A stretch of DNA of 64,000 nucleotides from positions 7,705 through 71,704 of the forward strand of contig DJCV01000010.1 in NCBI GenBank assembly GCA_002430735.1. The letters run 5' to 3'. Numbering within the stretch: position 1 is the first letter of the stretch; each line of letters opens with the position of its first letter. Below, piece by piece: positions 1-64,000 of the stretch. The translations under genes and the position numbers were made by a program. The stretch is from Candidatus Woesebacteria bacterium UBA5941. Lineage in GTDB: Bacteria; Patescibacteriota; Microgenomatia; UBA8517. A model generated the notes under the pieces. That model worked only from the letters and a program-made list of their open reading frames with translations, ran no database searches and was not told where the DNA came from.

Positions 1-1822
1 TATTACTCAATATGAAATGCATGCCTGTGAAGATGTGGGGCTTATTAAGTTTGATATCTTGGGTATTCGTAACTTATCCATTTTGGGAGACGCAATAGCT
101 CTCGTGAATGAATCACGAGGAATGGAACTTGATTTGCGCAAGTTTCCGCTCGATGACACCAAAACTTTTGAAATGTTATCGCGAGGAGAAACCATGGGGG
201 TATTTCAACTCTCTGGAGGAGGAATGACCAAGTATCTGATGGATTTGAAGCCTACGAAAATTGAAGACTTGATGGCAATGGTTGCATTATATCGACCAGG
301 ACCGATGGCTGTGATTCCTGAATACATTGCCCGAAAAAATAATCCTAATCTGATCCACTATTTAGATCCCCGAATGCGCAAATTCTTAGAGGCGTCGTAC
401 GGGCTTATTGTGTATCAAGATGACTTGCTCTTTAGCGCCATCGATCTAGCTGGATACACTTGGGAAGAAGCAGACAAATTCCGAAAAGCGGTTGGAAAAA
501 AGATTCCTGAAGAAATGGCAGCTCAGAAAGACAAATTTGTACAAGGAATTATTAAAAATGGCCAAACAGCGCAATTTGCCGAAGACTTATGGAAACTCTT
601 TGAACCATTCCAGTCGTATGGATTTAACAAAGCGCACGCGGCGAGTTACGGAATGGTCGCATATCAAACGGCGTATATGAAAGCGAACTTCCCGGTTGAG
701 TATATGACTGCCCTCATGACTGCAGAAAGTGGAGACACTGAAAAGATTACTGAAGCCATTAACGAATGTAACCGAATGGGAATTGTAGTGTTGCCTCCAC
801 ATGTCAACGAGAGTGATATTGGGTTTAAGGTTGTTCCTCACGAGGATTCAATTGAGGGAAATGGTATTCGATTTGGGTTTTCTGCAATTAAAAACGTCGG
901 AGGAGCTGCAATTGAGGCAATTATTGCTGCACGAAATGAAGCACCATTCACTTCATTTATCGATTTTTGTCAGCGTGTTGATGGAAGACGGGTAAATAAA
1001 CGCGTTCTTGAGAGTCTTATTAAAGTAGGGGCGATGGGCGCCTTCGGCAATCGTGCCAGCTTACTGGAGAGCGTTGATGAAGTACGATCAAAAACAAAAC
1101 CAGTCAGTACCACAGCACAGCAAGGTCTTTTCTTCGAAGAGGAGGAGGAAAAGCGATCTGCCACTCCTACTATTACGCATATTCTTGATACAAAACCTGA
1201 ATTTGAAGAAGATGTTTTAATTGGGCTTGAGCGAGAACTCATGGGATTCTCGCTATCGGCTCCTGCAGTCTCACAGCTTGTTGCTGAGTTAACCCCATAT
1301 CAAACACATCAGATATCCCATTTGAAAGCAGACGACCTTCCAAAGGAGCCAGTGAAGCTTGCATGCGTCATTTCTGAAGTCCGTACCGTTATTACCAAAA
1401 AGACCTCAGCTGAGATGGCATTTGCAAAGGTGAACGATGGGACGGGGAGTATGGACATTGTGGTGTTTCCAAAGCTCTACGCACAAACAAAAGAACAGTG
1501 GGTTGAACAAAAGCCGGTGCTAATTACGGGGAAACTGGATTTACGAGACGACGTTGTAAATATGCTTGCCGATTCAATTGAAACAGTCGCAACGCTCAAG
1601 GAAAAAGGAGGAACGCTCAAAATCACTATTCCGATGGGTACTGAATCCCAGAAATTGAAGGAATTAAAGGATTTATTGGAAACTAGCCCCGGAAGCCAGA
1701 AGGCAATTCTTGTCTTTGATGGAATGAACCATGAAGTGGAAGTACCGTTTACGATTCTTTGGAATCAAGACCTATCCCGAAAAATTGCAATGCTCCTGTC
1801 CGAGCAACCCTTGCAGAACTAA
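1..1822 (+). CDS. dnaE: DNA polymerase III alpha subunit, C-terminal part (5' end lies off the window)
   Basis: ORF 17..1822 has no upstream stop before the window edge. Motifs GVFQLSGGGM, YRPGPM and NKAHAASYGMVAYQTAY with an OB-fold tail are typical of DnaE. Confidence 0.88.
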   Translation, partial: ITQYEMHACEDVGLIKFDILGIRNLSILGDAIALVNESRGMELDLRKFPLDDTKTFEMLSRGETMGVFQLSGGGMTKYLMDLKPTKIEDLMAMVALYRPGPMAVIPEYIARKNNPNLIHYLDPRMRKFLEASYGLIVYQDDLLFSAIDLAGYTWEEADKFRKAVGKKIPEEMAAQKDKFVQGIIKNGQTAQFAEDLWKLFEPFQSYGFNKAHAASYGMVAYQTAYMKANFPVEYMTALMTAESGDTEKITEAINECNRMGIVVLPPHVNESDIGFKVVPHEDSIEGNGIRFGFSAIKNVGGAAIEAIIAARNEAPFTSFIDFCQRVDGRRVNKRVLESLIKVGAMGAFGNRASLLESVDEVRSKTKPVSTTAQQGLFFEEEEEKRSATPTITHILDTKPEFEEDVLIGLERELMGFSLSAPAVSQLVAELTPYQTHQISHLKADDLPKEPVKLACVISEVRTVITKKTSAEMAFAKVNDGTGSMDIVVFPKLYAQTKEQWVEQKPVLITGKLDLRDDVVNMLADSIETVATLKEKGGTLKITIPMGTESQKLKELKDLLETSPGSQKAILVFDGMNHEVEVPFTILWNQDLSRKIAMLLSEQPLQN

Positions 1823-1880
1823 CGATTATGCCCTGGTTCTTGCTAAATACGCAGTAAATCAGGTACAATAACGATCACGT

Positions 1881-2276
1881 ATGGCAATCATGACCACCCA
1901 CAAAGAAACAACCTTCGGAGTAGGAGATGTAGTTCGAGTACATCAACGACTTTTCGAGGCTGGAACAGACAAAAGCCGTGTGCAAGTTTTTGAAGGAACG
2001 GTAATTGCTATTCGTGGAAAAGATATGGGTAAAAGTGCTGTGGTTCGACGAATTGGTTCTCAAAACGTTGGAATGGAAATGATTTTTCCCTTAAATGCTC
2101 CTACTATTGAAAAAGTCGAAATCTCAAAGGCTGGAGTCAAAGGAGTAAGACAAGCAAAATTGTACTTTATTCGTGAAAAGAGCCGACGTGAGATTGATAA
2201 GATCTATTCTCGAACTCACAAAAAGGATCTTGAACCGCAAGCGAAGAAAAAGACAGTTAAAAAGACTGCAAAGTAA
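1881..2276 (+). CDS. rplS: 50S ribosomal protein L19 with a lysine-rich C-terminal tail
   Basis: GDVVRVHQRLFEAG..RVQVFEGTVIAIRGK..VVRRIGSQNVGMEMIFPLNAP matches the L19 signature. Confidence 0.9.
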   Translation: MAIMTTHKETTFGVGDVVRVHQRLFEAGTDKSRVQVFEGTVIAIRGKDMGKSAVVRRIGSQNVGMEMIFPLNAPTIEKVEISKAGVKGVRQAKLYFIREKSRREIDKIYSRTHKKDLEPQAKKKTVKKTAK

Positions 2277-2329
2277 CACTCACTTTCTTATATTTATAAA
2301 TTCTTTTTTCGTGCTACAGTAAGCGTATC

Positions 2330-4237
2330 GTGAAGCGCATTAGTTTCTTCTTTATTTCTCTTCTTGGTTTGTTTTTCCTCTCCTCAAAGACAATTTATGC
2401 ACGCGAAGCAGTTATTTCCGTTGTGAACCCCGTTCGTATCTCTAGCTATACCATTAATATCGCTGAGAGCATCAAAGCACAAGCGCTCGTGACTCGCGAA
2501 TTAGCTATTCCAGCAACATGGCTTATAACGCACGAGATATTAGAAAACGAATCAGCGTTGCAAGAAATAAAATCCCTTCCCCAGGATCATGAAATAGGGT
2601 TGTTCTTAGAAATTTCTGAGGCATTGGCCAGGAAAGCTGGCGTTACCTATAAAAAACCTGATTATTGGTATCACCCGAAAGCGCTGTTTCTCTCAGGGTA
2701 CACACAGGATGAACGGGTTCGCTTGATCGATACGTTATTCAGCATTTTTAAAGAGCGCCTTGGTTATACACCAACCTCAGTCGGGTCGTGGTGGACTGAT
2801 AGCTTTAGCTTGGACTACATGCAAAAGACGTATGGCATTACGGCAAACCTTATGTGCAGTGACCAATATGCGACCGATAACTATCAATTGTGGGGACAAT
2901 ACTGGGGTGCGCCATTTTATCCCTCAAAAATACACGCAGGAAACCCTGGGACTGCAGACAATAAAATCGATGTTGTTATGATGCCGTGGGCACTCAGGGA
3001 CCCGCTTCATGGATATCAATCAAGTCTGTATAGCACCCAAGATTACTTCACCACAACAGAGAAACTCGATGAAACGTATTTTCAGAAAATCTTACATACC
3101 TATTTGTTTGACGAGAGAAACCCGTTTGGACTTGCCGTCATTGGCCTTGAAGGGGATTTTAATCCAGAAAACTATTCAGAACAGTATAAAACACAGCTTA
3201 CGATTGCGAAGGGAATGCGTGATACAGGAAAAATTAAAATCCAAACCATGAAGGATTTCTCAACGTATTACCGTAATCAGTTTGGAGAAACCCCCCAAAT
3301 GCAGATAACCGCGCCAGATTTATTGGGTGGAAACACCACGACCGAGTGGGTTAATTCACCATACTATCGAGTAGGACTTCGGTATAGAGAAAACGCAAAT
3401 GAGGTAACTATTTTCGACATACGTGCATATGATCAAAACTTTAAGGAGCCTTATTACAGTTCTCCGAATAGAGATTCCCATTTATCCATCGTTCTCCCAG
3501 GGGTACTTGATTCATATATTAATCCAAGTAGTACATGGACAATCCCACTTTCAAGGAACGATATCACGTTTCAAGAACGCTCAATTGTATTTCGTAGTCC
3601 AGTCGTTATTCCGAATCACATTCAACAAAACAATCGGGTGCAATCTTCTCGTCAGTCTCTCTCATTCCTCCCATGGAAATATCCAATCGAAGGAGTGGAG
3701 CTGCGTGCAGTAACTCCTGAAGCATGGAGTGTGCTTGGTTCAAATAAAGCGCGGCTGTTTTTCTTAGCAGGATGTGGTGGACTTATTCTGTTATTCGTCA
3801 TTGGATACAAAAAACAATCAATTATCTTGGCGCTTTTTATTGTAGGGGTCTTTTTTATACAAGGAACAGATCTTTATTTAGTCACCCCCGGAGAACTTGA
3901 TGCGCTATCCTTTTTAAAAACAAAGCCAGAAGGAGTGGTACTCGTTCCTGATACTGAATGTTTGCAATGTGAATATCACACCACGAGAAAACCTATTTTT
4001 ATGGTAAATAGCAGGGGATATGTGTCGCTGCTCTCGCAAAAACCTATTGTCTACAGTAACACAGTGTTTCAGGCACAGCGGGAAGAGATAAAAGAGACGC
4101 TTACGAAAACAAATGCACGATATTTATACCTCACGAAATTTGAAAGCTATACAGAGGAGTTGCCGTACTCACCAGGGGATAGTGGCGTCAAAAAGATATT
4201 TGAAAACGCAAACGTAACAATCTGGGAACGTGAGTGA
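2330..4237 (+). CDS. Hypothetical exported protein (635 aa) with an N-terminal signal peptide and a C-proximal TM anchor
   Basis: Long ORF with a GTG start. The hydrophobic leader MKRISFFFISLLGLFFLSS and a TM segment around aa 470-510 are visible. I recognise no family. Confidence 0.55.
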   Translation: MKRISFFFISLLGLFFLSSKTIYAREAVISVVNPVRISSYTINIAESIKAQALVTRELAIPATWLITHEILENESALQEIKSLPQDHEIGLFLEISEALARKAGVTYKKPDYWYHPKALFLSGYTQDERVRLIDTLFSIFKERLGYTPTSVGSWWTDSFSLDYMQKTYGITANLMCSDQYATDNYQLWGQYWGAPFYPSKIHAGNPGTADNKIDVVMMPWALRDPLHGYQSSLYSTQDYFTTTEKLDETYFQKILHTYLFDERNPFGLAVIGLEGDFNPENYSEQYKTQLTIAKGMRDTGKIKIQTMKDFSTYYRNQFGETPQMQITAPDLLGGNTTTEWVNSPYYRVGLRYRENANEVTIFDIRAYDQNFKEPYYSSPNRDSHLSIVLPGVLDSYINPSSTWTIPLSRNDITFQERSIVFRSPVVIPNHIQQNNRVQSSRQSLSFLPWKYPIEGVELRAVTPEAWSVLGSNKARLFFLAGCGGLILLFVIGYKKQSIILALFIVGVFFIQGTDLYLVTPGELDALSFLKTKPEGVVLVPDTECLQCEYHTTRKPIFMVNSRGYVSLLSQKPIVYSNTVFQAQREEIKETLTKTNARYLYLTKFESYTEELPYSPGDSGVKKIFENANVTIWERE

Positions 4238-4259
4238 TTTGGTGTGCGGCGCAAAAAAA

Positions 4260-4281
4260 GTGGCGCCTATAAAAGCGCCAC
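4260..4281 (-). terminator. Intrinsic terminator hairpin serving minus-strand gene 4308..4625, probably bidirectional
   Basis: gtggcgc-ctataaaa-gcgccac forms a perfect 7-bp stem. An A-run precedes it on the plus strand, which gives a U-run after the hairpin on the minus strand. Confidence 0.5.
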
Positions 4282-4307
4282 CTGCCTTGGGTGTTACAAA
4301 GAAGCTA

Positions 4308-4625
4308 CTACTGCGTCAAAAAGCCCATAAATGAATCAGGTTTTTCATCATCGTCCGGGACACCATGTGGAAAAATCTGTATTTGCAAATACCGGGGCAA
4401 TGCCCTCGCCGCTTTCAAGAACCGCGTGTCACCACAAGCGATCCTGAGCGTCTCAACATGTGAGATTAACCCATCTACATCGATATCAACAGATTCTCCG
4501 CCTTGCTGGCGACGAGTGTAAAGCGCTTCCGCAAACTTGGGAAGCATTGCGTCAACGTCTGCCCCATATCCTTCTGAACATACAATCAAACCTGATTCCA
4601 GCGTAGTAATGGTAGCTTTCTTCAC
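4308..4625 (-). CDS. Hypothetical protein (105 aa)
   Basis: ORF with a downstream terminator. No recognisable motif. Confidence 0.4.
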   Translation of the reverse strand: MKKATITTLESGLIVCSEGYGADVDAMLPKFAEALYTRRQQGGESVDIDVDGLISHVETLRIACGDTRFLKAARALPRYLQIQIFPHGVPDDDEKPDSFMGFLTQ

Positions 4626-4720
4626 GATCTACTCCTTGTAAGAACAACCCATGCGAGCGGGTAGTATATCAGAAGACAATGCTACACTTCAAATAACTAT
4701 AAGTGTTTTTTATTTTCTCG

Positions 4721-4749
4721 TTGACTATTAGTTATAGGTTTATTATAAT
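4721..4749 (+). promoter_or_regulatory. Sigma70-type promoter for the tRNA-Phe/tRNA-Cys operon
   Basis: TTGACT (4721-4726), 17-nt spacer, TATAAT (4744-4749). The TATAAT lies about 13 nt upstream of tRNA-Phe. Confidence 0.55.
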
Positions 4750-4762
4750 TCGAATCATTAAG

Positions 4763-4835
4763 GCCGGAGTAGCTCAGTTGGTAGAGCGATCGTCTGAAAA
4801 ATGATTTGGCACGGGTTCAAGTCCCGTCTCCGGCA
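4763..4835 (+). tRNA. tRNA-Phe (anticodon GAA)
   Basis: Manual cloverleaf: acceptor GCCGGAG/CTCCGGC, D-arm GCTC-AGTTGGTA-GAGC, anticodon stem ATCGT/ATGAT with loop CTGAAAA, T-arm ACGGG-TTCAAGT-CCCGT. CCA is not encoded. Confidence 0.9.
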
Positions 4836-4947
4836 AGTTCACGCACATTTTTAGATAATTCCCTCCCTCCTCTCTTAGGCAGGGGTCTCGGCGACACACC
4901 GTCTGAGGCCTCTCCGAGAGTTGAGAGGAAGATAGCAGTCAGAGAAT

Positions 4948-5019
4948 GACGACATGGCGAAGTGGCAACGCGGTGCCCTGCAAAGGCACTATCCTTCGGT
5001 TCGAATCCGAATGTCGTCT
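4948..5019 (+). tRNA. tRNA-Cys (anticodon GCA)
   Basis: Acceptor GACGACA/TGTCGTC, anticodon stem GTGCC/GGCAC with loop CTGCAAA, T-arm TTCGG-TTCGAAT-CCGAA. CCA is not encoded. Confidence 0.9.
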
Positions 5020-5091
5020 AATAACTCCCTGCTCCCCCCAACGGTTGCCGGATAGGTAGGCTAAATGCTTATCCGGCACTGAAATTAATAA

Positions 5092-5121
5092 GGGCTGATC
5101 ATATCGATCGGCCCTTTTTTT
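5092..5121 (+). terminator. Intrinsic terminator of the tRNA operon
   Basis: gggctgatc-atatc-gatcggccc stem (one G-U pair) followed by TTTTTTT. Confidence 0.6.
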
Positions 5122-5173
5122 ATGCACATATTTCGTTTTCTTTTGTCTTTTGTTTGGGTTATACTGGCTTCAC

Positions 5174-5681
5174 GATGCTTCCTGTCACGATTTTAGGTAT
5201 TGATCCCGGCACAGCAACAACTGGGTTTGGTGTTATAGAAATGAATTCAAGTGGACTGGCGCTAGTAACATACGGATTAATTAAAACTGCAAAAGAAGGT
5301 TCTCCAGAAAACAGACTTGCATCAATATTTGATGAAATGAATCTGCTTTTTACTCGGTACAATCCACACGTCATGGCAATCGAAAAAGTCTTTTTCTCTA
5401 ATAACGCAAAAACTGCAATCCGCGTAGGACAAGCACAGGGAGTAATGTTACTGGCGGCTGCTCACCGTAGAGTACCCGTTGCAGAATACGCACCTGGAAC
5501 TATAAAAAAACAAGTAACAGGATCCGGGAGGGCTGATAAGAAAATGGTGATGAAAACAGTCATTGAAATATTGGGAACGAAAGTGTCAGTTGCGCTCACA
5601 GGGAAAACACATTTTGATAACGCTGCAGATGCATTGGCAATTGCCATGTGTCACGCCTTCAAAGAACGGGACAAGTCATAA
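5174..5681 (+). CDS. ruvC: Holliday junction resolvase RuvC
   Basis: ILGIDPGTATTGFGVIE, MAIEKVFFSNNAKTAIRVGQAQGV, GSGRADKKMV. I prefer the ATG at 5174; the ORF track begins at an upstream TTG at 5154. Confidence 0.88.
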
Positions 5682-6094
5682 TGTATCGAAGAAAACAAAA
5701 AACTGTTGGGAAAGTTGATTGGGTTCGCGCACCGGACATTCATCACCGCGTACTCACACTGGTTGAACGGCTTGAATTGACATGGATTGAACCAGAAAAA
5801 ATTTATGCCGTACGCTCCACGGGAAGTTCAGCCCGTGCATATGCGCGCATTTGGGGAATGAGTCGAGTATGGCAAATTGCCGCGGGACTTCCGGCACTCT
5901 ACTGTATTGAAGTTGTTGCTCAATATTTCGATAAGCTTTCCCATAAAGAACAAGATAAAGTATTGCTCCACGAATTAGCACACATCCCTAAAAATTTCAG
6001 TGGGGCACTGCTTGCCCACACCCATTCAAAAGGAGGGTTCCATGACAAATTGCATGAGATGCTTGCTTCATATAATAGAATTAAGAAAGACTAG
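5681..6094 (+). CDS. Putative metal-dependent hydrolase carrying an HExxH motif (DUF45/YgjP- or SprT-like)
   Basis: HELAHIPKNF...HTHSKGGFH. The ATG overlaps the ruvC stop (TAATG). The family assignment is tentative. Confidence 0.55.
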   Translation: MYRRKQKTVGKVDWVRAPDIHHRVLTLVERLELTWIEPEKIYAVRSTGSSARAYARIWGMSRVWQIAAGLPALYCIEVVAQYFDKLSHKEQDKVLLHELAHIPKNFSGALLAHTHSKGGFHDKLHEMLASYNRIKKD

Positions 6095-6115
6095 TTACCA
6101 ATAGAGGAGCACTGT

Positions 6116-6293
6116 GTGAAGTCAATTCGATATCTCTACTTGGCATACCTATTTGTGACATTAGGAGTAATTTCACTTTCAGTAACGATGTATCACAATC
6201 TGCGTCAAGTAAGTGTAGTAATGGCTGCCGCGCTTGTTCCATGGATCATTGTAGAAGCGATATCAGTACTCAGAAAACGTACTTGCCAATAGC
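6116..6293 (+). CDS. Possible small membrane protein (59 aa, below the ORF-track cutoff)
   Basis: GTG start 6 nt after GGAGG. Two hydrophobic segments. Followed by a terminator. Confidence 0.3.
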
Positions 6294-6302
6294 CAGTCAT
6301 AA

Positions 6303-6326
6303 AAGCCGCACATTCCGCGGCTTTTT
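6303..6326 (+). terminator. Intrinsic terminator
   Basis: aagccgc-acattcc-gcggctt followed by a T-run. A TATACT -10-like element follows. Confidence 0.6.
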
Positions 6327-6338
6327 CATTGGTATACT

Positions 6339-7019
6339 ATGCTCACAATGAAGGTTGTTGTAATTTTCGGTGACGATGAAGCAAAGAGCGATGCTCGTTT
6401 TAGGCACATTGTCTCTCAGGTTAAAAAACGCGGGTGGGAATGTGTTGCACTCGCTGATTCGTCTGTCTTGTCAGAAGTGATCGCTGGAAGCTCACTCTTT
6501 TCAAATGAACGACTGCTCAGTGTAATGCATGCTGCAAAAGTGCCTGTAAAGGAATATCAGTGGCTCGCAACCCACCACGAGCAATACGATGGAAGACTCC
6601 TTTTGTATTTTAAAAGCACGGTGCCAGCTGCTATCAAAAAACTACTGCCGAAAGATACGGTCTTTGAGGAATTCAAGCTCAAAAAGGAATTATTTTCTAT
6701 TATGGACATGGTATATCCAGGGAACTTCACACCAGTTATGAAGACCTTCCATACGATTATCAAAACAGACCCACCAGAACTTGTTATGGCACTTTTAGGA
6801 AGGCATCTGCGAGATCTTGTCTTAGTCAAAGCTCAGTCAAAAGCGCTACACCTTCCCGCATGGCGACTGCAAAAATTAGAACGACAAGCTAAACGCTTCA
6901 CAAATGAACAGCTTCTCCTTTTTACTCACGAACTTGCAGAAGCAGATCTCAAAAGTAAAACCGGAAAGGGAGATCTCGTCGTATTAATCGATCTCGCAAT
7001 TTCCAAATATTTACGATGA
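6339..7019 (+). CDS. holA: DNA polymerase III delta subunit-like (short HolA)
   Basis: The N-terminal VVIFGDDEA resembles the HolA YLLYGEDE box and the C-terminal LAEADLKSKTG resembles the HolA tail. The assignment is tentative. Confidence 0.45.
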   Translation: MLTMKVVVIFGDDEAKSDARFRHIVSQVKKRGWECVALADSSVLSEVIAGSSLFSNERLLSVMHAAKVPVKEYQWLATHHEQYDGRLLLYFKSTVPAAIKKLLPKDTVFEEFKLKKELFSIMDMVYPGNFTPVMKTFHTIIKTDPPELVMALLGRHLRDLVLVKAQSKALHLPAWRLQKLERQAKRFTNEQLLLFTHELAEADLKSKTGKGDLVVLIDLAISKYLR

Positions 7020-7026
7020 GTGTAGA

Positions 7027-8460
7027 ATGCAGATAATGAGTGAACCCCAGATAAACACAACCATGTTCCGCGGATATGACATTCGAGGGGTGGTTGGAGA
7101 AGACTTAACTCCTGAAATTGTAAATCGATTAGCCAAAGCATACGCAACATTTCTCTACAGGCGTCAAATTCGTGAATGCGTGGTTGGCATGGATATTCGA
7201 GAGAGCTCGCCTGAATTTAAAGATTCGTTTATCGCAGGTCTTGTTGAGATGGGGATTAATGTGGTGGATTTCGGTTTATCACTTACACAAATTATGTATT
7301 TTGCTCAATATCATTATTTATCCAAAGGGGGAGCAATGATAACCGCTTCTCATAATCCACGAGAGTTTAATGGGCTGAAGTTAGGAGTCGGCTTTTCTGA
7401 CACTTTAATTACAGAAGAAATCCAGGAACTGAAAGAGATTACTTTGTCCGGTGAATTCAAAGGCTGGGATAAAACAGGGAGTGTACGCGTTGACGATGTG
7501 TTTCCTTCATACAAAGCAGATCTATTTAAAAGAATCCCTTTACATGATTCAGGACTCAAGGTTGTTATCGATTCATCCTGTGCCACAACCGGTAAATTCT
7601 TGCCAGACATATTACGCGAAGCAGGATGCACGGTGATTGAACAAAACACCAATCTCGACCCAACATTCCCACTTGGAACACCTGATCCAACTGAAAAAGA
7701 TGTCTTAGAGCGTCTTGCAAAAGGTGTTTCTGAACATCAGGCCGACTTAGGTGTTGCGTATGATGCAGATGGAGATCGCGTTGGCGTCGTTGACGCACAC
7801 GGGAGGCTCCTGTGGAATGACGTTCTCGTTGCGCTTTTTGCGCAAGATATATTGCATTATCTTCCCAACAGTCCAATTGTTTTTAACGCCCTCTGTTCAA
7901 AGGTCGTCGTTGACACCATAAAATCTCATGGAGGCGAGCCCGTTATGTGGCTTACAGGCCATAGCTTTATTAAAGCAAAAGTGCGAGAGACCCGAGCACC
8001 CTTTGGTGGAGAACTCTCAGGACACTTTTTCTTTATGGATAATTTCTACGGGCACGATGACGGGGCCTTCGCAACATTACGACTGTTGCAATTTTTAAAG
8101 CGAACAGGGAAAACGCTCGCTCAAGCAGTTGATGAATTGCCTCAGTATATAAGTAGCCCTGAAATTAAGTTAGGGCTTGCCGACACTATTAAGTTTGATT
8201 TTGTAAAAACACATTTTGCAAACGATATTAAGGCACTGTTCCCAAATGGAGCGTATACAGATATCGATGGATTCAGGGCAGATGATGCGACGCGCATGGC
8301 AATCATTCGCGCGAGCCAAAATGGACCGTATGTCACAATTAAATTTGAAGGAAAAACACAAGAGGAATACGACGCTCTCAAAAATGCAATTAAACAGATC
8401 CTCCAAAAATATACAGAGGTTGACTGGGAAAAAGGAGTCAACCTCAATGGATTTGAATAG
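7027..8460 (+). CDS. Phosphomannomutase/phosphoglucomutase (alpha-D-phosphohexomutase family)
   Basis: The active-site TASHNP motif (ITASHNPREFNGLKLG) and an N-terminal FRGYDIRGVVGEDLTPE. Confidence 0.85.
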   Translation: MQIMSEPQINTTMFRGYDIRGVVGEDLTPEIVNRLAKAYATFLYRRQIRECVVGMDIRESSPEFKDSFIAGLVEMGINVVDFGLSLTQIMYFAQYHYLSKGGAMITASHNPREFNGLKLGVGFSDTLITEEIQELKEITLSGEFKGWDKTGSVRVDDVFPSYKADLFKRIPLHDSGLKVVIDSSCATTGKFLPDILREAGCTVIEQNTNLDPTFPLGTPDPTEKDVLERLAKGVSEHQADLGVAYDADGDRVGVVDAHGRLLWNDVLVALFAQDILHYLPNSPIVFNALCSKVVVDTIKSHGGEPVMWLTGHSFIKAKVRETRAPFGGELSGHFFFMDNFYGHDDGAFATLRLLQFLKRTGKTLAQAVDELPQYISSPEIKLGLADTIKFDFVKTHFANDIKALFPNGAYTDIDGFRADDATRMAIIRASQNGPYVTIKFEGKTQEEYDALKNAIKQILQKYTEVDWEKGVNLNGFE

Positions 8461-8466
8461 TCGGCC

Positions 8467-9018
8467 TTAGGCTGGCTTTCCCCCGACTAACTTACTTTCA
8501 ATAACTACTCCTTCAATATCTGCTTTCACTACATGCATGGTTTGTGTGCCGACGCAATTTCTTGTAAAAAGAATCGTTCCATCAGGCTCCCATGAGTAGT
8601 CTTGAATGAGACAGTACTGGTCTTTTGTAATGCGTGTCACTTCTAACGAATAAATGCGTATAACATTCAAGTTTGAATTTGCCGCCACATCCTCTTCGCT
8701 TGTGACGAATAAGATAAACCGTGAGTCTGGTGACCACACGAGTCCTTCAAAAATGGCCAAACCCAAAGACTTGCTGAGAAAGGTTTCATTGGTATATAAA
8801 TCACGAATTCCTACAACCGGCCATGCATCTTCAGACCGATAGACAAAAGCAACCTTGTCACAATGTGGTGATGGGACATATTTGATGATTGGCAAATCCT
8901 GTTGTGGAAGTGCTGTAAGTTCACCGCACTCTTGAAGTACATAAACATACTGACCAACACTCAATAGGGCGATAACAATACCAAGGATGACACCGATACC
9001 AATTACTCGACGTGTCAT
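8467..9018 (-). CDS. Membrane-anchored hypothetical protein with PD40/TolB-like repeats
   Basis: N-terminal TM helix. Repeated W(S/E)PDG motifs (WSPDSRFILFV, WEPDGTILF). Confidence 0.5.
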   Translation of the reverse strand: MTRRVIGIGVILGIVIALLSVGQYVYVLQECGELTALPQQDLPIIKYVPSPHCDKVAFVYRSEDAWPVVGIRDLYTNETFLSKSLGLAIFEGLVWSPDSRFILFVTSEEDVAANSNLNVIRIYSLEVTRITKDQYCLIQDYSWEPDGTILFTRNCVGTQTMHVVKADIEGVVIESKLVGGKPA

Positions 9019-9111
9019 GGAAATATTCTCCTGTTAAATGAACGAACTGACGAAGGACTAAAAAGGAGTATAGACTATGATCCATAGATCAGAAAGGTGT
9101 AATATAAATTA

Positions 9112-10149
9112 ATGTCCACAGATCCAGTACTTGATACTATAAAAGCGTTTTCTTCACAGTTACTTCAAAGCTGGGAGCAGGTGTCTTCACTCACATTGTC
9201 GTACGATTTCGACAAAATTTTAAATGTCGTTCTGTGTGGAATGGGAGGTTCCGCATTAGGAGGAAGGATTGTCCATTCACTCACCGAGCGCTCATTGCAT
9301 TTACCATTTGAAGTCGTAACGGGATACCATGTTCCGTTTTATGTAGGAGAACAAACACTCGCTATTCTTTGTTCGTATTCAGGTTCCACTGAAGAGACAC
9401 TCAATGCATTTCACGAGGCTTATGAGAAGAGAGGTCAATTGTTTACCATAACAGTCGGTGGAAAATTAGCTGAGCTCGCAGGAGAGCATCAAATTCCAGG
9501 ATATACCATTAACCCAGAATTTAATCCTTCAAATCAACCGCGATTAGCGCTTGGTTATAACGTCGGGTCACTGCTCGCACTCTTTAATAAGGCAGGATTT
9601 CTGTCTATCTCACAAGAAGAATTTGCCAGTGCTGTCCACAAAGCGGAAGGCTATGCGCAAGAATTTTCTCCAGAAATGCCTGAGGAGAGTAATGAGCCTA
9701 AGCGAATGATTAATACGCTGACCAGCAAAATCCCGGTACTCATTGCCAGTGAGCATCTAGTGGGAAGTGCCCATGCATTTAAAAACCAATTAAACGAAAC
9801 CGCCAAGACCTTCTCAGCACTTTTTGATTTGCCAGAATTAAACCACCATTTGTTAGAAGGATTGTCTTTCCCTGCTGAAGAAAAAAAGCATTTGCATTTT
9901 GTATTCATTGAAAGCGACTTATATTCAGATCGAGTGAAGAAACGATACGCAATTACAAAGGATGTACTCGATAAAAATGGGATCACACATAGTAGTTACA
10001 AGGTAAGATCTATGGATACCTTGTCCCAAGTGTTTGAACTGTTAACCTTCGGTTCGTTTGTTCAGTATTATTTAGCACTTAAAAACAATGCAAAAATGAT
10101 GGAAATTCCATGGGTTGATTACTTCAAAGAAGAAATGGCAAAGGAGTAG
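9112..10149 (+). CDS. Bifunctional phosphoglucose/phosphomannose isomerase (SIS domain, archaeal type)
   Basis: VVLCGMGGSALGGRIV is an SIS phosphosugar-binding motif. Both size and context fit. Confidence 0.7.
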   Translation: MSTDPVLDTIKAFSSQLLQSWEQVSSLTLSYDFDKILNVVLCGMGGSALGGRIVHSLTERSLHLPFEVVTGYHVPFYVGEQTLAILCSYSGSTEETLNAFHEAYEKRGQLFTITVGGKLAELAGEHQIPGYTINPEFNPSNQPRLALGYNVGSLLALFNKAGFLSISQEEFASAVHKAEGYAQEFSPEMPEESNEPKRMINTLTSKIPVLIASEHLVGSAHAFKNQLNETAKTFSALFDLPELNHHLLEGLSFPAEEKKHLHFVFIESDLYSDRVKKRYAITKDVLDKNGITHSSYKVRSMDTLSQVFELLTFGSFVQYYLALKNNAKMMEIPWVDYFKEEMAKE

Positions 10150-10161
10150 TAGCGAGCTACT
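10141..10161. terminator. Hairpin between convergent genes
   Basis: ggagtag-tagcgag-ctactcc covers the pgi stop codon. There is no clear U-run. Confidence 0.3.
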
Positions 10162-10180
10162 CCTTCGCGAAATGAATTTG

Positions 10181-10789
10181 CTAACTACCAACTGCAATTG
10201 CAAAAAGCGCATCCTGGATTGTTTCGTATCGCCTCTGTTCGTGCGCTGCGAACATAAACGCTGCCTGTTGCAGAGGCGTATTCCCAACATAGTTATCATG
10301 GGCGCGCACCCAGGCAATAGTACCCGGAAACGGATTCGTGTCATCCAATCCGAGACGAAACACTGCATCAGATTGTTTAACAGTAATTGCTCCATTGATC
10401 ACAAAGATCTTGTCGTCACGGAGGGTTGTTGCGCCATCCTTCCAAATGCTGAGTCGAATAAGATATACCTCATCAATCTCAATCCCTAACTTGCGCCAGA
10501 GAGACGGAAAGATAGTGCCTAAAATCGTTGGATAATAGATATCGAGCATTGTTTTCAATGCACTCGCATCTTGCGCACGCGCTGGAAGTTCCGTTGGGAA
10601 GTGAACTCCAATCCTCGGATCATCCGAATACAACTGGGTAAACAATTCGCCAACGACAACAAGAGGATGTGCCTGGCCCAAGATGAAAAAATGCCCGAGT
10701 TGAATTTCTGTCCCGCCATCCTTCGGTATCTGAAACATCGTCCCTCTAATGTCACACTTGGAAAACTCATTGAAGTCTAAAGCAACCAT
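10181..10789 (-). CDS. Hypothetical protein (202 aa)
   Basis: Long ORF. I recognise no family. Confidence 0.5.
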   Translation of the reverse strand: MVALDFNEFSKCDIRGTMFQIPKDGGTEIQLGHFFILGQAHPLVVVGELFTQLYSDDPRIGVHFPTELPARAQDASALKTMLDIYYPTILGTIFPSLWRKLGIEIDEVYLIRLSIWKDGATTLRDDKIFVINGAITVKQSDAVFRLGLDDTNPFPGTIAWVRAHDNYVGNTPLQQAAFMFAAHEQRRYETIQDALFAIAVGS

Positions 10790-10899
10790 ACAAACGACTC
10801 CTTTATCCCAATCTTATGCGATAAACGTATTATATAATAATTTCAGTTTTCTCGCTTGCACTGACTGCAAAACTTCTCTACTATGAATAAGTAACGTAT

Positions 10900-13176
10900 A
10901 TGCCAACTGCCCACCCGTTAGTCGCATTCTTCAAAGATATCGATAAACACGATATTCCTTTAGTCGGTGGAAAAGGTGCCAATTTGGGAGAGATGACCCA
11001 GGCAGAGTTTCCAGTACCGTATGGATTTGCAGTAACCGTTGTCTCATACGATCGATTCTTGGACGATAGCGGATTGCGAGATGAAATCAATGCAATACTC
11101 GCACAACTTGATGTTGATAATTCTGATGAATTAAATAGAGCAACGAAACATATTGAGCGACGAATCCTCAATGCTGATTTCCCAGAAGATGTTGCAAAAG
11201 AAGTATTAGTCGCTTACCGAAAACTTTCAGGAATGCTTTCAAAAGCCACAGTCGCTGTCAGAAGCTCCGCAACAGCAGAAGATCTTCCAGGCGCTAGCTT
11301 CGCAGGTCAACAAGCAACATTCCTAGACGTTAAAGGTGACAAAGATTTATTGCAAAAAATTAAAGAGTGTTGGGCTTCACTATTTACTGCGCGAGCAATT
11401 TTCTACCGCGTACAAAACAAAATTAAACACGATCGAGTGAAAATTTGTGTGATCGTTCAAAAAATGGTGCAATCCGAAGTTTCTGGTGTTATGTTCTCAA
11501 TGAACCCAGTTACAAACGAAAAAGATAGAATCGTTATCGAATCAGTATGGGGTCTGGGAGAAATGATTGTGCAGGGTTCTGTTCTTCCTGATAAATACGT
11601 TGTACAAAAGGAAACATTTGCAATCCTTTCAAAAGAAGTATCTGATCAATCAAAACAATTAGTGCGCAGTAAAACAGGAACGGAAGAAAAACCAGTTCCA
11701 ATGGGATGGCGTGACAAACAAAAGATTACAGACAAGGAAATCGTAGCATTAGCAAAACTCGCGGATAGACTCCAAGCTCACTATTATTTTCCACAAGATA
11801 TTGAATGGGCAAAGCAAAATGGAAAGCTCTACATTACTCAAACCCGTCCAATAACAACGATGGCTGCAGTTAAAAAAGCCAGCAGTCAAACCGTCGGAGA
11901 GATGGAAGTTGCAGCACCAATATTACACGGAACATCTGCAAGTCCAGGAGTTGGAACAGGTCGCGTTAAGATTTTGAAGTCTCCGAAGGAGATCGGGAAA
12001 ATTCATGAAGGTGACATCTTAGTTGCTGAGATGACTTCCCCTGATTATGTTCCCGCAATGAAGAAAGCTGCCGCTATTATCACTGATGCCGGAGGATCGA
12101 CTTCTCACGCAGCAATCGTTTCACGAGAACTTGGCGTTCCTTGTGTTGTTGGAACGCGTGATGCGACACACAAGTTAAAGGATGACGTTGTGGTAACTGT
12201 AGACGGTACAAAAGGGCTCGTGTATTTGGGTGGAAAACTCCCAGCTGGCTCTGAGCCTCTGGTCAAGAAAGTGTTGAAGAAAAAGAAGCGAAAAATTAAA
12301 ACAGCAACAAAGATTTATGTTAATTTAGCAGAACCAGAACGTGCTCGAGAAATTGCAAAGAAACACGTAGATGGAGTTGGACTCCTACGAGCTGAGTTTA
12401 TGATTGCAAACATTGGGATCCATCCAAAAGAAGCAATTAAGCAAAAAACACAAGATAAGTTTATTAAAAAGCTCGCTCACGACTTAGAGACATTTTGTGC
12501 AGCATTTTATCCACGTCCAGTTACATATCGTGCGACTGACTTTAAGACAAATGAATATAGAGCCCTCCCTGGGGGTAAAGTATGGGAACCAATTGAGCCA
12601 AACCCACTCCTTGGTTTCCGTGGAGCATTCAGATATGTCGCAAACCCAGAAGTATTCAACCTTGAGTTGCAAGCCATAAAGCTTGTTCGAGAGAAATACA
12701 AGAATTTGAACCTTATGATTCCATTTTGTCGATCTCCTGAAGAATTAGCTCGGGTTCGAAGACTGGTTTCAGCATCAGGTCTTTTTGAAAGCACGACATT
12801 TAAGTTCCTCATGATGTGTGAACTCCCAGTCAATGTCATCTTGCTCGAAGAATTTATTAAGGTTGGAATAGACGGAGTGTCTATCGGAAGCAATGACTTG
12901 ACGATGTTGCTGCTTGGTACAGATCGTGATAATTCTGAAGTTGCCCAAGCATTTAACGAACGATCAGAAGCCGTTGATTGGGCATTAAAGAGAGTTATTA
13001 AAACCTGTAACAAATATGGCATTACGTCATCAATCTGTGGTCAGGCACCATCAACATATGAAGATTTAGTGGAGAAGTTAGTAAAATGGGGTGTTACTGG
13101 AATCTCTGTGAATCCAGATGCGGTTGAACGAGTACGCGAAGTTGTTTCAAAGACCGAAAAGGAAGTTATTTCCTAA
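10900..13176 (+). CDS. ppsA: Phosphoenolpyruvate synthase (pyruvate, water dikinase)
   Basis: PEP-utilising mobile-domain motif GGSTSHAAIVSRELGVPCVVG. The N-terminal ATP-grasp region and the C-terminal TIM region are visible. Confidence 0.9.
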   Translation: MPTAHPLVAFFKDIDKHDIPLVGGKGANLGEMTQAEFPVPYGFAVTVVSYDRFLDDSGLRDEINAILAQLDVDNSDELNRATKHIERRILNADFPEDVAKEVLVAYRKLSGMLSKATVAVRSSATAEDLPGASFAGQQATFLDVKGDKDLLQKIKECWASLFTARAIFYRVQNKIKHDRVKICVIVQKMVQSEVSGVMFSMNPVTNEKDRIVIESVWGLGEMIVQGSVLPDKYVVQKETFAILSKEVSDQSKQLVRSKTGTEEKPVPMGWRDKQKITDKEIVALAKLADRLQAHYYFPQDIEWAKQNGKLYITQTRPITTMAAVKKASSQTVGEMEVAAPILHGTSASPGVGTGRVKILKSPKEIGKIHEGDILVAEMTSPDYVPAMKKAAAIITDAGGSTSHAAIVSRELGVPCVVGTRDATHKLKDDVVVTVDGTKGLVYLGGKLPAGSEPLVKKVLKKKKRKIKTATKIYVNLAEPERAREIAKKHVDGVGLLRAEFMIANIGIHPKEAIKQKTQDKFIKKLAHDLETFCAAFYPRPVTYRATDFKTNEYRALPGGKVWEPIEPNPLLGFRGAFRYVANPEVFNLELQAIKLVREKYKNLNLMIPFCRSPEELARVRRLVSASGLFESTTFKFLMMCELPVNVILLEEFIKVGIDGVSIGSNDLTMLLLGTDRDNSEVAQAFNERSEAVDWALKRVIKTCNKYGITSSICGQAPSTYEDLVEKLVKWGVTGISVNPDAVERVREVVSKTEKEVIS

Positions 13177-13209
13177 CATTCGATAAGAATTACTTTATAA
13201 TGATCTTCA

Positions 13210-14490
13210 ATGGCTAAGATAACCAAAATTTGGGCGAGAGAAATATTAGATTCTCGTGCTACTCCGACTGTTGAAGCTGCGTGCCAACTCGATACTGGGC
13301 TGATTGCAGTTGCATCAGTCCCTTCAGGAATGTCGACCGGATCCCACGAAGCGCTTGAACTGCGTGATGGAGATGCGACCAGATACTGGGGTAAGGGAGT
13401 ATTGAAAGCCGTTTCGAACGTCAATACGGTTCTAGGCCCAGCTATTGCACAAGCAGGAATTGATGCGTCAAATCAGCAACAAGTTGATGATTTATTGAGA
13501 CAACTCGACGGCACTGAGAATAAGTCTAAATTAGGCGCAAACAGCATACTTGCGGTATCACAAGTAATATTAAAGGCTGGAGCTGCAAGTCAAAACATGC
13601 CAATTTACCAGTGGGTTGCAATGCTTGCAAAAGCAAAAGGAATCGAAGCTCGAATTCACGCTCCCACCCCACTTTTTAACATGATAAACGGAGGATTGCA
13701 TGGGGCAGGAAACCTCGACTTCCAAGAATTTTTTGTAATTCCTGCAAGTTCAAAGCCGTATTCAGAAGGGCTTCGTATTGGAGTGGAAATCTACATGACA
13801 ATTGGAAATAACTTAGCAAGACGAGGTGCAATTCACTCTGTTGGGAATGAAGGAGGATATGCGCCGAATTTGTTCACCAATACCGATGCCCTTGAAATAT
13901 TAGTAGAGTCAATCAGGGAAGCTAATTACCAAATTGGCCGAGATGTATTTCTCGGGTTAGATGTTGCAGCAGACACATTTTATAAAAACGGTGTGTACAC
14001 CATTCGCGATAAATCTACTCCATTAAACGAGACAGCGTTGATTGAATTTTATAAAGAAGTAAACAATATGTATCACTTAGCAGTACTTGAAGACCCACTG
14101 TATGAAGACGGGTGGGAGGGGTGGAAGAAGTTGAGACAAACGTTAGGTGACCAAATTGCAATTGTTGGGGATGACTTATTAGTTACCAATCCAAAACGTG
14201 TTGAAAAAGCAATTGCAGAGGAAGCATGTAATGCAATTTTAGTTAAGCCAAACCAGATTGGAACTATTTCAGAAACAATTGATGTTATTAAAAAAGCACG
14301 AGACGCGAAGTGGAAGGTTATTGTCTCTCACAGGTCTGGAGAAACTAATGAATTTTTAATTGCAGACTTTGCCACAGGAGTGGGCGCTGATTATGTGAAG
14401 TTCGGTGCTCCTGCACGAGGAGAGCGCGTTGCCAAATACAATAGACTTCTTTCTATTGAAGCAGAGCTCATGATGACTCAAAACAAATAA
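13210..14490 (+). CDS. eno: Enolase
   Basis: MAKITKIWAREILDSRATPTVEA is an enolase N-terminal signature, and the C-terminal SHRSGETNEF motif is present. Confidence 0.95.
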   Translation: MAKITKIWAREILDSRATPTVEAACQLDTGLIAVASVPSGMSTGSHEALELRDGDATRYWGKGVLKAVSNVNTVLGPAIAQAGIDASNQQQVDDLLRQLDGTENKSKLGANSILAVSQVILKAGAASQNMPIYQWVAMLAKAKGIEARIHAPTPLFNMINGGLHGAGNLDFQEFFVIPASSKPYSEGLRIGVEIYMTIGNNLARRGAIHSVGNEGGYAPNLFTNTDALEILVESIREANYQIGRDVFLGLDVAADTFYKNGVYTIRDKSTPLNETALIEFYKEVNNMYHLAVLEDPLYEDGWEGWKKLRQTLGDQIAIVGDDLLVTNPKRVEKAIAEEACNAILVKPNQIGTISETIDVIKKARDAKWKVIVSHRSGETNEFLIADFATGVGADYVKFGAPARGERVAKYNRLLSIEAELMMTQNK

Positions 14491-14726
14491 AAGACCACGG
14501 GGTATTCCCGTGGTTGCAGTCTATCACTTGCTAAAAATCTGCTGAATTTCCTCGAATGGTTAATACAACTGCTGAAATAAGAAATGCTTACTAGTACGAC
14601 TACCGCGATGTGCGACTGTGTTTCTCTTGGTAGACCAGTACGGGACAACGACTGTTCATACTCAATAAGCACCCATACTCCAAGTAGAGAAAAGAAAATA
14701 CCAATACCTCTCACGAAAATTTTCAT
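14478..14726 (-). CDS. Possible small membrane protein (83 aa)
   Basis: An internal Met is preceded by AGGAGAG. Hydrophobic segments. The 3' end runs through the eno terminator palindrome (accacgg..ccgtggt, 14498-14518). Confidence 0.3.
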   Translation of the reverse strand: MKIFVRGIGIFFSLLGVWVLIEYEQSLSRTGLPRETQSHIAVVVLVSISYFSSCINHSRKFSRFLASDRLQPREYPVVFYLF

Positions 14727-14807
14727 GTTACTCTCCTGTAATCGTCGTTCTGACTCAGAGTATACAACCGCAAATACAGGATTCAAGTGTAGTACACTAA
14801 AGAACAT

Positions 14808-16469
14808 ATGAAAGATCATAGGTTTGCGATGCTTGTTGTCCTTGATGGATGGGGAGTAGGACCTGCGAGTCCAGGGAACGCAATGTCACAAGCAAATACT
14901 CCGAACATGAAACGCTTCTTAGCCAGCTTTCCTCATACTCAATTGGGTGCGTCAGGAGAATCAGTCGGGTTACCTCGCGGTGAAGTAGGTAATACTGAAA
15001 CAGGTCATTTAAATTTAGGTGCTGGACGTATTGTGTACCAAGATCTCGCCCGTATTAATATGTCTATTGCGGATGGGTCATTTTTTGAAAACCAAGTGCT
15101 CATTGATGCGACAGAGCATGTAATTAAAAACAAATCAAAACTGCATGTCATGGGTCTTATTGGAGCAGGGGGAGTGCATAGCAACATTGAACACTTATAT
15201 GCACTCTTACACTTTGCCGCACAGAAGCACATTTCCGAAGTGTATCTCCATGCCTTTACCGATGGACGGGATTCACCACCTAACGCAAGCGCAACGTATT
15301 TATCTCAAGTACAGGATGTTATGAATCGAGAGAAGGTAGGGAAAATCGCTTCAGTGATGGGCCGCTACTGGGCAATGGACAGAGACCTTCGGTGGGATAG
15401 AACAGCAAAAGCGTATTTTGCATTAACCAAAGGCGAGGGTCATTTGTTTAAAACCGCAAAAGAAATCATTGATGATTCATACTTAAGAGGGCAGTCTGAT
15501 GAATTTATTGAGCCATCACTTATTTCAGATGCAGCGGGCAAACCGATTGCGTTAATTGAAAATAACGATGCAGTTGTCTTTTTCAATTTCAGAATTGATC
15601 GTCCACGACAACTCGCCCGTGCATTTATCCTTCCAGAGATTTCAAGTGAAATGGGGTTTGATCCATACACCATTAAATACGAAAAACATCACATGCGTGA
15701 CAAAAATGTTCCTACCATTGGATTTCAAAGAGGGCCACTGTTGACTAATTTATTCTTTGGAACAATGACCGAATACGAGAAGCCTTTAATTGAAGCAGGA
15801 GCGAGACCACTTTTCCCACCAGAACATATTTCAATGCCATTAGGGCGCGCAGTATCTGTCGAAGGGTTAAGACAGCTGCGTGCGTCAGAAAGCGAAAAGG
15901 AGCGGTTTGTGACGTTTTATTTTAATGGGCAACAAGAAACTGCGTTTCCAGGAGAAGAGCGGTTAATTGTTCCTTCACCGAAAGTGCCAACGTATGATTT
16001 AAAGCCTGAAATGAGCGCTGTTGAATTGACCGAGGCAGTGTATCAAAAACTGTTGCATGACGGTGACTTTGCATTGGTTGTTATTAATTTTGCCAATGCT
16101 GACATGGTAGGGCACACGGGAAACTTAAGCGCTGCGATTAAAGCACTGGAAACATTAGATGTATGTTTAGGAAAACTCTCACAATATGTGTTGTCACGCG
16201 GTGGGCTCATGGTGATTACTGCAGACCACGGAAATGCAGAAGAAATGATTAATCCAAAGTCGGGCGCGGTGTCTACCGAACACACAGACAACCCGGTTCC
16301 ATTTATTGCAATCGCGAAGGAATTTGAAGCGAAGCCTGAAATGATTCCATCGGGAATATTAGCAGACGTTGCACCGACCATTTTGTCCTACTTAAATATT
16401 GGGATTCCTGCTTCCATGATGGGACGGAACTTGCTTGCAGACTTTAAAACATCTACACTCTCTCGATGA
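14808..16469 (+). CDS. gpmI: 2,3-bisphosphoglycerate-independent phosphoglycerate mutase
   Basis: iPGM family: VVLDGWGV, an ADHGNAEEM-type metal site and a C-terminal transferase domain. Confidence 0.9.
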   Translation: MKDHRFAMLVVLDGWGVGPASPGNAMSQANTPNMKRFLASFPHTQLGASGESVGLPRGEVGNTETGHLNLGAGRIVYQDLARINMSIADGSFFENQVLIDATEHVIKNKSKLHVMGLIGAGGVHSNIEHLYALLHFAAQKHISEVYLHAFTDGRDSPPNASATYLSQVQDVMNREKVGKIASVMGRYWAMDRDLRWDRTAKAYFALTKGEGHLFKTAKEIIDDSYLRGQSDEFIEPSLISDAAGKPIALIENNDAVVFFNFRIDRPRQLARAFILPEISSEMGFDPYTIKYEKHHMRDKNVPTIGFQRGPLLTNLFFGTMTEYEKPLIEAGARPLFPPEHISMPLGRAVSVEGLRQLRASESEKERFVTFYFNGQQETAFPGEERLIVPSPKVPTYDLKPEMSAVELTEAVYQKLLHDGDFALVVINFANADMVGHTGNLSAAIKALETLDVCLGKLSQYVLSRGGLMVITADHGNAEEMINPKSGAVSTEHTDNPVPFIAIAKEFEAKPEMIPSGILADVAPTILSYLNIGIPASMMGRNLLADFKTSTLSR

Positions 16470-18256
16470 CCACAAACGACACGCTACCTGTGTGGGATCT
16501 CTCTCCATTCTATAAAAGTCCTACTGACCCAAAGATTAAGTCTGATATGTCACTCCTGGCAAAAGAGTACCAGGCAATTCAGAAAAAATATAAAGGAAAA
16601 GTTCACGAATTATCAGGGGAGCAAATGGAGGCCCTTGTTGAAATAATGGAAGCGTTAAGTTTGAAATCCGGAAAACTCGGTGCATTTGCATCACTCCTTA
16701 CAACCGTTGATACCAAAAACGAGGGGTATGGTGCCCTGCAGCAAAAAATAACAGAATGGGCAGCGGACCTTTCTAAATACACTTTATTTTTTGGTATTGA
16801 ATGGAAAAAAGTGCCAGAAGAGAAAGCACTCCGTGTTATTAACGCTGTTAAAAATCCAACATACAAGCATTTCCTGACACACATGAGAGCATTTGCCCCC
16901 TATGCACTTTCTGAAGAAATAGAAGAAGTATTGATTGAGAAAGATGTCACCGGGTGGGAGAGTTGGGAGCGACTGTTTACCCAAATGACTTCTTCATTTA
17001 TCTACCTATTTAATAGAAAGAAACTGACTCAATCAGAGGTCATGAAATTACTGTCAGATCCACAGCGTGTCGTTCGAAAACAAGCATCAGAGGTGATAAC
17101 TGAAACGCTTTTTGAACGAAAAATGGAGCTTACACACATCTACAACACGCTTATTGCTGACAAAATGCTTGAAGATAAACGCCGTACATACCCTTCGTGG
17201 CTCACTGGTCGAAACCTGGGAAACAAAGTGAGCGACAAAGTCGTTAACAAATTAATCGAAAGTGTAACCGGACGGTACGATATTGTGTCTAGACACTATA
17301 CATTGAAGCGAAAACTGCTTGGACTCTCTGAACTGATGGACTTTGATCGATATGCACCGCTGAACCTATCCAAGAAAGAAACAAACATTCCATGGAATGA
17401 CGCAGTCGCGATTGTACAATCTGCATACCGTGACTTTAGTCCTGAAATGGGAGATGTTGTTGAAACGCTTTTCAAAGAAAACGCAATTCATGCTGCACTC
17501 CTTCCTCACAAGCGGCCTGGAGCTTTCTCAGCATCAACGATTGCATCAATTCATCCGTATATTCTCATGAACTACACAGGAAAAGATGATGATGTTATGA
17601 CACTCGCACATGAACTTGGTCATGCGATCCACCAGTATCTAGCAGGAAAAACCCATGGACAAATTGGGATGGGAATGCCATTAACCACCCAGGAATTGGC
17701 TTCAACCTTTGGTGAAATGATCACCTTTTCAAAACTTAAAGAAACAGTCGAAGGAAAGGAAAAATTAGCACTTCTTATGAAAAAAACTGACAGCATTATT
17801 GCAACAGTCTTTAGACAAACGGCCATGCATTGCTTTGAAGATGCAGTGCACTGGAAAAGACGAAAAAAAGGAGAACTGAAATATGATGACTTTTGTGAAG
17901 TGTGGATGAAAACTCAACGCGCAATGTTTGGTAAAAGCGTGAAATTGCGTGAAGAGTACCGAGGATGGTGGAGCTATATCCCTCATTTTATCCATACGCC
18001 CGGATACGTTTATTCATATGCATTTGGAGAACTACTCGCACTCTCGCTGTATAAACTCTATATAACGAACCCTCACGAATTCACTCCTACATATGTTGCA
18101 CTCTTAAAAGCTGGAAACTCTGATTACCCTGAGAACTTACTCAAGAAAGCTGGCGTGGATATTACAACGGATAGCATTTGGTACGAAGGACTCTCCGTGA
18201 TCGATGAGTTTGTGGCAGAAGAAACGAAACTGGCAACAGAGCTTGGGCTCATTTAA
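16466..18256 (+). CDS. pepF: Oligoendopeptidase F (M3 family)
   Basis: HELGHAIHQ zinc motif within M3-like architecture. ATGA overlap with the gpmI stop. Confidence 0.85.
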   Translation: MTTNDTLPVWDLSPFYKSPTDPKIKSDMSLLAKEYQAIQKKYKGKVHELSGEQMEALVEIMEALSLKSGKLGAFASLLTTVDTKNEGYGALQQKITEWAADLSKYTLFFGIEWKKVPEEKALRVINAVKNPTYKHFLTHMRAFAPYALSEEIEEVLIEKDVTGWESWERLFTQMTSSFIYLFNRKKLTQSEVMKLLSDPQRVVRKQASEVITETLFERKMELTHIYNTLIADKMLEDKRRTYPSWLTGRNLGNKVSDKVVNKLIESVTGRYDIVSRHYTLKRKLLGLSELMDFDRYAPLNLSKKETNIPWNDAVAIVQSAYRDFSPEMGDVVETLFKENAIHAALLPHKRPGAFSASTIASIHPYILMNYTGKDDDVMTLAHELGHAIHQYLAGKTHGQIGMGMPLTTQELASTFGEMITFSKLKETVEGKEKLALLMKKTDSIIATVFRQTAMHCFEDAVHWKRRKKGELKYDDFCEVWMKTQRAMFGKSVKLREEYRGWWSYIPHFIHTPGYVYSYAFGELLALSLYKLYITNPHEFTPTYVALLKAGNSDYPENLLKKAGVDITTDSIWYEGLSVIDEFVAEETKLATELGLI

Positions 18257-19566
18257 GAAGCTGCCATTAGTTCCTCCAACTCTTTTACATTTCCAAACGC
18301 AATCCGATCAGGAATATTTTCTTTCGCGTTCAGCATGCGTGCAGAAGTAATTGTATATAACCCATACCGGGTGTTTACGGCATCACAGGCACTTGAAAGT
18401 GAGAGATCTCGATCAATGTCCGTAAAGAGCGCTCTCTGCATATGAATATTGTCTCGCAAATCAAAACAAGAGACCGCGAGGTTTCGGACTGGCTTTCGGG
18501 GACTTTCTTCAAGAATACGAAATGCTGCCTGATAAAAATCTTGAGTAATCCACAAATCTCGATCTGTTTTATGCCCGCGATGATAGTAGCTCCCATCGCG
18601 ATATTGAATGCCCAGATGAATTCCACGAGCGCAATATCCCGCTTTTCGAACACGACTACTCATCTTCGTAACGAGCTTTGAAAGAAGGGGAGAGAGATCT
18701 TTGATCTCCTCAAACGGTTTGGGGAGTGCATAGCTATTTCCATATGTTCTTCGACCAAATTCAAAACGATCAATCTCATATCCATGCAATCGCATAAACC
18801 AGTAATATCCATTCACACTTTCAAAGGCAGCTTTCAGTTTCCATAAAGGAGCGCTATAAAAATCCCAAACTGAATAAATTCCCATTCGATTGAGACGTGC
18901 AGCGTTCTTTTCTTTAATACCAGTTAGACTCATGAGCGGAAGCCTCCGAAAAACTTCTTCATAATTCACAGAGTCAATAACATCCAACCCATCAGGCTTT
19001 GTAATTCCAGCCGCTTGTTTTGCTAAGAATCGATTTGGACCAATGCCAATTGATACAGTTAAAGAATCTCCAATTTCACGCGTTATAGCTTTTTTAATAT
19101 CTTGAGCAATCGTTACCATGCCAGTTCGATGCACTGAGAGCACTTCATCAAAATGAAGTACAAATTCATCAATCGACTTCGGAAAAAAGTCATAGGTATA
19201 TCGTGCAAGAAGTTTTCGAAATTCTCGATGAATGTGCCTGTATTTTTGAGGGTCAGGACCCATGACAATTAAATTTCGGCAAAACAGTTTTGCGTCTTTC
19301 ACCCGCATTCCCGTCTTTACTCCTTTTCTTTTTGCTTCATATGAAGCCGCTAAAATACAGCCATTGGGAGATGGATATGCAGCAACAGCTACAGGCCTAT
19401 TCCGAAGCAAGTGATTTGCTTGTTGTTCAATGGAGGCAAAACACGCATTTAAATCAATATGCATAACAAGCGGTGCGACGGGGTTAAACGGCATATCGTT
19501 CAAGGGAAAGCGGGGAGTATTATGCGTCTCCTTCACGGCATTTAATACCCAGAAGATATGTCCCAA
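18253..19566 (-). CDS. dinB: Y-family DNA polymerase IV
   Basis: MHIDLNACFASIEQ corresponds to the DinB VDMDAFFASVE box. The real start is probably the Met at 19464; the ORF track begins at 19566. Confidence 0.85.
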   Translation of the reverse strand: MGHIFWVLNAVKETHNTPRFPLNDMPFNPVAPLVMHIDLNACFASIEQQANHLLRNRPVAVAAYPSPNGCILAASYEAKRKGVKTGMRVKDAKLFCRNLIVMGPDPQKYRHIHREFRKLLARYTYDFFPKSIDEFVLHFDEVLSVHRTGMVTIAQDIKKAITREIGDSLTVSIGIGPNRFLAKQAAGITKPDGLDVIDSVNYEEVFRRLPLMSLTGIKEKNAARLNRMGIYSVWDFYSAPLWKLKAAFESVNGYYWFMRLHGYEIDRFEFGRRTYGNSYALPKPFEEIKDLSPLLSKLVTKMSSRVRKAGYCARGIHLGIQYRDGSYYHRGHKTDRDLWITQDFYQAAFRILEESPRKPVRNLAVSCFDLRDNIHMQRALFTDIDRDLSLSSACDAVNTRYGLYTITSARMLNAKENIPDRIAFGNVKELEELMAAS

Positions 19567-19841
19567 ATCTCTTCAAGTTTCCAAAAAAGAGTATCGGTAT
19601 TTAATACAAGGCGCATAAATAACGTATCCGTAGTCACAGAGAATACATGAAAGAGAGTTTTCCCTTCACGAAAGACATGATGCAGCCCTAATTTTCGAAT
19701 TACATATTCACGTCCTTTCCAGATAACAGTCTGTGGTATAACGTATGCAGGGTTTGCTGTATATGAACAAAGAACCGATACAGGTTCTGAGATTTTAAAA
19801 GATGAGAGGGCTTTTCTTTCGTCTATTGTTTGGGTTGCCAT
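19542..19841 (-). CDS. Hypothetical protein (99 aa) immediately upstream of dinB
   Basis: ORF only. The start codon sits inside a hairpin loop (19829..19859). Confidence 0.35.
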   Translation of the reverse strand: MATQTIDERKALSSFKISEPVSVLCSYTANPAYVIPQTVIWKGREYVIRKLGLHHVFREGKTLFHVFSVTTDTLFMRLVLNTDTLFWKLEEIWDISSGY

Positions 19842-20097
19842 ACATTACAATAACCCAAACAAAAACCAAAAGTCAACAGAGCAAAACAAACATTAAAATT
19901 GCAAAAAAGGGTTAGCGACTGAAATCCCTAAACCTGAAGAAAAGATATTATGCAGCAAGCGGGACTTCGTCGTACATATGCAACCACACGACACTTGGTA
20001 TTTGAATGCCAACTCTGGCAAATGCATTCTTTGCCATTGCCCAGGTCTGGGCTATCATCCCCAAAGTCGTTCGTCCACTTGCATGATCGTAATTTGT

Positions 20098-20316
20098 CTA
20101 AAAGACATCGAAATAGAATTGGCCTTCATGTTCAAGCATTTGGTAGACGACACGTGCCGGTTCAGCATTCTGACAACGCGCGCACAGCCAAACCTGTTCA
20201 TGAACGGTGATTCCTTTCAATTGATGAATCCGAAGAAATGTTTCATCTTCAATTTTTAGGGTTTCACCTACTGTCCAATTTATCTCCCTGAATGGGGTTT
20301 CTGACATACCTCGCAT
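20098..20316 (-). CDS. Hypothetical small protein (72 aa) with a single CxxC
   Basis: The Met at 20316 is preceded by GGAGGTG. Contains WLCARCQ. Confidence 0.4.
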   Translation of the reverse strand: MRGMSETPFREINWTVGETLKIEDETFLRIHQLKGITVHEQVWLCARCQNAEPARVVYQMLEHEGQFYFDVF

Positions 20317-20396
20317 AGAAGCACCTCCATTCAAACTTTCGATACAGAGATTATACACTCAAAAAATCCACTTTGAATAATGAAACAAAATAATAT

Positions 20397-23300
20397 ATGA
20401 TGTTTTCTAGATACGTTATGCATCTTGTTAAAAAAGCATTGGCAGTAGTTTCTCTCGGTGCTTTTTTCACCCTCATTTTTCTTCTCTCCCCACAAACCGT
20501 AACAAAAGGAGCACCACAAAATTTCACCAATGAAACAATTATTTTAAATCTTGTTGAACCGACAGGAATTCAATTTTTGCCCGACGGACGAATGATTATT
20601 ATTAACAGGTATGGATCTGTCAGAATGGTTCAAGCAGGTGCAACGACACTGGACGCAACACCGGTGCTTACCCTAACAAACATTAATACAGACCAAGGCG
20701 AGCGCGGATTAGTCGGAATTACCATTGATCCAAACTTTGCTTCAAATGGGTATATATATCTCTTCTACACAGCAAACAGTCCTCTGAGAGATCGCGTTTC
20801 TCGCTTTACAGTGAATGGAAATACAGCCGCTTTGAATACTGAAGTTGTGATTTGGCAAGACACCGTTGAAGCACAATTGTGGCATCACGGGGGAACTATC
20901 GCATTTGGCCCAGACAGTAAACTCTATATTTCAACAGGAGATGGTTTTGACAGCCCTGTATCTCAAAACTTAGCAAGCTTCAGAGGAAAAATATTGAGAG
21001 TTAATTCAGATGGCACAGTACCAACAGATAATCCGTGGGCCGGAGATGGTAATTCTAGTACACTTGATCATATTTGGGCACGAGGACTCAGAAATCCATT
21101 TAGATTTTCATTTGATTCTCTCAATGGGAGAATGTACATCGGAGATGTTGGTGGGAATAACCAGGTTTCTTCAATTGAAGAGGTTAATCTTGGTGCGGCA
21201 GGTGCCAACTTTGGATGGCCAGTTTGTGAAGGGAATTGTGGAACTGCTGGAATGACCAATCCAATATTCACCTATCCACATAACAATCGAGATTCATCTG
21301 TCACTGGCGGAATTGTGTATAGAGGAGGAAACTTTCCAAGCGCTTATCAAGGATCATATTTCTACGGAGATTATGTACAAAATTGGATTAGACGACTTAC
21401 TTTTGATGCAAACGGGGTTGTATTAGGGAGCCAAAACTTTGAGCCTGAAAGCGGTGGTAGCGATGGACCTTACGGCGAAATAGTTGATATTAAGCAAGGG
21501 CCTGATGGTGCACTCTACTATGTAGACTTTGGCGCAACATGGGAAGGTGTTTCAAATCCGGGCACAATACGACGAATTAAATACACTGGCGCAAACACAC
21601 CTCCCCTTATCACACAAGCTACAGCTGATGTGACTTCTGGACCAGGACCTCAACTCACTGTTTCATTTACGGCAGTTGCAACAGACGCTGAAAACAATCC
21701 ACTGACATATACCTGGGCTTTTGGTGACTCACAAACGGCAACAGGTGCACAAGTCACTCATACATACACACAAAAAGGGCAATACGATGCACGAGTGACG
21801 GTTTCTGATGCACAAGGACAAACAATTTCAAATCCCATTACGATAACAGTAGGCATCGCTCCTGTTGTTACAATTCTCTCTCCATCCACTGGTACAACAT
21901 TCAGAGCAGGGGACGTTATTAGTTATTCAGCAAGTGCAACAGACAGCGATAGCAGTATTACTGCAGCTAACTATTCATGGCGGGTGATTATGAACCATGC
22001 CAGTCATACCCATCCGGAAGAAGGACCGATTAATGGAGTGACAAATGGAACATTCACAGTTCCCGTATCAGGACATGACTTAGACAATACAACGTCCTTT
22101 GATATCGTTGTAACAGTCACAGATGAAGTAGGGTTATCAGATACCAAGGCCGTTCGAGTAAACCCTGAAACAGTGCAACTCACGTTGACAACAAACCCAG
22201 TTGGCATTCCACTTGCGTTTGGACAAGAATTCGGACTAGTGACACCATTTACAACGTCACGCGTTATCGGGTTCCAAATACCAGTCGTAGCACCGACAAC
22301 AACAACAGTTAATAATAGTCAGTACGAGTTTACTTCATGGTCCGACTTGGGTGCTGCAAGTCACACGATAACAGTACCAACAACAAACCAAACAATTACC
22401 GCGACTTATACCCAAACAGCACCGTCAACAACAGCATCTCTCACCTTTGACGGAGTTGATGACTTTGCCTTCAACAATCAAATAGGGGCGAGTGGCACAC
22501 AAACAATTGAAGGATGGATTAAACCAACTGTTGCTTTACAAAACACTATAGTTTTAGGCAATTTTAACGACTCAAATGGATGGTCAATTGAATTAACTTC
22601 CGGACAGCCGACGTTTTGGAGAGGGAGTGGTGGAAGTTGGTCAAGCATCCAAGGAACAACAGCGCTACCAGTAAACGCATGGTCACACGTAGCAGTGACA
22701 CATAATGCAACTACGGGCGATACCAGAATATACCTTAACGGCATTCAAACTGCCGCTGCAACCATGAGTGCAATCGGTGCAACCAATAGCTTTAGACTCA
22801 ACAGTAATTCAGGGTATCCGTTTTTCGTCGGACGAATTGATGAAGTTCGTGTATCAAATGCAATTCGATATACAACAGCATTTACCCCAAGTGCAACGGC
22901 ATTTAGCACAGACGCACAAACAGTGGCTCTCTATCACTTAGACGAAGGTTCGGGCCAAGTATCAGCTGATGCATCTGCAAACAATTACACATTAACACTT
23001 GGACAGACAAATGCCGTAAATGCATCAGATCCAACATGGACAGTAAATGACTCACCGTTTACCGTAAGTACGCCGACACCCACACCAACTGCAACACCAA
23101 CACCTTCACCGACCCCAAGTCCTACGCCTACTCCTTCACCGACACCTACCGCAACACCGACAGCGACTCCAACTCCTACTCCTACTCCTAGTGCTACGCC
23201 AACTCAAACGCCTACGCCATCACCAACACCAACGCCGACACCACCACCTGTGGTAAATGGAGCACTCACATTTGATGGGTCAAACGACACAGTAGGCACT

Positions 23301-23891
23301 GCAGCAATTTCCTCACAGGGAACAAAAACAATTGAAGCATGGGTGAGACCGTTGGTTGCAAATGAAAACGCTGTTGTCGCAGGCAACTATAATGACAACA
23401 ATGGATGGGCTTTGGAATTAAATAACGGTCGAGTAGCGTTTTGGGTTGATAATGGCGGGGGATGGAGTTCGGTTACCGGAACAACACAATTAGCTGTAAA
23501 TACGTGGTATCACATAGCAGCTACTTACAACGCAACTACGAGAGTTGCTGTTATATATGTGAATGGCGTTGCACAGGCTACAAGAAATGTAGGACTAATC
23601 CGAAATGTCACAGCATTTGTTTTGGGAGGGTCAACTGGATATCAATATTTAAATGGACAACTTGATGAGGTGCGCCTTTCAAGCATCGTTCGGTATACTG
23701 CTAATTTCACCGTACCTTCAACACAGTTTACAAACGATGCCTCAACTGTTTTGCTCTATCACTTTAATGAAGGAACAGGGCAAATAGTGACGAATGCAGC
23801 AAGCACTTCTTACTCATTATTTTTGGGTGGGACCAGCGCTATTCAAACGTCCGACCCAGTCAGAATTACATCAACCGCACCAACGGAATAA
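20397..23891 (+). CDS. Large secreted multidomain surface protein: PQQ-type glucose/sorbosone dehydrogenase beta-propeller, two PKD domains, LamG, a Pro/Thr linker and a second LamG
   Basis: N-terminal TM/signal segment. sGDH signatures [14 protein letters not shown] and [24 protein letters not shown] signature [16 protein letters not shown]...[13 protein letters not shown]. Two homologous LamG modules, each opening with LTFDG...W(I/V)(K/R)P. Confidence 0.85.
23072..23250 (+). repeat. Low-complexity Pro-Thr/Ser linker ([16 protein letters not shown]...) inside the surface protein
   Basis: Direct reading shows (P-T/S/A) dipeptide repeats of about 59 aa separating the two LamG modules. Confidence 0.85.
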
Positions 23892-23927
23892 CTAGACGAG
23901 TGATGGGCAACTGTCTATACTAAAATC

Positions 23928-24287
23928 ATGAAACCTGAAACGATCAAAGCCATTTTTACAAACCTTCTTTTTGTAATAGGAGTAATCCTCATGATTACCG
24001 GATTTATCCAAGGAACACGAACAGTTGTTAAACTTGCTGTTTTTGAAAACTATCCACTCGAAACATGGGAAGAAACAAAGTGTGAGCAATATCCATATGT
24101 CGCAGCTCCGGTTGACAGTGAAAAAACGACACCAGCAGAAGTGAATCCACGCGTTAAAGAAGACTGTAAAGCGCAGCTTGCTACAGAGCGAAAAGTAAAA
24201 ATGACAGAAGATATCGTAGCTTCCATTAGTTTCCTCGTTTCCGGAGCAACACTCGTGTATTTCTTCAGAAGATTTATCCTCAAATAA
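23928..24287 (+). CDS. Hypothetical membrane protein (119 aa, two TM segments)
   Basis: ORF with hydrophobic N- and C-terminal segments. Confidence 0.5.
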   Translation: MKPETIKAIFTNLLFVIGVILMITGFIQGTRTVVKLAVFENYPLETWEETKCEQYPYVAAPVDSEKTTPAEVNPRVKEDCKAQLATERKVKMTEDIVASISFLVSGATLVYFFRRFILK

Positions 24288-24338
24288 AAAGTCCCCAACG
24301 TGTTAACACATTGAGGACCAACGATGAATGGCAATCAA

Positions 24339-24587
24339 TCAGGCAGTGGAAGCAGCGTTGTCAGGCTGGGTATATTCACCCTTGCCATAAACAAGGACTT
24401 TGAAAACCGTCTCATTTTTGTTTCGGCGCTTATGTTGTTCAAAGTCGCGGTCTCGTCTTACAACCAGAGGGTCACTTTTTCCCCTCAAGTGCATCACGAC
24501 GACTCCGCCAGTGGGTAAAGCATTCGTGAGCTTGTTCCACCGAATCTTGCCCAGCTTCTTCCCTGAGAGATCTGTCATTTCAAGCAT
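24339..24587 (-). CDS. Hypothetical small basic protein (82 aa)
   Basis: AGGAG lies 7 nt upstream of the ATG on the minus strand. Lys/Arg-rich. Confidence 0.45.
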   Translation of the reverse strand: MLEMTDLSGKKLGKIRWNKLTNALPTGGVVVMHLRGKSDPLVVRRDRDFEQHKRRNKNETVFKVLVYGKGEYTQPDNAASTA

Positions 24588-25018
24588 TTCTTACTCCTAA
24601 TATCAATAAATAGAAGGACAGTTTTGCCACTCCCTTTTTTTAGGGAAATTGTAGTATATAAAATTTTTATGAAAAATGCAAACTAATATAGGATACATGC
24701 TGGGTGACGAAAACGTCACCCAGCTGTTGAAGCTCGTTACTCAAATTTCTTGCTGTGCTTTTTATCGCACTCTGCACAATGGAAGCCTCTATTGCCAGTG
24801 CAGTACGTGCATGTGCAGTTACACCGGCGACGACGGAGCGCTACATGTCGATACAAGCTCCATAGTAAAAATAACTTAGTCACAGAGTTACTCCTTATGA
24901 AAAAAAGTAGAACGAGCCACTTGGCTACAAGTGTACGCAATTATATACCTTTTTTATTTTCTTACAAAAGAGGTCTTGTTTATAGACAAGAAAGCATAAA
25001 ATCCATACACTGAAACAT

Positions 25019-26407
25019 ATGAGTTTACCTGCCCTGAAAAAAGCTTCACTCCCAAAGGCTCCCCCTTTAGTAAAGCTGCTCGGACCAAGCTTTATTCTCT
25101 TAGGCCTCGGGTTAGGAAGTGGGGAGTTGATTCTCTGGCCATATCTCGCTTCTCAGTATGGGTTAGGTATTATTTGGGGGGCAGTGTTGGGTATTACGTT
25201 GCAATTTTTCATTAATATGGAAATTGCACGATACACATTAGTGACAGGGGAGAGCGTGTTCGTAGGGCTCACCCGAAAGTTAGGTGGCATTTCACCTATT
25301 TGGTTTATTTTCTCAACGCTTATTCCCTGGATGTGGCCGGGAATAGCTGCAAGTGCAGCAACGCTTCTTGCGGCGCTTTTTGGCATCTCATATACCCCTA
25401 TTATTCCGATTGGGTTATTGCTCGCAATTGGGGTCATTTACACATTAGGGCCTGTTATTTACAAAACACAAGAAACGCTACAGCGTTTAATTATTATTAT
25501 TGGAGTACCATTTATTTTTGGACTTGCTATTTATTTTGCTGGCCCAAGCGATTGGGAAGCGCTGGGGAGAGGCGTGTTAGGATTTGGGTCACACTTTTGG
25601 TTAGTGCCTGCAGGAATTTCCGCAACGACATTTTTGGCTGCGTTTGCGTACGCAGGCGCCGGTGGAAATTTAAACCTCGGACAGTCGTTATATATAAAAG
25701 AAAAAGGGTATGGGATGGGGAAGTACTCAGGACGGCTCACAAGTTTTTTAACGGGTAAAAAGGAGGATGTGTCGCTTATTGGTACAACATTTGAAATGAA
25801 TCAAAAGAATGTGTCTCTCTTTAAAGATTGGTGGAGAAAAATTAACATTGAGCACGCAGTAGTCTTTTGGGCAACAGGGGCAACAACAATGCTCCTTTTG
25901 GCACTACTTGCATACATTACTGTTTTTGAAAAATCGAGCACTTCTGGTATTAACTTTGTGATCGAAGAGGCACATGCTATGACTGCCCTCGTTGGTCCAG
26001 CTGTGGGTGTTTTATTTTTATCTGTTGCAACGGTTATGCTTTTCTTTACTCAATTTTCAGTGTTTGGAACCACAAGCAGGATTATGACTGAGAACTTACT
26101 CCTAGCTAGTTCTGCATTTAAAACAAAACATGCAGGCAATTATTTCTATTTCTTTTTGTGGCTACAAATTCTTTTGGGAATAATTGTATTTCTCCTTGGG
26201 TTTAAAGAACCGCTTACCTTGGTTATTATTGGAGCGGTCCTCAATGCATTTTCAATGTTTATTTATACCGGTCTTGTTTTGTGGCTCAATAAAACAAGCC
26301 TTAAAAAGGCAGTACAACCAAACAGGTTTAGAACCAGTATTGTCAGTGTGGCATTTCTGTTTTACGGTGGCTTCAGCTTGTACACAATTATCGACCGTCT
26401 GTTTTAG
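25019..26407 (+). CDS. Nramp-fold (MntH-related) membrane transporter with a non-canonical metal-site motif
   Basis: Ten to eleven TM segments. LGPSFILLGLGLGSGELIL...TGE aligns with the Nramp TM1 motif GPGFL..DPGN, but GSGE replaces DPGN. Confidence 0.55.
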   Translation: MSLPALKKASLPKAPPLVKLLGPSFILLGLGLGSGELILWPYLASQYGLGIIWGAVLGITLQFFINMEIARYTLVTGESVFVGLTRKLGGISPIWFIFSTLIPWMWPGIAASAATLLAALFGISYTPIIPIGLLLAIGVIYTLGPVIYKTQETLQRLIIIIGVPFIFGLAIYFAGPSDWEALGRGVLGFGSHFWLVPAGISATTFLAAFAYAGAGGNLNLGQSLYIKEKGYGMGKYSGRLTSFLTGKKEDVSLIGTTFEMNQKNVSLFKDWWRKINIEHAVVFWATGATTMLLLALLAYITVFEKSSTSGINFVIEEAHAMTALVGPAVGVLFLSVATVMLFFTQFSVFGTTSRIMTENLLLASSAFKTKHAGNYFYFFLWLQILLGIIVFLLGFKEPLTLVIIGAVLNAFSMFIYTGLVLWLNKTSLKKAVQPNRFRTSIVSVAFLFYGGFSLYTIIDRLF

Positions 26408-26431
26408 ACTCAGTGCGATATAATAGATGGT

Positions 26432-27469
26432 ATGCGCAAGCTGTTTTTTGCATTATTACTCATTGGAGTTTCAGTACTTTCATTCATTGGTGGCAGAGTA
26501 TCACGGACCACTGATACTCGTGTTTTTACGCTGAATCCCACTCCTGTTCCAACTCCATTAGCCAAATATACAATTGAAACACTCAAAAATGCGACAATCG
26601 TTCCAGGTTCTTTTCAAAGCGGTGAATTGATCAATGACACGAAAGACATTACCGTGCAAACATTTCATATGAGCTATGATCCAACACTCTCAAATGGACC
26701 TATTAAAAAAGTGAGTGGAGTTATAAACATGCCAAAAGAAGGATCAAACTTGCCACTTGTTGTCATGCTCCGAGGATTCGTTGATCAAAGCATTTATGCG
26801 CCGGGTGTTGGTACCAAAAATGGAGCCGCCTTTTTCGCAGAAAATGGCTTTATTACAGTGTCGCCAGACTTTCTTGGATACGCGTCTTCAGACAGCGAAT
26901 CAGGAAACATCTTTGAAACACGGTTTCAAACATATACGACAGTACTCACGTTACTCCACTCTATCCCAACTCCTTCATTTTCAGATTTAACTGGCGGGCG
27001 TTGGGACGGGAAAAATATTTTCATATGGGCACATAGTAACGGTGGGCAAGTGGCATTGACCACGCTTGCCGTGACTGGGGAGAGTTATCCAACGACACTC
27101 TGGGCACCTGTTACCAAGCCGTTTCCGTATAGTGTTTTATACTACACCGATGAATCTGCAGATGGAGGGAAATTTATTAGAAAAGAATTAAGTAAGTTTG
27201 AAACGCTATATAACACTGATCAGTATTCCTTCACAAATTACCTCCCAAACATTAAAGGTCCGCTGCAATTTCAGCAAGGTACCGCTGATGACGCTATTCC
27301 ATTTGAATGGACACGAAGTATCGTAAATAGATTGAGAAAAAATGAGGTCGAAGTAAGCTACTTTGAATATCCTGGTGCAGATCACAATATGCGGCCATCA
27401 TGGGATGAAGTAATTGCAAGAGACATTGCCTTTTTTAATAAGTGGATGATAGTAGCTCAAGAAGAGTAA
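26432..27469 (+). CDS. Secreted alpha/beta-hydrolase (S9 prolyl-oligopeptidase or dienelactone-hydrolase-like)
   Basis: Signal peptide. The nucleophile elbow GHSNGG lies in the sequence IFIWAHSNGGQ, with a downstream Asp (GTADDAIP) and His (PGADHNM) in catalytic-triad order. Confidence 0.7.
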   Translation: MRKLFFALLLIGVSVLSFIGGRVSRTTDTRVFTLNPTPVPTPLAKYTIETLKNATIVPGSFQSGELINDTKDITVQTFHMSYDPTLSNGPIKKVSGVINMPKEGSNLPLVVMLRGFVDQSIYAPGVGTKNGAAFFAENGFITVSPDFLGYASSDSESGNIFETRFQTYTTVLTLLHSIPTPSFSDLTGGRWDGKNIFIWAHSNGGQVALTTLAVTGESYPTTLWAPVTKPFPYSVLYYTDESADGGKFIRKELSKFETLYNTDQYSFTNYLPNIKGPLQFQQGTADDAIPFEWTRSIVNRLRKNEVEVSYFEYPGADHNMRPSWDEVIARDIAFFNKWMIVAQEE

Positions 27470-27532
27470 GTACATGTCATAAAGTGTTACACATTCTTGA
27501 AATTTTGATATACTAGGGTATACAGTTTATAT

Positions 27533-27868
27533 ATGAATATATTTCTAGGCCTTATCATTAATATTATTAGCTTAATGGTCGTCAGCTATCTTATCCCTGG
27601 CTTTTACTTTGTCGACTTTAGAGCATTGCTCGTCGCAGCAGTTGTTATTGGGATTATTAACAGTTTCATTAAGCCAGTATTGCAGCTTATCGCACTCCCG
27701 CTTTCAATTGTTACTTTGGGACTTTTTGCATTCTTCGTAAATGTTGCGTTACTGTGGCTGGCAGCAGAAATAGTACCAGGTTTTCAAATTCAGAATTTCT
27801 TTACAGCAGCAGTAGCTTCAGTCGTGATGGCATTAATTGGTGCCTTTTTCCATAAGATGGATCACTAA
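27533..27868 (+). CDS. Phage-holin family 4 / DUF360 (YvlD-like) four-TM membrane protein
   Basis: The arrangement GF..V...A.L.AA.V.G..N..I.P.L..L.LP..I.TLGLF...VNV..L typifies the holin_4_2 family. Confidence 0.65.
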   Translation: MNIFLGLIINIISLMVVSYLIPGFYFVDFRALLVAAVVIGIINSFIKPVLQLIALPLSIVTLGLFAFFVNVALLWLAAEIVPGFQIQNFFTAAVASVVMALIGAFFHKMDH

Positions 27869-27870
27869 AT

Positions 27871-28038
27871 ATGAGTAAATCAGGCGATACTCCCAAATCA
27901 TTTAGTAAGAAAGTTGAAACAAACAAGGTGGCGTTTAAATCACCAAGTAGATTTAGCGGTGGCGGAGCACAATCACAGTTTGGAACAAAGTCCCAATACA
28001 AACCAATGCCAGTTCGCATTACTCAGCACAAAGGCTAA
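27871..28038 (+). CDS. Possible small lysine-rich protein (55 aa, below the ORF-track cutoff)
   Basis: The ATG follows the stop codon of the DUF360 gene. MSKSGDTPKSFSKKVETNKVAFKSPSRFSGGGAQSQFGTKSQYKPMPVRITQHKG. Confidence 0.3.
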   Translation: MSKSGDTPKSFSKKVETNKVAFKSPSRFSGGGAQSQFGTKSQYKPMPVRITQHKG

Positions 28039-28056
28039 TTCTTCAATCCACAAAAA

Positions 28057-28080
28057 AACCTCACTATCCTAAGTGAGGTT
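28057..28080 (-). terminator. Intrinsic terminator for minus-strand gene 28097..28639
   Basis: aacctcac-tatcctaa-gtgaggtt. An A-run on the plus side gives a U-run after the stem on the minus strand. Confidence 0.55.
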
Positions 28081-28096
28081 TACTACACCGGTATTT

Positions 28097-28639
28097 TTAA
28101 ATACTACGGCGAATTTCGATTTGCATTGTATCCAGGATGACAATCTGAATGCATTCTCCTGCTGACACAATCATTGGTACATAGATGCTATTGCCACCGT
28201 GTTGGGTAAGCGTGACCGTGTACATACCAGGCTTAATCGGCTGTGGGATTTGTCTCCCTTGATGCCGTGGCCGATTTTCACCGACAATATTTACGTAATA
28301 CCCAAACGGTACATCGCTCATGACGTACCACGCGCGGTTCAGGCTCATCTGTTCAATGCGCTTCCGCATACTTTTGGACGACCACAGGACCATGCGCAGA
28401 ATAACAACGTATATAACCAAGTGATAGTAGAACACAATATTGGCGGCAAACTCTGCATCACGTATCGTTTCAGCCGACTTAATGAGAGCCGTAGACGATG
28501 TTTCGAGGCTTACAAGCATCATAAACGCCAACACAGCATTTACTCGTGCGCGTTGCACTTCTTGTGTCGTACCAAAAAAACGGGTGAATACTTTGCGGGA
28601 CAGGGTTGAAAAAAGCGACGCTTTCTCAGACTGATCCAT
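28097..28639 (-). CDS. Hypothetical membrane protein (180 aa)
   Basis: ORF with two central hydrophobic helices. Confidence 0.5.
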   Translation of the reverse strand: MDQSEKASLFSTLSRKVFTRFFGTTQEVQRARVNAVLAFMMLVSLETSSTALIKSAETIRDAEFAANIVFYYHLVIYVVILRMVLWSSKSMRKRIEQMSLNRAWYVMSDVPFGYYVNIVGENRPRHQGRQIPQPIKPGMYTVTLTQHGGNSIYVPMIVSAGECIQIVILDTMQIEIRRSI

Positions 28640-28695
28640 TTAACACCTCTCTGTGAATGTTCAGATAAACAACTGAACTATTATAGCAGAATACT

Positions 28696-29145
28696 ATGGG
28701 GATTGTCTTGTTGTCAGATATGAATTATGCTCTACCCATAGTTTACAGAGTGGGAGGGAATCCAGTGATTACCAGCTTAAGTATCGGAATCTATACATTG
28801 CACCTAAAAAAACTCATTATCGCCTGCAGGACAAAAAGTGGCGACCCATTTCGTGCCAAAGCGGTTAACAAAGAATCGCTCCTACCTTTTCGCTTCGTGC
28901 TTATTTTGGAACATACGAAAAAGGAAGGAAATATCCGTGAGGTTTTTGCTCAAATCGTGTATAACACGCTGACATACACATCAGATACACCACTTGTTGT
29001 AAATGACGACCTTCACTATACGGGTGAGGATGTCATTCCTGTTATTGCCACCTGCATGGCGATGTACAACCTTGAAACCCGTATAACGCTCTCAAAAGAG
29101 TGGCTACTTGAATGGGCTGCACAGTACTACCAGCCGTCCGAGTAG
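28696..29145 (+). CDS. Hypothetical protein (149 aa)
   Basis: ORF only. Confidence 0.45.
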   Translation: MGIVLLSDMNYALPIVYRVGGNPVITSLSIGIYTLHLKKLIIACRTKSGDPFRAKAVNKESLLPFRFVLILEHTKKEGNIREVFAQIVYNTLTYTSDTPLVVNDDLHYTGEDVIPVIATCMAMYNLETRITLSKEWLLEWAAQYYQPSE

Positions 29146-29153
29146 AACATACA

Positions 29154-29183
29154 CCGCCTCAGATCTTTTCTTGAGGCGGTTTT
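29154..29183 (+). terminator. Intrinsic terminator
   Basis: ccgcctc-agatcttttctt-gaggcgg followed by TTTT. A TATAAT box follows immediately. Confidence 0.6.
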
Positions 29184-29199
29184 CGTGTATAATAGCCTC

Positions 29200-30078
29200 A
29201 TGGCCGCAAAAAAACAGACTCAACAGGGTGTAACTGTTGCAAAAAGTGATGATGGATCAATCCAAATGATGTTCACGATCGCTTGGGGTGAAATTGAAAG
29301 TGCCCAGAAAAAAGCAGTTGAAAAACTCAGTGCTGATATTACTGTCCCAGGGTTCCGTAAAGGAAAGGCTCCTATCGAAACGGCAATGGGACATATTCCG
29401 AAAGACACTGTCGTTCAGGAAATAGTTGGTGCAGTTCTTCCAGAGAAAATCTCCCAGGCTTACAAAGATCACGATATTACTCCAATTATGTATCCCAAAC
29501 TTGAGCTCATGCATGCGCATGAAGGTGAGGATTGGGAAATTCGTGCAGTAACAGCACAACTTCCACAAATTAAGCTTGGCGATTACAAAGAAAAAATCAA
29601 AGCAGCGCTCGCAACAGATAGTATTTGGACACCTGAAAAGGGAGCTGACAAACCAAAAGAAATGAGTGCAGAAGAAAAAGAAAATATTGCATTAAAAACA
29701 CTGATTGATTCAGTGGAAGTAGTGCTTCCAAATGTACTTATTGAAGAAGAGGCAAATCATAGAATTTCTGCACTTCTTGCTCGACTTGAAAAATTAGGGC
29801 TAAGTTTGGAAAATTATTTAGCTTCACAAAACAAGAAACCAGAAGACTTGAGGGCTGAGTATGCGAAAGCAGCAAGTGAATCACTGAAGGTTGAACTGAT
29901 CTTAGGAAAAATTGCTGAAGATCAAAAGATTTCCATTGACGAGAAAGAAGTTGATGCATTCGCAAAAGTAACCGAAGCTGATCCAAGACGCGCTGGTATG
30001 CCTATTACAAACGAGGAAAAAAGCACCATTCGAACATTACTTACGAAACGTAAAGCTATCGAACACCTTGTCTCATAA
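29200..30078 (+). CDS. tig: Trigger factor, short form lacking a recognisable PPIase domain
   Basis: PGFRKGKAPIE is the trigger-factor N-domain ribosome-binding signature. I prefer the ATG at 29200 to the GTG at 29185, which overlaps the terminator and the -10 box. Confidence 0.75.
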   Translation: MAAKKQTQQGVTVAKSDDGSIQMMFTIAWGEIESAQKKAVEKLSADITVPGFRKGKAPIETAMGHIPKDTVVQEIVGAVLPEKISQAYKDHDITPIMYPKLELMHAHEGEDWEIRAVTAQLPQIKLGDYKEKIKAALATDSIWTPEKGADKPKEMSAEEKENIALKTLIDSVEVVLPNVLIEEEANHRISALLARLEKLGLSLENYLASQNKKPEDLRAEYAKAASESLKVELILGKIAEDQKISIDEKEVDAFAKVTEADPRRAGMPITNEEKSTIRTLLTKRKAIEHLVS

Positions 30079-30113
30079 CGTAGTTTTTTCGTATCATACG
30101 GAAGAAACCTATT

Positions 30114-30731
30114 ATGAATCAAAAAAATAGTAAAACTCCGCTTTACAAAAATCCATTAGAAGCGCTTCGCGAAAGCGGGTCAGAGGTACTCTCCACAACA
30201 AACAATGAAGTCTTCCGTCCAATGACTGAGGAATTCATGAATCAAATCCTGGGTCGGAAGCGAAAATTCCATGGTGAGATAAAGCCTGGTGAATCAGTTG
30301 AAATGAGACAGATCTTCAATGGGAAACAAGAACAGCATGAAAAGTATCGCGATCAAGTTGTCCTTGAGCGACGTCTCTATGAAGAAGAGCGAGTGCTCGT
30401 TGAAAAAAGAACTGGGGAATTGCGATTGCAAATCGAAGCTATTCAGGTTGAAGTGACAAAACTTGCTAAAGCAACACCACGCTTGGCGAAGGAAGTTGAA
30501 GTGGCTTCATTTCAAGCACCCACAAATGTTACGATCTATGAATTATTTTTCTTGAAACATTTATTTGATTTCATTAAAAGTTTTAGAGAACACATTGAAC
30601 AAGCGCACGTCTGGCTCGCTTCCACAAATGCACGTGCACACAAGAAAAATGTATGGGGAGCAAATTATAAAAAATATGGTGCCCGGTACTTAATGTCTGG
30701 TGAGCACTATTCCGGAAGGTCTTCTGCGTAA
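30114..30731 (+). CDS. Hypothetical protein with a coiled-coil central region (205 aa)
   Basis: ORF. The charged heptad-like stretch VLERRLYEEERVLVEKRTGELRLQIEAIQVEV. Confidence 0.5.
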   Translation: MNQKNSKTPLYKNPLEALRESGSEVLSTTNNEVFRPMTEEFMNQILGRKRKFHGEIKPGESVEMRQIFNGKQEQHEKYRDQVVLERRLYEEERVLVEKRTGELRLQIEAIQVEVTKLAKATPRLAKEVEVASFQAPTNVTIYELFFLKHLFDFIKSFREHIEQAHVWLASTNARAHKKNVWGANYKKYGARYLMSGEHYSGRSSA

Positions 30732-30888
30732 AGGTTTTACTTCGTTGACAGAAAAGATGAGTTATCCTTATACTATTTTGGCATGCAGAGAAACTTCTTT
30801 ATATCTTCATTGAGTCTATACCCAGAGCACCATTAACATGATGCTCCAAGACAAACAAGAAACCCCTCCAACAAGAGGGGATTTTTAA

Positions 30889-32325
30889 TTGCCCATGTCG
30901 AAAGAACACGCACAATCTCTGTATCCATCAAACGGAAGTAAGCCTGATATTGGCGTTTTATATCACAATGTTGGATACGGAGTTCTGAGAGGATCTGATG
31001 AAGCAACTCAGCAAAGAATTCATGAATATTACGGTTCCCGCGGTGGTCATTTACCTGATGGATACGAATCAGCAGTATTAGTGCCGGATGCAGGAAACGT
31101 TGAAGTGCAAAAACAATTTGAATATCTTTCCGAGGCAATGGATAGAAATATTCGAGTAATTGATATTAGTGCATATAAAAATTTGAAAGGCAGAATTTTA
31201 TTAAATCCATATATCAATATTGATACGGTTTCACGGGATCACAGCGGCCCTGATATTGTCGTATGGGGTTTACCTCATGAACTCACAGATCGATTAAAAA
31301 ATAAAGTGCACTCCAATACTGATATACAGCGGTTATCAGAGGAGACCGATATTCCTCTTGCAATCCCAGACATGTGGATCAGTCATATTCGTGAACTCCC
31401 TGAAGTTGGACTTACCGCAGTAACTCAGATACAAGCAATGTACGATCAATACACCCCTGAATACAACCAATTTTTCGGCGTTATATTTAGAAATGGAGAA
31501 GCGGACGGAGGATATGGGAATGTTGTCATGAAACGAACAAAAGAAGGGTATTGGGATGTCTGTCCAAACGCAGGCGAAGTGTATCAATTGCAAAATATCG
31601 AGGATGCCTTGCTTTTATCTCAAAACTTTTTAAGGCAAAGCATGAATGAAGCCATTGAACCACGTGTCGTTATTAATAGACTCATTGAAAAAGAAGACTC
31701 ACCAGGAATGTCTGTCTTATTTTTAGGTGGCGAAGTGCACTCGCTTGGATGGAATGGACAGATACCCAGTAAAAGTGGTGAAGCGTGCGTGGGAACAATG
31801 AAATATGTTCCGACAAATGAATACTTGCGAAGATATCAAGATCGTCATGAAGAAGAGTCTGCATGGGCATTTGCTCAATATGTGTATGCCGTGAGTGAAG
31901 CGCAAGGGATTGACCCAACCTCTATTCATGGCATTGCAAATGTAGATATCATGATTCCAGGAAAACTTGAACAATTATTTCTCGCGCGTTCAAATCGAAA
32001 CCCTGATGTTGTATATGTTGCTGAATGCAACCCTCGCTGGACAAATTATTCCGATGCAGTCAGTTTAGTTGCATGGGTAAAGGGATTTCCACTAACAGTT
32101 GAGGGCTTTAAACAGGTCATACAGGAAGGGATTGTTGCAGTTGATAAAGTACCTCATTCTCAAAAATCCAGAGACTCCTTAAGAAACGCTGTTAAAAAAA
32201 CGAGTGCCCAAATGGGTGAAAAGGATGGAGCAATACTAAGAATGCCATCAGAAAAAACGGCGGGAATTATTTATTATGGAAATACTGACGTAGTTGAACA
32301 AAGAATACTGCAGGAAATTTCCTAA
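30889..32325 (+). CDS. ATP-grasp family ligase of unknown substrate (RimK/GshB-like fold)
   Basis: VVINRLIEKEDSPGMSVLFLGGEVHSLG parallels the RimK core LVQEYIKEA...LVVGDEVVAAI. VVYVAECNPRWTNYSD is the E-x-N-x-R catalytic loop. A Gly-rich segment GEADGGYGNVVMK lies upstream. Confidence 0.55.
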   Translation: MPMSKEHAQSLYPSNGSKPDIGVLYHNVGYGVLRGSDEATQQRIHEYYGSRGGHLPDGYESAVLVPDAGNVEVQKQFEYLSEAMDRNIRVIDISAYKNLKGRILLNPYINIDTVSRDHSGPDIVVWGLPHELTDRLKNKVHSNTDIQRLSEETDIPLAIPDMWISHIRELPEVGLTAVTQIQAMYDQYTPEYNQFFGVIFRNGEADGGYGNVVMKRTKEGYWDVCPNAGEVYQLQNIEDALLLSQNFLRQSMNEAIEPRVVINRLIEKEDSPGMSVLFLGGEVHSLGWNGQIPSKSGEACVGTMKYVPTNEYLRRYQDRHEEESAWAFAQYVYAVSEAQGIDPTSIHGIANVDIMIPGKLEQLFLARSNRNPDVVYVAECNPRWTNYSDAVSLVAWVKGFPLTVEGFKQVIQEGIVAVDKVPHSQKSRDSLRNAVKKTSAQMGEKDGAILRMPSEKTAGIIYYGNTDVVEQRILQEIS

Positions 32326-32390
32326 CAGAGATGGAAAATTTAGTAAAACTTCAAAAAACATATAAAAAGCCGTATAATCAACTTCTATCG

Positions 32391-32464
32391 GGACCCTTAG
32401 CTCAATTGGCTAGAGCGATTCATTGACGTTGAATAGGTTCTGGGTTCAAGTCCCAGGGGGTCCA
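32391..32464 (+). tRNA. tRNA-Val (anticodon GAC)
   Basis: Acceptor GGACCCT/GGGGTCC (one G-U pair), D-arm GCTC-AATTGGCTA-GAGC, anticodon stem ATTCA/TGAAT with loop TTGACGT, T-arm CTGGG-TTCAAGT-CCCAG. A TATAAT box lies at 32373-32378. Confidence 0.88.
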
Positions 32465-32501
32465 CACAGTAACTCCACCTTCGCTTCTGGAAACGATTTT
32501 A

Positions 32502-33793
32502 TTAATGAGTCCCTCTTTGAAGCAGATCTAAACTGGTGCTTTGCATAAGCGGGGAGGGGTTAATTGCTTGCAGTTTTTCTATAGTTTCAACATTTCTAAA
32601 CACAAGCGCTAGTATCGCGTCCTCTAACAGTAAATGTAGATTATACGTAAGCGTTGGTTGTGCATGTTTTATATAGCTTAAGTATGCTTTTGTTGTTTCA
32701 CCTTCAACAAAGGAAGGAATCCCAAAAGGAAGTAATTTACCATCCAAATACTTTGTTCGAGCTGATGCTTCTCCTCCGTATGGCTTAAATAATTTACCTT
32801 TACTATCAACAAAAAAGAGTGCCCCTCCTGGTGATTCAATAGTGCCACCACCGACCACTCGCGTAACTCCAATACCACTTGCACCAAGTAATAGAGTCAC
32901 TGCAATATGATCAGATGCGCCACCTTCGACGAGCACTGGCTTATCAATCTCTCCGCGCAAATTCCAAACCAGTGCAGGCCATTCAATGGCACTACCACTT
33001 CGCACGCCGGTTATACAACGACCTCCACCACCGATACCCAGATAGAGTCCATCCGCACCAGCACGGCATGCAGCAACAGCTTGCTTCACATCAATAATTT
33101 GTCCGGTAAATATCTCTATTTCATCTCCGTACTGCTTTCGCAGTGCAGTCACAGTCTCAACAGGACCAGTTCCTGGCTCTGGAGAGTACACCCTGAATGT
33201 CCTTACTCCTGCTTTAAAAAGCATTTCAGTTCTTACTAATGCCTTGGCAGGATCTGCCTCAACAGTTCCCATGATGTTTGACTTCCAGTGAGCAGTAACA
33301 CGCTCACGATCTGGGTTGTCAGATAACAACGTGTCTGCCAACTCATCAAGTATTTCAAATACTTCTCGGGCGACATCAGTCTGACGTTCACTCTGAGCTA
33401 AAACTCCATTGCGGGGAATACAAGTTAATGCATGAGATGCAGCCATCGTTGCAATTGCAAGTGATGAATTCCACACATCGGGAGAAGCGGATCCGACAAA
33501 CGGAATACGAGCATATTTACCGAGCTTCAAAAATGGCCCATGCGCGTATCGTTCAGTCCGGCTTGCACGCTCATGATCGGCTCCAACAACACTTGCCGCA
33601 AGGTCTCCTATCGAAAGGGATAATCCATTCTTTTCTGCTTGAGTAAATACGGGTGCCGCAATTTTTTTCGGTGCTATGAAAGGACGTTTTGTTGTCTCAA
33701 GAAGACTGTTTAATCGATAGGGATGATTAAATAGTTTTAAAAAGAACCACCGCATGGCAAGCGTTTCATAAATCCGAGAAATAGGAAGCATAT
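32502..33793 (-). CDS. IMP dehydrogenase / GMP reductase family protein (TIM-barrel catalytic domain)
   Basis: GLYLGIGGGGRCITG corresponds to the IMPDH GIGPGSICTT Cys loop. VLVEGGASDHIAVTLLLGASGIGVTRVVGGGTIESPGG corresponds to the IMPDH VIADGGI..GD..KA.A.GA..VM.G..LAGT.E.PG stretch. The ORF track extends to 34154, but that extension overlaps rdgB, so I prefer the internal Met at 33793. Confidence 0.65.
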
Positions 33794-34040
33794 GCACTGA
33801 CTGGTAATCAAGGTAATCAAATGGCGTTTTTAAGAGTCCTTGGCTTGGAGATACTGTTGGATGTTCCTGGCTTAAAGCAAGCCAACGGGTAAGGTATGTT
33901 TTACTTTTCTGTCTTTTCTTTAATTCAGACAGTATTTGTTTGGTACCATGATCCGGATCTCGTAAAAGACCGAAGTCTGCTCGTAGGCTTTCTAGGTTTT
34001 TGTTCTTCACGATTGAAAACAAGACCACTATACTACATTC

Positions 34041-34598
34041 ATGAAAGTGAGCAAGATATATTTTGCAACAACGAACGAAGGAAAGATTGCAGAAGCAAAA
34101 ACACTTCTTGGAATTGGGATTGAAGGGTGCGGCCTTCCCATTGATGAAATCCAATCACTGGATGCTTCAGAAGTTGCTCGAAAAAAAGCACTTGCTTACT
34201 ATGAAAAACTGCAAAAACCAATTTTAGTCGAAGACGTTTCACTCACTTTCCAAGCCTTAAATGGACTTCCCGGAACATATATTAATGACTTTTCAAAGGT
34301 ACTTGATAACAAAGGGTTGTGTCACTTAATGCGTGACGAGAAAGATCGCTGTGCAACGGCAATCACAACGCTCGTGTTTATTGATAGTGAAGGCACACCG
34401 CACGAGTTCGTGGGGGAGGTACATGGTGATATCACAAAAGAGCCAAGAGGAGAGAAAGGGTTTGGATGGGATCCCATTTTTCAGCCAAACGGATCAGATA
34501 AAACGCTTGCAGAAATGGATATCGAAGAAAAAAACACCTACTCAATGAGAGCACGTGCATTTGAAAAATTTAAAACCTGGCTTGAGACCCAGGAGTAA
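34041..34598 (+). CDS. rdgB: Non-canonical purine NTP pyrophosphatase (RdgB/Ham1, ITPase)
   Basis: IYFATTNEGKIAEAK is the N-terminal signature. Ham1 length and motifs (FGWDPIFQP). Confidence 0.85.
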   Translation: MKVSKIYFATTNEGKIAEAKTLLGIGIEGCGLPIDEIQSLDASEVARKKALAYYEKLQKPILVEDVSLTFQALNGLPGTYINDFSKVLDNKGLCHLMRDEKDRCATAITTLVFIDSEGTPHEFVGEVHGDITKEPRGEKGFGWDPIFQPNGSDKTLAEMDIEEKNTYSMRARAFEKFKTWLETQE

Positions 34599-34650
34599 TA
34601 TCGAGCGGGATTAGCCACAGACATCCTCTTCTACTATAATAGCGCTATCA

Positions 34651-34721
34651 GGGCCCCTCGTTCAGTGGTAGGACACATGGCTGGCAGTCATGGAATGAGG
34701 GTTCGATTCCCTCGGGGTCCA
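34651..34721 (+). tRNA. tRNA-Ala (anticodon GGC)
   Basis: Acceptor GGGCCCC/GGGGTCC with the G3:U70 Ala identity pair. Anticodon stem CATGG/TCATG with loop CTGGCAG. T-arm GAGGG-TTCGATT-CCCTC. A TATAAT box lies at 34635-34640. Confidence 0.88.
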
Positions 34722-34740
34722 CATAGTCCACAAAACACAC

Positions 34741-35622
34741 ATGAAAAAAGATCAAACAGCAAACACAGTACAAACCGGAACACAATCCAAAAAGGTTTCA
34801 ACATACTTCCAGCGGCTCGTTATCGTTCTAATCGCAGTTATTGCGGTGATTTGGACTATTGAACCAGTTTCTGCGGGAAGCGTTAAAGTTGTCACGCGTT
34901 TTGGGGGAGTCACCGGAAGGGTGTTGCAGCCAGGTCTTAATTTCATCATTCCGTTTGTTGAATCAACGCGCCAAATAAATACTAAGTATTTAATTTATGA
35001 AACCATGCGCGATGACGATAGACAGACTTCCGGATCAGATTACACTGATGCACCAGTGGATACGAATACCGAAGATGGACAACGGGTAAATATTTTCTAC
35101 ACAATTCGCTTTTCAGTAGATTCAACTCGAGCAACCTGGGTTACAGAACGGTTTGGAACAGAAGAAGCATTGGTCGATAAAATTGTACGAGCTGAGTCAC
35201 GAAGCGTTGCGAGGACTGTTCCCTCAAACTATACCGCTGAAGAATTATATGTTGGAACTGGGAAGGAAAAGATTGCACAACTAATTGCTGATGGAATCAA
35301 ACAAAAACTCGCTGATAACGGAATTCTGCTTGATTCAGTGCTTGTAAGAGAAGTTGATTTTAACGACCAATACACTCAGTCAATTGAGGCAAAGCAGATT
35401 GAAGCAGTAAAAGTCGAAACTGCAAAAAACATTGCAGCACGAGCAGAATTTGAAAAACAAGCCACTATCCGCGCAGCAGAAGCACAAGCTGAGGCACAAC
35501 GACTACAAAGCTTAACAATTACTGAACAATATGCACGTTTAGAGTGGATTAAACGTTGGGACGGAAAGTTACCGACATACATGACCGGGGATGCACAAAA
35601 TCTCATCCAGTTGCCAAGATAA
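34741..35622 (+). CDS. SPFH/band-7 (HflK/C-, prohibitin-like) membrane protein
   Basis: N-terminal TM helix, then VKVVTRFGGVTGRVLQPGLNFIIPFVES and a C-terminal coiled coil. Confidence 0.85.
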   Translation: MKKDQTANTVQTGTQSKKVSTYFQRLVIVLIAVIAVIWTIEPVSAGSVKVVTRFGGVTGRVLQPGLNFIIPFVESTRQINTKYLIYETMRDDDRQTSGSDYTDAPVDTNTEDGQRVNIFYTIRFSVDSTRATWVTERFGTEEALVDKIVRAESRSVARTVPSNYTAEELYVGTGKEKIAQLIADGIKQKLADNGILLDSVLVREVDFNDQYTQSIEAKQIEAVKVETAKNIAARAEFEKQATIRAAEAQAEAQRLQSLTITEQYARLEWIKRWDGKLPTYMTGDAQNLIQLPR

Positions 35623-35659
35623 ACTTCTATAACTTTTTGGTTTTTTTAAACAAAAAAAC

Positions 35660-35682
35660 TCCCGCCACATACTATGGCGGGG
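35660..35682. terminator. Bidirectional terminator hairpin between convergent genes
   Basis: cccgcca-catactatg-gcggg stem flanked by T-runs and A-runs. Confidence 0.5.
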
Positions 35683-35706
35683 TAAATATAAAAACCTAAT
35701 AGCTAC

Positions 35707-36438
35707 TTAGTTGTACTGCAATACAATAGTCGATGTTGCATTGCCGTTGGTATCTACAAATCCCTGAATGCCATGCGGCATCCAATCCTTGATTACGTCC
35801 AACGTCATGTCTGCAAAAACGTCGCGTGAGTATGGAATCCCTACGAATAAGACGGCTGCATCTTCTGAAATTGCAGTATACCCGTCGAATGTAGAAGAGA
35901 CACGCCACCCATCGGTTTCGTTCCATGAAATCGGAGCAGGTGAATGGCCTTTAATCTGTACAAGCTTATCCAGCGGCGCATCGCCATGAACAATGCCAAT
36001 GACCTGTTCATCACGAAGAATGATCACGTCATCTTCAATATTGATCAATTCTTCAGGGCAATACCGAGATAACAACCAGCTCTGTAGAAGCCCCACATCC
36101 CCGTTAAAAACTTCTTCGCCACGAACCAAACGGGTTTGTTCTTCGGCAAACCAAAATTCCTGGTTCCAGCCAGACATTTCATAGACGTACCAGGTGTTGT
36201 CCATGCTGACAATTTCAAAATAGAAGTCCTCGGTGTTAAAACAATCCTGCATGAGGCCGTAGGACATTCCGTCTTCGTCTGGCAAAGGTGAAAACCCATA
36301 CGTCAGGGTTTGATCCCGGTACTGGTAGTGGGGTGCTGCCCACTCCAAATCGATAAAAGGTTGGTCTTGCGCCGCTGCATTGAACGCCGAAATGAGGCCA
36401 AAAAACAGTCCGATTCCAAGGATAACTAACGATTTCAT
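35707..36438 (-). CDS. Secreted hypothetical protein (243 aa)
   Basis: Signal peptide MKSLVILGIGLFFGLISAFNAAAQ. No recognisable family. Confidence 0.55.
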   Translation of the reverse strand: MKSLVILGIGLFFGLISAFNAAAQDQPFIDLEWAAPHYQYRDQTLTYGFSPLPDEDGMSYGLMQDCFNTEDFYFEIVSMDNTWYVYEMSGWNQEFWFAEEQTRLVRGEEVFNGDVGLLQSWLLSRYCPEELINIEDDVIILRDEQVIGIVHGDAPLDKLVQIKGHSPAPISWNETDGWRVSSTFDGYTAISEDAAVLFVGIPYSRDVFADMTLDVIKDWMPHGIQGFVDTNGNATSTIVLQYN

Positions 36439-36564
36439 TTTTCCTCCTCCGAGGTGATTAAATGTGCTAAATGCTTAACTGATAGAAGGATTATAGCTCA
36501 AAAGCTGCCCTTGTCAACATTACAGGATACTTTGATGTGTGTTGTTTTACATATAAAACGCACT

Positions 36565-36579
36565 ATGAGATAATCTCAT
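36565..36579 (+). promoter_or_regulatory. 15-bp perfect palindrome (ATGAGATAATCTCAT) over the promoter/TSS region of gene 36605; a candidate operator
   Basis: Direct reading. It sits between a TATAAA -10-like box and the AAAGGAGG RBS. Confidence 0.35.
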
Positions 36580-36604
36580 TCCTACATCTGTAAAGGAGGC
36601 TCTT

Positions 36605-37045
36605 ATGCCATCGTTAGAAGTATTAGTAATTGGGCGGCATGTCGTTCCAGGTGATAAGAACTATGAAGCTCGGGCTAAAATCGCAGAGATGATTCTGAGC
36701 AGACCGGATCAGATCAATCTCACACAACTTGCTGACCGTGCAACATTGCAGGAGATGTCAGGGATAGACCTTGCGACTGTTGATGGATCGGTTGGCTTTT
36801 TGAAGCTAAAGCCTGACTTTGTTATATACATTGTCGATGATGTCTTCAATGTTGAATGCTTTTACCTGTTTCACCTCGCGTATTCATACTTCGAACGGAA
36901 TAAGCAACAGGGACGGATTCTGCTTATCAAAATGAGTGACGAATCACAGGAAGCAGGTTTAAGCTTGGTTGAAAAAACCATTGTTTGGCACCACCCTGAA
37001 CCGGCTGAAAAGCTCGCTCAATTCATTGATCAGATGTATCAGTAA
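36605..37045 (+). CDS. Hypothetical protein (146 aa)
   Basis: ORF preceded by AAAGGAGG. Confidence 0.5.
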   Translation: MPSLEVLVIGRHVVPGDKNYEARAKIAEMILSRPDQINLTQLADRATLQEMSGIDLATVDGSVGFLKLKPDFVIYIVDDVFNVECFYLFHLAYSYFERNKQQGRILLIKMSDESQEAGLSLVEKTIVWHHPEPAEKLAQFIDQMYQ

Positions 37046-37116
37046 AATAGTGCAGCAGGGAGTAATCACTCCCTGCTTGCACCTCATTCTAAAGCGCAGT
37101 ATTCTTAGAAATAAGC

Positions 37117-37893
37117 ATGCTACTTCAAACGTTACTTCTTTCTTCAATAGTCGTTTTTGCTCTCGTAACCACAGGATTTATCTTAGCTGTAAAGCTTAAA
37201 AATAACGGGATTGCAGATGTATTGTGGGGCATTGGGTTTATTGTTATTACGTATACAACTCTCTTTGTAAACGGCATTTATTCAATCCGACAACTCGTCG
37301 TGACAGTACTCGTACTATTCTGGGGTGTCAGGCTTGCTGCACATATCTTCATGCGAAACAAAGGAAAAAAAGAGGACTTCAGATATGCTGCATGGAGAGC
37401 ACAATGGGGGAAAGCATGGGTCATTAAAAGTTACCTCTATGTCTTTTTGTTGCAAGGATTTTTCATGCTCCTTGTAGCCCTCCCCGTATTATTCACAAAT
37501 ACATATCCTGGTCCCACGATAGGACTCCTTGACCGGATTGGGGTAGTAATGTGGCTTATTGGGTTTTATTTTGAAGCAGTGGGTGATTGGCAGCTAATGC
37601 AATTTAAGAAAAAAGCGAGCAACAAAGGACAGATTATGAATAAAGGTTTGTGGAAATACACAAGACACCCTAATTACTTTGGGGAAAGTCTCATGTGGTG
37701 GGGGATTTATGTAATAGCGCTCTCAAATATGTCCGCATGGTGGACATTTATTGGACCTCTTTTTATTACATTTTCACTGTTAAAAGTTTCAGGAGTTACA
37801 ATGCTTGAGCGTAAATACAAAGGTGACAAAGCATACCGTGAATACCAAAAAACAACATCAGCTTTCTTCCCATGGTTTCCTTCAAAATCTTGA
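37117..37893 (+). CDS. DUF1295 / steroid-5-alpha-reductase- or ICMT-like polytopic membrane protein
   Basis: The C-terminal LWKYTRHPNYFGE motif and multiple TM helices. Confidence 0.7.
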   Translation: MLLQTLLLSSIVVFALVTTGFILAVKLKNNGIADVLWGIGFIVITYTTLFVNGIYSIRQLVVTVLVLFWGVRLAAHIFMRNKGKKEDFRYAAWRAQWGKAWVIKSYLYVFLLQGFFMLLVALPVLFTNTYPGPTIGLLDRIGVVMWLIGFYFEAVGDWQLMQFKKKASNKGQIMNKGLWKYTRHPNYFGESLMWWGIYVIALSNMSAWWTFIGPLFITFSLLKVSGVTMLERKYKGDKAYREYQKTTSAFFPWFPSKS

Positions 37894-37950
37894 CCAAGCG
37901 CAGGTTATAGGGTATAATTTCGCATCGTCAATTGAGAAAGGGGCAATAAC

Positions 37951-38295
37951 ATGCCTGTTCAAAAAGTGGTCGCAGAATTGTACGGAGCACAGTTTACCCC
38001 TGATAACTTGTTGGAAATCGCTGAGGCGCTCCATTCAATGTTTTCAGGTAGCGAAATCTTTGTTGAGAAGCGTACGGGACACGTTTATTTCAGGATTGAT
38101 CCCGACGACACTCTGGTGCCATTCGATCCTGCAGTTGCCATTTTAGGGCCTGAAATGAGTATTGATGAGCTGAAGACACTTGCCCAAAAGGTGCAACAAG
38201 TCTTGTTTGTCAACCAGGTGGCTGCACAATCGCCTGCTGTCATATATATCGAAGATATGCTTGAAGAAGGTGACGCACAGGTTCCTGTGCATTAA
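37951..38295 (+). CDS. Hypothetical protein (114 aa)
   Basis: ORF followed by a strong terminator. Confidence 0.45.
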   Translation: MPVQKVVAELYGAQFTPDNLLEIAEALHSMFSGSEIFVEKRTGHVYFRIDPDDTLVPFDPAVAILGPEMSIDELKTLAQKVQQVLFVNQVAAQSPAVIYIEDMLEEGDAQVPVH

Positions 38296-38317
38296 GTAAA
38301 AGACCACCAATTGATGA

Positions 38318-38349
38318 AAGGGCACGTTTACATGCGTGCCCTTTTTTTG
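38318..38349 (+). terminator. Intrinsic terminator
   Basis: aagggcacg-tttacatg-cgtgccctt followed by TTTTT. Confidence 0.65.
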
Positions 38350-38421
38350 TTTCGTTTTTTTGAAAAAAGACCTATAGCAGCGTATACTACAATACCGACA
38401 GCTAGTGAATGGAATTCTGAA

Positions 38422-38724
38422 ATGGTTGTGACGCTGTATGGATTATCAAAGCCCGCGGAAGTTGTCATGCGAAAAGTGTTTGGGGACGACGCGACATATG
38501 AAGTGAATCCAGAGGGGATACGGTATGCAATTAAAGGTGTTCCTACAACACCAGGGATAATTGTCTCCGTCGAACCAAAGGATAAAACACCAGTAGCATT
38601 AAGTGATCTGGTTAACTTAAGTGGCGTTTTCCTGCAATATATTTTCGCGTTAGACAACGAGACACTGCCGTTTACATACGATGTAGCTTATGAAGGCAAG
38701 GTAATCGGACAACTCACTTTCTGA
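38422..38724 (+). CDS. Hypothetical small protein (about 101 aa)
   Basis: I took the first ATG downstream of the terminator; the ORF-track start at 38311 overlaps the terminator. Confidence 0.4.
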   Translation: MVVTLYGLSKPAEVVMRKVFGDDATYEVNPEGIRYAIKGVPTTPGIIVSVEPKDKTPVALSDLVNLSGVFLQYIFALDNETLPFTYDVAYEGKVIGQLTF

Positions 38725-38736
38725 TCGGTGCTTGAA

Positions 38737-38767
38737 GGGCGTGGAAATCCTCCACGCTCTTTTTTTG
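38737..38767 (+). terminator. Intrinsic terminator
   Basis: gcgtgga-aatcc-tccacgc followed by TTTTTTT. Confidence 0.6.
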
Positions 38768-38797
38768 TTGACATTTTCGAGAGGGAAGACCATAATT
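38768..38797 (+). promoter_or_regulatory. Sigma70-like promoter of the thrS leader
   Basis: TTGACA (38768-73), 17-nt spacer, CATAAT (38791-96). Confidence 0.45.
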
Positions 38798-38802
38798 TAT
38801 CT

Positions 38803-38970
38803 ATTCTTGTACGCTACTATCTGGACTAACCAACCAAGAGAGTACAAAATCGAATTACTTTACGTTACAAGTTAAAGCGGCTAGATTCGTCTAGCAAGCG
38901 AAGTGGAACCACGGATAACACCGTCTTCGCAAAAACATTTTTTAAGTGTTTTTGTTAAGGCGGTTTTTTT
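38803..38970 (+). ncRNA. Candidate T-box riboswitch leader of thrS
   Basis: Antiterminator: A1 GCGAAG (38898-903), 7-nt bulge UGGAACC (38904-10), A2 ACGG, loop AUAACA, CCGU, A1' CUUCGC (38925-30). GUGGAACCACGG matches the T-box consensus GUGGNACCGCGG with one mismatch. The competing terminator is ACCGUCUU...AAGGCGGU (38957-64) plus a U-run. Upstream stem UUGUAC/GUACAA encloses ACC (Thr) codons and an AGAGAG stretch. Confidence 0.55.
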
Positions 38971-38982
38971 ATTTTTACATAT

Positions 38983-40743
38983 ATGGACAAACAAGACCTA
39001 CAGTATTTAGACAATCTGAGACATTCAGCAGCACATTTGTTAGCTGCAGCAGTCATGGAGCTATACCCTCATGCCAAACGAACAATTGGACCTTCAATTG
39101 AGAACGGATTTTATTTTGACTTTGATTTTGGTGACACGAAGGTTTCTGAGGATGACCTGATCCGAATTGAGGAGAAAATGAGAGAAATTATTAAAACCTG
39201 GACTGGATTTGAACGGTATGAATTATCAGCGGATGACGCTAAAAAAGAATATCCAGATAATAGCTATAAACACGAATTAATTGACGAATTTTCTGGAAAA
39301 GGAGAAACGCTCACATTCTACAAGTCAGGTGAATACTGGGATCTATGCCGTGGAGGACACGTTGAGCATCCAAATCGCGAACTGAAACATTTTAAATTAA
39401 TGTCTATTGCAGGAGCATATTGGAGAGGAGACGAGAACAATAAAATGTTAACTCGTATTTATGGAACCGCATTTCCAACAAAGGATGAATTAATGAAGCA
39501 CCTTCATATGCTTGAAGAAGCAAAGAAACGTGATCACAGAAAATTAGGTCGTGAGATGGATTTATTTACGTTCTCAGAACACGTTGGAGGAGGATTACCG
39601 CTATATACCCCAAAAGGTGCCCTTGTTCGACGGCTCTTAACTGATTTCATTGAAGAAGAGCAGGTGAAGCTTGGATATACCCAAGTGTGGACTCCACAGA
39701 TTGCAAAAGCCTCCCTTTTTAAACTGTCTGGTCACTATGACAAGTATAAAGACGACATGTTCCGTGTTGTCTCAAACTATTCCGATGAAGAATATTTCTT
39801 GAAACCAATGAATTGCCCGCAGCACACACAGATTTATGCTTCTCGTGCGCGAAGTTACCGAGATTTACCACTTCGGTATTCAGATTTTGCAATGTTATAT
39901 CGGGATGAGCGACCAGGAGAATTAAACGGACTAGCACGCGTCAGGTCCTTTTCAACGGATGACTGTCACATCTTCTGCCGTGAGGATCAGGTTGACGCCG
40001 AAATTGACAAAGCGCTGCAAATGACCAAGCACGTAATGGAAATATTTGGATTCAAATATCGGTACCGCCTGTCTACCCGAGACCCGCAAAACAAGGAAAA
40101 ATACTTAGGTGATCCAGCAACGTGGGATAAAGTTGAAGCATGGGCGGTTGAGATTATGAAGAGAAATGAGATCCCATACTATGATGGGCCGGGAGAGGCC
40201 GCATTCTACGCTCCTAAGATGGATTTAATGGCTACAGACGCATTAGGGCGTGAGTGGCAACTTTCAACAGTCCAGATTGACTACGTACAGCCAGAACGCT
40301 TTGGATTATCATACACCGATTCAGATGGAACGGATAAAACTCCCGTTATGCTGCATCGCGCAGTACTTGGCTCGGCAGAGCGAGCAATGATGATCCTTCT
40401 TGAGCATTTTGAAGGACGACTTCCAGTTTGGCTCGCACCTATTCAAGTAAAGGTACTTCCAATTTCTGACAAACACATTGAATATGCAGAAAAAGTAGTA
40501 AGTACGCTCAAAACCGGAGGCATTCGGGCTGAAGTAGATAGCCGCAGCGAAACGCTTAACGCAAAAATTCGGGATGGGGAGATGGAGAAGACCCCATATT
40601 TGCTCGTGGTCGGCGATCGCGAGCAACAAGAAGGAACAGTCGCCCCACGTGCTCGTGGTAAAGGGAACCAACCTGCGGTACAATTAGAAAACTTCCTCGC
40701 TCATATTCATGAGCTAGTGACCCAAAAGTCACTTGAGGTTTGA
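38983..40743 (+). CDS. thrS: Threonyl-tRNA synthetase, short form without the N-terminal TGS/editing extension
   Basis: YLDNLRHSAAHLLAAAVMELYPHAKRTIGPSIENGFYFDFD, class II motifs and a C-terminal anticodon-binding domain. Confidence 0.95.
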   Translation: MDKQDLQYLDNLRHSAAHLLAAAVMELYPHAKRTIGPSIENGFYFDFDFGDTKVSEDDLIRIEEKMREIIKTWTGFERYELSADDAKKEYPDNSYKHELIDEFSGKGETLTFYKSGEYWDLCRGGHVEHPNRELKHFKLMSIAGAYWRGDENNKMLTRIYGTAFPTKDELMKHLHMLEEAKKRDHRKLGREMDLFTFSEHVGGGLPLYTPKGALVRRLLTDFIEEEQVKLGYTQVWTPQIAKASLFKLSGHYDKYKDDMFRVVSNYSDEEYFLKPMNCPQHTQIYASRARSYRDLPLRYSDFAMLYRDERPGELNGLARVRSFSTDDCHIFCREDQVDAEIDKALQMTKHVMEIFGFKYRYRLSTRDPQNKEKYLGDPATWDKVEAWAVEIMKRNEIPYYDGPGEAAFYAPKMDLMATDALGREWQLSTVQIDYVQPERFGLSYTDSDGTDKTPVMLHRAVLGSAERAMMILLEHFEGRLPVWLAPIQVKVLPISDKHIEYAEKVVSTLKTGGIRAEVDSRSETLNAKIRDGEMEKTPYLLVVGDREQQEGTVAPRARGKGNQPAVQLENFLAHIHELVTQKSLEV

Positions 40744-40785
40744 TAAATTGAAATTTATTCCATAAACTGATATCATAATCTGCCT

Positions 40786-41361
40786 TTGAACAAGTTATCC
40801 GTCCGAGTCAACCAAGAAATCCGCGCACCAGAAGTGCGTGTTTTATCTGAAGAAGGAAAACAAGTTGGTGTTATGAAGCTTGGGGAAGCACTTTCCCACG
40901 CCAAGAACCTAGGAGTCGACCTCATCGAGATCGTTCCTAACGCAGTGCCACCAGTTGTAAAAGCTATTGATATCGGTAAATATCGATACCAAGAAGAGAA
41001 GAAAGCTCGGGAATTAGCGAAAAAGAACAAAGGGTCTGAAGTAAAAGAGATTCGCTTTACGCCTTTTATTGGAGATGCAGATTTTGAAACCAGAATCCGT
41101 AGAATTGAGGAATTCTTAGGAGAAAGCAACAAAATTCGCATTGTAGTTGTATTTTCCAATAAGCAGCTTGGAGCGAAAGAACATGGGTATAAGGTATTAC
41201 AGCGAATTCTTACAAAGTTTGAAGGACGCGTAGTATTAGACATGGATGCTAAATTCTTTGGAAGACATTTAGCAATGGTTATCTCACCATATAAAAAAGG
41301 GAGCAAAAAAACAGAAGAATCTAAAAATGCCGAAAGCAAAAACGAACAAATCAATAACTAA
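40786..41361 (+). CDS. infC: Translation initiation factor IF-3, non-ATG (TTG or other) start, with a Lys/Ser-rich C-terminal tail
   Basis: INQEIRAPEVRVLSEEGKQVGVM, EIRFTPFIGDADFETRIRRIEEFL. The start position is approximate. Confidence 0.85.
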   Translation: MNKLSVRVNQEIRAPEVRVLSEEGKQVGVMKLGEALSHAKNLGVDLIEIVPNAVPPVVKAIDIGKYRYQEEKKARELAKKNKGSEVKEIRFTPFIGDADFETRIRRIEEFLGESNKIRIVVVFSNKQLGAKEHGYKVLQRILTKFEGRVVLDMDAKFFGRHLAMVISPYKKGSKKTEESKNAESKNEQINN

Positions 41362-41527
41362 GCGCTTTAGAGTTACCAAGAACGGAATCGTTCTTCGTGG
41401 ACAAAGCTTTACCAGCCACTTAAAAGTGCGCAAAAGCAGCAAGCACAAGCGAAGTTTGTCTGGAACGGTTTCAGTTCATAAGACATACGCGAAGAAAATT
41501 AAAAAGGCGTTAGGATTAAGACCATAA
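41327..41527 (+). CDS. rpmI: 50S ribosomal protein L35
   Basis: MPKAKTNKSITKRFRVTKNG... Overlaps the infC tail by 35 nt in another frame. Confidence 0.85.
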   Translation: MPKAKTNKSITKRFRVTKNGIVLRGQSFTSHLKVRKSSKHKRSLSGTVSVHKTYAKKIKKALGLRP

Positions 41528-41537
41528 ACATACACCT

Positions 41538-41876
41538 ATGCGAGTAAAATCAATTGCAAGCCGAAAACACAAAAAGATCCGACAAGCGACTAAGGGATTC
41601 AGAAATGCAGCCCGTCGTCGTATTAATGCTGGAAAGCAAGCTATTATGCATGCTGGACAATACGCATATGTTGGACGAAGACTTCGAAAACGAGATATGC
41701 GTTCCCTTTGGATCGTTCGACTTTCCGCAGCTGCAAAAGCTGAAGGAACAAGCTACAGCGTATTAATCAATAAATTGAAGAAAGCGAATATCGAAATTGA
41801 TCGAAAGATTTTAAGTGACATTGCAATTAAAGACTATAACACCTTCAAGAAGATCGTTTCAGATCTCTCCAACTAA
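41538..41876 (+). CDS. rplT: 50S ribosomal protein L20
   Basis: MRVKSIASRKHKKIRQATKGFRNAARRRI...YVGRRLRKRDMRSLWIVRLSAAA. Confidence 0.95.
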   Translation: MRVKSIASRKHKKIRQATKGFRNAARRRINAGKQAIMHAGQYAYVGRRLRKRDMRSLWIVRLSAAAKAEGTSYSVLINKLKKANIEIDRKILSDIAIKDYNTFKKIVSDLSN

Positions 41877-41946
41877 CCCATAGTTGATTTCAGTCTCTTT
41901 TTAACCTAAAATTCTCCTAATCGTTTAATTCTGTGAGGAGAATACC

Positions 41947-42585
41947 GTGAGTATTAAACAAACGGTCGAAAACCTTGTCCTGCTGGGAGCAACAGAAGCA
42001 GAAATCGCTCGCGCATTACGGGATACTGGAGCCGATATTTACGATGTCGCGCAAGAGATGAATCGGTTCCATGGAAAAGTCAGAGTATCCGATGAAGGCG
42101 GGGTGCTAAAGCTAATAATTGACGTTGCAAACACATCACGTGCTGAAGGTGGCGACATTGTTGTCTGGAAAGTACCTGAAACATATAAAGGGATTTCACA
42201 ACCGCTGTCGATTTATGCCGTTCGGTACGAGGTGGCAATTGGCGGAATGGAAGTCGCCACGTCTTTTTTCAAATGGCTTGGCTTTACCGAAGTTCTTGAA
42301 CTCAGACGAGACTATGAAGGAGCGCTATCAAGAGTATTTGAGACAAGTACTCTCTCATTAGTTTTGTTTGAGTCACAAAGGATCTCAAGTCCATCGGTGG
42401 GAGAATCAATGCTAATTTTCAATGCGAGCGGGATTATCGATTCATTTGTTGATTTCAAAATTGATCTCACCGAATGGACGAAACGACATAATGTTCGTAT
42501 CAACGAAACGGTCGTAGAGGGAAACCGTATGTCGGTAACAATTGGCTCAATCTTTCTCTTTAAGATCGCCTTTGTTAAAGGGTAA
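41947..42585 (+). CDS. Hypothetical protein with an N-terminal UBA-like helix bundle and a possible glyoxalase-like C-terminal domain
   Basis: ENLVLLGATEAEIARALRDTGADIYDV is UBA-like. The rest is unassigned. Confidence 0.45.
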   Translation: MSIKQTVENLVLLGATEAEIARALRDTGADIYDVAQEMNRFHGKVRVSDEGGVLKLIIDVANTSRAEGGDIVVWKVPETYKGISQPLSIYAVRYEVAIGGMEVATSFFKWLGFTEVLELRRDYEGALSRVFETSTLSLVLFESQRISSPSVGESMLIFNASGIIDSFVDFKIDLTEWTKRHNVRINETVVEGNRMSVTIGSIFLFKIAFVKG

Positions 42586-42608
42586 CACCGAGTCTTTCTC
42601 AAATATTA

Positions 42609-42634
42609 AAAACCCTCATTGCGAGGGTTTTTCT
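42609..42634 (+). terminator. Intrinsic terminator
   Basis: aaccctc-attgc-gagggtt followed by TTTCTTTT. Confidence 0.6.
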
Positions 42635-42663
42635 TTTGGCCTAAGGCGCGATACAATAGCCAT

Positions 42664-43689
42664 ATGCAAGAAGATGTGTCCAAGTTACGAAATGAGTTTA
42701 TTTCTCGTGCGCTTTCCACAGAAAACAAAGAGGAATTAGAAGCACTCCGTATTGAATTCTTAGGAAAAAATGGAAGATTCACAGCGCTTTTAAAACAGCT
42801 AAAAGACATTGACCCCTCTGAGCGAAAGCATGTAGGAGAACTACTAAACGAAACAAAAAAAGTGTTGGAAGATACACTCTCTGGACAGCAGAGAGAAAAT
42901 GAACAAAGAGGTGAGAGAGGATTTGATGAAACAATTCCTGGAATTAAACCGCCAATTGGACACATTCATTTAATCTCAAAAGCGATCGATGAAATTTCAG
43001 CTGTCTTTGAAAATATTGGCTTCGTACGACGCAGATATCCTGAGGTTGAGTGGGACTGGTTTGCGTTTGAATCATTAAACTTCACAAAACTACATCCGGC
43101 TCGCGATAACTGGGAAACATTTTTCGTGGATACTCCAGCGGATCCCAAACTTGGACCAATGCTTCTCACACCACACACCTCATCTGGACAAGCCCGTGAG
43201 ATGCTTGAGAAGGTAACACTGCCTATTCGAATGATTAACATTTCAAAGTGCTACAGAAGGCAATCTGATGCATCTCACTTAACCATGCTTCATCAATTTG
43301 AGGGCTTAGTTATTGATACCAATATTAATTTTGTGCACTTGAAAGGGACTATTGATTACTTTATGAATTCATTCTTTGGACCAAATCGAAAAAGTAGATT
43401 GAGACCATATAATTTCCCGTTCACAGAACCTTCGTTTGAACTCGATATTAGTTGTGACATTTGTGGAGGAAAAGGATGCAAGTTGTGCAAGCAAGGGTGG
43501 CTTGAATTAGGTGGAGCTGGAATGGTGCATCCTAATGTTTTAAAAGCTGGAAATATTGATGCAAAGAAGTATCGAGGATTTGCATTCGGATGGGGAGTTG
43601 AGCGAGCGTATATGATGAAATCTGGATTACGAGTACCTGACATTCGAATGTTAAATTCAACTGATTTACGATTCCTTACTCAATTTTAA
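42664..43689 (+). CDS. pheS: Phenylalanyl-tRNA synthetase alpha subunit
   Basis: GWLELGGAGMVHPNVL, GFAFGWGVERAYMM. I prefer the ATG at 42664; the ORF-track start at 42619 overlaps the terminator. Confidence 0.95.
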   Translation: MQEDVSKLRNEFISRALSTENKEELEALRIEFLGKNGRFTALLKQLKDIDPSERKHVGELLNETKKVLEDTLSGQQRENEQRGERGFDETIPGIKPPIGHIHLISKAIDEISAVFENIGFVRRRYPEVEWDWFAFESLNFTKLHPARDNWETFFVDTPADPKLGPMLLTPHTSSGQAREMLEKVTLPIRMINISKCYRRQSDASHLTMLHQFEGLVIDTNINFVHLKGTIDYFMNSFFGPNRKSRLRPYNFPFTEPSFELDISCDICGGKGCKLCKQGWLELGGAGMVHPNVLKAGNIDAKKYRGFAFGWGVERAYMMKSGLRVPDIRMLNSTDLRFLTQF

Positions 43690-43691
43690 AT

Positions 43692-45560
43692 ATGGATGTA
43701 TTAATAACCGATTCAATGCTTCGTGAGTTTTTAGACACTAAAGCAAGTGTCGCAAAAATTGCAGAATGTATGTCTCTCTGCGGACCATCAATTGAACGGG
43801 TCACAAAGGAAGGAAAAGAAACGGTTTATCACGTTGAAGTGACAACAAACCGAGTTGATGCAGCAAGTAGCTACGGCTTAGCACGAGAAGCAAGTGCTAT
43901 TCTTCCTGAATTTAAAATTCCAGCAAAATTAAAGACTATTCCCCAGGCGAAGGTTTCTTCAAAGACGGCCTTTCCAGTTGAAATTGTTATAGATAAAACA
44001 GTATGCGAACGATTCATGGCTATTAAACTTGAGAATGTTGATTTAGCAGCTTCACCGGATTTCATGCAATCTCAACTGAATGCAATTGGACAAAGACCAA
44101 TTAACAACGCAATCGATATTACCAATTACGCTATGTTTATGACTGGTACCCCAATGCACGCATTTGATTACGATAAACTCGTAACTCAAAAAATTGTGGT
44201 GAGAATTGCCAAAAAAGGGGAATCGTTTACGACCCTTGATAACAACACCCATGCAGCACACGGGAATGAAATTGTTTTCGATGACGGAAACGGCACGATC
44301 ATAGATATTCCAGGTGTCATGGGGTGTGCAAATACAGCGGTCTCTGCAACTACAAAAACAATTTTATTAGTCAGTGAACACATGGACCCATTGAAAATTC
44401 GAGAGACTTCTCTAAAACACGAAATTCGCACCTATGCTGCAAATTTAAATGAGAAAAATCTTGATCCACATATGATGGAGAGTGGCCTTTTATACGCTGT
44501 TGGTCTTTTTGAAAAACATGCAAAAGCAACTATTGGAAGTACGCTTTTTGATTGGTATCCAAACCCAGAAGACAAAAAAATTATCACAGTAACAAAAGAT
44601 GCGATCGATGCAATTTTAGGAATCCAAATTTCTGATACAGAAATGATTCGGATACTTGAAACACTCGGTTTTTCTTTAAAACAAAAAGGTAACACCTTTA
44701 CGATCACTGTTCCCACGTTTAGAAATAACGACGTCGAAATACCAGAAGACATCGCAGAGGAGATAGCACGTGTGTACGGGTACTTTAGGTTTCCAAACGA
44801 ACTGATGGAAGGACGTTTGACTAAAGAGTCACAAAATCCACAATTCGCTTTCGAGAACCAGATAAAAACGCTTCTCTCAGGGTGGGGAGGAGTTGAGGTG
44901 TATACAGAGTCATTAGTTGGCAAAGATATGGTGAATGAGAATGCGCTGCGCCTAAAAAACCCATTGGGAGGAGACAGAGAATATTTAAGAACTGATCTTG
45001 TGTCGTCACTGTTTGATGCAGCACGCGTGAATAAACATGAAAAAAGGCCATTTCATTTATTTGAATTAGCTCATGTCTATTTACCACAGCCAAAGAAACT
45101 TCCAAAAGAAGAAATGCGCTTAGCAGGTATTTTTGTGAATACTGATTACCGACACGCAAAAGGCGTATTGGAGGCACTGTTTGAAGTGTTGCATATTACA
45201 AAAATACAGCCTGTTCTTCAAAAGAAAAAGAACTATTTCTTCTATGAATTTACGATAGAAGAATTGTACAAAAACTACTCACCACATGCGGTGTTCACTG
45301 AAATTCCTATTGTCCCTCCTCAAATTGAAGATATTACTGTAATTCTGCCAGAAGATATGAAAGTCGGTGCAGTTATTGAAACGATTAAAGAATCGTCACC
45401 CGTCATTCGATCAGTTGAACTTACTGTTATTTTCGAAGATGCGTATACGTTTAGAATTACCTATCTCGATCCCGAAAAGACATTGACGGACAAGGATGTT
45501 GAGATTATCCGAGATGGGGTACATGCTCGATTACAGAAACTTCCGGTTACGATCAAGTAA
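43692..45560 (+). CDS. pheT: Phenylalanyl-tRNA synthetase beta subunit, truncated form lacking the N-terminal tRNA-binding domain
   Basis: B3/4 and B5 domains plus a C-terminal catalytic-like domain. The start lies 3 nt after the pheS stop. Confidence 0.9.
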   Translation: MDVLITDSMLREFLDTKASVAKIAECMSLCGPSIERVTKEGKETVYHVEVTTNRVDAASSYGLAREASAILPEFKIPAKLKTIPQAKVSSKTAFPVEIVIDKTVCERFMAIKLENVDLAASPDFMQSQLNAIGQRPINNAIDITNYAMFMTGTPMHAFDYDKLVTQKIVVRIAKKGESFTTLDNNTHAAHGNEIVFDDGNGTIIDIPGVMGCANTAVSATTKTILLVSEHMDPLKIRETSLKHEIRTYAANLNEKNLDPHMMESGLLYAVGLFEKHAKATIGSTLFDWYPNPEDKKIITVTKDAIDAILGIQISDTEMIRILETLGFSLKQKGNTFTITVPTFRNNDVEIPEDIAEEIARVYGYFRFPNELMEGRLTKESQNPQFAFENQIKTLLSGWGGVEVYTESLVGKDMVNENALRLKNPLGGDREYLRTDLVSSLFDAARVNKHEKRPFHLFELAHVYLPQPKKLPKEEMRLAGIFVNTDYRHAKGVLEALFEVLHITKIQPVLQKKKNYFFYEFTIEELYKNYSPHAVFTEIPIVPPQIEDITVILPEDMKVGAVIETIKESSPVIRSVELTVIFEDAYTFRITYLDPEKTLTDKDVEIIRDGVHARLQKLPVTIK

Positions 45561-45618
45561 TTGCTTCAGGAAATGTGATACTATTCCTCATTGTTCGCGA
45601 TACAAATAGGAGTGTCTG

Positions 45619-45960
45619 ATGAAGGTTGAAGAAATACCAGTCACGACGTTTATTGCGCAACTTAAAAATAAGCGTGACGAAATCGGTGGTATGTATGTTC
45701 CAAACCCACCAATCATTGGTGGACATCTGGTTACTGTTTTTATGAAGTTAGTACGTGATGATCAGATTCAGGTTCATATCCTGTTTACACATCACCGGGT
45801 GGATATATTAGGAACACTTTCCATCACCATTCCAGCAATTAATGTTTTAAATGCACTGGGTGCGGCACTCAGTCGGCAAGTTCCGGTATTGTTACCGCCA
45901 CGAACGCCATGGGACGAAGTCTCAGAGGCAATGGTTTCACTCACCAGGATCCTAAAGTAA
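45619..45960 (+). CDS. Hypothetical protein (113 aa)
   Basis: ORF only. Confidence 0.45.
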   Translation: MKVEEIPVTTFIAQLKNKRDEIGGMYVPNPPIIGGHLVTVFMKLVRDDQIQVHILFTHHRVDILGTLSITIPAINVLNALGAALSRQVPVLLPPRTPWDEVSEAMVSLTRILK

Positions 45961-45984
45961 CAAACGATAGGAATGGGTGGGATA

Positions 45985-46016
45985 GGGGCAAATGGTTAAC
46001 CATAGGCCCCTTTTTT
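45985..46016. terminator. Bidirectional intrinsic terminator between convergent genes
   Basis: ggggc-aaatggttaaccatag-gcccc followed by TTTTTT, with an inner atggttaaccat palindrome. Confidence 0.6.
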
Positions 46017-46025
46017 ATTGGTTAC

Positions 46026-48581
46026 TTATTCCCAATTTGATTCGACGCCTACCGTTACTATTCGTTCAGAAGAACGCCCTTGTGTGTCCTTTGCAGTAGC
46101 TCGCAGCTTATGAGAACCCGTGTCAAGGGAAGCATCGTATTCATACGGGCCGTTCCCATTAAACGTTTTAACGGTGATTCCGTCGATCTCCAATGACGCT
46201 TCAGAAATATCGTTAATTGCATCCGCAACAAACTTTATACGGAATGTTTTTGAGAGATTACTGGTTCTATCCCGAGGTTCGACAAATTCGATGTTAATTG
46301 GCGCGTTGTTTGCACCACTACAATATTCAGTTGGTGGTTTATATTTTCCATTCTCAGGCTGCAATTCGATCCATGCATTAATGCCGGTCTGCCACTTATT
46401 TTCTGCTCCTGCTTGTGCTGTCGGATCTTGTTCTTTTAAGATAATAAATTCTTTCGAATCAAAATTATTTGCTGCAATATCTGAAGGCGTTGCCAATTTA
46501 CCATCGCCTTTACAGAGCTTTAACAAGACGTGCACTGTGTCATCGCCGGGTTCAGTTCCTTTAATGAAGTACTCTTGGCGAGAGGGGAGGTTATCATGTT
46601 CTTTCATACCTGAAATAGTATCGACCTTCATTTGAACAATACCTTCAGGTTGAGGGAAAGTCATTGCAGGCTTGCCTTCCAATGCTGCTTTTATTATTTG
46701 ATTCCAAATAGGGGAAGCACCGCTGACACCTGATGCGACTTGCTTCATTGGGCTATTGTCATTGTTTCCAACCCATACGCCCACAACTACCTGAGGAGTA
46801 CCGCCAACCGTCCAATTGTCACGCTTATCATTTGTTGTTCCCGTTTTCACGGCAACCTGTCGATTTGGAATATTTAAGAGGGAATTTAATCCAAAGGTCT
46901 CTTGTCTTGCTGAATTGTCTGACAAAATATTATTTATTAAAAAGGCTTGCTCTGGTGTGAGAACTGATGGTCCACGTTCTGGCTTCGTTTCTTCAAGCAC
47001 TTTCCCGTCTTTGTCTTCAACACGGAGAATAGAAATTGGCGGCACTTTGTAACCACCATTCATAAACGGACCGTATGCGCTCGTCAAATCGAGTAATCGC
47101 ACCTCACCTCCACCGAGTGAGAGTGACAATCCGACTCGACGAAGGGTTTCATCATTTGCAGGAAGACTGGTAATTCCCATTTCAGTTGCTGTTTGCAATA
47201 CATCTCGTATTCCAACAAGGGCCAGAGACTTCACGGCAGGAACGTTTAAAGAGTTGCCTAATGCATAACGTAATTGCACTGGGCCTCTGTATTTCCCGTC
47301 ATAGCTCACAGGCTCATAGTCAGGTTGTCCTGCGCCTCCTGGGAACTTTGTTGGCACATCCATTAAGAGCGTTGCAGGGGTGTATCCTTTTTTAAATGCA
47401 GTGACGTAGGCAAATGGTTTAAATGAAGACCCTGGCTGCCTGAGTGACATGGTTACGTTTACTTGTCCATCATAATCACTAGCGAGAAAATTCTTGGAAC
47501 CAACCATTGCTAAAATTTCGCCAGTATTTGCGTCAATTACAACAGACGCTCCATTGGTGATATGCACTTTTTCGACTTTGGCAATTTCATCAGCAATGAT
47601 TTTTTGTGCTTTCTCTTGAAGATCAAGATCAAGCGTTGTAGTTACTTTTAGCCCACCTTGTTCAACCACATTCTCACCATATCGCTCATTTAAAATGTTT
47701 TGGACATACTGGACGAAGTGCGGTGCTTTAAAGTCAGTACCTTTCGCTTGGAATTTGATCTCAGGAAGTTGCGCAAGCGCTTCTTCTTCTTGCGCTGGGG
47801 TGATATATCCATCCTCACGCATTCTTCGCAGAACTGCAGTTGTTCGACCAATATATGCTTTTGGTGTACTCGAATACGGTGAATATGCTGATGGAAGCTG
47901 TGGAAATCCGGCGAGAATTGCACACTCAACGAGATTTAAATCTTTAACACTTTTACCAAAATACGTCTCAGATGCTGATTCAACCCCATAAGCAGTCCCT
48001 CCATAAGGCACTTCATTTAAGTAGAGTGACAGTAACTCATCTTTTGAATATCTTTTTTCAATCTGAAGTGTGAGAACCAATTCTTTTAATTTACGAATCG
48101 GAGTTCTTTCTGGGGACAGCAATACATTCTTAACTAACTGTTGAGATAATGTTGAGCCCCCAATTAACCGCTGTCTCGTTATTAAGTTATATACAATGCG
48201 CAGATATCCCATTGGGTCAAAGCCTTGGTGGTTATAGAAGTTGCGATCTTCAATAGCAATTGTTGCTTGCTTTAGATAGTCAGGGATTTCCTCAAGTGAT
48301 ACTTGAGTTCGCTTTTGATCAACGAAAATGTCATACAGCATTTTTCCGTTACGATCTACAATTTTTGTCGAGAAGCCATCTCGTCTTACGATGTTTTCTG
48401 GGGAAGGGAGGGTGAGTGCCAACACCTGGAAGCCTATGAATGCAAAAATAGCTAGCCCAACAATTCCGAAAAATCCAAACTTCGCCAATCGTGCCGTTTT
48501 TTGAGCCCTGGTTAAGCTGGGATCTCCTAAAACAGATCTTCGAGGCACTCTTCTTCTGGTGCGCAAATTATCTTTCCACAT
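46026..48581 (-). CDS. Class A penicillin-binding protein (bifunctional transglycosylase/transpeptidase, PBP1A-like) with a C-terminal Ig-like extension
   Basis: GT51 motif GGSTLSQQLVKN, transpeptidase motifs SSFKPF, SLN and KTGTT, and an N-terminal TM helix. Confidence 0.9.
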   Translation of the reverse strand: MWKDNLRTRRRVPRRSVLGDPSLTRAQKTARLAKFGFFGIVGLAIFAFIGFQVLALTLPSPENIVRRDGFSTKIVDRNGKMLYDIFVDQKRTQVSLEEIPDYLKQATIAIEDRNFYNHQGFDPMGYLRIVYNLITRQRLIGGSTLSQQLVKNVLLSPERTPIRKLKELVLTLQIEKRYSKDELLSLYLNEVPYGGTAYGVESASETYFGKSVKDLNLVECAILAGFPQLPSAYSPYSSTPKAYIGRTTAVLRRMREDGYITPAQEEEALAQLPEIKFQAKGTDFKAPHFVQYVQNILNERYGENVVEQGGLKVTTTLDLDLQEKAQKIIADEIAKVEKVHITNGASVVIDANTGEILAMVGSKNFLASDYDGQVNVTMSLRQPGSSFKPFAYVTAFKKGYTPATLLMDVPTKFPGGAGQPDYEPVSYDGKYRGPVQLRYALGNSLNVPAVKSLALVGIRDVLQTATEMGITSLPANDETLRRVGLSLSLGGGEVRLLDLTSAYGPFMNGGYKVPPISILRVEDKDGKVLEETKPERGPSVLTPEQAFLINNILSDNSARQETFGLNSLLNIPNRQVAVKTGTTNDKRDNWTVGGTPQVVVGVWVGNNDNSPMKQVASGVSGASPIWNQIIKAALEGKPAMTFPQPEGIVQMKVDTISGMKEHDNLPSRQEYFIKGTEPGDDTVHVLLKLCKGDGKLATPSDIAANNFDSKEFIILKEQDPTAQAGAENKWQTGINAWIELQPENGKYKPPTEYCSGANNAPINIEFVEPRDRTSNLSKTFRIKFVADAINDISEASLEIDGITVKTFNGNGPYEYDASLDTGSHKLRATAKDTQGRSSERIVTVGVESNWE

Positions 48582-48585
48582 GCAG

Positions 48586-48614
48586 TTTACATTGTAGCAG
48601 AATCACGCTATATT
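48586..48614 (+). promoter_or_regulatory. Sigma70-like promoter of tyrS
   Basis: TTTACA (48586-91), 17-nt spacer, TATATT (48609-14). Confidence 0.4.
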
Positions 48615-48691
48615 ACTTATAGTCGACGTTTCATTGCTCATTTGCTTTGTCGGCTTGTTGCAGTCGCGGCGATTCTGCCGCATCCATCCTT

Positions 48692-48732
48692 AAGGGTGGT
48701 AGTCAAACTCCGTTTGATTGCCACCTTTTTTT
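48692..48732 (+). promoter_or_regulatory. Leader terminator (attenuator) of tyrS with a T-box-like 5' arm
   Basis: AAGGGTGGTA (9 of 10 matches to T-box TAGGGTGGTA; the UGGU N=U fits a tRNA-Tyr A73 discriminator). The hairpin GGUGGUAGUCAAA-CUCCG-UUUGAUUGCCACC is followed by U7 and lies about 50 nt before the tyrS ATG. Confidence 0.45.
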
Positions 48733-48780
48733 ATACGCATGAGTGTTTCACAAACGATCATTTCACGGTACAATACCACT

Positions 48781-49935
48781 ATGGAATCACTCGAACGAGG
48801 AATCACTACTATTCTCCCTACCAAAGAGGGCCTTCAATCACTCCTTAATTCTGATAAAACATTAAATATTTATTTGGGCATTGATCCAACTGCAACCCGT
48901 ATTCATCTAGGACACGCAGTGGCTCTGAGGAAACTCCAGTCATTTGTTGAAATGGGGCATAACGTCACATTTCTAATTGGAGATTTCACTGCGCTTATTG
49001 GAGACACCTCAGATAAAGACACAGAACGTCCAGTACTAACAAGTGAGGAGATTCAACAGAACTTCGCCACATATAAAGAACAAGCAAGTAAAATCATTGA
49101 TTTCACACAAGTCTCAGTTAAGTTTAATAGTGAATGGCTGAGCACATTACGTTTCAGCGAAATTGTAAAACTCTGTCAGCACTTCTCTGTTGGGGATTTT
49201 GTAGGACGTGAGCTTATCAAAAATCGATTACAGGAGGGCAAAAAAGTTGGACTGCACGAAACGCTATATCCTGTTATGCAAGGTTACGATAGTTACTATA
49301 TGGATACTGATGTACAAATCGGAGGGAGCGACCAAACCTTTAACATGCTAGCAGGCCGCACACTTCAAAAAGACTTGCGAAATAAAGAGACCTTTGTTGT
49401 TTGTGTTGAGTACCTCCTAGGAACAGATGGAAGAAAAATGAGCAAGTCATGGGGGAATGCCATTTGGCTGACAGACGAACCACATGATATGTATGGCAAA
49501 GTAATGTCCCTGAAAGACGAATTAATCGAAAGTTATTTAGTTCTTGCAACATCACTTCCTCTTGATGAGGTAAGGGCACTCGTAAAGCAGCTTGAAGAAG
49601 GAGCGAACCCAATGGATATTAAGAAAAAGCTCGCTTGGCAAATTGTAAAAGAATTGTATGATGAAACCGAAGCTTCAAAAGCTGAAATGCATTTCACACA
49701 AAGCTTTCAAGAATCCGCACCAGACTTTTCACAAGTGGTTGAAGTGGAAGAGGGTGCCACGCTATTGCAAGCTGTAAGTTCGCTTGTGGGAAGCAACTCA
49801 GAAGCAAAACGATTAATTGTAGCTAACGCAGTTGATGTGAATGGGGAAGTAGTAACTGATTCAAAAAGAGCCGTAATGAGGGATGATAAAATAAAAGTCG
49901 GAAAGCGCACTTTTGCTACTATCAAAATAAAATAA
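48781..49935 (+). CDS. tyrS: Tyrosyl-tRNA synthetase with a C-terminal S4 domain
   Basis: HIGH motif (GIDPTATRIHLGHAV) and KMSKS. I prefer the ATG at 48781 (MESLERG...). Confidence 0.95.
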   Translation: MESLERGITTILPTKEGLQSLLNSDKTLNIYLGIDPTATRIHLGHAVALRKLQSFVEMGHNVTFLIGDFTALIGDTSDKDTERPVLTSEEIQQNFATYKEQASKIIDFTQVSVKFNSEWLSTLRFSEIVKLCQHFSVGDFVGRELIKNRLQEGKKVGLHETLYPVMQGYDSYYMDTDVQIGGSDQTFNMLAGRTLQKDLRNKETFVVCVEYLLGTDGRKMSKSWGNAIWLTDEPHDMYGKVMSLKDELIESYLVLATSLPLDEVRALVKQLEEGANPMDIKKKLAWQIVKELYDETEASKAEMHFTQSFQESAPDFSQVVEVEEGATLLQAVSSLVGSNSEAKRLIVANAVDVNGEVVTDSKRAVMRDDKIKVGKRTFATIKIK

Positions 49936-50060
49936 CATGGAAAACAAGCCTAAAAAACGCAAGAAGCTGTTTGTGAAGATTATCGTTATTGTTGCTGGAC
50001 TTTTGTTACTCCTCACCAGCTTCCTTCCATTCTTGCCATATATACTAAACTAAAGGTCTC

Positions 50061-52067
50061 ATGAAACTGACCGATTCGATCACGTCGCTGCCATTTGTTG
50101 GAGATGTGATGGAGCAAAAACTAAAAAAACTCGGAATTAAAACCGTATATGATTTGCTGCATCACATTCCTTCTCGCTACCAAGACTTCTCAAGAACCGT
50201 TCCCATTCCTGAACTAAAAATAGGGGATCAAGTGACAATAGAAGGACAAATTACTGCGATTAAAAACATTTACACAAAAGCAGGGAAGGTCATGCAAGAA
50301 GCAGAGCTCTCTGATGGAGAGCACACGATTACTGTTGTGTGGTTTCGACAGACCTATCTAGTTAAAAACCTTCCACCAGGAACAATGGTCGCATTAACAG
50401 GCAAAGTTGGCTTTTGGGGACGGAAAAAAGCTATTGTCTCACCTAATTATGAAAAAATTGTTGAACTGCAAGACCGATTACATTCAGGAAGGCTTCTCCC
50501 GATATATCCAGAAACTGCCGGCGTCACCTCTAAATGGATTCGAAGGCTCTTAAGTGAAGCGTTTAAAGAAAGCCAAATTGAAGATTTTTTTGAAGAATCA
50601 TTTTTGAATCAATATCAATTGCTTTCTCTGCAAACAAGCCTTCAGAAAATTCACAATCCAGAAGTACTTACTGATACTGAAGTTGGGCGAGTACGCCTCG
50701 CATTTAATGAACTAATTGCACTTGAATTATCCCAAATTGAAAGAAGACGCGAGTGGCTTTCAAAAAATGTAGCACTAAACCTTTCAGTTCCACCAAACAG
50801 CGTTTTAGAGTTTTTAGAAAAGCTTCCGTTTACGCCCACTAAGTCTCAATTGAGATCCATGAGTGAAATCGCAGAAGAACTTGGACAAACGGTGCCAATG
50901 AATAGACTCCTTGAAGGGGATGTGGGTTCAGGGAAAACACTTGTTGCTGCATTTGGCGCATTCATAACAGGAAAAAATAATGCATCTAGTCTTATCATGG
51001 CACCAACACAAATCCTCGCGCAACAGCACCACAAAACACTTTCAATGTTACTTAATCCTCATGGGATCGACGTTGTTCCAGTGACGAGCAAAGAAAAGAT
51101 AAAACTCCTTGATAAACCAGCGGTCTATGTTGGTACCCAGGCGCTCCTTTTTAAATATATTTCTTCTCAAACAGGGTTTGTTGTTATTGACGAACAACAC
51201 CGCTTCGGGGTGGGCCAACGAGCACATTTATCAACACAATCAGACACAGTTCCTCATGTACTGACAATGACAGCCACCCCAATTCCACGAACAATTGCAT
51301 TAACACTCTATGGAGATTTGAACCTTTCAACTCTTGATGAAATGCCTTCTGGAAGAAAGCGGATAAAAACGTGGGTCATTCCACCCAAGAAACGCGATGA
51401 TGCATACAATTGGATAGAAAAAGAGATCACTGAAAATGAAGCGCAGGTGTTCGTGGTCTGCCCGTTAATTGACGAAAGTGAACATGAAAAAATGAAAGAG
51501 GTGAAAGCGGCAACGGTTGAGTATAAACGCCTAAAGAAATTATTTCCGAAACGGAAAATTGCGCTATTACATGGAAAAATGAAAGCAAAAGAAAAAGATA
51601 CACTTTTAACCGATTTTAGGGAGAAAAAATACGATATTTTAGTCACAACACCGGTTGTTGAAGTTGGTATTGATATTCCAAATGCAACGATTATGGTCAT
51701 TGAAGCTGCAGATCGATTTGGACTCGCAGCACTTCATCAGCTGCGCGGACGTGTCGGACGAGGAGAGAAGCAGTCATACTGCTTATTAATGACTGAAAAC
51801 CAGTCAGAAGCAGTGAGAACTCGCTTAACTGCTATGAGCAAAACGCTTTCGGGAAGGGAACTCGCTGAGCTAGATTTGTCTCTCCGAGGTCCCGGAGAAA
51901 TTTTTGGAACAAAGCAATCTGGACTTCCTGAACTACGGATCGCACGATGGACAGACATTGACCTTATTAAGAAAACCAAAGCAATTGCAAATGAAATCAC
52001 TAAGGATCAGAAAAGGTACCAAACCCTCTTTGAATACTTACAAATGCTCCAAACGGCTCCAAATTGA
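50061..52067 (+). CDS. recG: ATP-dependent DNA helicase RecG
   Basis: N-terminal wedge/OB domain, Walker A GDVGSGKT, DExH-type motif (VIDEQH) and a C-terminal helicase domain. Confidence 0.9.
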   Translation: MKLTDSITSLPFVGDVMEQKLKKLGIKTVYDLLHHIPSRYQDFSRTVPIPELKIGDQVTIEGQITAIKNIYTKAGKVMQEAELSDGEHTITVVWFRQTYLVKNLPPGTMVALTGKVGFWGRKKAIVSPNYEKIVELQDRLHSGRLLPIYPETAGVTSKWIRRLLSEAFKESQIEDFFEESFLNQYQLLSLQTSLQKIHNPEVLTDTEVGRVRLAFNELIALELSQIERRREWLSKNVALNLSVPPNSVLEFLEKLPFTPTKSQLRSMSEIAEELGQTVPMNRLLEGDVGSGKTLVAAFGAFITGKNNASSLIMAPTQILAQQHHKTLSMLLNPHGIDVVPVTSKEKIKLLDKPAVYVGTQALLFKYISSQTGFVVIDEQHRFGVGQRAHLSTQSDTVPHVLTMTATPIPRTIALTLYGDLNLSTLDEMPSGRKRIKTWVIPPKKRDDAYNWIEKEITENEAQVFVVCPLIDESEHEKMKEVKAATVEYKRLKKLFPKRKIALLHGKMKAKEKDTLLTDFREKKYDILVTTPVVEVGIDIPNATIMVIEAADRFGLAALHQLRGRVGRGEKQSYCLLMTENQSEAVRTRLTAMSKTLSGRELAELDLSLRGPGEIFGTKQSGLPELRIARWTDIDLIKKTKAIANEITKDQKRYQTLFEYLQMLQTAPN

Positions 52068-52131
52068 GAAAAGCGGAGTAAACGATTATAATCGCGTATC
52101 GATTGAGTATTCATTGAAAGGAAGGTTTGTT

Positions 52132-52539
52132 TTGACTACCCGTGCAATTGAGTACGATACATTTCTATTAGAAACCAAACCAAGTGGAAGTCCAGGCTCA
52201 GGTGTAGCGTATCTTACGAGATACATCGAAGCCATTCAAAGTCTGTACAACACATTTAATGACTTTGTGCTTTTTTATAATGGGGAGAAACAAGGCGTGC
52301 ACCAGTTCACAATTCTCATCCCACAAAAGCACTGGCGATGGTATGAACAACTACTGAAGAACCTCGGGAATGCCATTCCTTATACATTTAATTGTAGCCC
52401 GATGGATGGCAAAGCATTGGCGTTCATACGCCGCATTGAAACTGGGGCCAATGCAATCACCGTGCGAACGTCGGAATACGACAGTCGTGAAATCATCCTT
52501 GCCATGATTCGAGCTTGCTCTGAAACATTTCCAGAGTAA
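52132..52539 (+). CDS. Hypothetical protein (135 aa)
   Basis: The TTG start 6 nt after AGGAAGG is the first start after the recG stop. The ORF-track start at 51904 overlaps recG. Confidence 0.4.
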   Translation: MTTRAIEYDTFLLETKPSGSPGSGVAYLTRYIEAIQSLYNTFNDFVLFYNGEKQGVHQFTILIPQKHWRWYEQLLKNLGNAIPYTFNCSPMDGKALAFIRRIETGANAITVRTSEYDSREIILAMIRACSETFPE

Positions 52540-52554
52540 AAATTGTGTTCTAAG

Positions 52555-52587
52555 CTCCCCGGACCAAGCTGGGGAGTTTATTTTTTG
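52555..52587 (+). terminator. Intrinsic terminator
   Basis: ctcccc-ggaccaagct-ggggag followed by TTTATTTTTT. A TATAAT box follows. Confidence 0.55.
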
Positions 52588-52614
52588 TTCAAATTCTTAT
52601 ATAATCACTCTTGT

Positions 52615-52770
52615 ATGGCACCGACACCAAAGAAAAAGCATAGTCATTCAAGAAGTAGACAAAGAAGAGGAAAGCTCAAGCTTGATCTTCCAACGCTTAC
52701 AACTTGTAAAAACTGTGGTAAAAAGAAGTTTCCACACAAGGCATGTCCTCATTGTGGGAGCAAAAACTAA
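52615..52770 (+). CDS. rpmF: 50S ribosomal protein L32
   Basis: [19 protein letters not shown]...[18 protein letters not shown] is an L32 zinc ribbon. I use the internal ATG at 52615. Confidence 0.8.
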
Positions 52771-52781
52771 ACGCGCTTCCT

Positions 52782-53150
52782 ATGAAATCTGCGAGAGATC
52801 CCCGTCATATTCGACGCCAGAGAGTTATTCAAGATCTTTTTGCTAATACGTTTCTCACTCAAGAGAACCAAGAACAAATCTCAAAAGACGTCATTGAATT
52901 GTTTCCAACGCTCGATGCACGGATAACAAAAAGCGCACCACAATGGCCAATCGATAAGATTAATCGCATTGACTTAGCTATCTTACGATTTGCAACGTAC
53001 GAAATAACCAAAAGTGATGCGCCATCAAAAGTTATTATTGATGAAGCAATAGAGCTTGCCAAAGAATTTGGTGGAGATAGCTCACCTTCCTTTGTAAACG
53101 GTGTGTTAGGTCACATCGTAAAGGAATACGAAGCAGAAAAAGCAGCATGA
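52782..53150 (+). CDS. nusB: Transcription antitermination factor NusB
   Basis: [47 protein letters not shown]. Confidence 0.85.
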
Positions 53151-53824
53151 ACCCAATTAATACCTTAAAAACCACTTTTAAGAATACTGACCTTTTTGAA
53201 CAAGCATTAACGCACCGTTCATGGGTCAATGAAAACCCTAATGTTAGAGGGACAAATGAGCGTCTTGAATTTTTAGGTGACGCAATTCTTGAATATGTGG
53301 TCAGTAGCTTCATTTATCTGAAATTCCCTGATCAAGAAGAAGGGTTTTTAACTGCACTTCGCGCAAACATAGTTAACACCAAAAGTCTTGCACATTTAGC
53401 TGAAAAATTAGAGTTGGGTTCATTTTTATTCCTTTCGAAAGGTGAAGAGCAAGGTGGCGGGCGAACAAATCAGTCACTGCTTGCAGATACCGTTGAAGCA
53501 ATTATTGGAGCTTTGTATCTGGATCAAGGGCTCGATGCAGCAAAAACCTTCATTTCAGACCACTTGTTAAACGATATGAGTGAGGTATTGGATAAACCGT
53601 TAAAGGATCCGAAAAGCAGACTACAAGAGCTTGTGCAGTCAAAAGGCATGCCCGCTCCTCGATATAAGATTGTAAAAGAAGAAGGACCAGATCATTCAAA
53701 AGAATTTATAATTGAGGTCATTGTGGGTGAAAAATCAGCTGGAACAGGCTCAGGAAGGAGCAAAAGTAGCGCAGAACAGGACGCTGCAGAGCATGCACTT
53801 GAGAGTTTGACCGATCTAGGCTAA
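53147..53824 (+). CDS. rnc: Ribonuclease III
   Basis: [20 protein letters not shown] is the RNase III signature, and a C-terminal dsRBD is present. Confidence 0.9.
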
Positions 53825-53835
53825 AATACACTACT

Positions 53836-54054
53836 ATGGTAACTATCAGACTCAAAAAACTAGGGAAGCGAAATGCCCCATTTTATCGAATTGTCGCTAC
53901 AGACAAAGCTCGAAAGAATGCAGGGCAAGAATTAGCTATTCTTGGATATTGGCATCCAGATACGAATGAAACCAAAATTGACAAAAAGGCAATTGACCAG
54001 TGGGTACAAAAAGGTGCTCAAGTTTCAAGTGCAGTAAATAAGCTCATCGCATGA
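53836..54054 (+). CDS. rpsP: 30S ribosomal protein S16
   Basis: MVTIRLKKLGKRNAPFYRIVATD... Confidence 0.9.
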   Translation: MVTIRLKKLGKRNAPFYRIVATDKARKNAGQELAILGYWHPDTNETKIDKKAIDQWVQKGAQVSSAVNKLIA

Positions 54055-54278
54055 AAGAACTTCTCACATTCCTCATTATTGAAATAACCGGTATTAAAGA
54101 TATTGAAGTATTGGAAGAACGAATTGAAAATAAAGTTAATTTAATAGTCAAAGCTCCTCAAGAAGCTGTTGGACTCATTATTGGGAAAGAAGGTAAAACA
54201 ATTAAAAATATTCGAAAGATTTTAGCCATTCGTGCAACACAAGAGGATACCGTTGTAAGCGTAAACGTCAATCCGTAA
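54051..54278 (+). CDS. KH-domain RNA-binding protein (YlqC-like)
   Basis: GLIIGKEGKTIKNIR is a KH GxxG loop. The position directly after rpsP is conserved. Confidence 0.8.
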   Translation: MKELLTFLIIEITGIKDIEVLEERIENKVNLIVKAPQEAVGLIIGKEGKTIKNIRKILAIRATQEDTVVSVNVNP

Positions 54279-54313
54279 CTCTTCTTTTCGTACTTCTTTA
54301 ATTAAAAAGCTTC

Positions 54314-55003
54314 TTATTCTACCGGTGCAAAAGGTTCTGGATTAACCGTTATTGGGAGATCATTTTGACCTTGTGGCAGAGAAAATACTGGAGACTTATA
54401 AATCTCTAAACTTTGTAGTAACTGGCGCTCTTCTTGTGACAATTCTTGCAATGGCTCAGTGAGGGCTGGCAGTTGTGTCGGCAATGGTGACCAAAATGAC
54501 CGAAGACTTAATTGCGCGATCGTTGTCAGGGAACTTTGCGACATGTTTATTGTTTCAATGGCAATATAGGGAGATACACCGGTCAAGGTTTCAAGGAACT
54601 TCAATATGGATGCACTTTCACCTTCAGCCACCATTCCCACCTGCAATGAGCCAAGATCCGGATTTGTAGGATCGGTAAAAACACCGCTGCTGTAATTTCT
54701 AAGCGTTACATTGTTTTCGCTTGCAGCCGATCTCACCTGAGAACTGACTATTAAGGAGGAATTTTGAGTCGGTAAGACTTCGGTAACTTTATTTGATTGA
54801 GCTAACACTTCCGGCTCAAGTGCAGACAACGCATTCTTTCGATTCCGCAAGATGGTGACTTTTTCTGTTAATGCAGCTTCTTCAGCGGTTAGCGTGGTCA
54901 CTCTGCCGAGAAAGTATTGAGCTTCAAATAAAATACCACCGATTAAGCCCACAAAAATGAGCCCATACCAGATGATTGATTTGTATTTTGTAAATGAGTT
55001 CAT
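54314..55003 (-). CDS. pilO: Type IV pilus assembly protein PilO-like
   Basis: N-terminal TM helix plus coiled coil, positioned after pilM-pilN. Confidence 0.5.
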   Translation of the reverse strand: MNSFTKYKSIIWYGLIFVGLIGGILFEAQYFLGRVTTLTAEEAALTEKVTILRNRKNALSALEPEVLAQSNKVTEVLPTQNSSLIVSSQVRSAASENNVTLRNYSSGVFTDPTNPDLGSLQVGMVAEGESASILKFLETLTGVSPYIAIETINMSQSSLTTIAQLSLRSFWSPLPTQLPALTEPLQELSQEERQLLQSLEIYKSPVFSLPQGQNDLPITVNPEPFAPVE

Positions 55004-55521
55004 TGTATAAAGAAATTAACTTGATACCCTGCAGTTGGATTAAAGCCGATTGTATCGATTGACGATTTGGAAAGAGGACTTGATTTCACCGCGTCGAACA
55101 TCTCACGAAGGGCAGTCGAATCTTTGGCAACTAATGACAATGTTGAGGTCCCATCAAGAACATCCAGTTGCTTTAAAGTGATCGTCGTTGGAAATGCGTC
55201 AATTAATAACTTCTCCTCGAGAAAAATTGCGTTTGATCTAAACTTTTCATTAATCACTTTAATCTTTTGTAGGCGATCGCGAAGGAGTACTAATGTTTGC
55301 TCTGTTGATTCTTGAGCAAGAACTTGAGTTCTCAACGTCTCTTGCTCATTTTTAAGGGCAGCAATTTGATTGTTTTTAACAAGAATGAGCGCAGTGCCTC
55401 CAATTGCAATCGCAAGGCAGAGTGCACCAAAACACGCAGCAAGAACTTTTAACTTTCCGCTAATCTTGCGAACTTGTTTATTTTGGATCTGCTCTGTCGG
55501 CAGGAAATTTACGGCAGACAT
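55000..55521 (-). CDS. pilN: Type IV pilus assembly protein PilN-like
   Basis: Single TM helix plus coiled coil, 173 aa, directly downstream of pilM. Confidence 0.55.
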   Translation of the reverse strand: MSAVNFLPTEQIQNKQVRKISGKLKVLAACFGALCLAIAIGGTALILVKNNQIAALKNEQETLRTQVLAQESTEQTLVLLRDRLQKIKVINEKFRSNAIFLEEKLLIDAFPTTITLKQLDVLDGTSTLSLVAKDSTALREMFDAVKSSPLSKSSIDTIGFNPTAGYQVNFFIQ

Positions 55522-55527
55522 ATGTGA

Positions 55528-56550
55528 TTAATCTTCTCTTAATGCAAGCCCTACAGAAACTGCATAAATAGGAGCAAAGTTTGCAAGACTTTTTGCAGAA
55601 TCTGGATCAATTGCGATATCAGGCCGTGTAAAAGGATTCCCTACTTGTACTTCCATATTTAAAAGACGAGTCAGTTCTGCAGCCATTCCCGGGAGACCTG
55701 CGCTTCCTCCTGAAAGAATGATTGATCGCGGCGGTTCATTACGCGTTTCTAGTTGAAAATAACTCATGGTCTTTTTCAATTCATCTGAAATAACTGATAA
55801 CACCGGTTTCAATGCACGACCAACTTTCCCTTCAAGTTGCCCCTCCGTTAGACCATACGTCGCCTTATATTCTTCTGCCTGTATCGGCGTGACACCAAGA
55901 CCCATGCTCACTGCACGAGAAAACGCCTCACCAGCAGTTGGAATAGAGCGGGATAAAAAGAGTTGACTATTTTTAATAATGCCAACATTGGTAGAGCGTG
56001 CTCCAAAGTCAGCAAGCATTGTTGTTTTGTCGGGTGCCCCCCATGTTCGGGAAAGCGCTAACAGTTCTGTTTCAATGGCGATAACTTCAAGTCCGGCAGC
56101 TGACGCAACATTTACATACTTATCAATTAGCAATCGAGGAACAGCAATTACTTGGACAAGCACCTGTGGAGGATTTCCGGTTTCCTGTCGCTCTAAGATT
56201 TGATGCCGAACTACTGCATCTCTAACGGGGATTGGAATGTATTCTTCAGCTTCCCATTTAACAGCTGATTCAATTTCTTCATTGGTAAGCAGTGGAAATT
56301 TGACCGTACGAGTAAATGCCAATGATTCAGGGATTGAAAGCACCACTCGTCGAGAGGTAATACGTGCATCAGCAAACAGTTTCTTCAACGTAGAAGCAAA
56401 TTGAGCAATTTCTTTTTCTTCACCTAATTTATCAACCTGTACACCTTGAAAACTCACTGCTCCCGCGGCCTTTAAAGAAAAGCCTTGCCCAACTTTGGCC
56501 AACTCAACGACCTTGATTGTTTTTGAACCGATGTCTAATCCTACGCTCAT
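55528..56550 (-). CDS. pilM: Type IV pilus assembly ATPase-fold protein PilM
   Basis: MSVGLDIGSKTIKVVEL is an actin/FtsA-like fold signature, with PilM-like length. Confidence 0.85.
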   Translation of the reverse strand: MSVGLDIGSKTIKVVELAKVGQGFSLKAAGAVSFQGVQVDKLGEEKEIAQFASTLKKLFADARITSRRVVLSIPESLAFTRTVKFPLLTNEEIESAVKWEAEEYIPIPVRDAVVRHQILERQETGNPPQVLVQVIAVPRLLIDKYVNVASAAGLEVIAIETELLALSRTWGAPDKTTMLADFGARSTNVGIIKNSQLFLSRSIPTAGEAFSRAVSMGLGVTPIQAEEYKATYGLTEGQLEGKVGRALKPVLSVISDELKKTMSYFQLETRNEPPRSIILSGGSAGLPGMAAELTRLLNMEVQVGNPFTRPDIAIDPDSAKSLANFAPIYAVSVGLALRED

Positions 56551-57557
56551 TTGACTACTCCTGGTGGTGAAAATATTGCTGCTTGAAACATAGTTGGTAC
56601 TTCAGGATACAGAGAATACACTTGCACTTTTCGCGTTGCATCACCGGATGTTCCAGTTGAATCAATTCGTCGTCCCTGTATTGGTAAATCAGTGGGAAGA
56701 TTCGTCGCTCCAAAGACAGTTGGTGCTCCGTTATAGAGTACCATACCTGTTATCGCCCTTAAACGCCTGCCGTTCACGATTGCGTTTGGAATACCTAATG
56801 CAGCAAAGCTTACCGAAACTCGATTTGCGAGTCGAGTTCCGCTTATCGTACAAGCACCGTTTGACGGATTTGTCGTAATACCATTTGTTTGGAATTTATT
56901 GGTATTTCCTCGGGAACTTGAAGGGTCATAAGCACCATAGGCAAACTTCAGTGCATTCCCTGCAGTAGGATCCTCATACATGACAGACACAACTAATGCT
57001 GGTTGAGCGGGAACACTTGCATCAACTTTACCCCAACAAAGGTCGATTGAAGTAGCGGTATAGCACGTTACGCCAGTGCAGGTTAGGTCACCATTATTAT
57101 CATGACCTGCAAGCCATATAGTGGCAGTGTCTCCCGACGCAAGTTCAGAGGGGTATAAATACGCGCGAGGATTCTCCGGGAATGCATTAGAAATTGTCTG
57201 GTACGTGGTTTGTGGATTTCCAACCTCAACCGGCGCAGGCGTATTCGTTGATGTTGGCCCGTTAATAATGATGGGGGTTTTTAAGATCTCTTCAACGCCA
57301 GCTTCTGCCGCAGAAAATGCACGAAGAGACTCTTCATCCTTAGTGGTATTTGAAACGTCACCTACTGATCGAGAAACGAGTGAGAGCGCAATCGTAAGTA
57401 CTACCCCAACAGATAAGAGTACTAGTAAAAGTGCTTGTCCACTCTGTGATTTCTCATGCATACAATCAGTGTAGAAGGGTGAAGGAAACGAGTCAATATA
57501 CGCGCAGAAGGATGCGTCTTGTGATGCTTGCAAAACTACCTTCGCTGCCAGGTGCAT
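56547..57557 (-). CDS. PilX-N-like pilus-associated protein (real start probably the Met at 57461)
   Basis: GQALLLVLLSVGVVLTIAL resembles the PilX N-terminal motif. Large Cys-containing extracellular domain. Confidence 0.45.
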   Translation of the reverse strand: MHLAAKVVLQASQDASFCAYIDSFPSPFYTDCMHEKSQSGQALLLVLLSVGVVLTIALSLVSRSVGDVSNTTKDEESLRAFSAAEAGVEEILKTPIIINGPTSTNTPAPVEVGNPQTTYQTISNAFPENPRAYLYPSELASGDTATIWLAGHDNNGDLTCTGVTCYTATSIDLCWGKVDASVPAQPALVVSVMYEDPTAGNALKFAYGAYDPSSSRGNTNKFQTNGITTNPSNGACTISGTRLANRVSVSFAALGIPNAIVNGRRLRAITGMVLYNGAPTVFGATNLPTDLPIQGRRIDSTGTSGDATRKVQVYSLYPEVPTMFQAAIFSPPGVVK

Positions 57558-57993
57558 TCGCAGCTACACCGGCAAAGGTATAGTCAATTGCAGGTGGGGT
57601 AACTGATGAAGTTGTCGTGCATCTAAAAAAGCAGGTGGAAAGCGCCACATCATCACTGGTTATTCTCACATTCGCAGAACCTGAGGCGACATACATATTA
57701 CTTCCACCAAGACATGAGAAACTTCCTGTTCTGCCGTCTTGGTCGATATACGTGAGTGCAGTTATATTGGTTCCGTTACAAGTGCTTGTAATTGATTTCG
57801 CATTTCTCACATGACGCTCAATAACAGATGCCGCGAAATCTAGATTATCTCTGACTTTCCCTGATGCGTCTGCCTTGCGGGTTCCTTGAAAGGAACGAAG
57901 CGTACTTTGCGTCACAAGCAATGCCAATGTGGTAAACATGACAATAACAACTAATATTTCAATTAAACTGAACCCTTTTTGTAATTGTTTCAT
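57493..57993 (-). CDS. Prepilin-type minor pilin/pseudopilin
   Basis: KGFSLIEILVVIVMF is the class III signal motif (G-1, E+5). Confidence 0.65.
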   Translation of the reverse strand: MKQLQKGFSLIEILVVIVMFTTLALLVTQSTLRSFQGTRKADASGKVRDNLDFAASVIERHVRNAKSITSTCNGTNITALTYIDQDGRTGSFSCLGGSNMYVASGSANVRITSDDVALSTCFFRCTTTSSVTPPAIDYTFAGVAANAPGSEGSFASITRRILLRVY

Positions 57994-58443
57994 TTATGGA
58001 TTTCCTTTCCAGTTGGTAAAAGTGGTAGTTGCGACCGACTGATGCGAACCGTTTCCATCAGACCAGGTAACCGTTGAGGTGGCATTTACAGTCGAGGTAT
58101 TTACCCGCGTAAACGTGATAGTCCGCCTAAACGGAGTTGCTGGGATTACATCATTTGTTCCACATGCACCTGAGTGAGAACCTCCAGTATTCCAACTCAG
58201 AGTCACTATACACCAGCTTCCATTTGTTCTTCCATAAAATGTCTGCCAATCTGCATCCCGTTCACCTCGAAGCCACTCCAGAGATTGCTGTGCATAACTG
58301 GTTGCAAGCGTTTTGTTCCGCGCAAATGTGGTGTTAGCAAGGCTTCGGATAACTAATGAGACCAATGCTAATAATGACATGCTCACGATAAGTAGCGCCG
58401 CAATTAACTCAATAAAGGATTGGCCGCTATTATTTTTTCTCAT
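57994..58443 (-). CDS. Prepilin-type minor pilin
   Basis: GQSFIELIAALLIV. Confidence 0.6.
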   Translation of the reverse strand: MRKNNSGQSFIELIAALLIVSMSLLALVSLVIRSLANTTFARNKTLATSYAQQSLEWLRGERDADWQTFYGRTNGSWCIVTLSWNTGGSHSGACGTNDVIPATPFRRTITFTRVNTSTVNATSTVTWSDGNGSHQSVATTTFTNWKGNP

Positions 58444-58982
58444 TGTAATTGAATTTCACCTGTTGAGCTTATCGTAATATCTTGTGTTCGCGCAGTAGTT
58501 GGACTATTCGCAACGGTTAATGTGACCTGATTTCCTTGGGGAATGTCCGTACCCATTTCAAGTGGGTGAAAGAGTATTGTAATAACCCCTGCAGTCGGTG
58601 TTCTGTTTATGGTAAGGAAGACTCCCGTTGGCAACGTGACAGTCTTGACCGTTGCTGATGTTGTTTGGCAGGCGGCGATTAAGGAGTAGGAAGTAGACCG
58701 CCCACCACCTGCGACAGCGCTCGCTGTGAAACTAACTTGATACCCCAAGAACTGGCCGGTACACCCTGTGATAATGCGGCCACCTGAAGCATTGGTTTGC
58801 GCAGTTCGTAAGTCACCAACTAAAATGCGTGCAAAATTGTCTACATCTTGCCGTCTACTGAAGTCACGAAAATTTGCAACTCCAACACCTGCTGCGAGAG
58901 CGATAATCACAATCACAATTAATAACTCAATAAGTGAGAAGCCACGAACGCGCATCATGGATTGCTTGCTTTGTAATAACAT
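58440..58982 (-). CDS. Prepilin-type minor pilin
   Basis: RGFSLIELLIVIVIIAL. Confidence 0.65.
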   Translation of the reverse strand: MLLQSKQSMMRVRGFSLIELLIVIVIIALAAGVGVANFRDFSRRQDVDNFARILVGDLRTAQTNASGGRIITGCTGQFLGYQVSFTASAVAGGGRSTSYSLIAACQTTSATVKTVTLPTGVFLTINRTPTAGVITILFHPLEMGTDIPQGNQVTLTVANSPTTARTQDITISSTGEIQLQ

Positions 58983-59431
58983 GTTCTACCGGTGCCACAC
59001 ACAGTGCTCCCGCAACTTTGAGCTACAGCCCCTGCAGGAGGTCGTTCTAAGGTAGAACACAAATCATAGCCTGAACCACCACCTGTTTGATTGTATTGAT
59101 AGCTCGCGCCGGCTAATGGGTCAGTTGGAACTTCTTTCATGTAAACATAGGAATTCAAACACTTTGATCCTGAGCTTAACGTTCCTTCGAGCTGTGTGCC
59201 AGCAACGATTTCTCCATTTGCAGGGTATCGATCACAATCCGCGCGATACAATTCAAGGGCAGTACGCAGGGATTCAATATCACTTTTTCTCCGTTGGTCA
59301 CGGGAATTTTCTCGTGCACCTGATAAACCAAAAATAGAGATCGCCATCATGAGCGCAATAATAGCGATGACAATCAATAGCTCAATAAGAGTAAATGCGG
59401 AATGTATTGGTGAATGTTTTTTTAAGGACAT
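58955..59431 (-). CDS. Prepilin-type pilin
   Basis: SAFTLIELLIVIAIIALMM. Confidence 0.65.
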   Translation of the reverse strand: MSLKKHSPIHSAFTLIELLIVIAIIALMMAISIFGLSGARENSRDQRRKSDIESLRTALELYRADCDRYPANGEIVAGTQLEGTLSSGSKCLNSYVYMKEVPTDPLAGASYQYNQTGGGSGYDLCSTLERPPAGAVAQSCGSTVCGTGRTCYYKASNP

Positions 59432-59859
59432 GTTCCGTTATTAATAGCTGTTGTTGCGGCACGTGTTCCAGTGGAACCATTTGAACAGACGAAATATATC
59501 TGTGCAGGAATCGGCTTCTCCAAGGTTCCCCAAATGACATACTGGGTGTTTGCAGCATTTGTACTATACGAATAGTGATTCGTAGTTGTAGGATCGTCGG
59601 TACACGGCACATTTCCAAGAGGGTTACTTCCACCACAGAGTGAAATCGCATTAACTGTCGGATTCCCATCAGGAAATACGCCATTATTTGCATTCGCATA
59701 ACTTTCAACTGCGTTTTGGAATTGTCTAATATCTGATTGTCTTCGAGCATCACGCGCTGCTGCCTGTCCGCCCGTTACACGAAGAAGGGTAAAGCCTGCC
59801 ATAATGCCAAGCATTGCGAGTACGATGAGTAATTCAATGATCGTAAACCCTTTCTTCAT
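59422..59859 (-). CDS. Prepilin-type pilin
   Basis: MKKGFTIIELLIVLAMLGIM. Confidence 0.7.
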   Translation of the reverse strand: MKKGFTIIELLIVLAMLGIMAGFTLLRVTGGQAAARDARRQSDIRQFQNAVESYANANNGVFPDGNPTVNAISLCGGSNPLGNVPCTDDPTTTNHYSYSTNAANTQYVIWGTLEKPIPAQIYFVCSNGSTGTRAATTAINNGTCP

Positions 59860-59899
59860 AATTCAGACTAGCACAGAAGATTCAGATCACACAATACAA

Positions 59900-60421
59900 T
59901 TATGGAGTTGCTGGAGGAAGCTCTGAATAGAGAATTGAAATGTCTCCGTTAGTACGGCCGGCGTTGCAAACGACATCCCCACATGAAATATTTCGGGCAA
60001 CAATTTGTGGATCGTACTCCTCGTCGTTTGTGCGCTCAAGTGCTGTATATATCTGGAATGTTTTTCCGTTACTGATATATACAAATCTTCTCCCTTTTTC
60101 ATTCGAATATGGGTCTTGAGGAAGAGGATCAAAAAACGGACTGTTTACTGAATTTTCACCCCACGTGCAGCTTTTAAAGAACCAACGACCTAATTCATCA
60201 CGGAAACCGTTACACCCAACAATTGCATAATTGTCATCTGAAAGCGGAAAAGTCGCCAGCGTTTTTTGAAAATCACCCACACGACGCACGATATCACCAA
60301 GCGCGTTTTTGCGTTCATTATCCCGACTCTTTCGATATGAAGCGGAAAGGTTTATAAGCGTTGCGCTCATAATGCAGATAATGACTAATCCAATAAAGCT
60401 AAATTCTCGTTTCGTTATCAT
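59900..60421 (-). CDS. Pilus-associated membrane-anchored protein (degenerate pilin-like N-terminus)
   Basis: REFSFIGLVIICIM has a hydrophobic N-terminus but lacks the canonical G/E positions. Confidence 0.4.
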   Translation of the reverse strand: MITKREFSFIGLVIICIMSATLINLSASYRKSRDNERKNALGDIVRRVGDFQKTLATFPLSDDNYAIVGCNGFRDELGRWFFKSCTWGENSVNSPFFDPLPQDPYSNEKGRRFVYISNGKTFQIYTALERTNDEEYDPQIVARNISCGDVVCNAGRTNGDISILYSELPPATP

Positions 60422-60424
60422 AAA

Positions 60425-61231
60425 TTAAAATAAATGTGGAGTGAGATATTGTAACAAATTGTTTCCATTAAGCATCGCAATCCACATACCAATTACTAAA
60501 AAGGGGCCAAACGCAATTTTAGCTTGCATACTGCTTTTCTTGAAAAGAATAAGTACTGACCCAACCGCAGCACCCAATACGAAACTCATAAATAACCAGA
60601 GGAGAACTAGTGGATATCCAAGCAACAACCCTCCAACAAGCGCAAACTTTACATCTCCTAGGCCCATACCACGACCCTTGGTTATTACATTCAGAAAGAG
60701 AAAGAAACTGCCTGATGCAAAACTGACAAACATACGTGACCACAAATCAGGGGACGGGGAAAACAGCAATACAAAAAATGTCACCAGCAATCCCGTAAAC
60801 ACAAATTCATCAGGGATAATCATCTCTTCAATATCAGTCACAATTATGCCGATTGATAGAAATGCTAAAAGCATTAAGAATACGAGGCCTATCAATCCAA
60901 ATGGCTGAAGCCAGGGGAGATTAGAAAGAATATATGGATATGACACAAATACGCCCACAAAAGAAGCGCCGGTTAAAAGCTCAATAAAGGGTTCACGCAG
61001 CGAAATGCGTTTGTGACAGTTTCTGCATTTTCCGCCTAACAGAAGAAAAGAAACGAGGGGAATATTGTCAAACCAGGAGATGGTGTGTTTACAGGATGGG
61101 CAAAAGGATCGACCTTTGGCAATTGAGATACCTCGTTCGATTCGCCACGTAAATGCACCAAGGAACGATCCTAAAAATAAACCTCCAATAAAAATAAAAA
61201 ATATAAGCATATCTATACAAACTACACACAC
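60425..61231 (-). CDS. pilD: Prepilin peptidase (A24 family)
   Basis: N-terminal zinc-binding CPSC...CRNC, polytopic membrane protein with a conserved Asp (GLGDVK). Confidence 0.85.
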   Translation of the reverse strand: MCVVCIDMLIFFIFIGGLFLGSFLGAFTWRIERGISIAKGRSFCPSCKHTISWFDNIPLVSFLLLGGKCRNCHKRISLREPFIELLTGASFVGVFVSYPYILSNLPWLQPFGLIGLVFLMLLAFLSIGIIVTDIEEMIIPDEFVFTGLLVTFFVLLFSPSPDLWSRMFVSFASGSFFLFLNVITKGRGMGLGDVKFALVGGLLLGYPLVLLWLFMSFVLGAAVGSVLILFKKSSMQAKIAFGPFLVIGMWIAMLNGNNLLQYLTPHLF

Positions 61232-61283
61232 CAGACATTAAGTAACTTTGCGAATTACCTAAGCTCTGGTGTGTGTTTGGCCA

Positions 61284-61844
61284 TTAGTTCTGCCATCCTG
61301 CGCTGTTTCCAGCGAGACCTGCAGCTGGTGCTGCGGCTCCGCACCACAAACCTCCTCGACCTGCAGCAGTTGAGTACACGAAGTACGCAGTTTGACCTGT
61401 TGCACATCGTGATGTATTTCTCGTTGCTTCAGCTTGAGTGAAAATTACAGCAGCAGCGGTCGTTGCATCGTAACAGAATCCGTTTTCACCAACACCTGGA
61501 CAAGCAGGAGTTGCAGCTAACGATGAATAAGCAACAGCACTTGGTACTACTTTCATTTCACCTGGGGTAACTAAACAGTTAGTGATCCAAGCTGCTCCGG
61601 AACCTCCTCCGACGGCACAAGTACCTGCAGCAGCGTCAGTGTTGTAAGTTCCACCAACTGCGGTAGCATGGGCTTCAACTGCGTGCCCGAGCTGTGCAAC
61701 AGTAGAAGATCGTCCAGCGTCTCGAGTAGCGGCTAATTGCTGAACTGGATTAAGAGCGAGTAACACAACAACGGCTAACGTACCTAAAATTGCAATAACG
61801 ATAAGTAATTCGATTAACGTAAAACCTTTTTGAAATCTTTTCAT
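61284..61844 (-). CDS. pilA: Type IV major pilin candidate
   Basis: MKRFQKGFTLIELLIVIAILGTLAVV. Gly/Ala/Cys-rich C-terminal domain. I use the internal Met at 61844. Confidence 0.75.
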   Translation of the reverse strand: MKRFQKGFTLIELLIVIAILGTLAVVVLLALNPVQQLAATRDAGRSSTVAQLGHAVEAHATAVGGTYNTDAAAGTCAVGGGSGAAWITNCLVTPGEMKVVPSAVAYSSLAATPACPGVGENGFCYDATTAAAVIFTQAEATRNTSRCATGQTAYFVYSTAAGRGGLWCGAAAPAAGLAGNSAGWQN

Positions 61845-61908
61845 ATAAATTCGTCCATTCACCTCCTTCTATTCAGTATTTTTCTTTCACACCAAAATGT
61901 CAATAGCA

Positions 61909-63114
61909 TCAGATTGCAGTTGTTAAATTATAGATAGGAAGTACCACCGCAACGACCAAAAATGCGACTCCTAATCCCAGGAAAATCATGATGATTGGTT
62001 CAATCGCAGAAGTTAATGCTTTGACCTTTTGTTCACTTTCAACTTCAAAAACGTGTGACACTTTCAGAAGAACTTCATCCATTTTTCCAGTTTCTTCTCC
62101 AACCGAAATCATTTGAGACAAAATATAGGGGAATGCCTCAGGATGCTTTGCAAAAGAGAACGCGATAGGAAACCCTTTTTCAATCTGTTTTCCAACTTCT
62201 TTCAGGGCATCTGCAATAATGACGTTATCAACGACCTCGTTGGTAACAGAAATTCCCTCAAGAATAGGAACCCCTGATGCCACCATCAACGCAAGTGTCC
62301 GGGTCAATTCTGTTAAGACGATCTGTCTACTTAGCGGTCCCATGATCGGGATCTTAAACATAAACGCTGCAAATTTTCGTTTTCCGGAATAGGTATTTTT
62401 CCAAATATTAAACGCCCATGCACCAATTCCAAGAATGATCAGAATAACAAACCACCACGCGAGGATGAAGTCTGATATACCCGTTAAGATGCGGGTCGTT
62501 AATGGCAATTCTGCGCCAAACTGGTCATAGAGCGTTGTCAGTTTCGGAATAACGAACACAATCATAACTAGAGACACACCAATCATTCCGATGACAATAA
62601 TAATCGGGTAAATCAATGCGCCTTTTACTTTTCCACGGAACTCTTGTTGGCGCTCTAAATTATCTGCCAATCGACCAAGTACCTTGTCTAAAACTCCTCC
62701 GGTTTCTCCAGCTTTTATTAAAGCGATATATGAGAGTCCAAAAATCTTGGTGTGACCTTTTAGAGAATTTGAAAAGCTTTGTCCACCTTCAACATCAGCG
62801 AGGATCTGACTAATAATAGGTTGCATTGCAGAGGTAGATTGTAACTGTAAAATAGAAAGCGACTCAGTAAGGGGAAGTCCTGCATTTACCATAGTGGAAA
62901 GCTGTCGGGTAAAGGCAACAACATCAGCAGTACTCACTCTATTCTTAAACTGCTGAAATGTTTGAGTAAAACTCCCCAAACTAACGGTGAGGCTTAAGAT
63001 AATATATCCACGATCACGAAGCAGCTTTGCAGCGAGTTGTTCATTCTGCGCTTCGACAACACCCGTGATTAATTTGCCTTGTTTATCTCGTACTTTATAC
63101 CTGAACTTTTTCAT
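61909..63114 (-). CDS. pilC: Type IV pilus platform protein PilC (GspF family)
   Basis: Two GspF repeats and three TM segments. 401 aa. Confidence 0.85.
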   Translation of the reverse strand: MKKFRYKVRDKQGKLITGVVEAQNEQLAAKLLRDRGYIILSLTVSLGSFTQTFQQFKNRVSTADVVAFTRQLSTMVNAGLPLTESLSILQLQSTSAMQPIISQILADVEGGQSFSNSLKGHTKIFGLSYIALIKAGETGGVLDKVLGRLADNLERQQEFRGKVKGALIYPIIIVIGMIGVSLVMIVFVIPKLTTLYDQFGAELPLTTRILTGISDFILAWWFVILIILGIGAWAFNIWKNTYSGKRKFAAFMFKIPIMGPLSRQIVLTELTRTLALMVASGVPILEGISVTNEVVDNVIIADALKEVGKQIEKGFPIAFSFAKHPEAFPYILSQMISVGEETGKMDEVLLKVSHVFEVESEQKVKALTSAIEPIIMIFLGLGVAFLVVAVVLPIYNLTTAI

Positions 63115-63124
63115 TGATTAAGAG

Positions 63125-64000
63125 TTAGCGCCTCAACATGCGTGAGAGCTGTTCAGGGCGAAGTGAATAATTTTGTGCGTCTTCGAAGCTAATTTTTCCG
63201 GCCTGGACCAGGTTCGCAAGAGAAGCTTCTAATGTTGCCATTCCGGCTTCGCTTGAAGTTTGAATAATTGAATCAATCTGGTGCGTTTTTCCTTCACGAA
63301 TGGCGGTTTTAATAGCTGTTGTGGCAAGCATGATTTCGTGTGCAACAACTCGCCCTACACCGGGAGAGGGGAGTAATCGCTGAGAGAACACAGCTTCAAG
63401 TACGTTTGATAATTGCAGTCGAACTTGGTCTTGTTGTTCGTGAGGGAATACATCAACAATACGATCAACCGTTTGCGCTGCTGAATTTGTGTGCAGGGTC
63501 GCAAACACTAAGTGTCCAGTCTCAGCAATCGTAAGAGCCGCTGCAATTGTTTCGTAATCACGCATTTCTCCAATGAGCACCACATCAGGATCTTCACGGA
63601 GAACAGAGCGAAGTGCAATATTCCATGAGTGAGTATCGTTGCCCATTTCTCGTTGAGAAATAATAGATCGATCTGCGTTAAAGATAAATTCCACTGGATC
63701 TTCAATAGTCACAATATGAACTGATCGATTCATATTAATTTCATTCAAAATTGCGGCTAGTGTTGTAGATTTTCCTTGCCCAGTAGGCCCGGTAATTAAG
63801 ATAAATCCTTGTTGAAGGGACGTGAAATTGTGAATAATATTCGGAAGGCCTAATGCATCAATGGTGGGAATCGTTGTCGGAATCAAACGAAATGCGGCTG
63901 CCCAGGAACCGCGCTGTGTATATGCATTCACACGGAATCGAGCTTTTTCACTAAAGGCTACTGAAAAATCTATTTCTTTATTTACAGCTAAACGCTCAAG
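63125..64000 (-). CDS. pilT: Twitching-motility ATPase PilT (5' end lies off the window)
   Basis: ARFRVNAYTQRGSWAAAFRLIP corresponds to the PilT ARFRVNAFNQNRGAGAVFRTIP stretch. Walker A GPTGQGKST. The reading frame stays open to the window edge. Confidence 0.9.
   Translation of the reverse strand, partial: LERLAVNKEIDFSVAFSEKARFRVNAYTQRGSWAAAFRLIPTTIPTIDALGLPNIIHNFTSLQQGFILITGPTGQGKSTTLAAILNEINMNRSVHIVTIEDPVEFIFNADRSIISQREMGNDTHSWNIALRSVLREDPDVVLIGEMRDYETIAAALTIAETGHLVFATLHTNSAAQTVDRIVDVFPHEQQDQVRLQLSNVLEAVFSQRLLPSPGVGRVVAHEIMLATTAIKTAIREGKTHQIDSIIQTSSEAGMATLEASLANLVQAGKISFEDAQNYSLRPEQLSRMLRR

Follow-up and report, generated by a model that had tools for sequence, protein, structure and literature searches.

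The transporters of the SLC11 family (Nramp, MntH) share a LeuT-type fold, and their metal/proton transport is defined by the Asp and Asn of a D-P-G-N motif in TM1, the Met and His of an A-x-x-M-P-H motif in TM6, and acidic residues in TM3, which together with basic residues in TM9 belong to the proton pathway. The TM1 aspartate has been described as universally conserved in SLC11 (PMC8806188). The NRMTs, or Nramp-related Mg2+ transporters (EleNRMT, 7QIA, and CabNRMT; PMC8806188, PMC4072509), likewise adopt the Nramp fold but differ at the site, where neither the Met nor the proton pathway is kept and small residues have widened the pocket. Their site motif reads DxxG-TxxA/T, in which the Asp is conserved and essential (D55A; PMC8806188), and many NRMT genes carry an M-box upstream. 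A further Nramp-family protein, YcsG (PxpT, also MntG), is found in pxpABC 5-oxoprolinase clusters and is needed for the use of an organic substrate, 5-oxoproline (PMC13274462), although its substrate is disputed and Mn2+ import has also been claimed (PMC10448178). The APC carriers (AdiC, GkApcT, SLC7) have the same superfamily fold.

We analysed a locus within a stretch of 64,000 nucleotides (the window) from Candidatus Woesebacteria bacterium UBA5941. A sequence-only reading had proposed an Nramp-fold transporter with a substituted metal-binding motif, placed behind a structured, ORF-poor leader of about 350 nt. The protein part of that proposal holds, whereas the regulatory part is to be dropped: there is no riboswitch. 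Rather, we estimate with a probability of about 0.78 that the locus comprises four ordinary, closely packed transcription units and not a single gene preceded by a long structured leader (Table 1). A sigma-70-type promoter, with its -10 box ending 7 nt ahead of the ATG, would drive the transporter gene. A divergently oriented gene for a 48-aa Cys-rich protein would form a second unit with its own promoter, an AAGGAG site and a terminator hairpin. The third would be a minus-strand ORF of 82 aa, preceded by promoter-like sites and a Shine-Dalgarno sequence of its own, and the fourth the downstream gene for an S9-type hydrolase together with a PF04020 membrane-protein gene. Overall, the locus is an ordinary compact intergenic region next to a member of a divergent transporter clade.

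Table 1. Features of the locus (positions in the window)
Feature	Position	Strand	Basis
82-aa ORF, divergent from the transporter gene	24339..24587	-	GGAG 6 nt before ATG; called as a gene in the source assemblies
Promoter-like sites for the 82-aa ORF, overlapping TTGTAGTATATAA	24648..24682	-	TTTGCA-18-TATACT and TTTTCA-16-TACAAT
Predicted terminator hairpin of the small gene	24699..24724	-	12 nt past the small-gene stop codon
Unannotated small gene, 48-aa Cys-rich protein, ...RRRRCNCTCTYCTGNRGFHCAECDKKHSKKFE*	24737..24883 (24883→24737)	-	Open frame and codon statistics in three genomes
Shine-Dalgarno sequence of the small gene, AAGGAG	24891..24896	-	7 nt upstream of the GTG start
Small-gene promoter: TTGTAA, 16-nt spacer, TATAAT	24940..24967	-	Promoter scan; 10/12 consensus positions
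18-bp near-palindrome TCTTGTTTA/TAGACAAGA	24974..24991	.	Overlaps the transporter -35 box
Sigma-70-like transporter promoter: TAGACA, 17-nt spacer, TACACT	24983..25011	+	Promoter scan; ends 7 nt before ATG
Transporter gene, GSGE-type Nramp superfamily (LeuT fold)	25019..26407	+	462 aa; ORF listing, NF037982, AF2, Foldseek
Codons G33-S34-G35-E36, at the Nramp D-P-G-N position in the unwound part of TM1	25115..25126	+	Alignment to E. coli MntH D33-P34-G35-N36
Codons F209-A-Y-A-G-A-G-G-N-L-N219, Gly/Ala-rich unwound part of TM6	25643..25675	+	AF2 secondary structure; near-invariant in 77 orthologues
Membrane-anchored S9/alpha-beta-hydrolase gene	26432..27469	+	Pfam Peptidase_S9 5e-9; own TATAAT 7 nt before ATG

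The transporter is an unusual, Nramp-fold member of the Nramp superfamily in the broad sense and represents a deep, divergent and uncharacterised branch of it. It matches the NCBIfam model NF037982 over its full length (residues 22-428 on profile positions 1-404) with 300.2 bits and E = 2.6e-89. E. coli MntH and DraNramp match this model in the same register, such that profile position 1 falls on G22 in both the transporter and E. coli MntH. NF037982, from which the name 'Nramp family divalent metal transporter' derives, is a very broad model with a cut-off of 50 bits. In the Pfam and NCBIfam profile search, PF01566, TIGR01197 and NF001923 did not match the transporter at E <= 1, and only two of 29 homologues matched PF01566 weakly (best E = 9.3e-6, under the gathering score). 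Searches of the PDB chains with the transporter sequence and with a profile of 29 sequences retrieved no Nramp protein at E <= 10. An hhalign comparison of the family profile with a MntH/DraNramp profile yielded no usable alignment because both input alignments are low in diversity; the homologue search from E. coli MntH had returned only sequences at least 87% identical. Homologues of the transporter number more than 3000, chiefly in Patescibacteria, and the fetched Patescibacteria orthologues are 51-79% identical. We found nothing relevant in the literature on Nramp proteins in Patescibacteria or Saccharibacteria.

The AlphaFold (AF2) model of the transporter (pLDDT 85.8, pTM 0.88) displays a LeuT-type fold with helix breaks at residues 21-33 in TM1 and 211-215 in TM6; its confidence is low for residues 23-32 in TM1a. 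When this model was searched with Foldseek, the best 18 matches were all Nramp, YcsG or NRMT structures, headed by DraNramp (6D91/8E5S), the YcsG model (9A52) and EleNRMT. Nramp structures ranked first, with target-normalised TM-scores of 0.74-0.82 and E-values of about 1e-7 to 1e-8, and APC amino-acid carriers formed a second tier at 0.57-0.63. The YcsG model superimposed with the lowest rmsd (3.8 A), a likeness that comes from the structural search; YcsG clusters carry pxpABC, whereas the window has no pxpABC neighbours. Together with the 300-bit profile match, these results bear out the proposed Nramp fold.

Upon alignment of the substrate site, the transporter retains the canonical TM1 flanks (LGPxFI...YG..(I/L)(I/L)W), and the text LGPSF...GLGSGELILWP is present. 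Between these flanks, however, it reads GSGE where canonical Nramps read DPGN. Four concordant mappings place the two motifs in register (NF037982, the Pfam coordinates of homologue P0114, hmmsearch --max and mafft-profile), and judged by them Gly and Glu stand in for the metal-coordinating Asp and Asn; that these two are substituted the sequence-only reading had already stated. G33, G35 and E36 are invariant in all 77 Patescibacteria orthologues and S34 is kept in 75 of them. S-G-E is also found in distant relatives from Rubrobacter (actinobacterial), Aureimonas (alphaproteobacterial) and haloarchaea.

The TM6 side of the site is equally divergent. In the model, a coil (residues 211-215) separates two helices (202-210 and 216-229), and the AGAGGN within this region is invariant or nearly so across the 77 orthologues. 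Residues 190 to 232 include neither Met nor His, and M233 sits in a loop. In the sequence alignments the position of the canonical TM6 Met corresponds to F205, but the helix break of the AF2 model puts it at G213 or A214, which leaves the A-x-x-M-P-H equivalences ambiguous. At the TM3 Asp/Glu positions mafft-profile places hydrophobic residues, at an identity (~14%) too low for reliable alignment, and about 35 residues are inserted after TM6b relative to canonical Nramps. As far as the alignments to MntH and NRMT go, D-P-G-N and A-x-x-M-P-H are both absent, and all side chains that define SLC11 metal/proton transport appear to be missing (Asp, Asn, Met, His and, by profile alignment, the TM3 acidic residues), with the invariant Glu36 as the sole acidic residue at the site. 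The motif fits neither canonical Nramp nor NRMT nor NRAT, all of which keep the Asp. The earlier comparison with M-box-regulated NRMTs breaks down at this point: NRMTs keep the Asp (DxxG; PMC8806188), whereas the transporter has Gly there and Glu at the G/N position; PF01566 includes the NRMTs but not the transporter family.

The G-S-G of AdiC aligns with the TM1 G-S-G of the transporter, and the F-A-Y-x-G of its TM6 resembles the APC motif (F/Y)-x-(F/Y)-x-G. This likeness to AdiC lacks statistical support (-14 bits for the TM1 segment) and was set aside; the AA_permease Pfam model gave no match.

The transporter presumably works by alternating access, and its substrate would sit between the unwound parts of TM1 (GLGSGE) and TM6 (AYAGAGGN). 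Glu36 may act as a coupling-ion or charge-compensating residue, and the Gly-rich backbone may bind a substrate other than a transition metal. With the canonical side chains missing and Glu36 the sole acidic residue, a canonical Mn2+/Fe2+:H+ symporter is very unlikely. The database name nevertheless implies an ordinary Mn2+/Fe2+ importer, and the NF037982 match, the closeness of the fold to MntH structures, the Cys-rich small protein encoded next to it and the ArsR-type regulators that precede some haloarchaeal relatives are all compatible with this, as is the Glu at the Asn position, which could ligate a metal. We regard it as improbable: the Asp called universally conserved in SLC11 (PMC8806188) is a Gly here, TM6 lacks both Met and His, the profile alignment (~14% identity) shows none of the acidic TM3 residues, and the name stems from a very broad 50-bit model, whereas PF01566, TIGR01197 and the MntH model do not match. 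Import of a hard or hydrated cation (Mg2+- or Ca2+-like), analogous to NRMTs, with Glu36 and Gly-rich backbone carbonyls lining an enlarged site, strikes us as unlikely but less so. The transporter resembles NRMTs in having lost the soft Met ligand and the residues of the proton pathway and in having a site widened by small residues (PMC8806188); one carboxylate is kept, and the fold is close to that of EleNRMT. However, NRMTs keep their essential Asp (D55A; PMC8806188) and lie in PF01566, neither of which is true of the transporter family; Rfam scans detect no M-box here, and some relatives are found in organic-acid catabolic clusters.

Compared with a hard or hydrated cation, a small organic acid or an amino-acid-type solute seems to us slightly the more likely substrate. 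The clues disagree: some relatives have GntR, UxaA, lactate and acid-sugar neighbours, which suggest organic acids, whereas a metal could be indicated by the haloarchaeal ArsR-type regulators and by the Cys-rich neighbour in the window. In a broader and tentative picture, which we hold possible but well short of probable, proteins of the GSGE/AGAGG type would import small organic acids or amino-acid-type solutes instead of metals and would represent a lineage between APC carriers and metal-transporting SLC11. The backbone of the Gly-rich TM1 and TM6 would bind the carboxylate or amine and Glu36 would couple a cation; the protein would be a core nutrient-scavenging permease in genome-reduced Patescibacteria, and the Cys-rich micro-protein a new partner or regulator in one Woesebacteria lineage. 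Thousands of genes in Patescibacteria, along with relatives in Actinomycetota, Alphaproteobacteria and haloarchaea, bear the name 'Nramp family divalent metal transporter' without the known metal/proton residues, and a Mn/Fe importer is probably being assigned to these organisms in metabolic reconstructions with little justification. The origin of metal specificity could also become visible in a deep Nramp-fold branch whose Gly-rich site is APC-like.

Upstream of the transporter, the supposedly ORF-poor leader contains a conserved ORF on the minus strand, equipped with a Shine-Dalgarno sequence, a promoter and a predicted terminator. Its product carries the Cys pattern CxCxCxxC-x7-CxxC. In the loci of the two closest genomes, L001 and L021, we found 41-aa orthologues (L001 3407..3282, L021 3884..3759), whose ATG is preceded by GGGAGA at 7 nt in L001 and by AAGGAG at 8 nt in L021; the -10 box is kept as TATAAT or TATACT. 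Over a 25-codon core the three genomes display 42 synonymous against 16 non-synonymous codon differences in this frame, and 17-18 of about 26 nucleotide differences in the ORF fall on codon position 3. No other frame combines a high ratio with being open throughout the three genomes: the other five contain stops or mostly non-synonymous changes. The Cys, His and Gly positions are invariant, and the Shine-Dalgarno sequence, -10 box and terminator are conserved in position but differ in sequence between the window and the two relatives. This pattern of codon changes marks 24737..24883 as a protein-coding gene under strong purifying selection, known from three related genomes.

The ORF was not called in the source assemblies, and its product had no homologues in protein sets of 5.8 billion and 1.8 billion sequences, in Pfam or NCBIfam, or in two metagenome DNA scans. 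An exhaustive phmmer search over the 1.8 billion proteins returned only three weak matches, to Cys-rich repeat proteins, and single-sequence AF2 gave no confident fold (pLDDT 54). A SCIFF-like RiPP precursor was considered and dropped, as no NCBIfam model matched and no radical-SAM gene lies among the annotated neighbours.

The strongest fold in the region is the perfect hairpin that had been noted before, though its stem has 11 bp rather than 10 (24699-24709 paired with 24714-24724, with a 4-nt loop; dG = -24.6 kcal/mol, z = -6.1 against shuffles). Its placement makes it the likely terminator of the small gene. Like Rho-independent terminators, it is a GC-rich hairpin right after a stop codon; hairpins of different sequence occupy the matching place in L001 and L021, each followed by a minus-strand T-run, which is absent after the hairpin in the window. 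The shuffle test of the upstream region gave a divided answer: a stretch of 371 nt folds better than shuffles (z = -3.3), but this is due to the single strong hairpin, and the 147 nt nearest the transporter start codon reach only z = -1.5, with 14 of 200 shuffles folding equally well.

On the plus strand, the -10 box of the transporter promoter (TACACT, 25006..25011) ends so close to the ATG that the mRNA is probably leaderless or nearly so, with no room for a riboswitch. The arrangement resembles sigma-70 promoters of leaderless mRNAs, with -35 and -10 boxes, spacers of 16-17 nt, a -10 box 6-9 nt from the ATG and no Shine-Dalgarno sequence. TTGCxA-17-TACACT likewise precedes the ATG of the transporter orthologues in L001 and L021 by 6-9 nt. 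Across the orthologues, 53 of 78 have a TAnnnT box ending 4-10 nt before the ATG (in practice 5-9 nt, mostly 6-7), against 9-18 of 78 in shifted controls, and a Shine-Dalgarno-like site is found upstream of just three of the 78. TAnnnT boxes abound in this AT-rich genome: of the long ORFs called mechanically in the loci, about half also carry such a box close to the first ATG. It is therefore the position and conservation of the promoter, and not its rarity, that support the call. The literature offered nothing relevant on leaderless transcription in Patescibacteria.

These observations largely refute the model in which a structured 5' leader of about 350 nt, beginning near TTGTAGTATATAA, controls the transporter in the manner of M-box-regulated NRMTs, and we give it practically no credence. 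The sequence TTGTAGTATATAA is indeed present (24649..24661), but promoter matches there lie on the minus strand only, and the promoter scan detected no plus-strand promoter at 24649 or elsewhere further upstream. What speaks for a leader, namely the overall folding with its perfect hairpin and a conserved block of about 50 nt shared with L001 and L021, is accounted for on the other strand: the block evolves as minus-strand coding sequence, and the hairpin follows the small-gene stop codon, with the minus-strand T-run in both relatives. When the upstream regions were compared across orthologues, similarity appeared only in these two closest genomes and was confined to the small ORF. Upstream gaps in the 78 orthologous loci have a median of about 56 nt and are mostly under 100 nt, too short for a riboswitch in most orthologues, which argues against a cis-regulatory RNA; long gaps upstream of other orthologues are occupied by tRNA genes, and none of 15 orthologues with long gaps has an Rfam riboswitch abutting it. 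In agreement with the earlier remark that neither motif could be recognised, Rfam found no riboswitch, M-box or yybP-ykoY family in 24200..25200 (E-value scan) or in the whole window (gathering threshold); weak matches to SpF25 sRNA (E = 0.71) and Baculoviridae NAE (E = 4.1) were put down to chance. Alternatively, 24737..24883 might be a divergently transcribed non-coding or antisense RNA that regulates the transporter, as its lack of a protein homologue, domain, confident fold or gene call and its restriction to three genomes would allow. Yet a single frame stays open in each of the three genomes, with a 42:16 ratio of synonymous to non-synonymous differences and invariant Cys, His and Gly, and a consensus Shine-Dalgarno sequence stands 7-8 nt from each start codon, so we judge such an RNA very improbable and take the region to be a small gene. 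For genome scanning, the case illustrates that what looks like a 'structured, ORF-poor leader' may turn out to be an overlooked micro-gene on the opposite strand together with its terminator.

The second hairpin that had been pointed out before the start codon (TCTTGT/ACAAGA) exists and ends 27 nt, not 28 nt, before the transporter ATG. Such a 6-bp repeat is unremarkable here because the 431-bp upstream region contains 15 inverted pairs of at least 6 nt. The near-palindrome is missing at the aligned position in L001 and L021, and is either a chance occurrence or a lineage-specific operator.

Of the flanking genes, the 82-aa ORF matches no Pfam or NCBIfam model, and the ORF that takes its place in L021 shows no homology to it. 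Clustering of the neighbourhoods over 78 loci singled out the S9-type hydrolase as the sole recurrent partner of the transporter. Other neighbours, among them GalE-like and various membrane proteins, are specific to particular clades and tell little. Of the roughly 40 fetched loci where tblastn finds the hydrolase, most have it downstream of the transporter, and stricter ORF clustering retains it as a neighbour in 23 loci; the transporter gene adjoins a gene for a membrane-anchored exo-hydrolase in many Patescibacteria lineages.

The matches gathered here support reading the transporter as a Nramp-fold protein with a replaced metal site, a member of a large, conserved, cross-domain clade that travels under a misleading functional name. 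The protein gave no match in a Pfam search. The NCBIfam profile NF037982 ('Nramp_1') matches it with 300 bits, pairing residues 22-428 with profile positions 1-404, and also matches DraNramp and E. coli MntH (residues 22-375 on positions 1-404). Because position 1 is reached at residue 22 in both the window protein and MntH, it corresponds to the Gly of their common LGP motif. An AlphaFold model computed from 29 homologues (pLDDT 85.8, pTM 0.88) is confident except in TM1a. In the PDB it matches DraNramp best (E = 3.5e-8, with TM-scores normalised to the target reaching 0.82), the other top matches being a YcsG model, ScaDMT, BfraNramp and EleNRMT; the APC amino-acid carriers GkApcT, SLC7A10, AdiC, BasC and ApcT form the next tier (TM-score 0.57-0.63). 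PF01566 is defined as SLC11 plus its outgroup and NRMT (Cellier, PMC9606685). Only two of 29 homologues match that family, and weakly; the transporter family lies outside it.

The TM1 text from which the sequence-only reading proposed a replaced site (LGPSF...GLGSGELILWP) is present in the transporter ORF, and the proposal is supported by the profile match, the structural matches and concordant TM1 registers. In the NF037982 register, D33-P34-G35-N36 of MntH faces G33-S34-G35-E36 with no indel in TM1. The same register is given by residue 45 of the homologue P0114, which falls on PF01566 position 9 as does MntH residue 45, by an unfiltered hmmsearch of the family HMM against MntH, and by a mafft profile-profile alignment. 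The unwound TM6 segment is Y211-A-G-A-G215, within a near-invariant F-A-Y-A-G-A-G-G-N-L-N; here the residue equivalences from the model and from sequence alignments differ by ~8 residues, and none of the alignments places Met or His at the TM6 site. At the TM3 Asp and Glu positions the mafft profile alignment has hydrophobic residues, which is weak evidence. All SLC11 ligands are gone from the site, one Glu is gained, and both unwound segments are Gly-rich. Known site motifs are DxxN-AxxM (canonical), DxxN-AxxT (NRAT) and DxxG-TxxA/T (NRMT), and the Asp is described as 'universally conserved in all SLC11 proteins' (PMC8806188); the window transporter fits none of the three.

The transporter has more than 3000 database homologues. 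Relatives occur in 333 GTDB species genomes; nearly all of the titles listed are Patescibacteria, among them Woesebacteria, Levybacteria, WWE3 and Saccharibacteria. Among 77 orthologues (51-100% identity), G22-P-S, G31, G33, G35, E36, W40-P41, G213-A214, G216 and L218-N219 are invariant, and S34, G215 and N217 each vary in just one or two. Among plasmid records, tblastn recovered full-length relatives (28-36% identity) from Rubrobacter, Aureimonas, Nonomuraea and several haloarchaea. S-G-E is retained in their TM1, and A-G-A-G-G in the TM6 of most; those annotated are all named 'Nramp family divalent metal transporter'. Because the site is kept in orthologues and distant relatives alike, it marks an old clade that spans domains and is no local oddity. 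Many MAGs with the Patescibacteria-type transporter are titled 'uncultured Gammaproteobacteria bacterium' (binchicken, SRP co-assemblies), probably a taxonomic mislabel in the records.

Clues to what such a site carries come from resemblance and gene neighbourhood, and they conflict. We put the probability of an organic acid or amino-acid-type solute at roughly 0.3-0.4. The G-S-G of TM1 and F-A-Y-x-G of TM6 resemble those of APC amino-acid carriers; the TM1 similarity to AdiC is not significant, so the resemblance offers a lead but tests nothing. The Rubrobacter relatives lie beside genes for GntR/FadR regulators, a UxaA-family hydrolase, lutABC and a four-carbon-acid-sugar kinase, and the Aureimonas relative adjoins isocitrate lyase. 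Haloarchaeal relatives adjoin HTH or ArsR regulators, an L-lactate permease with an FAD/Fe-S oxidoreductase, or a branched-chain amino-acid ABC system. Precedent cuts both ways: the Nramp-family protein PxpT/YcsG is needed for growth on 5-oxoproline (PMC13274462), and YcsG is also reported as a Mn2+ importer (PMC10448178). Transport of a hard or hydrated cation is unlikely at about one chance in four, canonical Mn/Fe transport is distinctly improbable, and the rest falls to something else. In ~40 of the loci fetched, the transporter is followed by a gene for a membrane-anchored S9/alpha-beta hydrolase and then by one for a PF04020 membrane protein. This order is conserved, with very short spacers, across Woesebacteria-like lineages; it may reflect a functional module or just clade-level synteny.

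The 431 bp upstream of the transporter had been proposed as a cis-regulatory RNA leader. The quoted elements, TTGTAGTATATAA and both inverted repeats, are all present, the first hairpin having a stem of 11 bp rather than 10. The regulatory reading itself is not supported. An Rfam scan of the region at E <= 10 returned nothing but two chance matches, the whole window gave tRNAs only, and no Rfam riboswitch abuts the transporter in 15 long-gap orthologues. Measured to the closest upstream ORF of 70 aa or more, start codons in the orthologous loci have a median gap of ~56 nt, and long gaps hold tRNA genes (L031, L078). When the 431 bp were compared by BLAST with 80 orthologous loci, similarity was confined to L001 and L021, the two closest genomes (transporters 78-79% identical), and there to a ~50-nt block.

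Aligned across the three genomes, the minus strand of this block translates to a Cys-rich peptide, ending ...RRRRCNCTCTYCTGNRGFHCAECDKKHSKKFE* in the window, ...RRCRCTCDLCTGNRGFHCAECDKKHQHT* in L001 and ...RKCNCTCHFCAGNRGFHCAECDRKYQQ* in L021, with the motif CxCxCxxC-x7-CxxC and an invariant GNRGFHCAECD in these three related Woesebacteria-type genomes. The window ORF starts with GTG at 24883, 7 nt after AAGGAG; its orthologues start with ATG, 7-8 nt after GGGAGA or AAGGAG. Over a 25-codon core, pairwise synonymous/non-synonymous codon differences are 15/3, 13/6 and 14/7, and third positions take 17-18 of ~26 nucleotide differences. In a six-frame control this frame alone is both open in all three genomes and high in synonymous share (42:16), and the best frame on the plus strand is interrupted by stops in two. 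This small gene is under purifying selection and is predicted to be transcribed divergently from the transporter. None of the source assemblies calls it, and the searches made found no homologue, domain or confident fold. In L021 the plus frame is by chance open through this region, and so the caller joined it to the transporter, giving P0002 (577 aa; 3656..5389) a start 115 codons too far upstream; this extension is an annotation artefact, the conserved start being at 4001.

The 11-bp hairpin (dG = -24.6 kcal/mol, z = -6.1) begins 12 nt past the stop codon of the small ORF, and on its own explains the whole-region fold (z = -3.3); the 147 nt between small ORF and transporter give z = -1.5. 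L001 and L021 carry hairpins of other sequence at the equivalent place, both with a minus-strand T-run behind them, as in classic intrinsic terminators; the window copy is without the T-run. The second inverted repeat (TCTTGT..ACAAGA) is an 18-bp near-palindrome, TCTTGTTTA/TAGACAAGA, between two divergent -35 boxes and overlapping that of the transporter. It could be an operator common to transporter and small ORF; absent from L001 and L021, and with 14 further inverted pairs in the region, it is due to chance or else a lineage-specific operator. All 'leader' elements are accounted for by an unannotated small gene with its probable terminator and by three predicted promoters. The sequence-only reading is thus partly confirmed: its account of the protein is supported and extendable, and the RNA is dropped. 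The locus has moderate interest for its uncharacterised Nramp-fold variant and its new micro-protein, and none as a riboswitch candidate.

A consensus scan supplied the promoter calls and found no plus-strand promoter farther upstream of the transporter. In L001 and L021, TTGCTA or TTGCCA precedes TACACT by 17 nt, with the box 9 and 6 nt before the ATG, respectively. A TAnnnT box ends near the ATG (mostly 6-7 nt) in 53/78 orthologous loci versus 9-18/78 in shifted controls; TAAACT is commonest, often with CTTGCxA 17 nt upstream. Shine-Dalgarno-like sites precede the transporter in 3/78. A -10 box so close to the ATG, with Shine-Dalgarno sites nearly absent, implies that the mRNA would be leaderless. 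The layout is common elsewhere in the window and the loci (the hydrolase ATG, for instance, lies 7 nt after a TATAAT) and so looks like a habit of these organisms, not a peculiarity of the transporter gene, suggesting that leaderless mRNAs may be common in these Patescibacteria. Clear Shine-Dalgarno sites precede other genes, including the small and 82-aa ORFs.

Coordinates of features at the transporter locus and in related loci
Feature	Position	Strand	Remarks
Transporter ORF	25019..26407	+	462 aa; single long ORF in 24000..26700
82-aa ORF	24339..24587	-	nearest called gene upstream; GGAG 6 nt before ATG
Former 'leader'	24588..25018		gap between 82-aa ORF and transporter
TTGTAGTATATAA	24649..24661		quoted element
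Predicted promoter sites facing 82-aa ORF	24648..24682	-	two; overlap TTGTAGTATATAA
Hairpin	24699-24709/24714-24724		4-nt loop
Small ORF	24737..24883; L001 3282..3407; L021 3759..3884	-	41-48 aa
Predicted small-ORF promoter	24967..24940	-	TTGTAA-16-TATAAT; 10 of 12 consensus; ~50 nt upstream of small ORF
Near-palindrome	24974..24991
Predicted transporter promoter	24983..25011	+	TAGACA-17-TACACT; ends 7 nt before ATG
Hydrolase	26432..27469
PF04020 protein	27533..27868		Phage_holin_4_2-type
S-G-E-type genes outside CPR	L090 584..2008, 5938..7407; L091 5827..7269; L092-L095		L090, Rubrobacter plasmid; L092-L095, haloarchaeal plasmids
-10-like box (TACACT, TAAACT, TATAAT) 6-9 nt before ATG, no Shine-Dalgarno	e.g. 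13210, 14808, 16466, 25019, 26432, 34041, 46026 (-), 50061; L002-L088
tRNA genes directly upstream of transporter	L031 3592..3947; L078 3762..3833
SAM-I/IV riboswitch match	L059 1088..1209		~2.8 kb upstream of transporter, unrelated
Secreted-looking protein	20397..23891	+	1164 aa

The last of these combines extended Pro/Thr/Ser linkers (PTPTPSPTP...) with two C-terminal modules that resemble each other, and the source assemblies record no Pfam match for it.

Follow-up and report, generated by a model that had tools for sequence, protein, structure and literature searches.

The T-box of glyQS in Bacillus and Geobacillus (Rfam family RF00230) is a compact regulator without Stem II, in which a terminator competes with an antiterminator and the specifier matches the aminoacyl-tRNA synthetase gene under control. 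Its discriminator consists of a 7-nt UGGN-ACC bulge between the helices A1 and A2, accompanied by Stem III and the RRRxG...AA purine string, while its Stem I is long and carries a K-turn, an internal specifier loop with an S-turn and a distal IDTM that stacks on the tRNA elbow; a IIA/B pseudoknot is lacking, and the terminal pair of A2 is G·U. In general, the discriminator is held to be essentially identical in all T-boxes, the terminal G·U pair of A2 to be, in canonical T-boxes, the primary steric sensor of the aminoacyl group, and a long Stem I with an IDTM to be a general requirement of the transcriptional T-boxes (PMC7583486). A second type is represented by the translational ileS T-boxes of Actinobacteria (Mycobacterium, Nocardia), which have the same discriminator core and a short Stem I without IDTM, act by sequestration of the Shine-Dalgarno sequence, and use the S-turn of Stem II to brace the codon-anticodon duplex. 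ileS T-boxes with an intermediate or "ultrashort" Stem I were described by Sherwood et al. (2015), as far as that work is summarised in later accounts (PMC7583486; PMC11297988), and the ultrashort Stem I's are known as translational, mostly actinobacterial elements in which Stem II is essential (PMC7583486). It is also reported in the literature that tRNA binding by truncated Stem I's is minimal when Stem II is lacking, and a 2024 study states that Stems II and IIA/B compensate for the absent elbow contact (PMC11297988).

The leader of thrS in the window (by which the whole stretch of 64,000 nt that was analysed is meant) combines features of both types. As in glyQS, a terminator opposes a competing antiterminator in a compact leader devoid of Stem II, the discriminator has the 7-nt bulge, A1/A2, Stem III and the purine string, and the specifier matches the synthetase gene; unlike in glyQS, Stem I measures only about 41 nt, presents its codon apically and has neither K-turn nor IDTM, an element of the IIA/B type is retained together with its F-box, and the terminal A2 pair is A-U instead of G·U. 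With the actinobacterial ileS T-boxes the leader shares the short Stem I without IDTM, the discriminator core and the F-box of the IIA/B pseudoknot (CGUCA in Mtb ileS and in the related leader L110, CGUUA in the window), from which it differs by having a terminator in place of Shine-Dalgarno sequestration and no Stem II to support the codon-anticodon duplex. The leader is interpreted here as a tRNA-Thr-sensing T-box that controls thrS by transcription attenuation, a reading to which a probability of roughly 0.85 is assigned, the binding of tRNA and the discrimination between its charged and uncharged forms being inferred. It is a new structural variant, transcriptional and with neither IDTM nor Stem II, for which no experiment is available; the joint occurrence of a terminator, an ultrashort Stem I with apical specifier, a missing Stem II and a retained IIA/B element has not been described.

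No report of T-boxes in Patescibacteria, CPR (Candidate Phyla Radiation), Saccharibacteria or Parcubacteria was found in the open-access literature, and in a 2024 perspective on Patescibacteria riboswitches appear merely as tools that might be engineered. TBDB builds its class I set on RF00230 and has applied its class II model to Actinobacteria only. Since the leaders described below score under the RF00230 threshold and the class II model is confined to Actinobacteria, the thrS T-boxes of CPR would be absent from both the RF00230 and the TBDB collections.

The thrS locus and related leaders

The thrS leader (38768-38982, + strand; all positions are those of the window) lies between a small upstream ORF with its own terminator (38734-62) and thrS (38983-40743, +), the gene under leader control, which encodes a threonine-tRNA ligase (TIGR00418, 686.7 bits). 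Downstream on the same strand follow infC (40786-41361, +; TIGR00168) and rplT (41538-41876, +; TIGR01032), a gene order found identically in three related loci (L081-L083), and the co-directional infC-rpmI-rplT genes are probably controlled by the leader as well. The original prediction had suspected a CPR-like genome, in agreement with which the 80 best relatives of ThrS in a species-dereplicated genome collection are all proteins of Patescibacteria/CPR MAGs, the closest among these 80 belonging to Ca. Woesebacteria (76% identity). Some of the MAGs with ThrS relatives are wrongly labelled "Gammaproteobacteria". Elsewhere in the window, the ORF at one edge is a truncated dnaE.

A sigma-70-type promoter (38768-38796, +) adjoins the upstream terminator (38734-62) and is made of TTGACA (38768-73), a 17-nt spacer and CATAAT (38791-96); with an 11/12 match it is the best promoter-like site within 38300-39300, and from its position the transcript start is predicted near 38803. 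The closest relative, L001, has TTGACA-17-CATACT at the same relative position, and TTGAC-type boxes stand at the promoter position in many members of the subfamily. As had been predicted, no Shine-Dalgarno sequence is visible before the thrS ATG. Intrinsic terminators are in use in this genome, 3 being found in 1 kb compared with 0.7 expected.

The original prediction had proposed a T-box and suggested a search with RF00230, whose outcome is divided. At the gathering thresholds, no T-box is detected in the whole window, for which Rfam gives only four tRNAs; in a permissive search of the leader region alone (38700-39020) RF00230 matches with 37.9 bits (gathering score 93; E = 3.7e-7 for 321 nt). 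The alignment is good in its 3' half only, where it comprises the F-box CGUUA, Stem III, AAGCGAAGUGGAACCACGG and A1/A2, while the Stem I and Stem II columns of the model are forced onto the terminator of the upstream gene and the DNA preceding the promoter and are spurious. In the family at large, 0/20 CPR leaders exceed the RF00230 gathering score and four compact members give no match even at E < 0.01, compared with 104 bits for a canonical control (L090).

The core [AGU]UGGAAC[CG] is present upstream of thrS in 28 of the 76 CPR species-level loci with enough upstream sequence, and the N of UGGN is A in every CPR thrS leader examined, which predicts a U73 discriminator in tRNA-Thr. When metagenomes were scanned with the core pattern of the window, 24 of 33 matches fell just upstream of thrS on the same strand, and about 22 more distinct leaders of the window's subfamily were recovered; the other matches were contig ends, canonical non-Thr T-boxes and a single chance match in ffh. 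In all, about 50 related Patescibacteria leaders share the design. Several sequences were set aside: L090, together with L102 and L104 upstream of a cysE-like ORF, as canonical T-boxes of the Firmicutes type, L116 as a longer and more canonical-looking thrS leader, and L092 as the chance match inside ffh.

A covariance model was built from 17 other CPR leaders, the window and L001 being left out. On the window it gives 64.7 bits (E = 1.5e-13), with model positions 1-111 at 38804-38930, by far the top match in the 64 kb. Just one further match falls under E = 0.01 (14491-14583, - strand, 21.8 bits); it was rejected as the terminator hairpin of a + strand gene with its end at 14490, since UGCAACC stands in place of the bulge and there is no gene downstream. 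The window contains no second T-box core flanked by complementary arms, the regions before pheST and tyrS included, and a tRNA-Thr gene was not found by ARAGORN in the window, in the related sequences L001-L116 or in a 10-kb extension past the right edge (L117-119).

Antiterminator and terminator

On the basis of the RF00230 alignment and the predicted fold, the antiterminator, i.e., the discriminator core, occupies 38898-38930 (+). Helix A1 is formed by GCGAAG (38898-903) and CUUCGC (38925-30), helix A2 by ACGG (38911-14) and CCGU (38921-24) closing the loop AUAACA (38915-20), and between them lies the 7-nt T-box bulge UGGAACC (38904-10), which has both the UGGN and the ACC expected of such a bulge. 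The terminal A2 pair, A38911-U38924, is a Watson-Crick pair and does not meet the canonical G·U, of which the U is retained; this pair is variable in the wider CPR family. The intrinsic terminator (38920-38970, +) is made of a hairpin (38920-64) and a U7 run (38964-70), with ACCGUCUU (38920-27) pairing with AAGGCGGU (38957-64); the 3' strands of A2 and A1 are at the same time part of the hairpin's 5' arm, positions 38920-30 being shared. Promoter, A1, bulge, A2, loop, terminator pairing and U-run had all been correctly located by the original prediction.

The full leader folds with the terminator in the minimum free energy structure (MFE -43.1 kcal/mol, z = -3.2, equalled by 0/200 shuffles) and in the centroid, and when the 3' arm of the terminator is removed the antiterminator with its 7-nt bulge is predicted, so that the competition of the two structures foreseen by the original prediction is borne out with and without this arm. 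Taken alone, the terminator has -22.6 kcal/mol (z = -6.7) and the antiterminator -11.2 kcal/mol, roughly a twofold advantage in predicted stability for the terminator over a structure with which it is mutually exclusive. T-boxes usually have such an antiterminator, too weak to prevail without its ligand.

Both structures are supported by comparison of the related leaders. For A1, 14 distinct 5-nt arms occur across the CPR thrS leaders, and a perfect Watson-Crick partner is present for the leader's own arm in 22/29 cases, against 31/756 when arms are swapped between leaders. The swap was scored with Watson-Crick pairs only, a version allowing G·U over a 70-nt span being too permissive (76% vs 38%, 6/6). 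Within the subfamily, 95% of the A1 cells are paired and the outer pair covaries (AU 16, CG 3, UA 1, GU 2). The 3' arm of the terminator, which lay outside the search pattern, is 85% paired in 23 leaders, all 23 of which keep the U-run, and where A2 varies the arm varies to match, as for CCCGUCUUC with GAAGGGAG in L099 and L110. In the window itself TGGNACC occurs 32 times on both strands, and the site in the thrS leader is the only TGGNAC[CG] site with a perfect downstream complement to its 5-nt arm; judged from the sequence, the arrangement of the core in the thrS leader is more than chance.

Stem I, the IIA/B element and Stem III

From the predicted fold and the alignment, Stem I (38807-38847, +) is an ultrashort structure of about 41 nt in two tiers. 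Its outer helix pairs UUGUAC (38807-12) with GUACAA (38842-47) and is followed by an internal loop with GCUACUAUC (38813-21) on the 5' side and AGAGA (38837-41) on the 3' side, an inner helix of 3 bp (UGG, 38822-24, with CCA, 38834-36) and the apical loop ACUAACCAA (38825-33), all on the + strand. The subfamily has the same plan, with 8-9 nt on the 5' side of the internal loop, about 3 nt (RRA) on the 3' side, where the window has AGAGA, an inner helix of 3-4 bp and an apical loop of 7-9 nt. In an ungapped alignment of 25 leaders that was fitted to no structure, the Stem I helices are 76% paired compared with 54% in column shuffles, none of 500 of which reaches 76%; 11/11 pairs vary on both sides, and with the partner shifted by 1-3 columns the pairing drops to 32-49%.

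The specifier is the first ACC, a Thr codon at 38829-31 that is followed by a conserved A (38829-38832 together, +), and it lies at the apex of the 3-bp inner hairpin and not in an internal specifier loop. A Thr codon followed by a purine upstream of thrS is what a T-box specifier calls for; its apical-loop position is atypical. In alignment columns 26-29, ACC is found in 24 of the 25 subfamily leaders and ACU in the remaining one (L096), with A next, and among 29 leaders picked by the T-box core alone 21 have ACC inside a hairpin loop and L056 has ACU. Only when read in the Thr frame are these two ACC-to-ACU changes synonymous, in keeping with thrS as the regulated gene. In more distant CPR lineages the loop CUACCAA, which has the C32-U33-NNN-A37-A38 format of an anticodon loop, is carried on stems of wholly different sequence. 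The original prediction had noticed that UUGUAC/GUACAA encloses ACC triplets and AGAGA and had rightly placed the Stem I and specifier region there, without recognising the ultrashort form with its apical specifier.

The long class I Stem I, with its K-turn, internal S-turn specifier loop and IDTM of AG bulge and distal loop, is not realised: since Stem I extends over 38807-47 only and has the specifier loop at its apex, there is no distal region and no IDTM. A K-turn at the base of Stem I was rejected by inspection of the alignment, where a G-A dinucleotide following a 3-nt bulge is lacking in the internal loop; most members would allow a loop-E or S-turn-like reading (xGUA opposite RRA), the window itself having CUA. 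The idea that the apical ACCA mimics the tRNA 3' end in cis and pairs with UGG was likewise rejected, because the ACU and ACCG variants (L096, L056, L111) retain the Thr codon and break CCA.

The element of the IIA/B type (38851-38872, +) consists of IIA, in which CG (38851-52) pairs with CG (38863-64), the F-box CGUUA (38863-67), which is placed by RF00230 on the F-box of the model, and the IIB loop-linker helix of ACUU (38857-60) with AAGU (38869-72). In the family it follows the pattern CG-loop-CG-UUA/AAA plus a loop-linker helix. IIB is 90% paired in 19 leaders with 5/5 pairs varying on both sides (slid controls 18-39%), its variants including ACUU/AAGU in the window, AAUC/GAUU in L001, GUAGG/CCUAC in L106 and CCAA/UUGG in L110. 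The CG/CG pairs of IIA are invariant across the leaders, for which reason the pseudoknot topology is only inferred, from the published description of IIA/B and its F-box (PMC11297988). A Stem II hairpin with S-turn is absent, the gap between Stem I and IIA/B being only 3 nt (38848-50), and the family alignment is likewise without it.

Stem III and the purine string (38875-38897, +) comprise AAGCG (38875-79), the hairpin GCUAGA-UUCG-UCUAGC (38880-95) and AA (38896-97), an exact match to 5'-RRRxG-Stem III-AA-3', and the hairpin is predicted in both the MFE and the centroid folds. L001 has a Stem III of different sequence (UCCCU/AGGGA), and most subfamily members retain AAGAG or AAAAG and have Stem III swapped for a short A-rich linker. 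L100 and L095 are additionally without IIA/B and Stem III, and their whole element, Stem I through U-run, comprises only about 115 nt. The window's element is canonical in its 3' half and not in the rest, Stem I being atypical and Stem II and the IDTM absent, an absence that the original prediction had not recognised.

Alternative explanations, proposed mechanism and significance

The identification as a T-box rests on the match of F-box, Stem III, T-box sequence and antiterminator to RF00230, on the folds, on the covariation, on a specifier codon that corresponds to thrS, and on the score of the independent covariance model. Several points speak against it, namely the 37.9 bits compared with the curated 93, the A-U pair in place of the G·U sensor, which leaves the rejection of charged tRNA unexplained, and the lack of both IDTM and Stem II, with which the source of sufficient affinity and speed remains unexplained. 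The most serious competitor, still an unlikely one, is a translational T-box whose 3' hairpin blocks the thrS start, or a relic that no longer responds and provides basal attenuation only. In its favour, the short Stem I's described to date are those of translational T-boxes, 18 nt lie between the hairpin and the ATG with no Shine-Dalgarno sequence present, two close relatives (L003, L087) keep the core without a terminator and have the ATG about 20 nt after A1, and the replacement of the G·U sensor pair by A-U could be taken in the same sense; yet the hairpin covers neither the start codon nor a Shine-Dalgarno-like sequence and shows every hallmark of an intrinsic terminator (a base rich in GC, the computed stability given above and U7), with the U-run kept in the 23 leaders compared. 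A relic is moreover contradicted by purifying selection on specifier, bulge and purine string across the roughly 50 leaders.

The other explanations are far less probable. The thrS operator of E. coli is autoregulated by ThrRS through a mimic of the tRNA-Thr anticodon arm, and Stem I could be imagined to bind the synthetase in the same way, given that the regulated gene is thrS and that part of the family has the 7-nt anticodon-loop format CUACCAA. Such an operator is hardly credible here, as the loop displays the codon ACC and not the anticodons GGU, CGU or UGU read by ThrRS, the UGGAACC bulge, F-box, purine string and terminator/antiterminator pair are left without explanation, and the RF00230 match and the covarying A1 are specific to T-boxes. 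A third possibility is ribosome-mediated attenuation by a leader peptide, of the kind suggested for other CPR lineages by 11/76 thrS loci in which a hairpin and a U-run come after a short ORF with 3 to 7 Thr codons in a row, and the window leader does contain ACU and ACC triplets; for the window, however, this device is highly improbable, as neither an AUG nor a series of adjacent Thr codons is present in its leader, the sole open frame (UUG at 38808) lacks a Shine-Dalgarno sequence and has three Thr codons dispersed among its 22, and T-box core and Thr-run ORF are found together at no locus. There remains a chance resemblance, in which an ordinary leader has a terminator that happens to include GUGGAACC. 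The score below the Rfam gathering threshold and the spurious Rfam alignment of Stem I and Stem II would be compatible with it, but four helices covary, the specifier is conserved, the model built without the window recognises the leader and the same architecture is found upstream of thrS in many CPR lineages, so that coincidence is already contradicted by the comparative data and can scarcely be maintained. The conservation and covariation of Stem I, specifier and antiterminator in the related thrS leaders, a comparison that had been called for by the original prediction, together with the presence of the defining core, support the T-box interpretation.

For the T-box reading the following course of events is proposed. 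Transcription would start near 38803, and the nascent leader would form the short Stem I, whose apical loop is expected to show the Thr codon ACC and the adjoining A for pairing with the GGU anticodon of tRNA-Thr. In the uncharged state, the 3' end of the tRNA (predicted as U73-C-C-A) may pair with UGGA in the 7-nt bulge, and the bound end would stabilise A1/A2, with Stem III and the purine string packed against the antiterminator, allowing readthrough into thrS. If the tRNA is charged or absent, the terminator (38920-64) with its U-run would form and transcription would stop 12 nt before the ATG. Complementary anticodon loops are classically known to form unusually stable complexes, and it is from this stability that a loop-loop ("kissing") recognition of the anticodon is inferred to compensate for the absent elbow platform and Stem II. 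A specifier at the apex would leave Stem I pointing away from the body of the tRNA, an orientation not easily squared with the short linker (21 nt in L100). In its general form, the proposal is that Patescibacteria have widespread miniature transcriptional T-boxes (about 115-165 nt) with two tRNA contacts only, the kissing apex and the NCCA bulge, and with no elbow platform, Stem II or conserved G·U sensor; this generalisation could equally well prove right or wrong.

If the two-contact reading is true, these leaders would represent a minimal natural tRNA-sensing switch, would contradict the IDTM rule for transcriptional T-boxes, and could bear on the question of which T-box architecture came first, a possible bearing on T-box ancestry that follows from the deep branching of CPR. 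Independently of that reading, a terminator combined with an ultrashort Stem I and without Stem II would be non-viable according to current reviews, and the thrS leaders therefore allow the requirements of a co-transcriptional tRNA sensor to be tested directly; the minimal members of about 115 nt are attractive for structural work and for the engineering of tRNA-responsive switches. With this finding the T-box mechanism reaches into the Candidate Phyla Radiation, for which hardly any native RNA regulators have been described, and a sizeable unannotated family is indicated, since the thrS T-boxes of CPR are missed by annotation based on Rfam and TBDB. CPR bacteria rely on their hosts for amino acids, and placing thrS, and probably infC and rplT, under a charging sensor ties translation capacity to the supply of threonine. 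In sister lineages a leader peptide of Thr codons stands at the same position, so that one signal, for one gene, appears to be monitored by two unrelated devices.

Compact, rearranged and outlying members of the T-box family

The smallest members of the T-box family are found in two of the fetched relative loci, L100 (44–165) and L095 (2329–2455), in which Stem I is followed by a linker of about 21 nucleotides containing AAGAG, then by the antiterminator and the terminator, with neither the IIA/B element nor Stem III, for a total length of about 115–125 nt. A further variant characterizes one CPR subgroup of seven thrS leaders (L005, L009, L011, L013, L039, L074 and L078), marked by AUGGAACC together with a very short A2 helix. 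These leaders share a conserved GCCACC 5′ of the T-box hairpin, which can pair with a GGUGGC further downstream that is Shine-Dalgarno-like and is followed by a U-run. The sequestering or terminating helix predicted from this complementarity surrounds the entire T-box hairpin and does not overlap with its 3′ strand, so that the switch topology of this subgroup would be different.

A T-box of the same subfamily as that of the window is also present in the locus L085 (1046–1180), where the downstream ORF (ATG at 1317) encodes a protein of about 265 amino acids that contains an internal repeat and whose function is unknown; no thrS was found downstream of this T-box up to the end of the contig. 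Within the window itself, the family covariance model gave a weak second match (21.8 bits) on the minus strand at 14491–14583, which was rejected as a T-box, having UGCAACC in place of UGGNACC. This region forms a CCACGGG/CCCGUGG hairpin adjoining the 3′ end of a plus-strand gene that ends at 14490, and is probably a bidirectional terminator.

Gene neighbourhood, ThrRS protein and taxonomic labels

In the window the gene order thrS-infC-rplT-pheS-pheT is the classical one, and tRNA-Val(GAC) and tRNA-Ala(GGC) are located a few kb upstream of thrS (32391–34722). The same two tRNA genes precede thrS at a similar distance of a few kb in many CPR relatives (e.g., L026, L029, L064, L085 and L086), a conserved synteny. 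The ThrRS of the window (38983–40743) is 586 amino acids long; its first domain is the tRNA_SAD editing domain, hence an N-terminal TGS domain is lacking. In some relatives the protein is extended at its N-terminus by approximately 100–200 residues, which accounts for the larger distance between the T-box and the ThrS match in L103, L105 and L098.

Among the relative loci L001–L080, many of the closest ThrS relatives belong to MAGs labelled “uncultured Gammaproteobacteria” or “Pseudomonadales.” Since their thrS genes, leaders and synteny fit Patescibacteria, these labels look wrong.

Threonine-codon leader ORFs upstream of thrS

In 11 of the 76 CPR thrS loci (L006, L007, L008, L010, L014, L015, L046, L057, L066, L070 and L073), the leader is not a T-box and contains, 100–300 nt upstream of thrS, a short ORF in which 3 to 7 Thr codons stand in a row, as in MKQIVLQTTTTTCP and MYNTLMINEITTTTTTTNP; on the 3′ side of this ORF come a GC hairpin and then a U-run. 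None of the 76 loci carried both a T-box and a Thr-run ORF, and a reverse-strand control of the ORF search found none. This arrangement looks like leader-peptide attenuation of thrS, an inference drawn from the sequence features alone. Thr-run short ORFs are also observed directly 3′ of the T-box terminator in L086 (~5262–5330) and L108 (~485–560), with Thr runs that include MEIFNKIVTTTHS and MGIKRNITTTQSQ, respectively; in these two loci a T-box and a putative leader-peptide attenuator may be arranged in tandem ahead of thrS.
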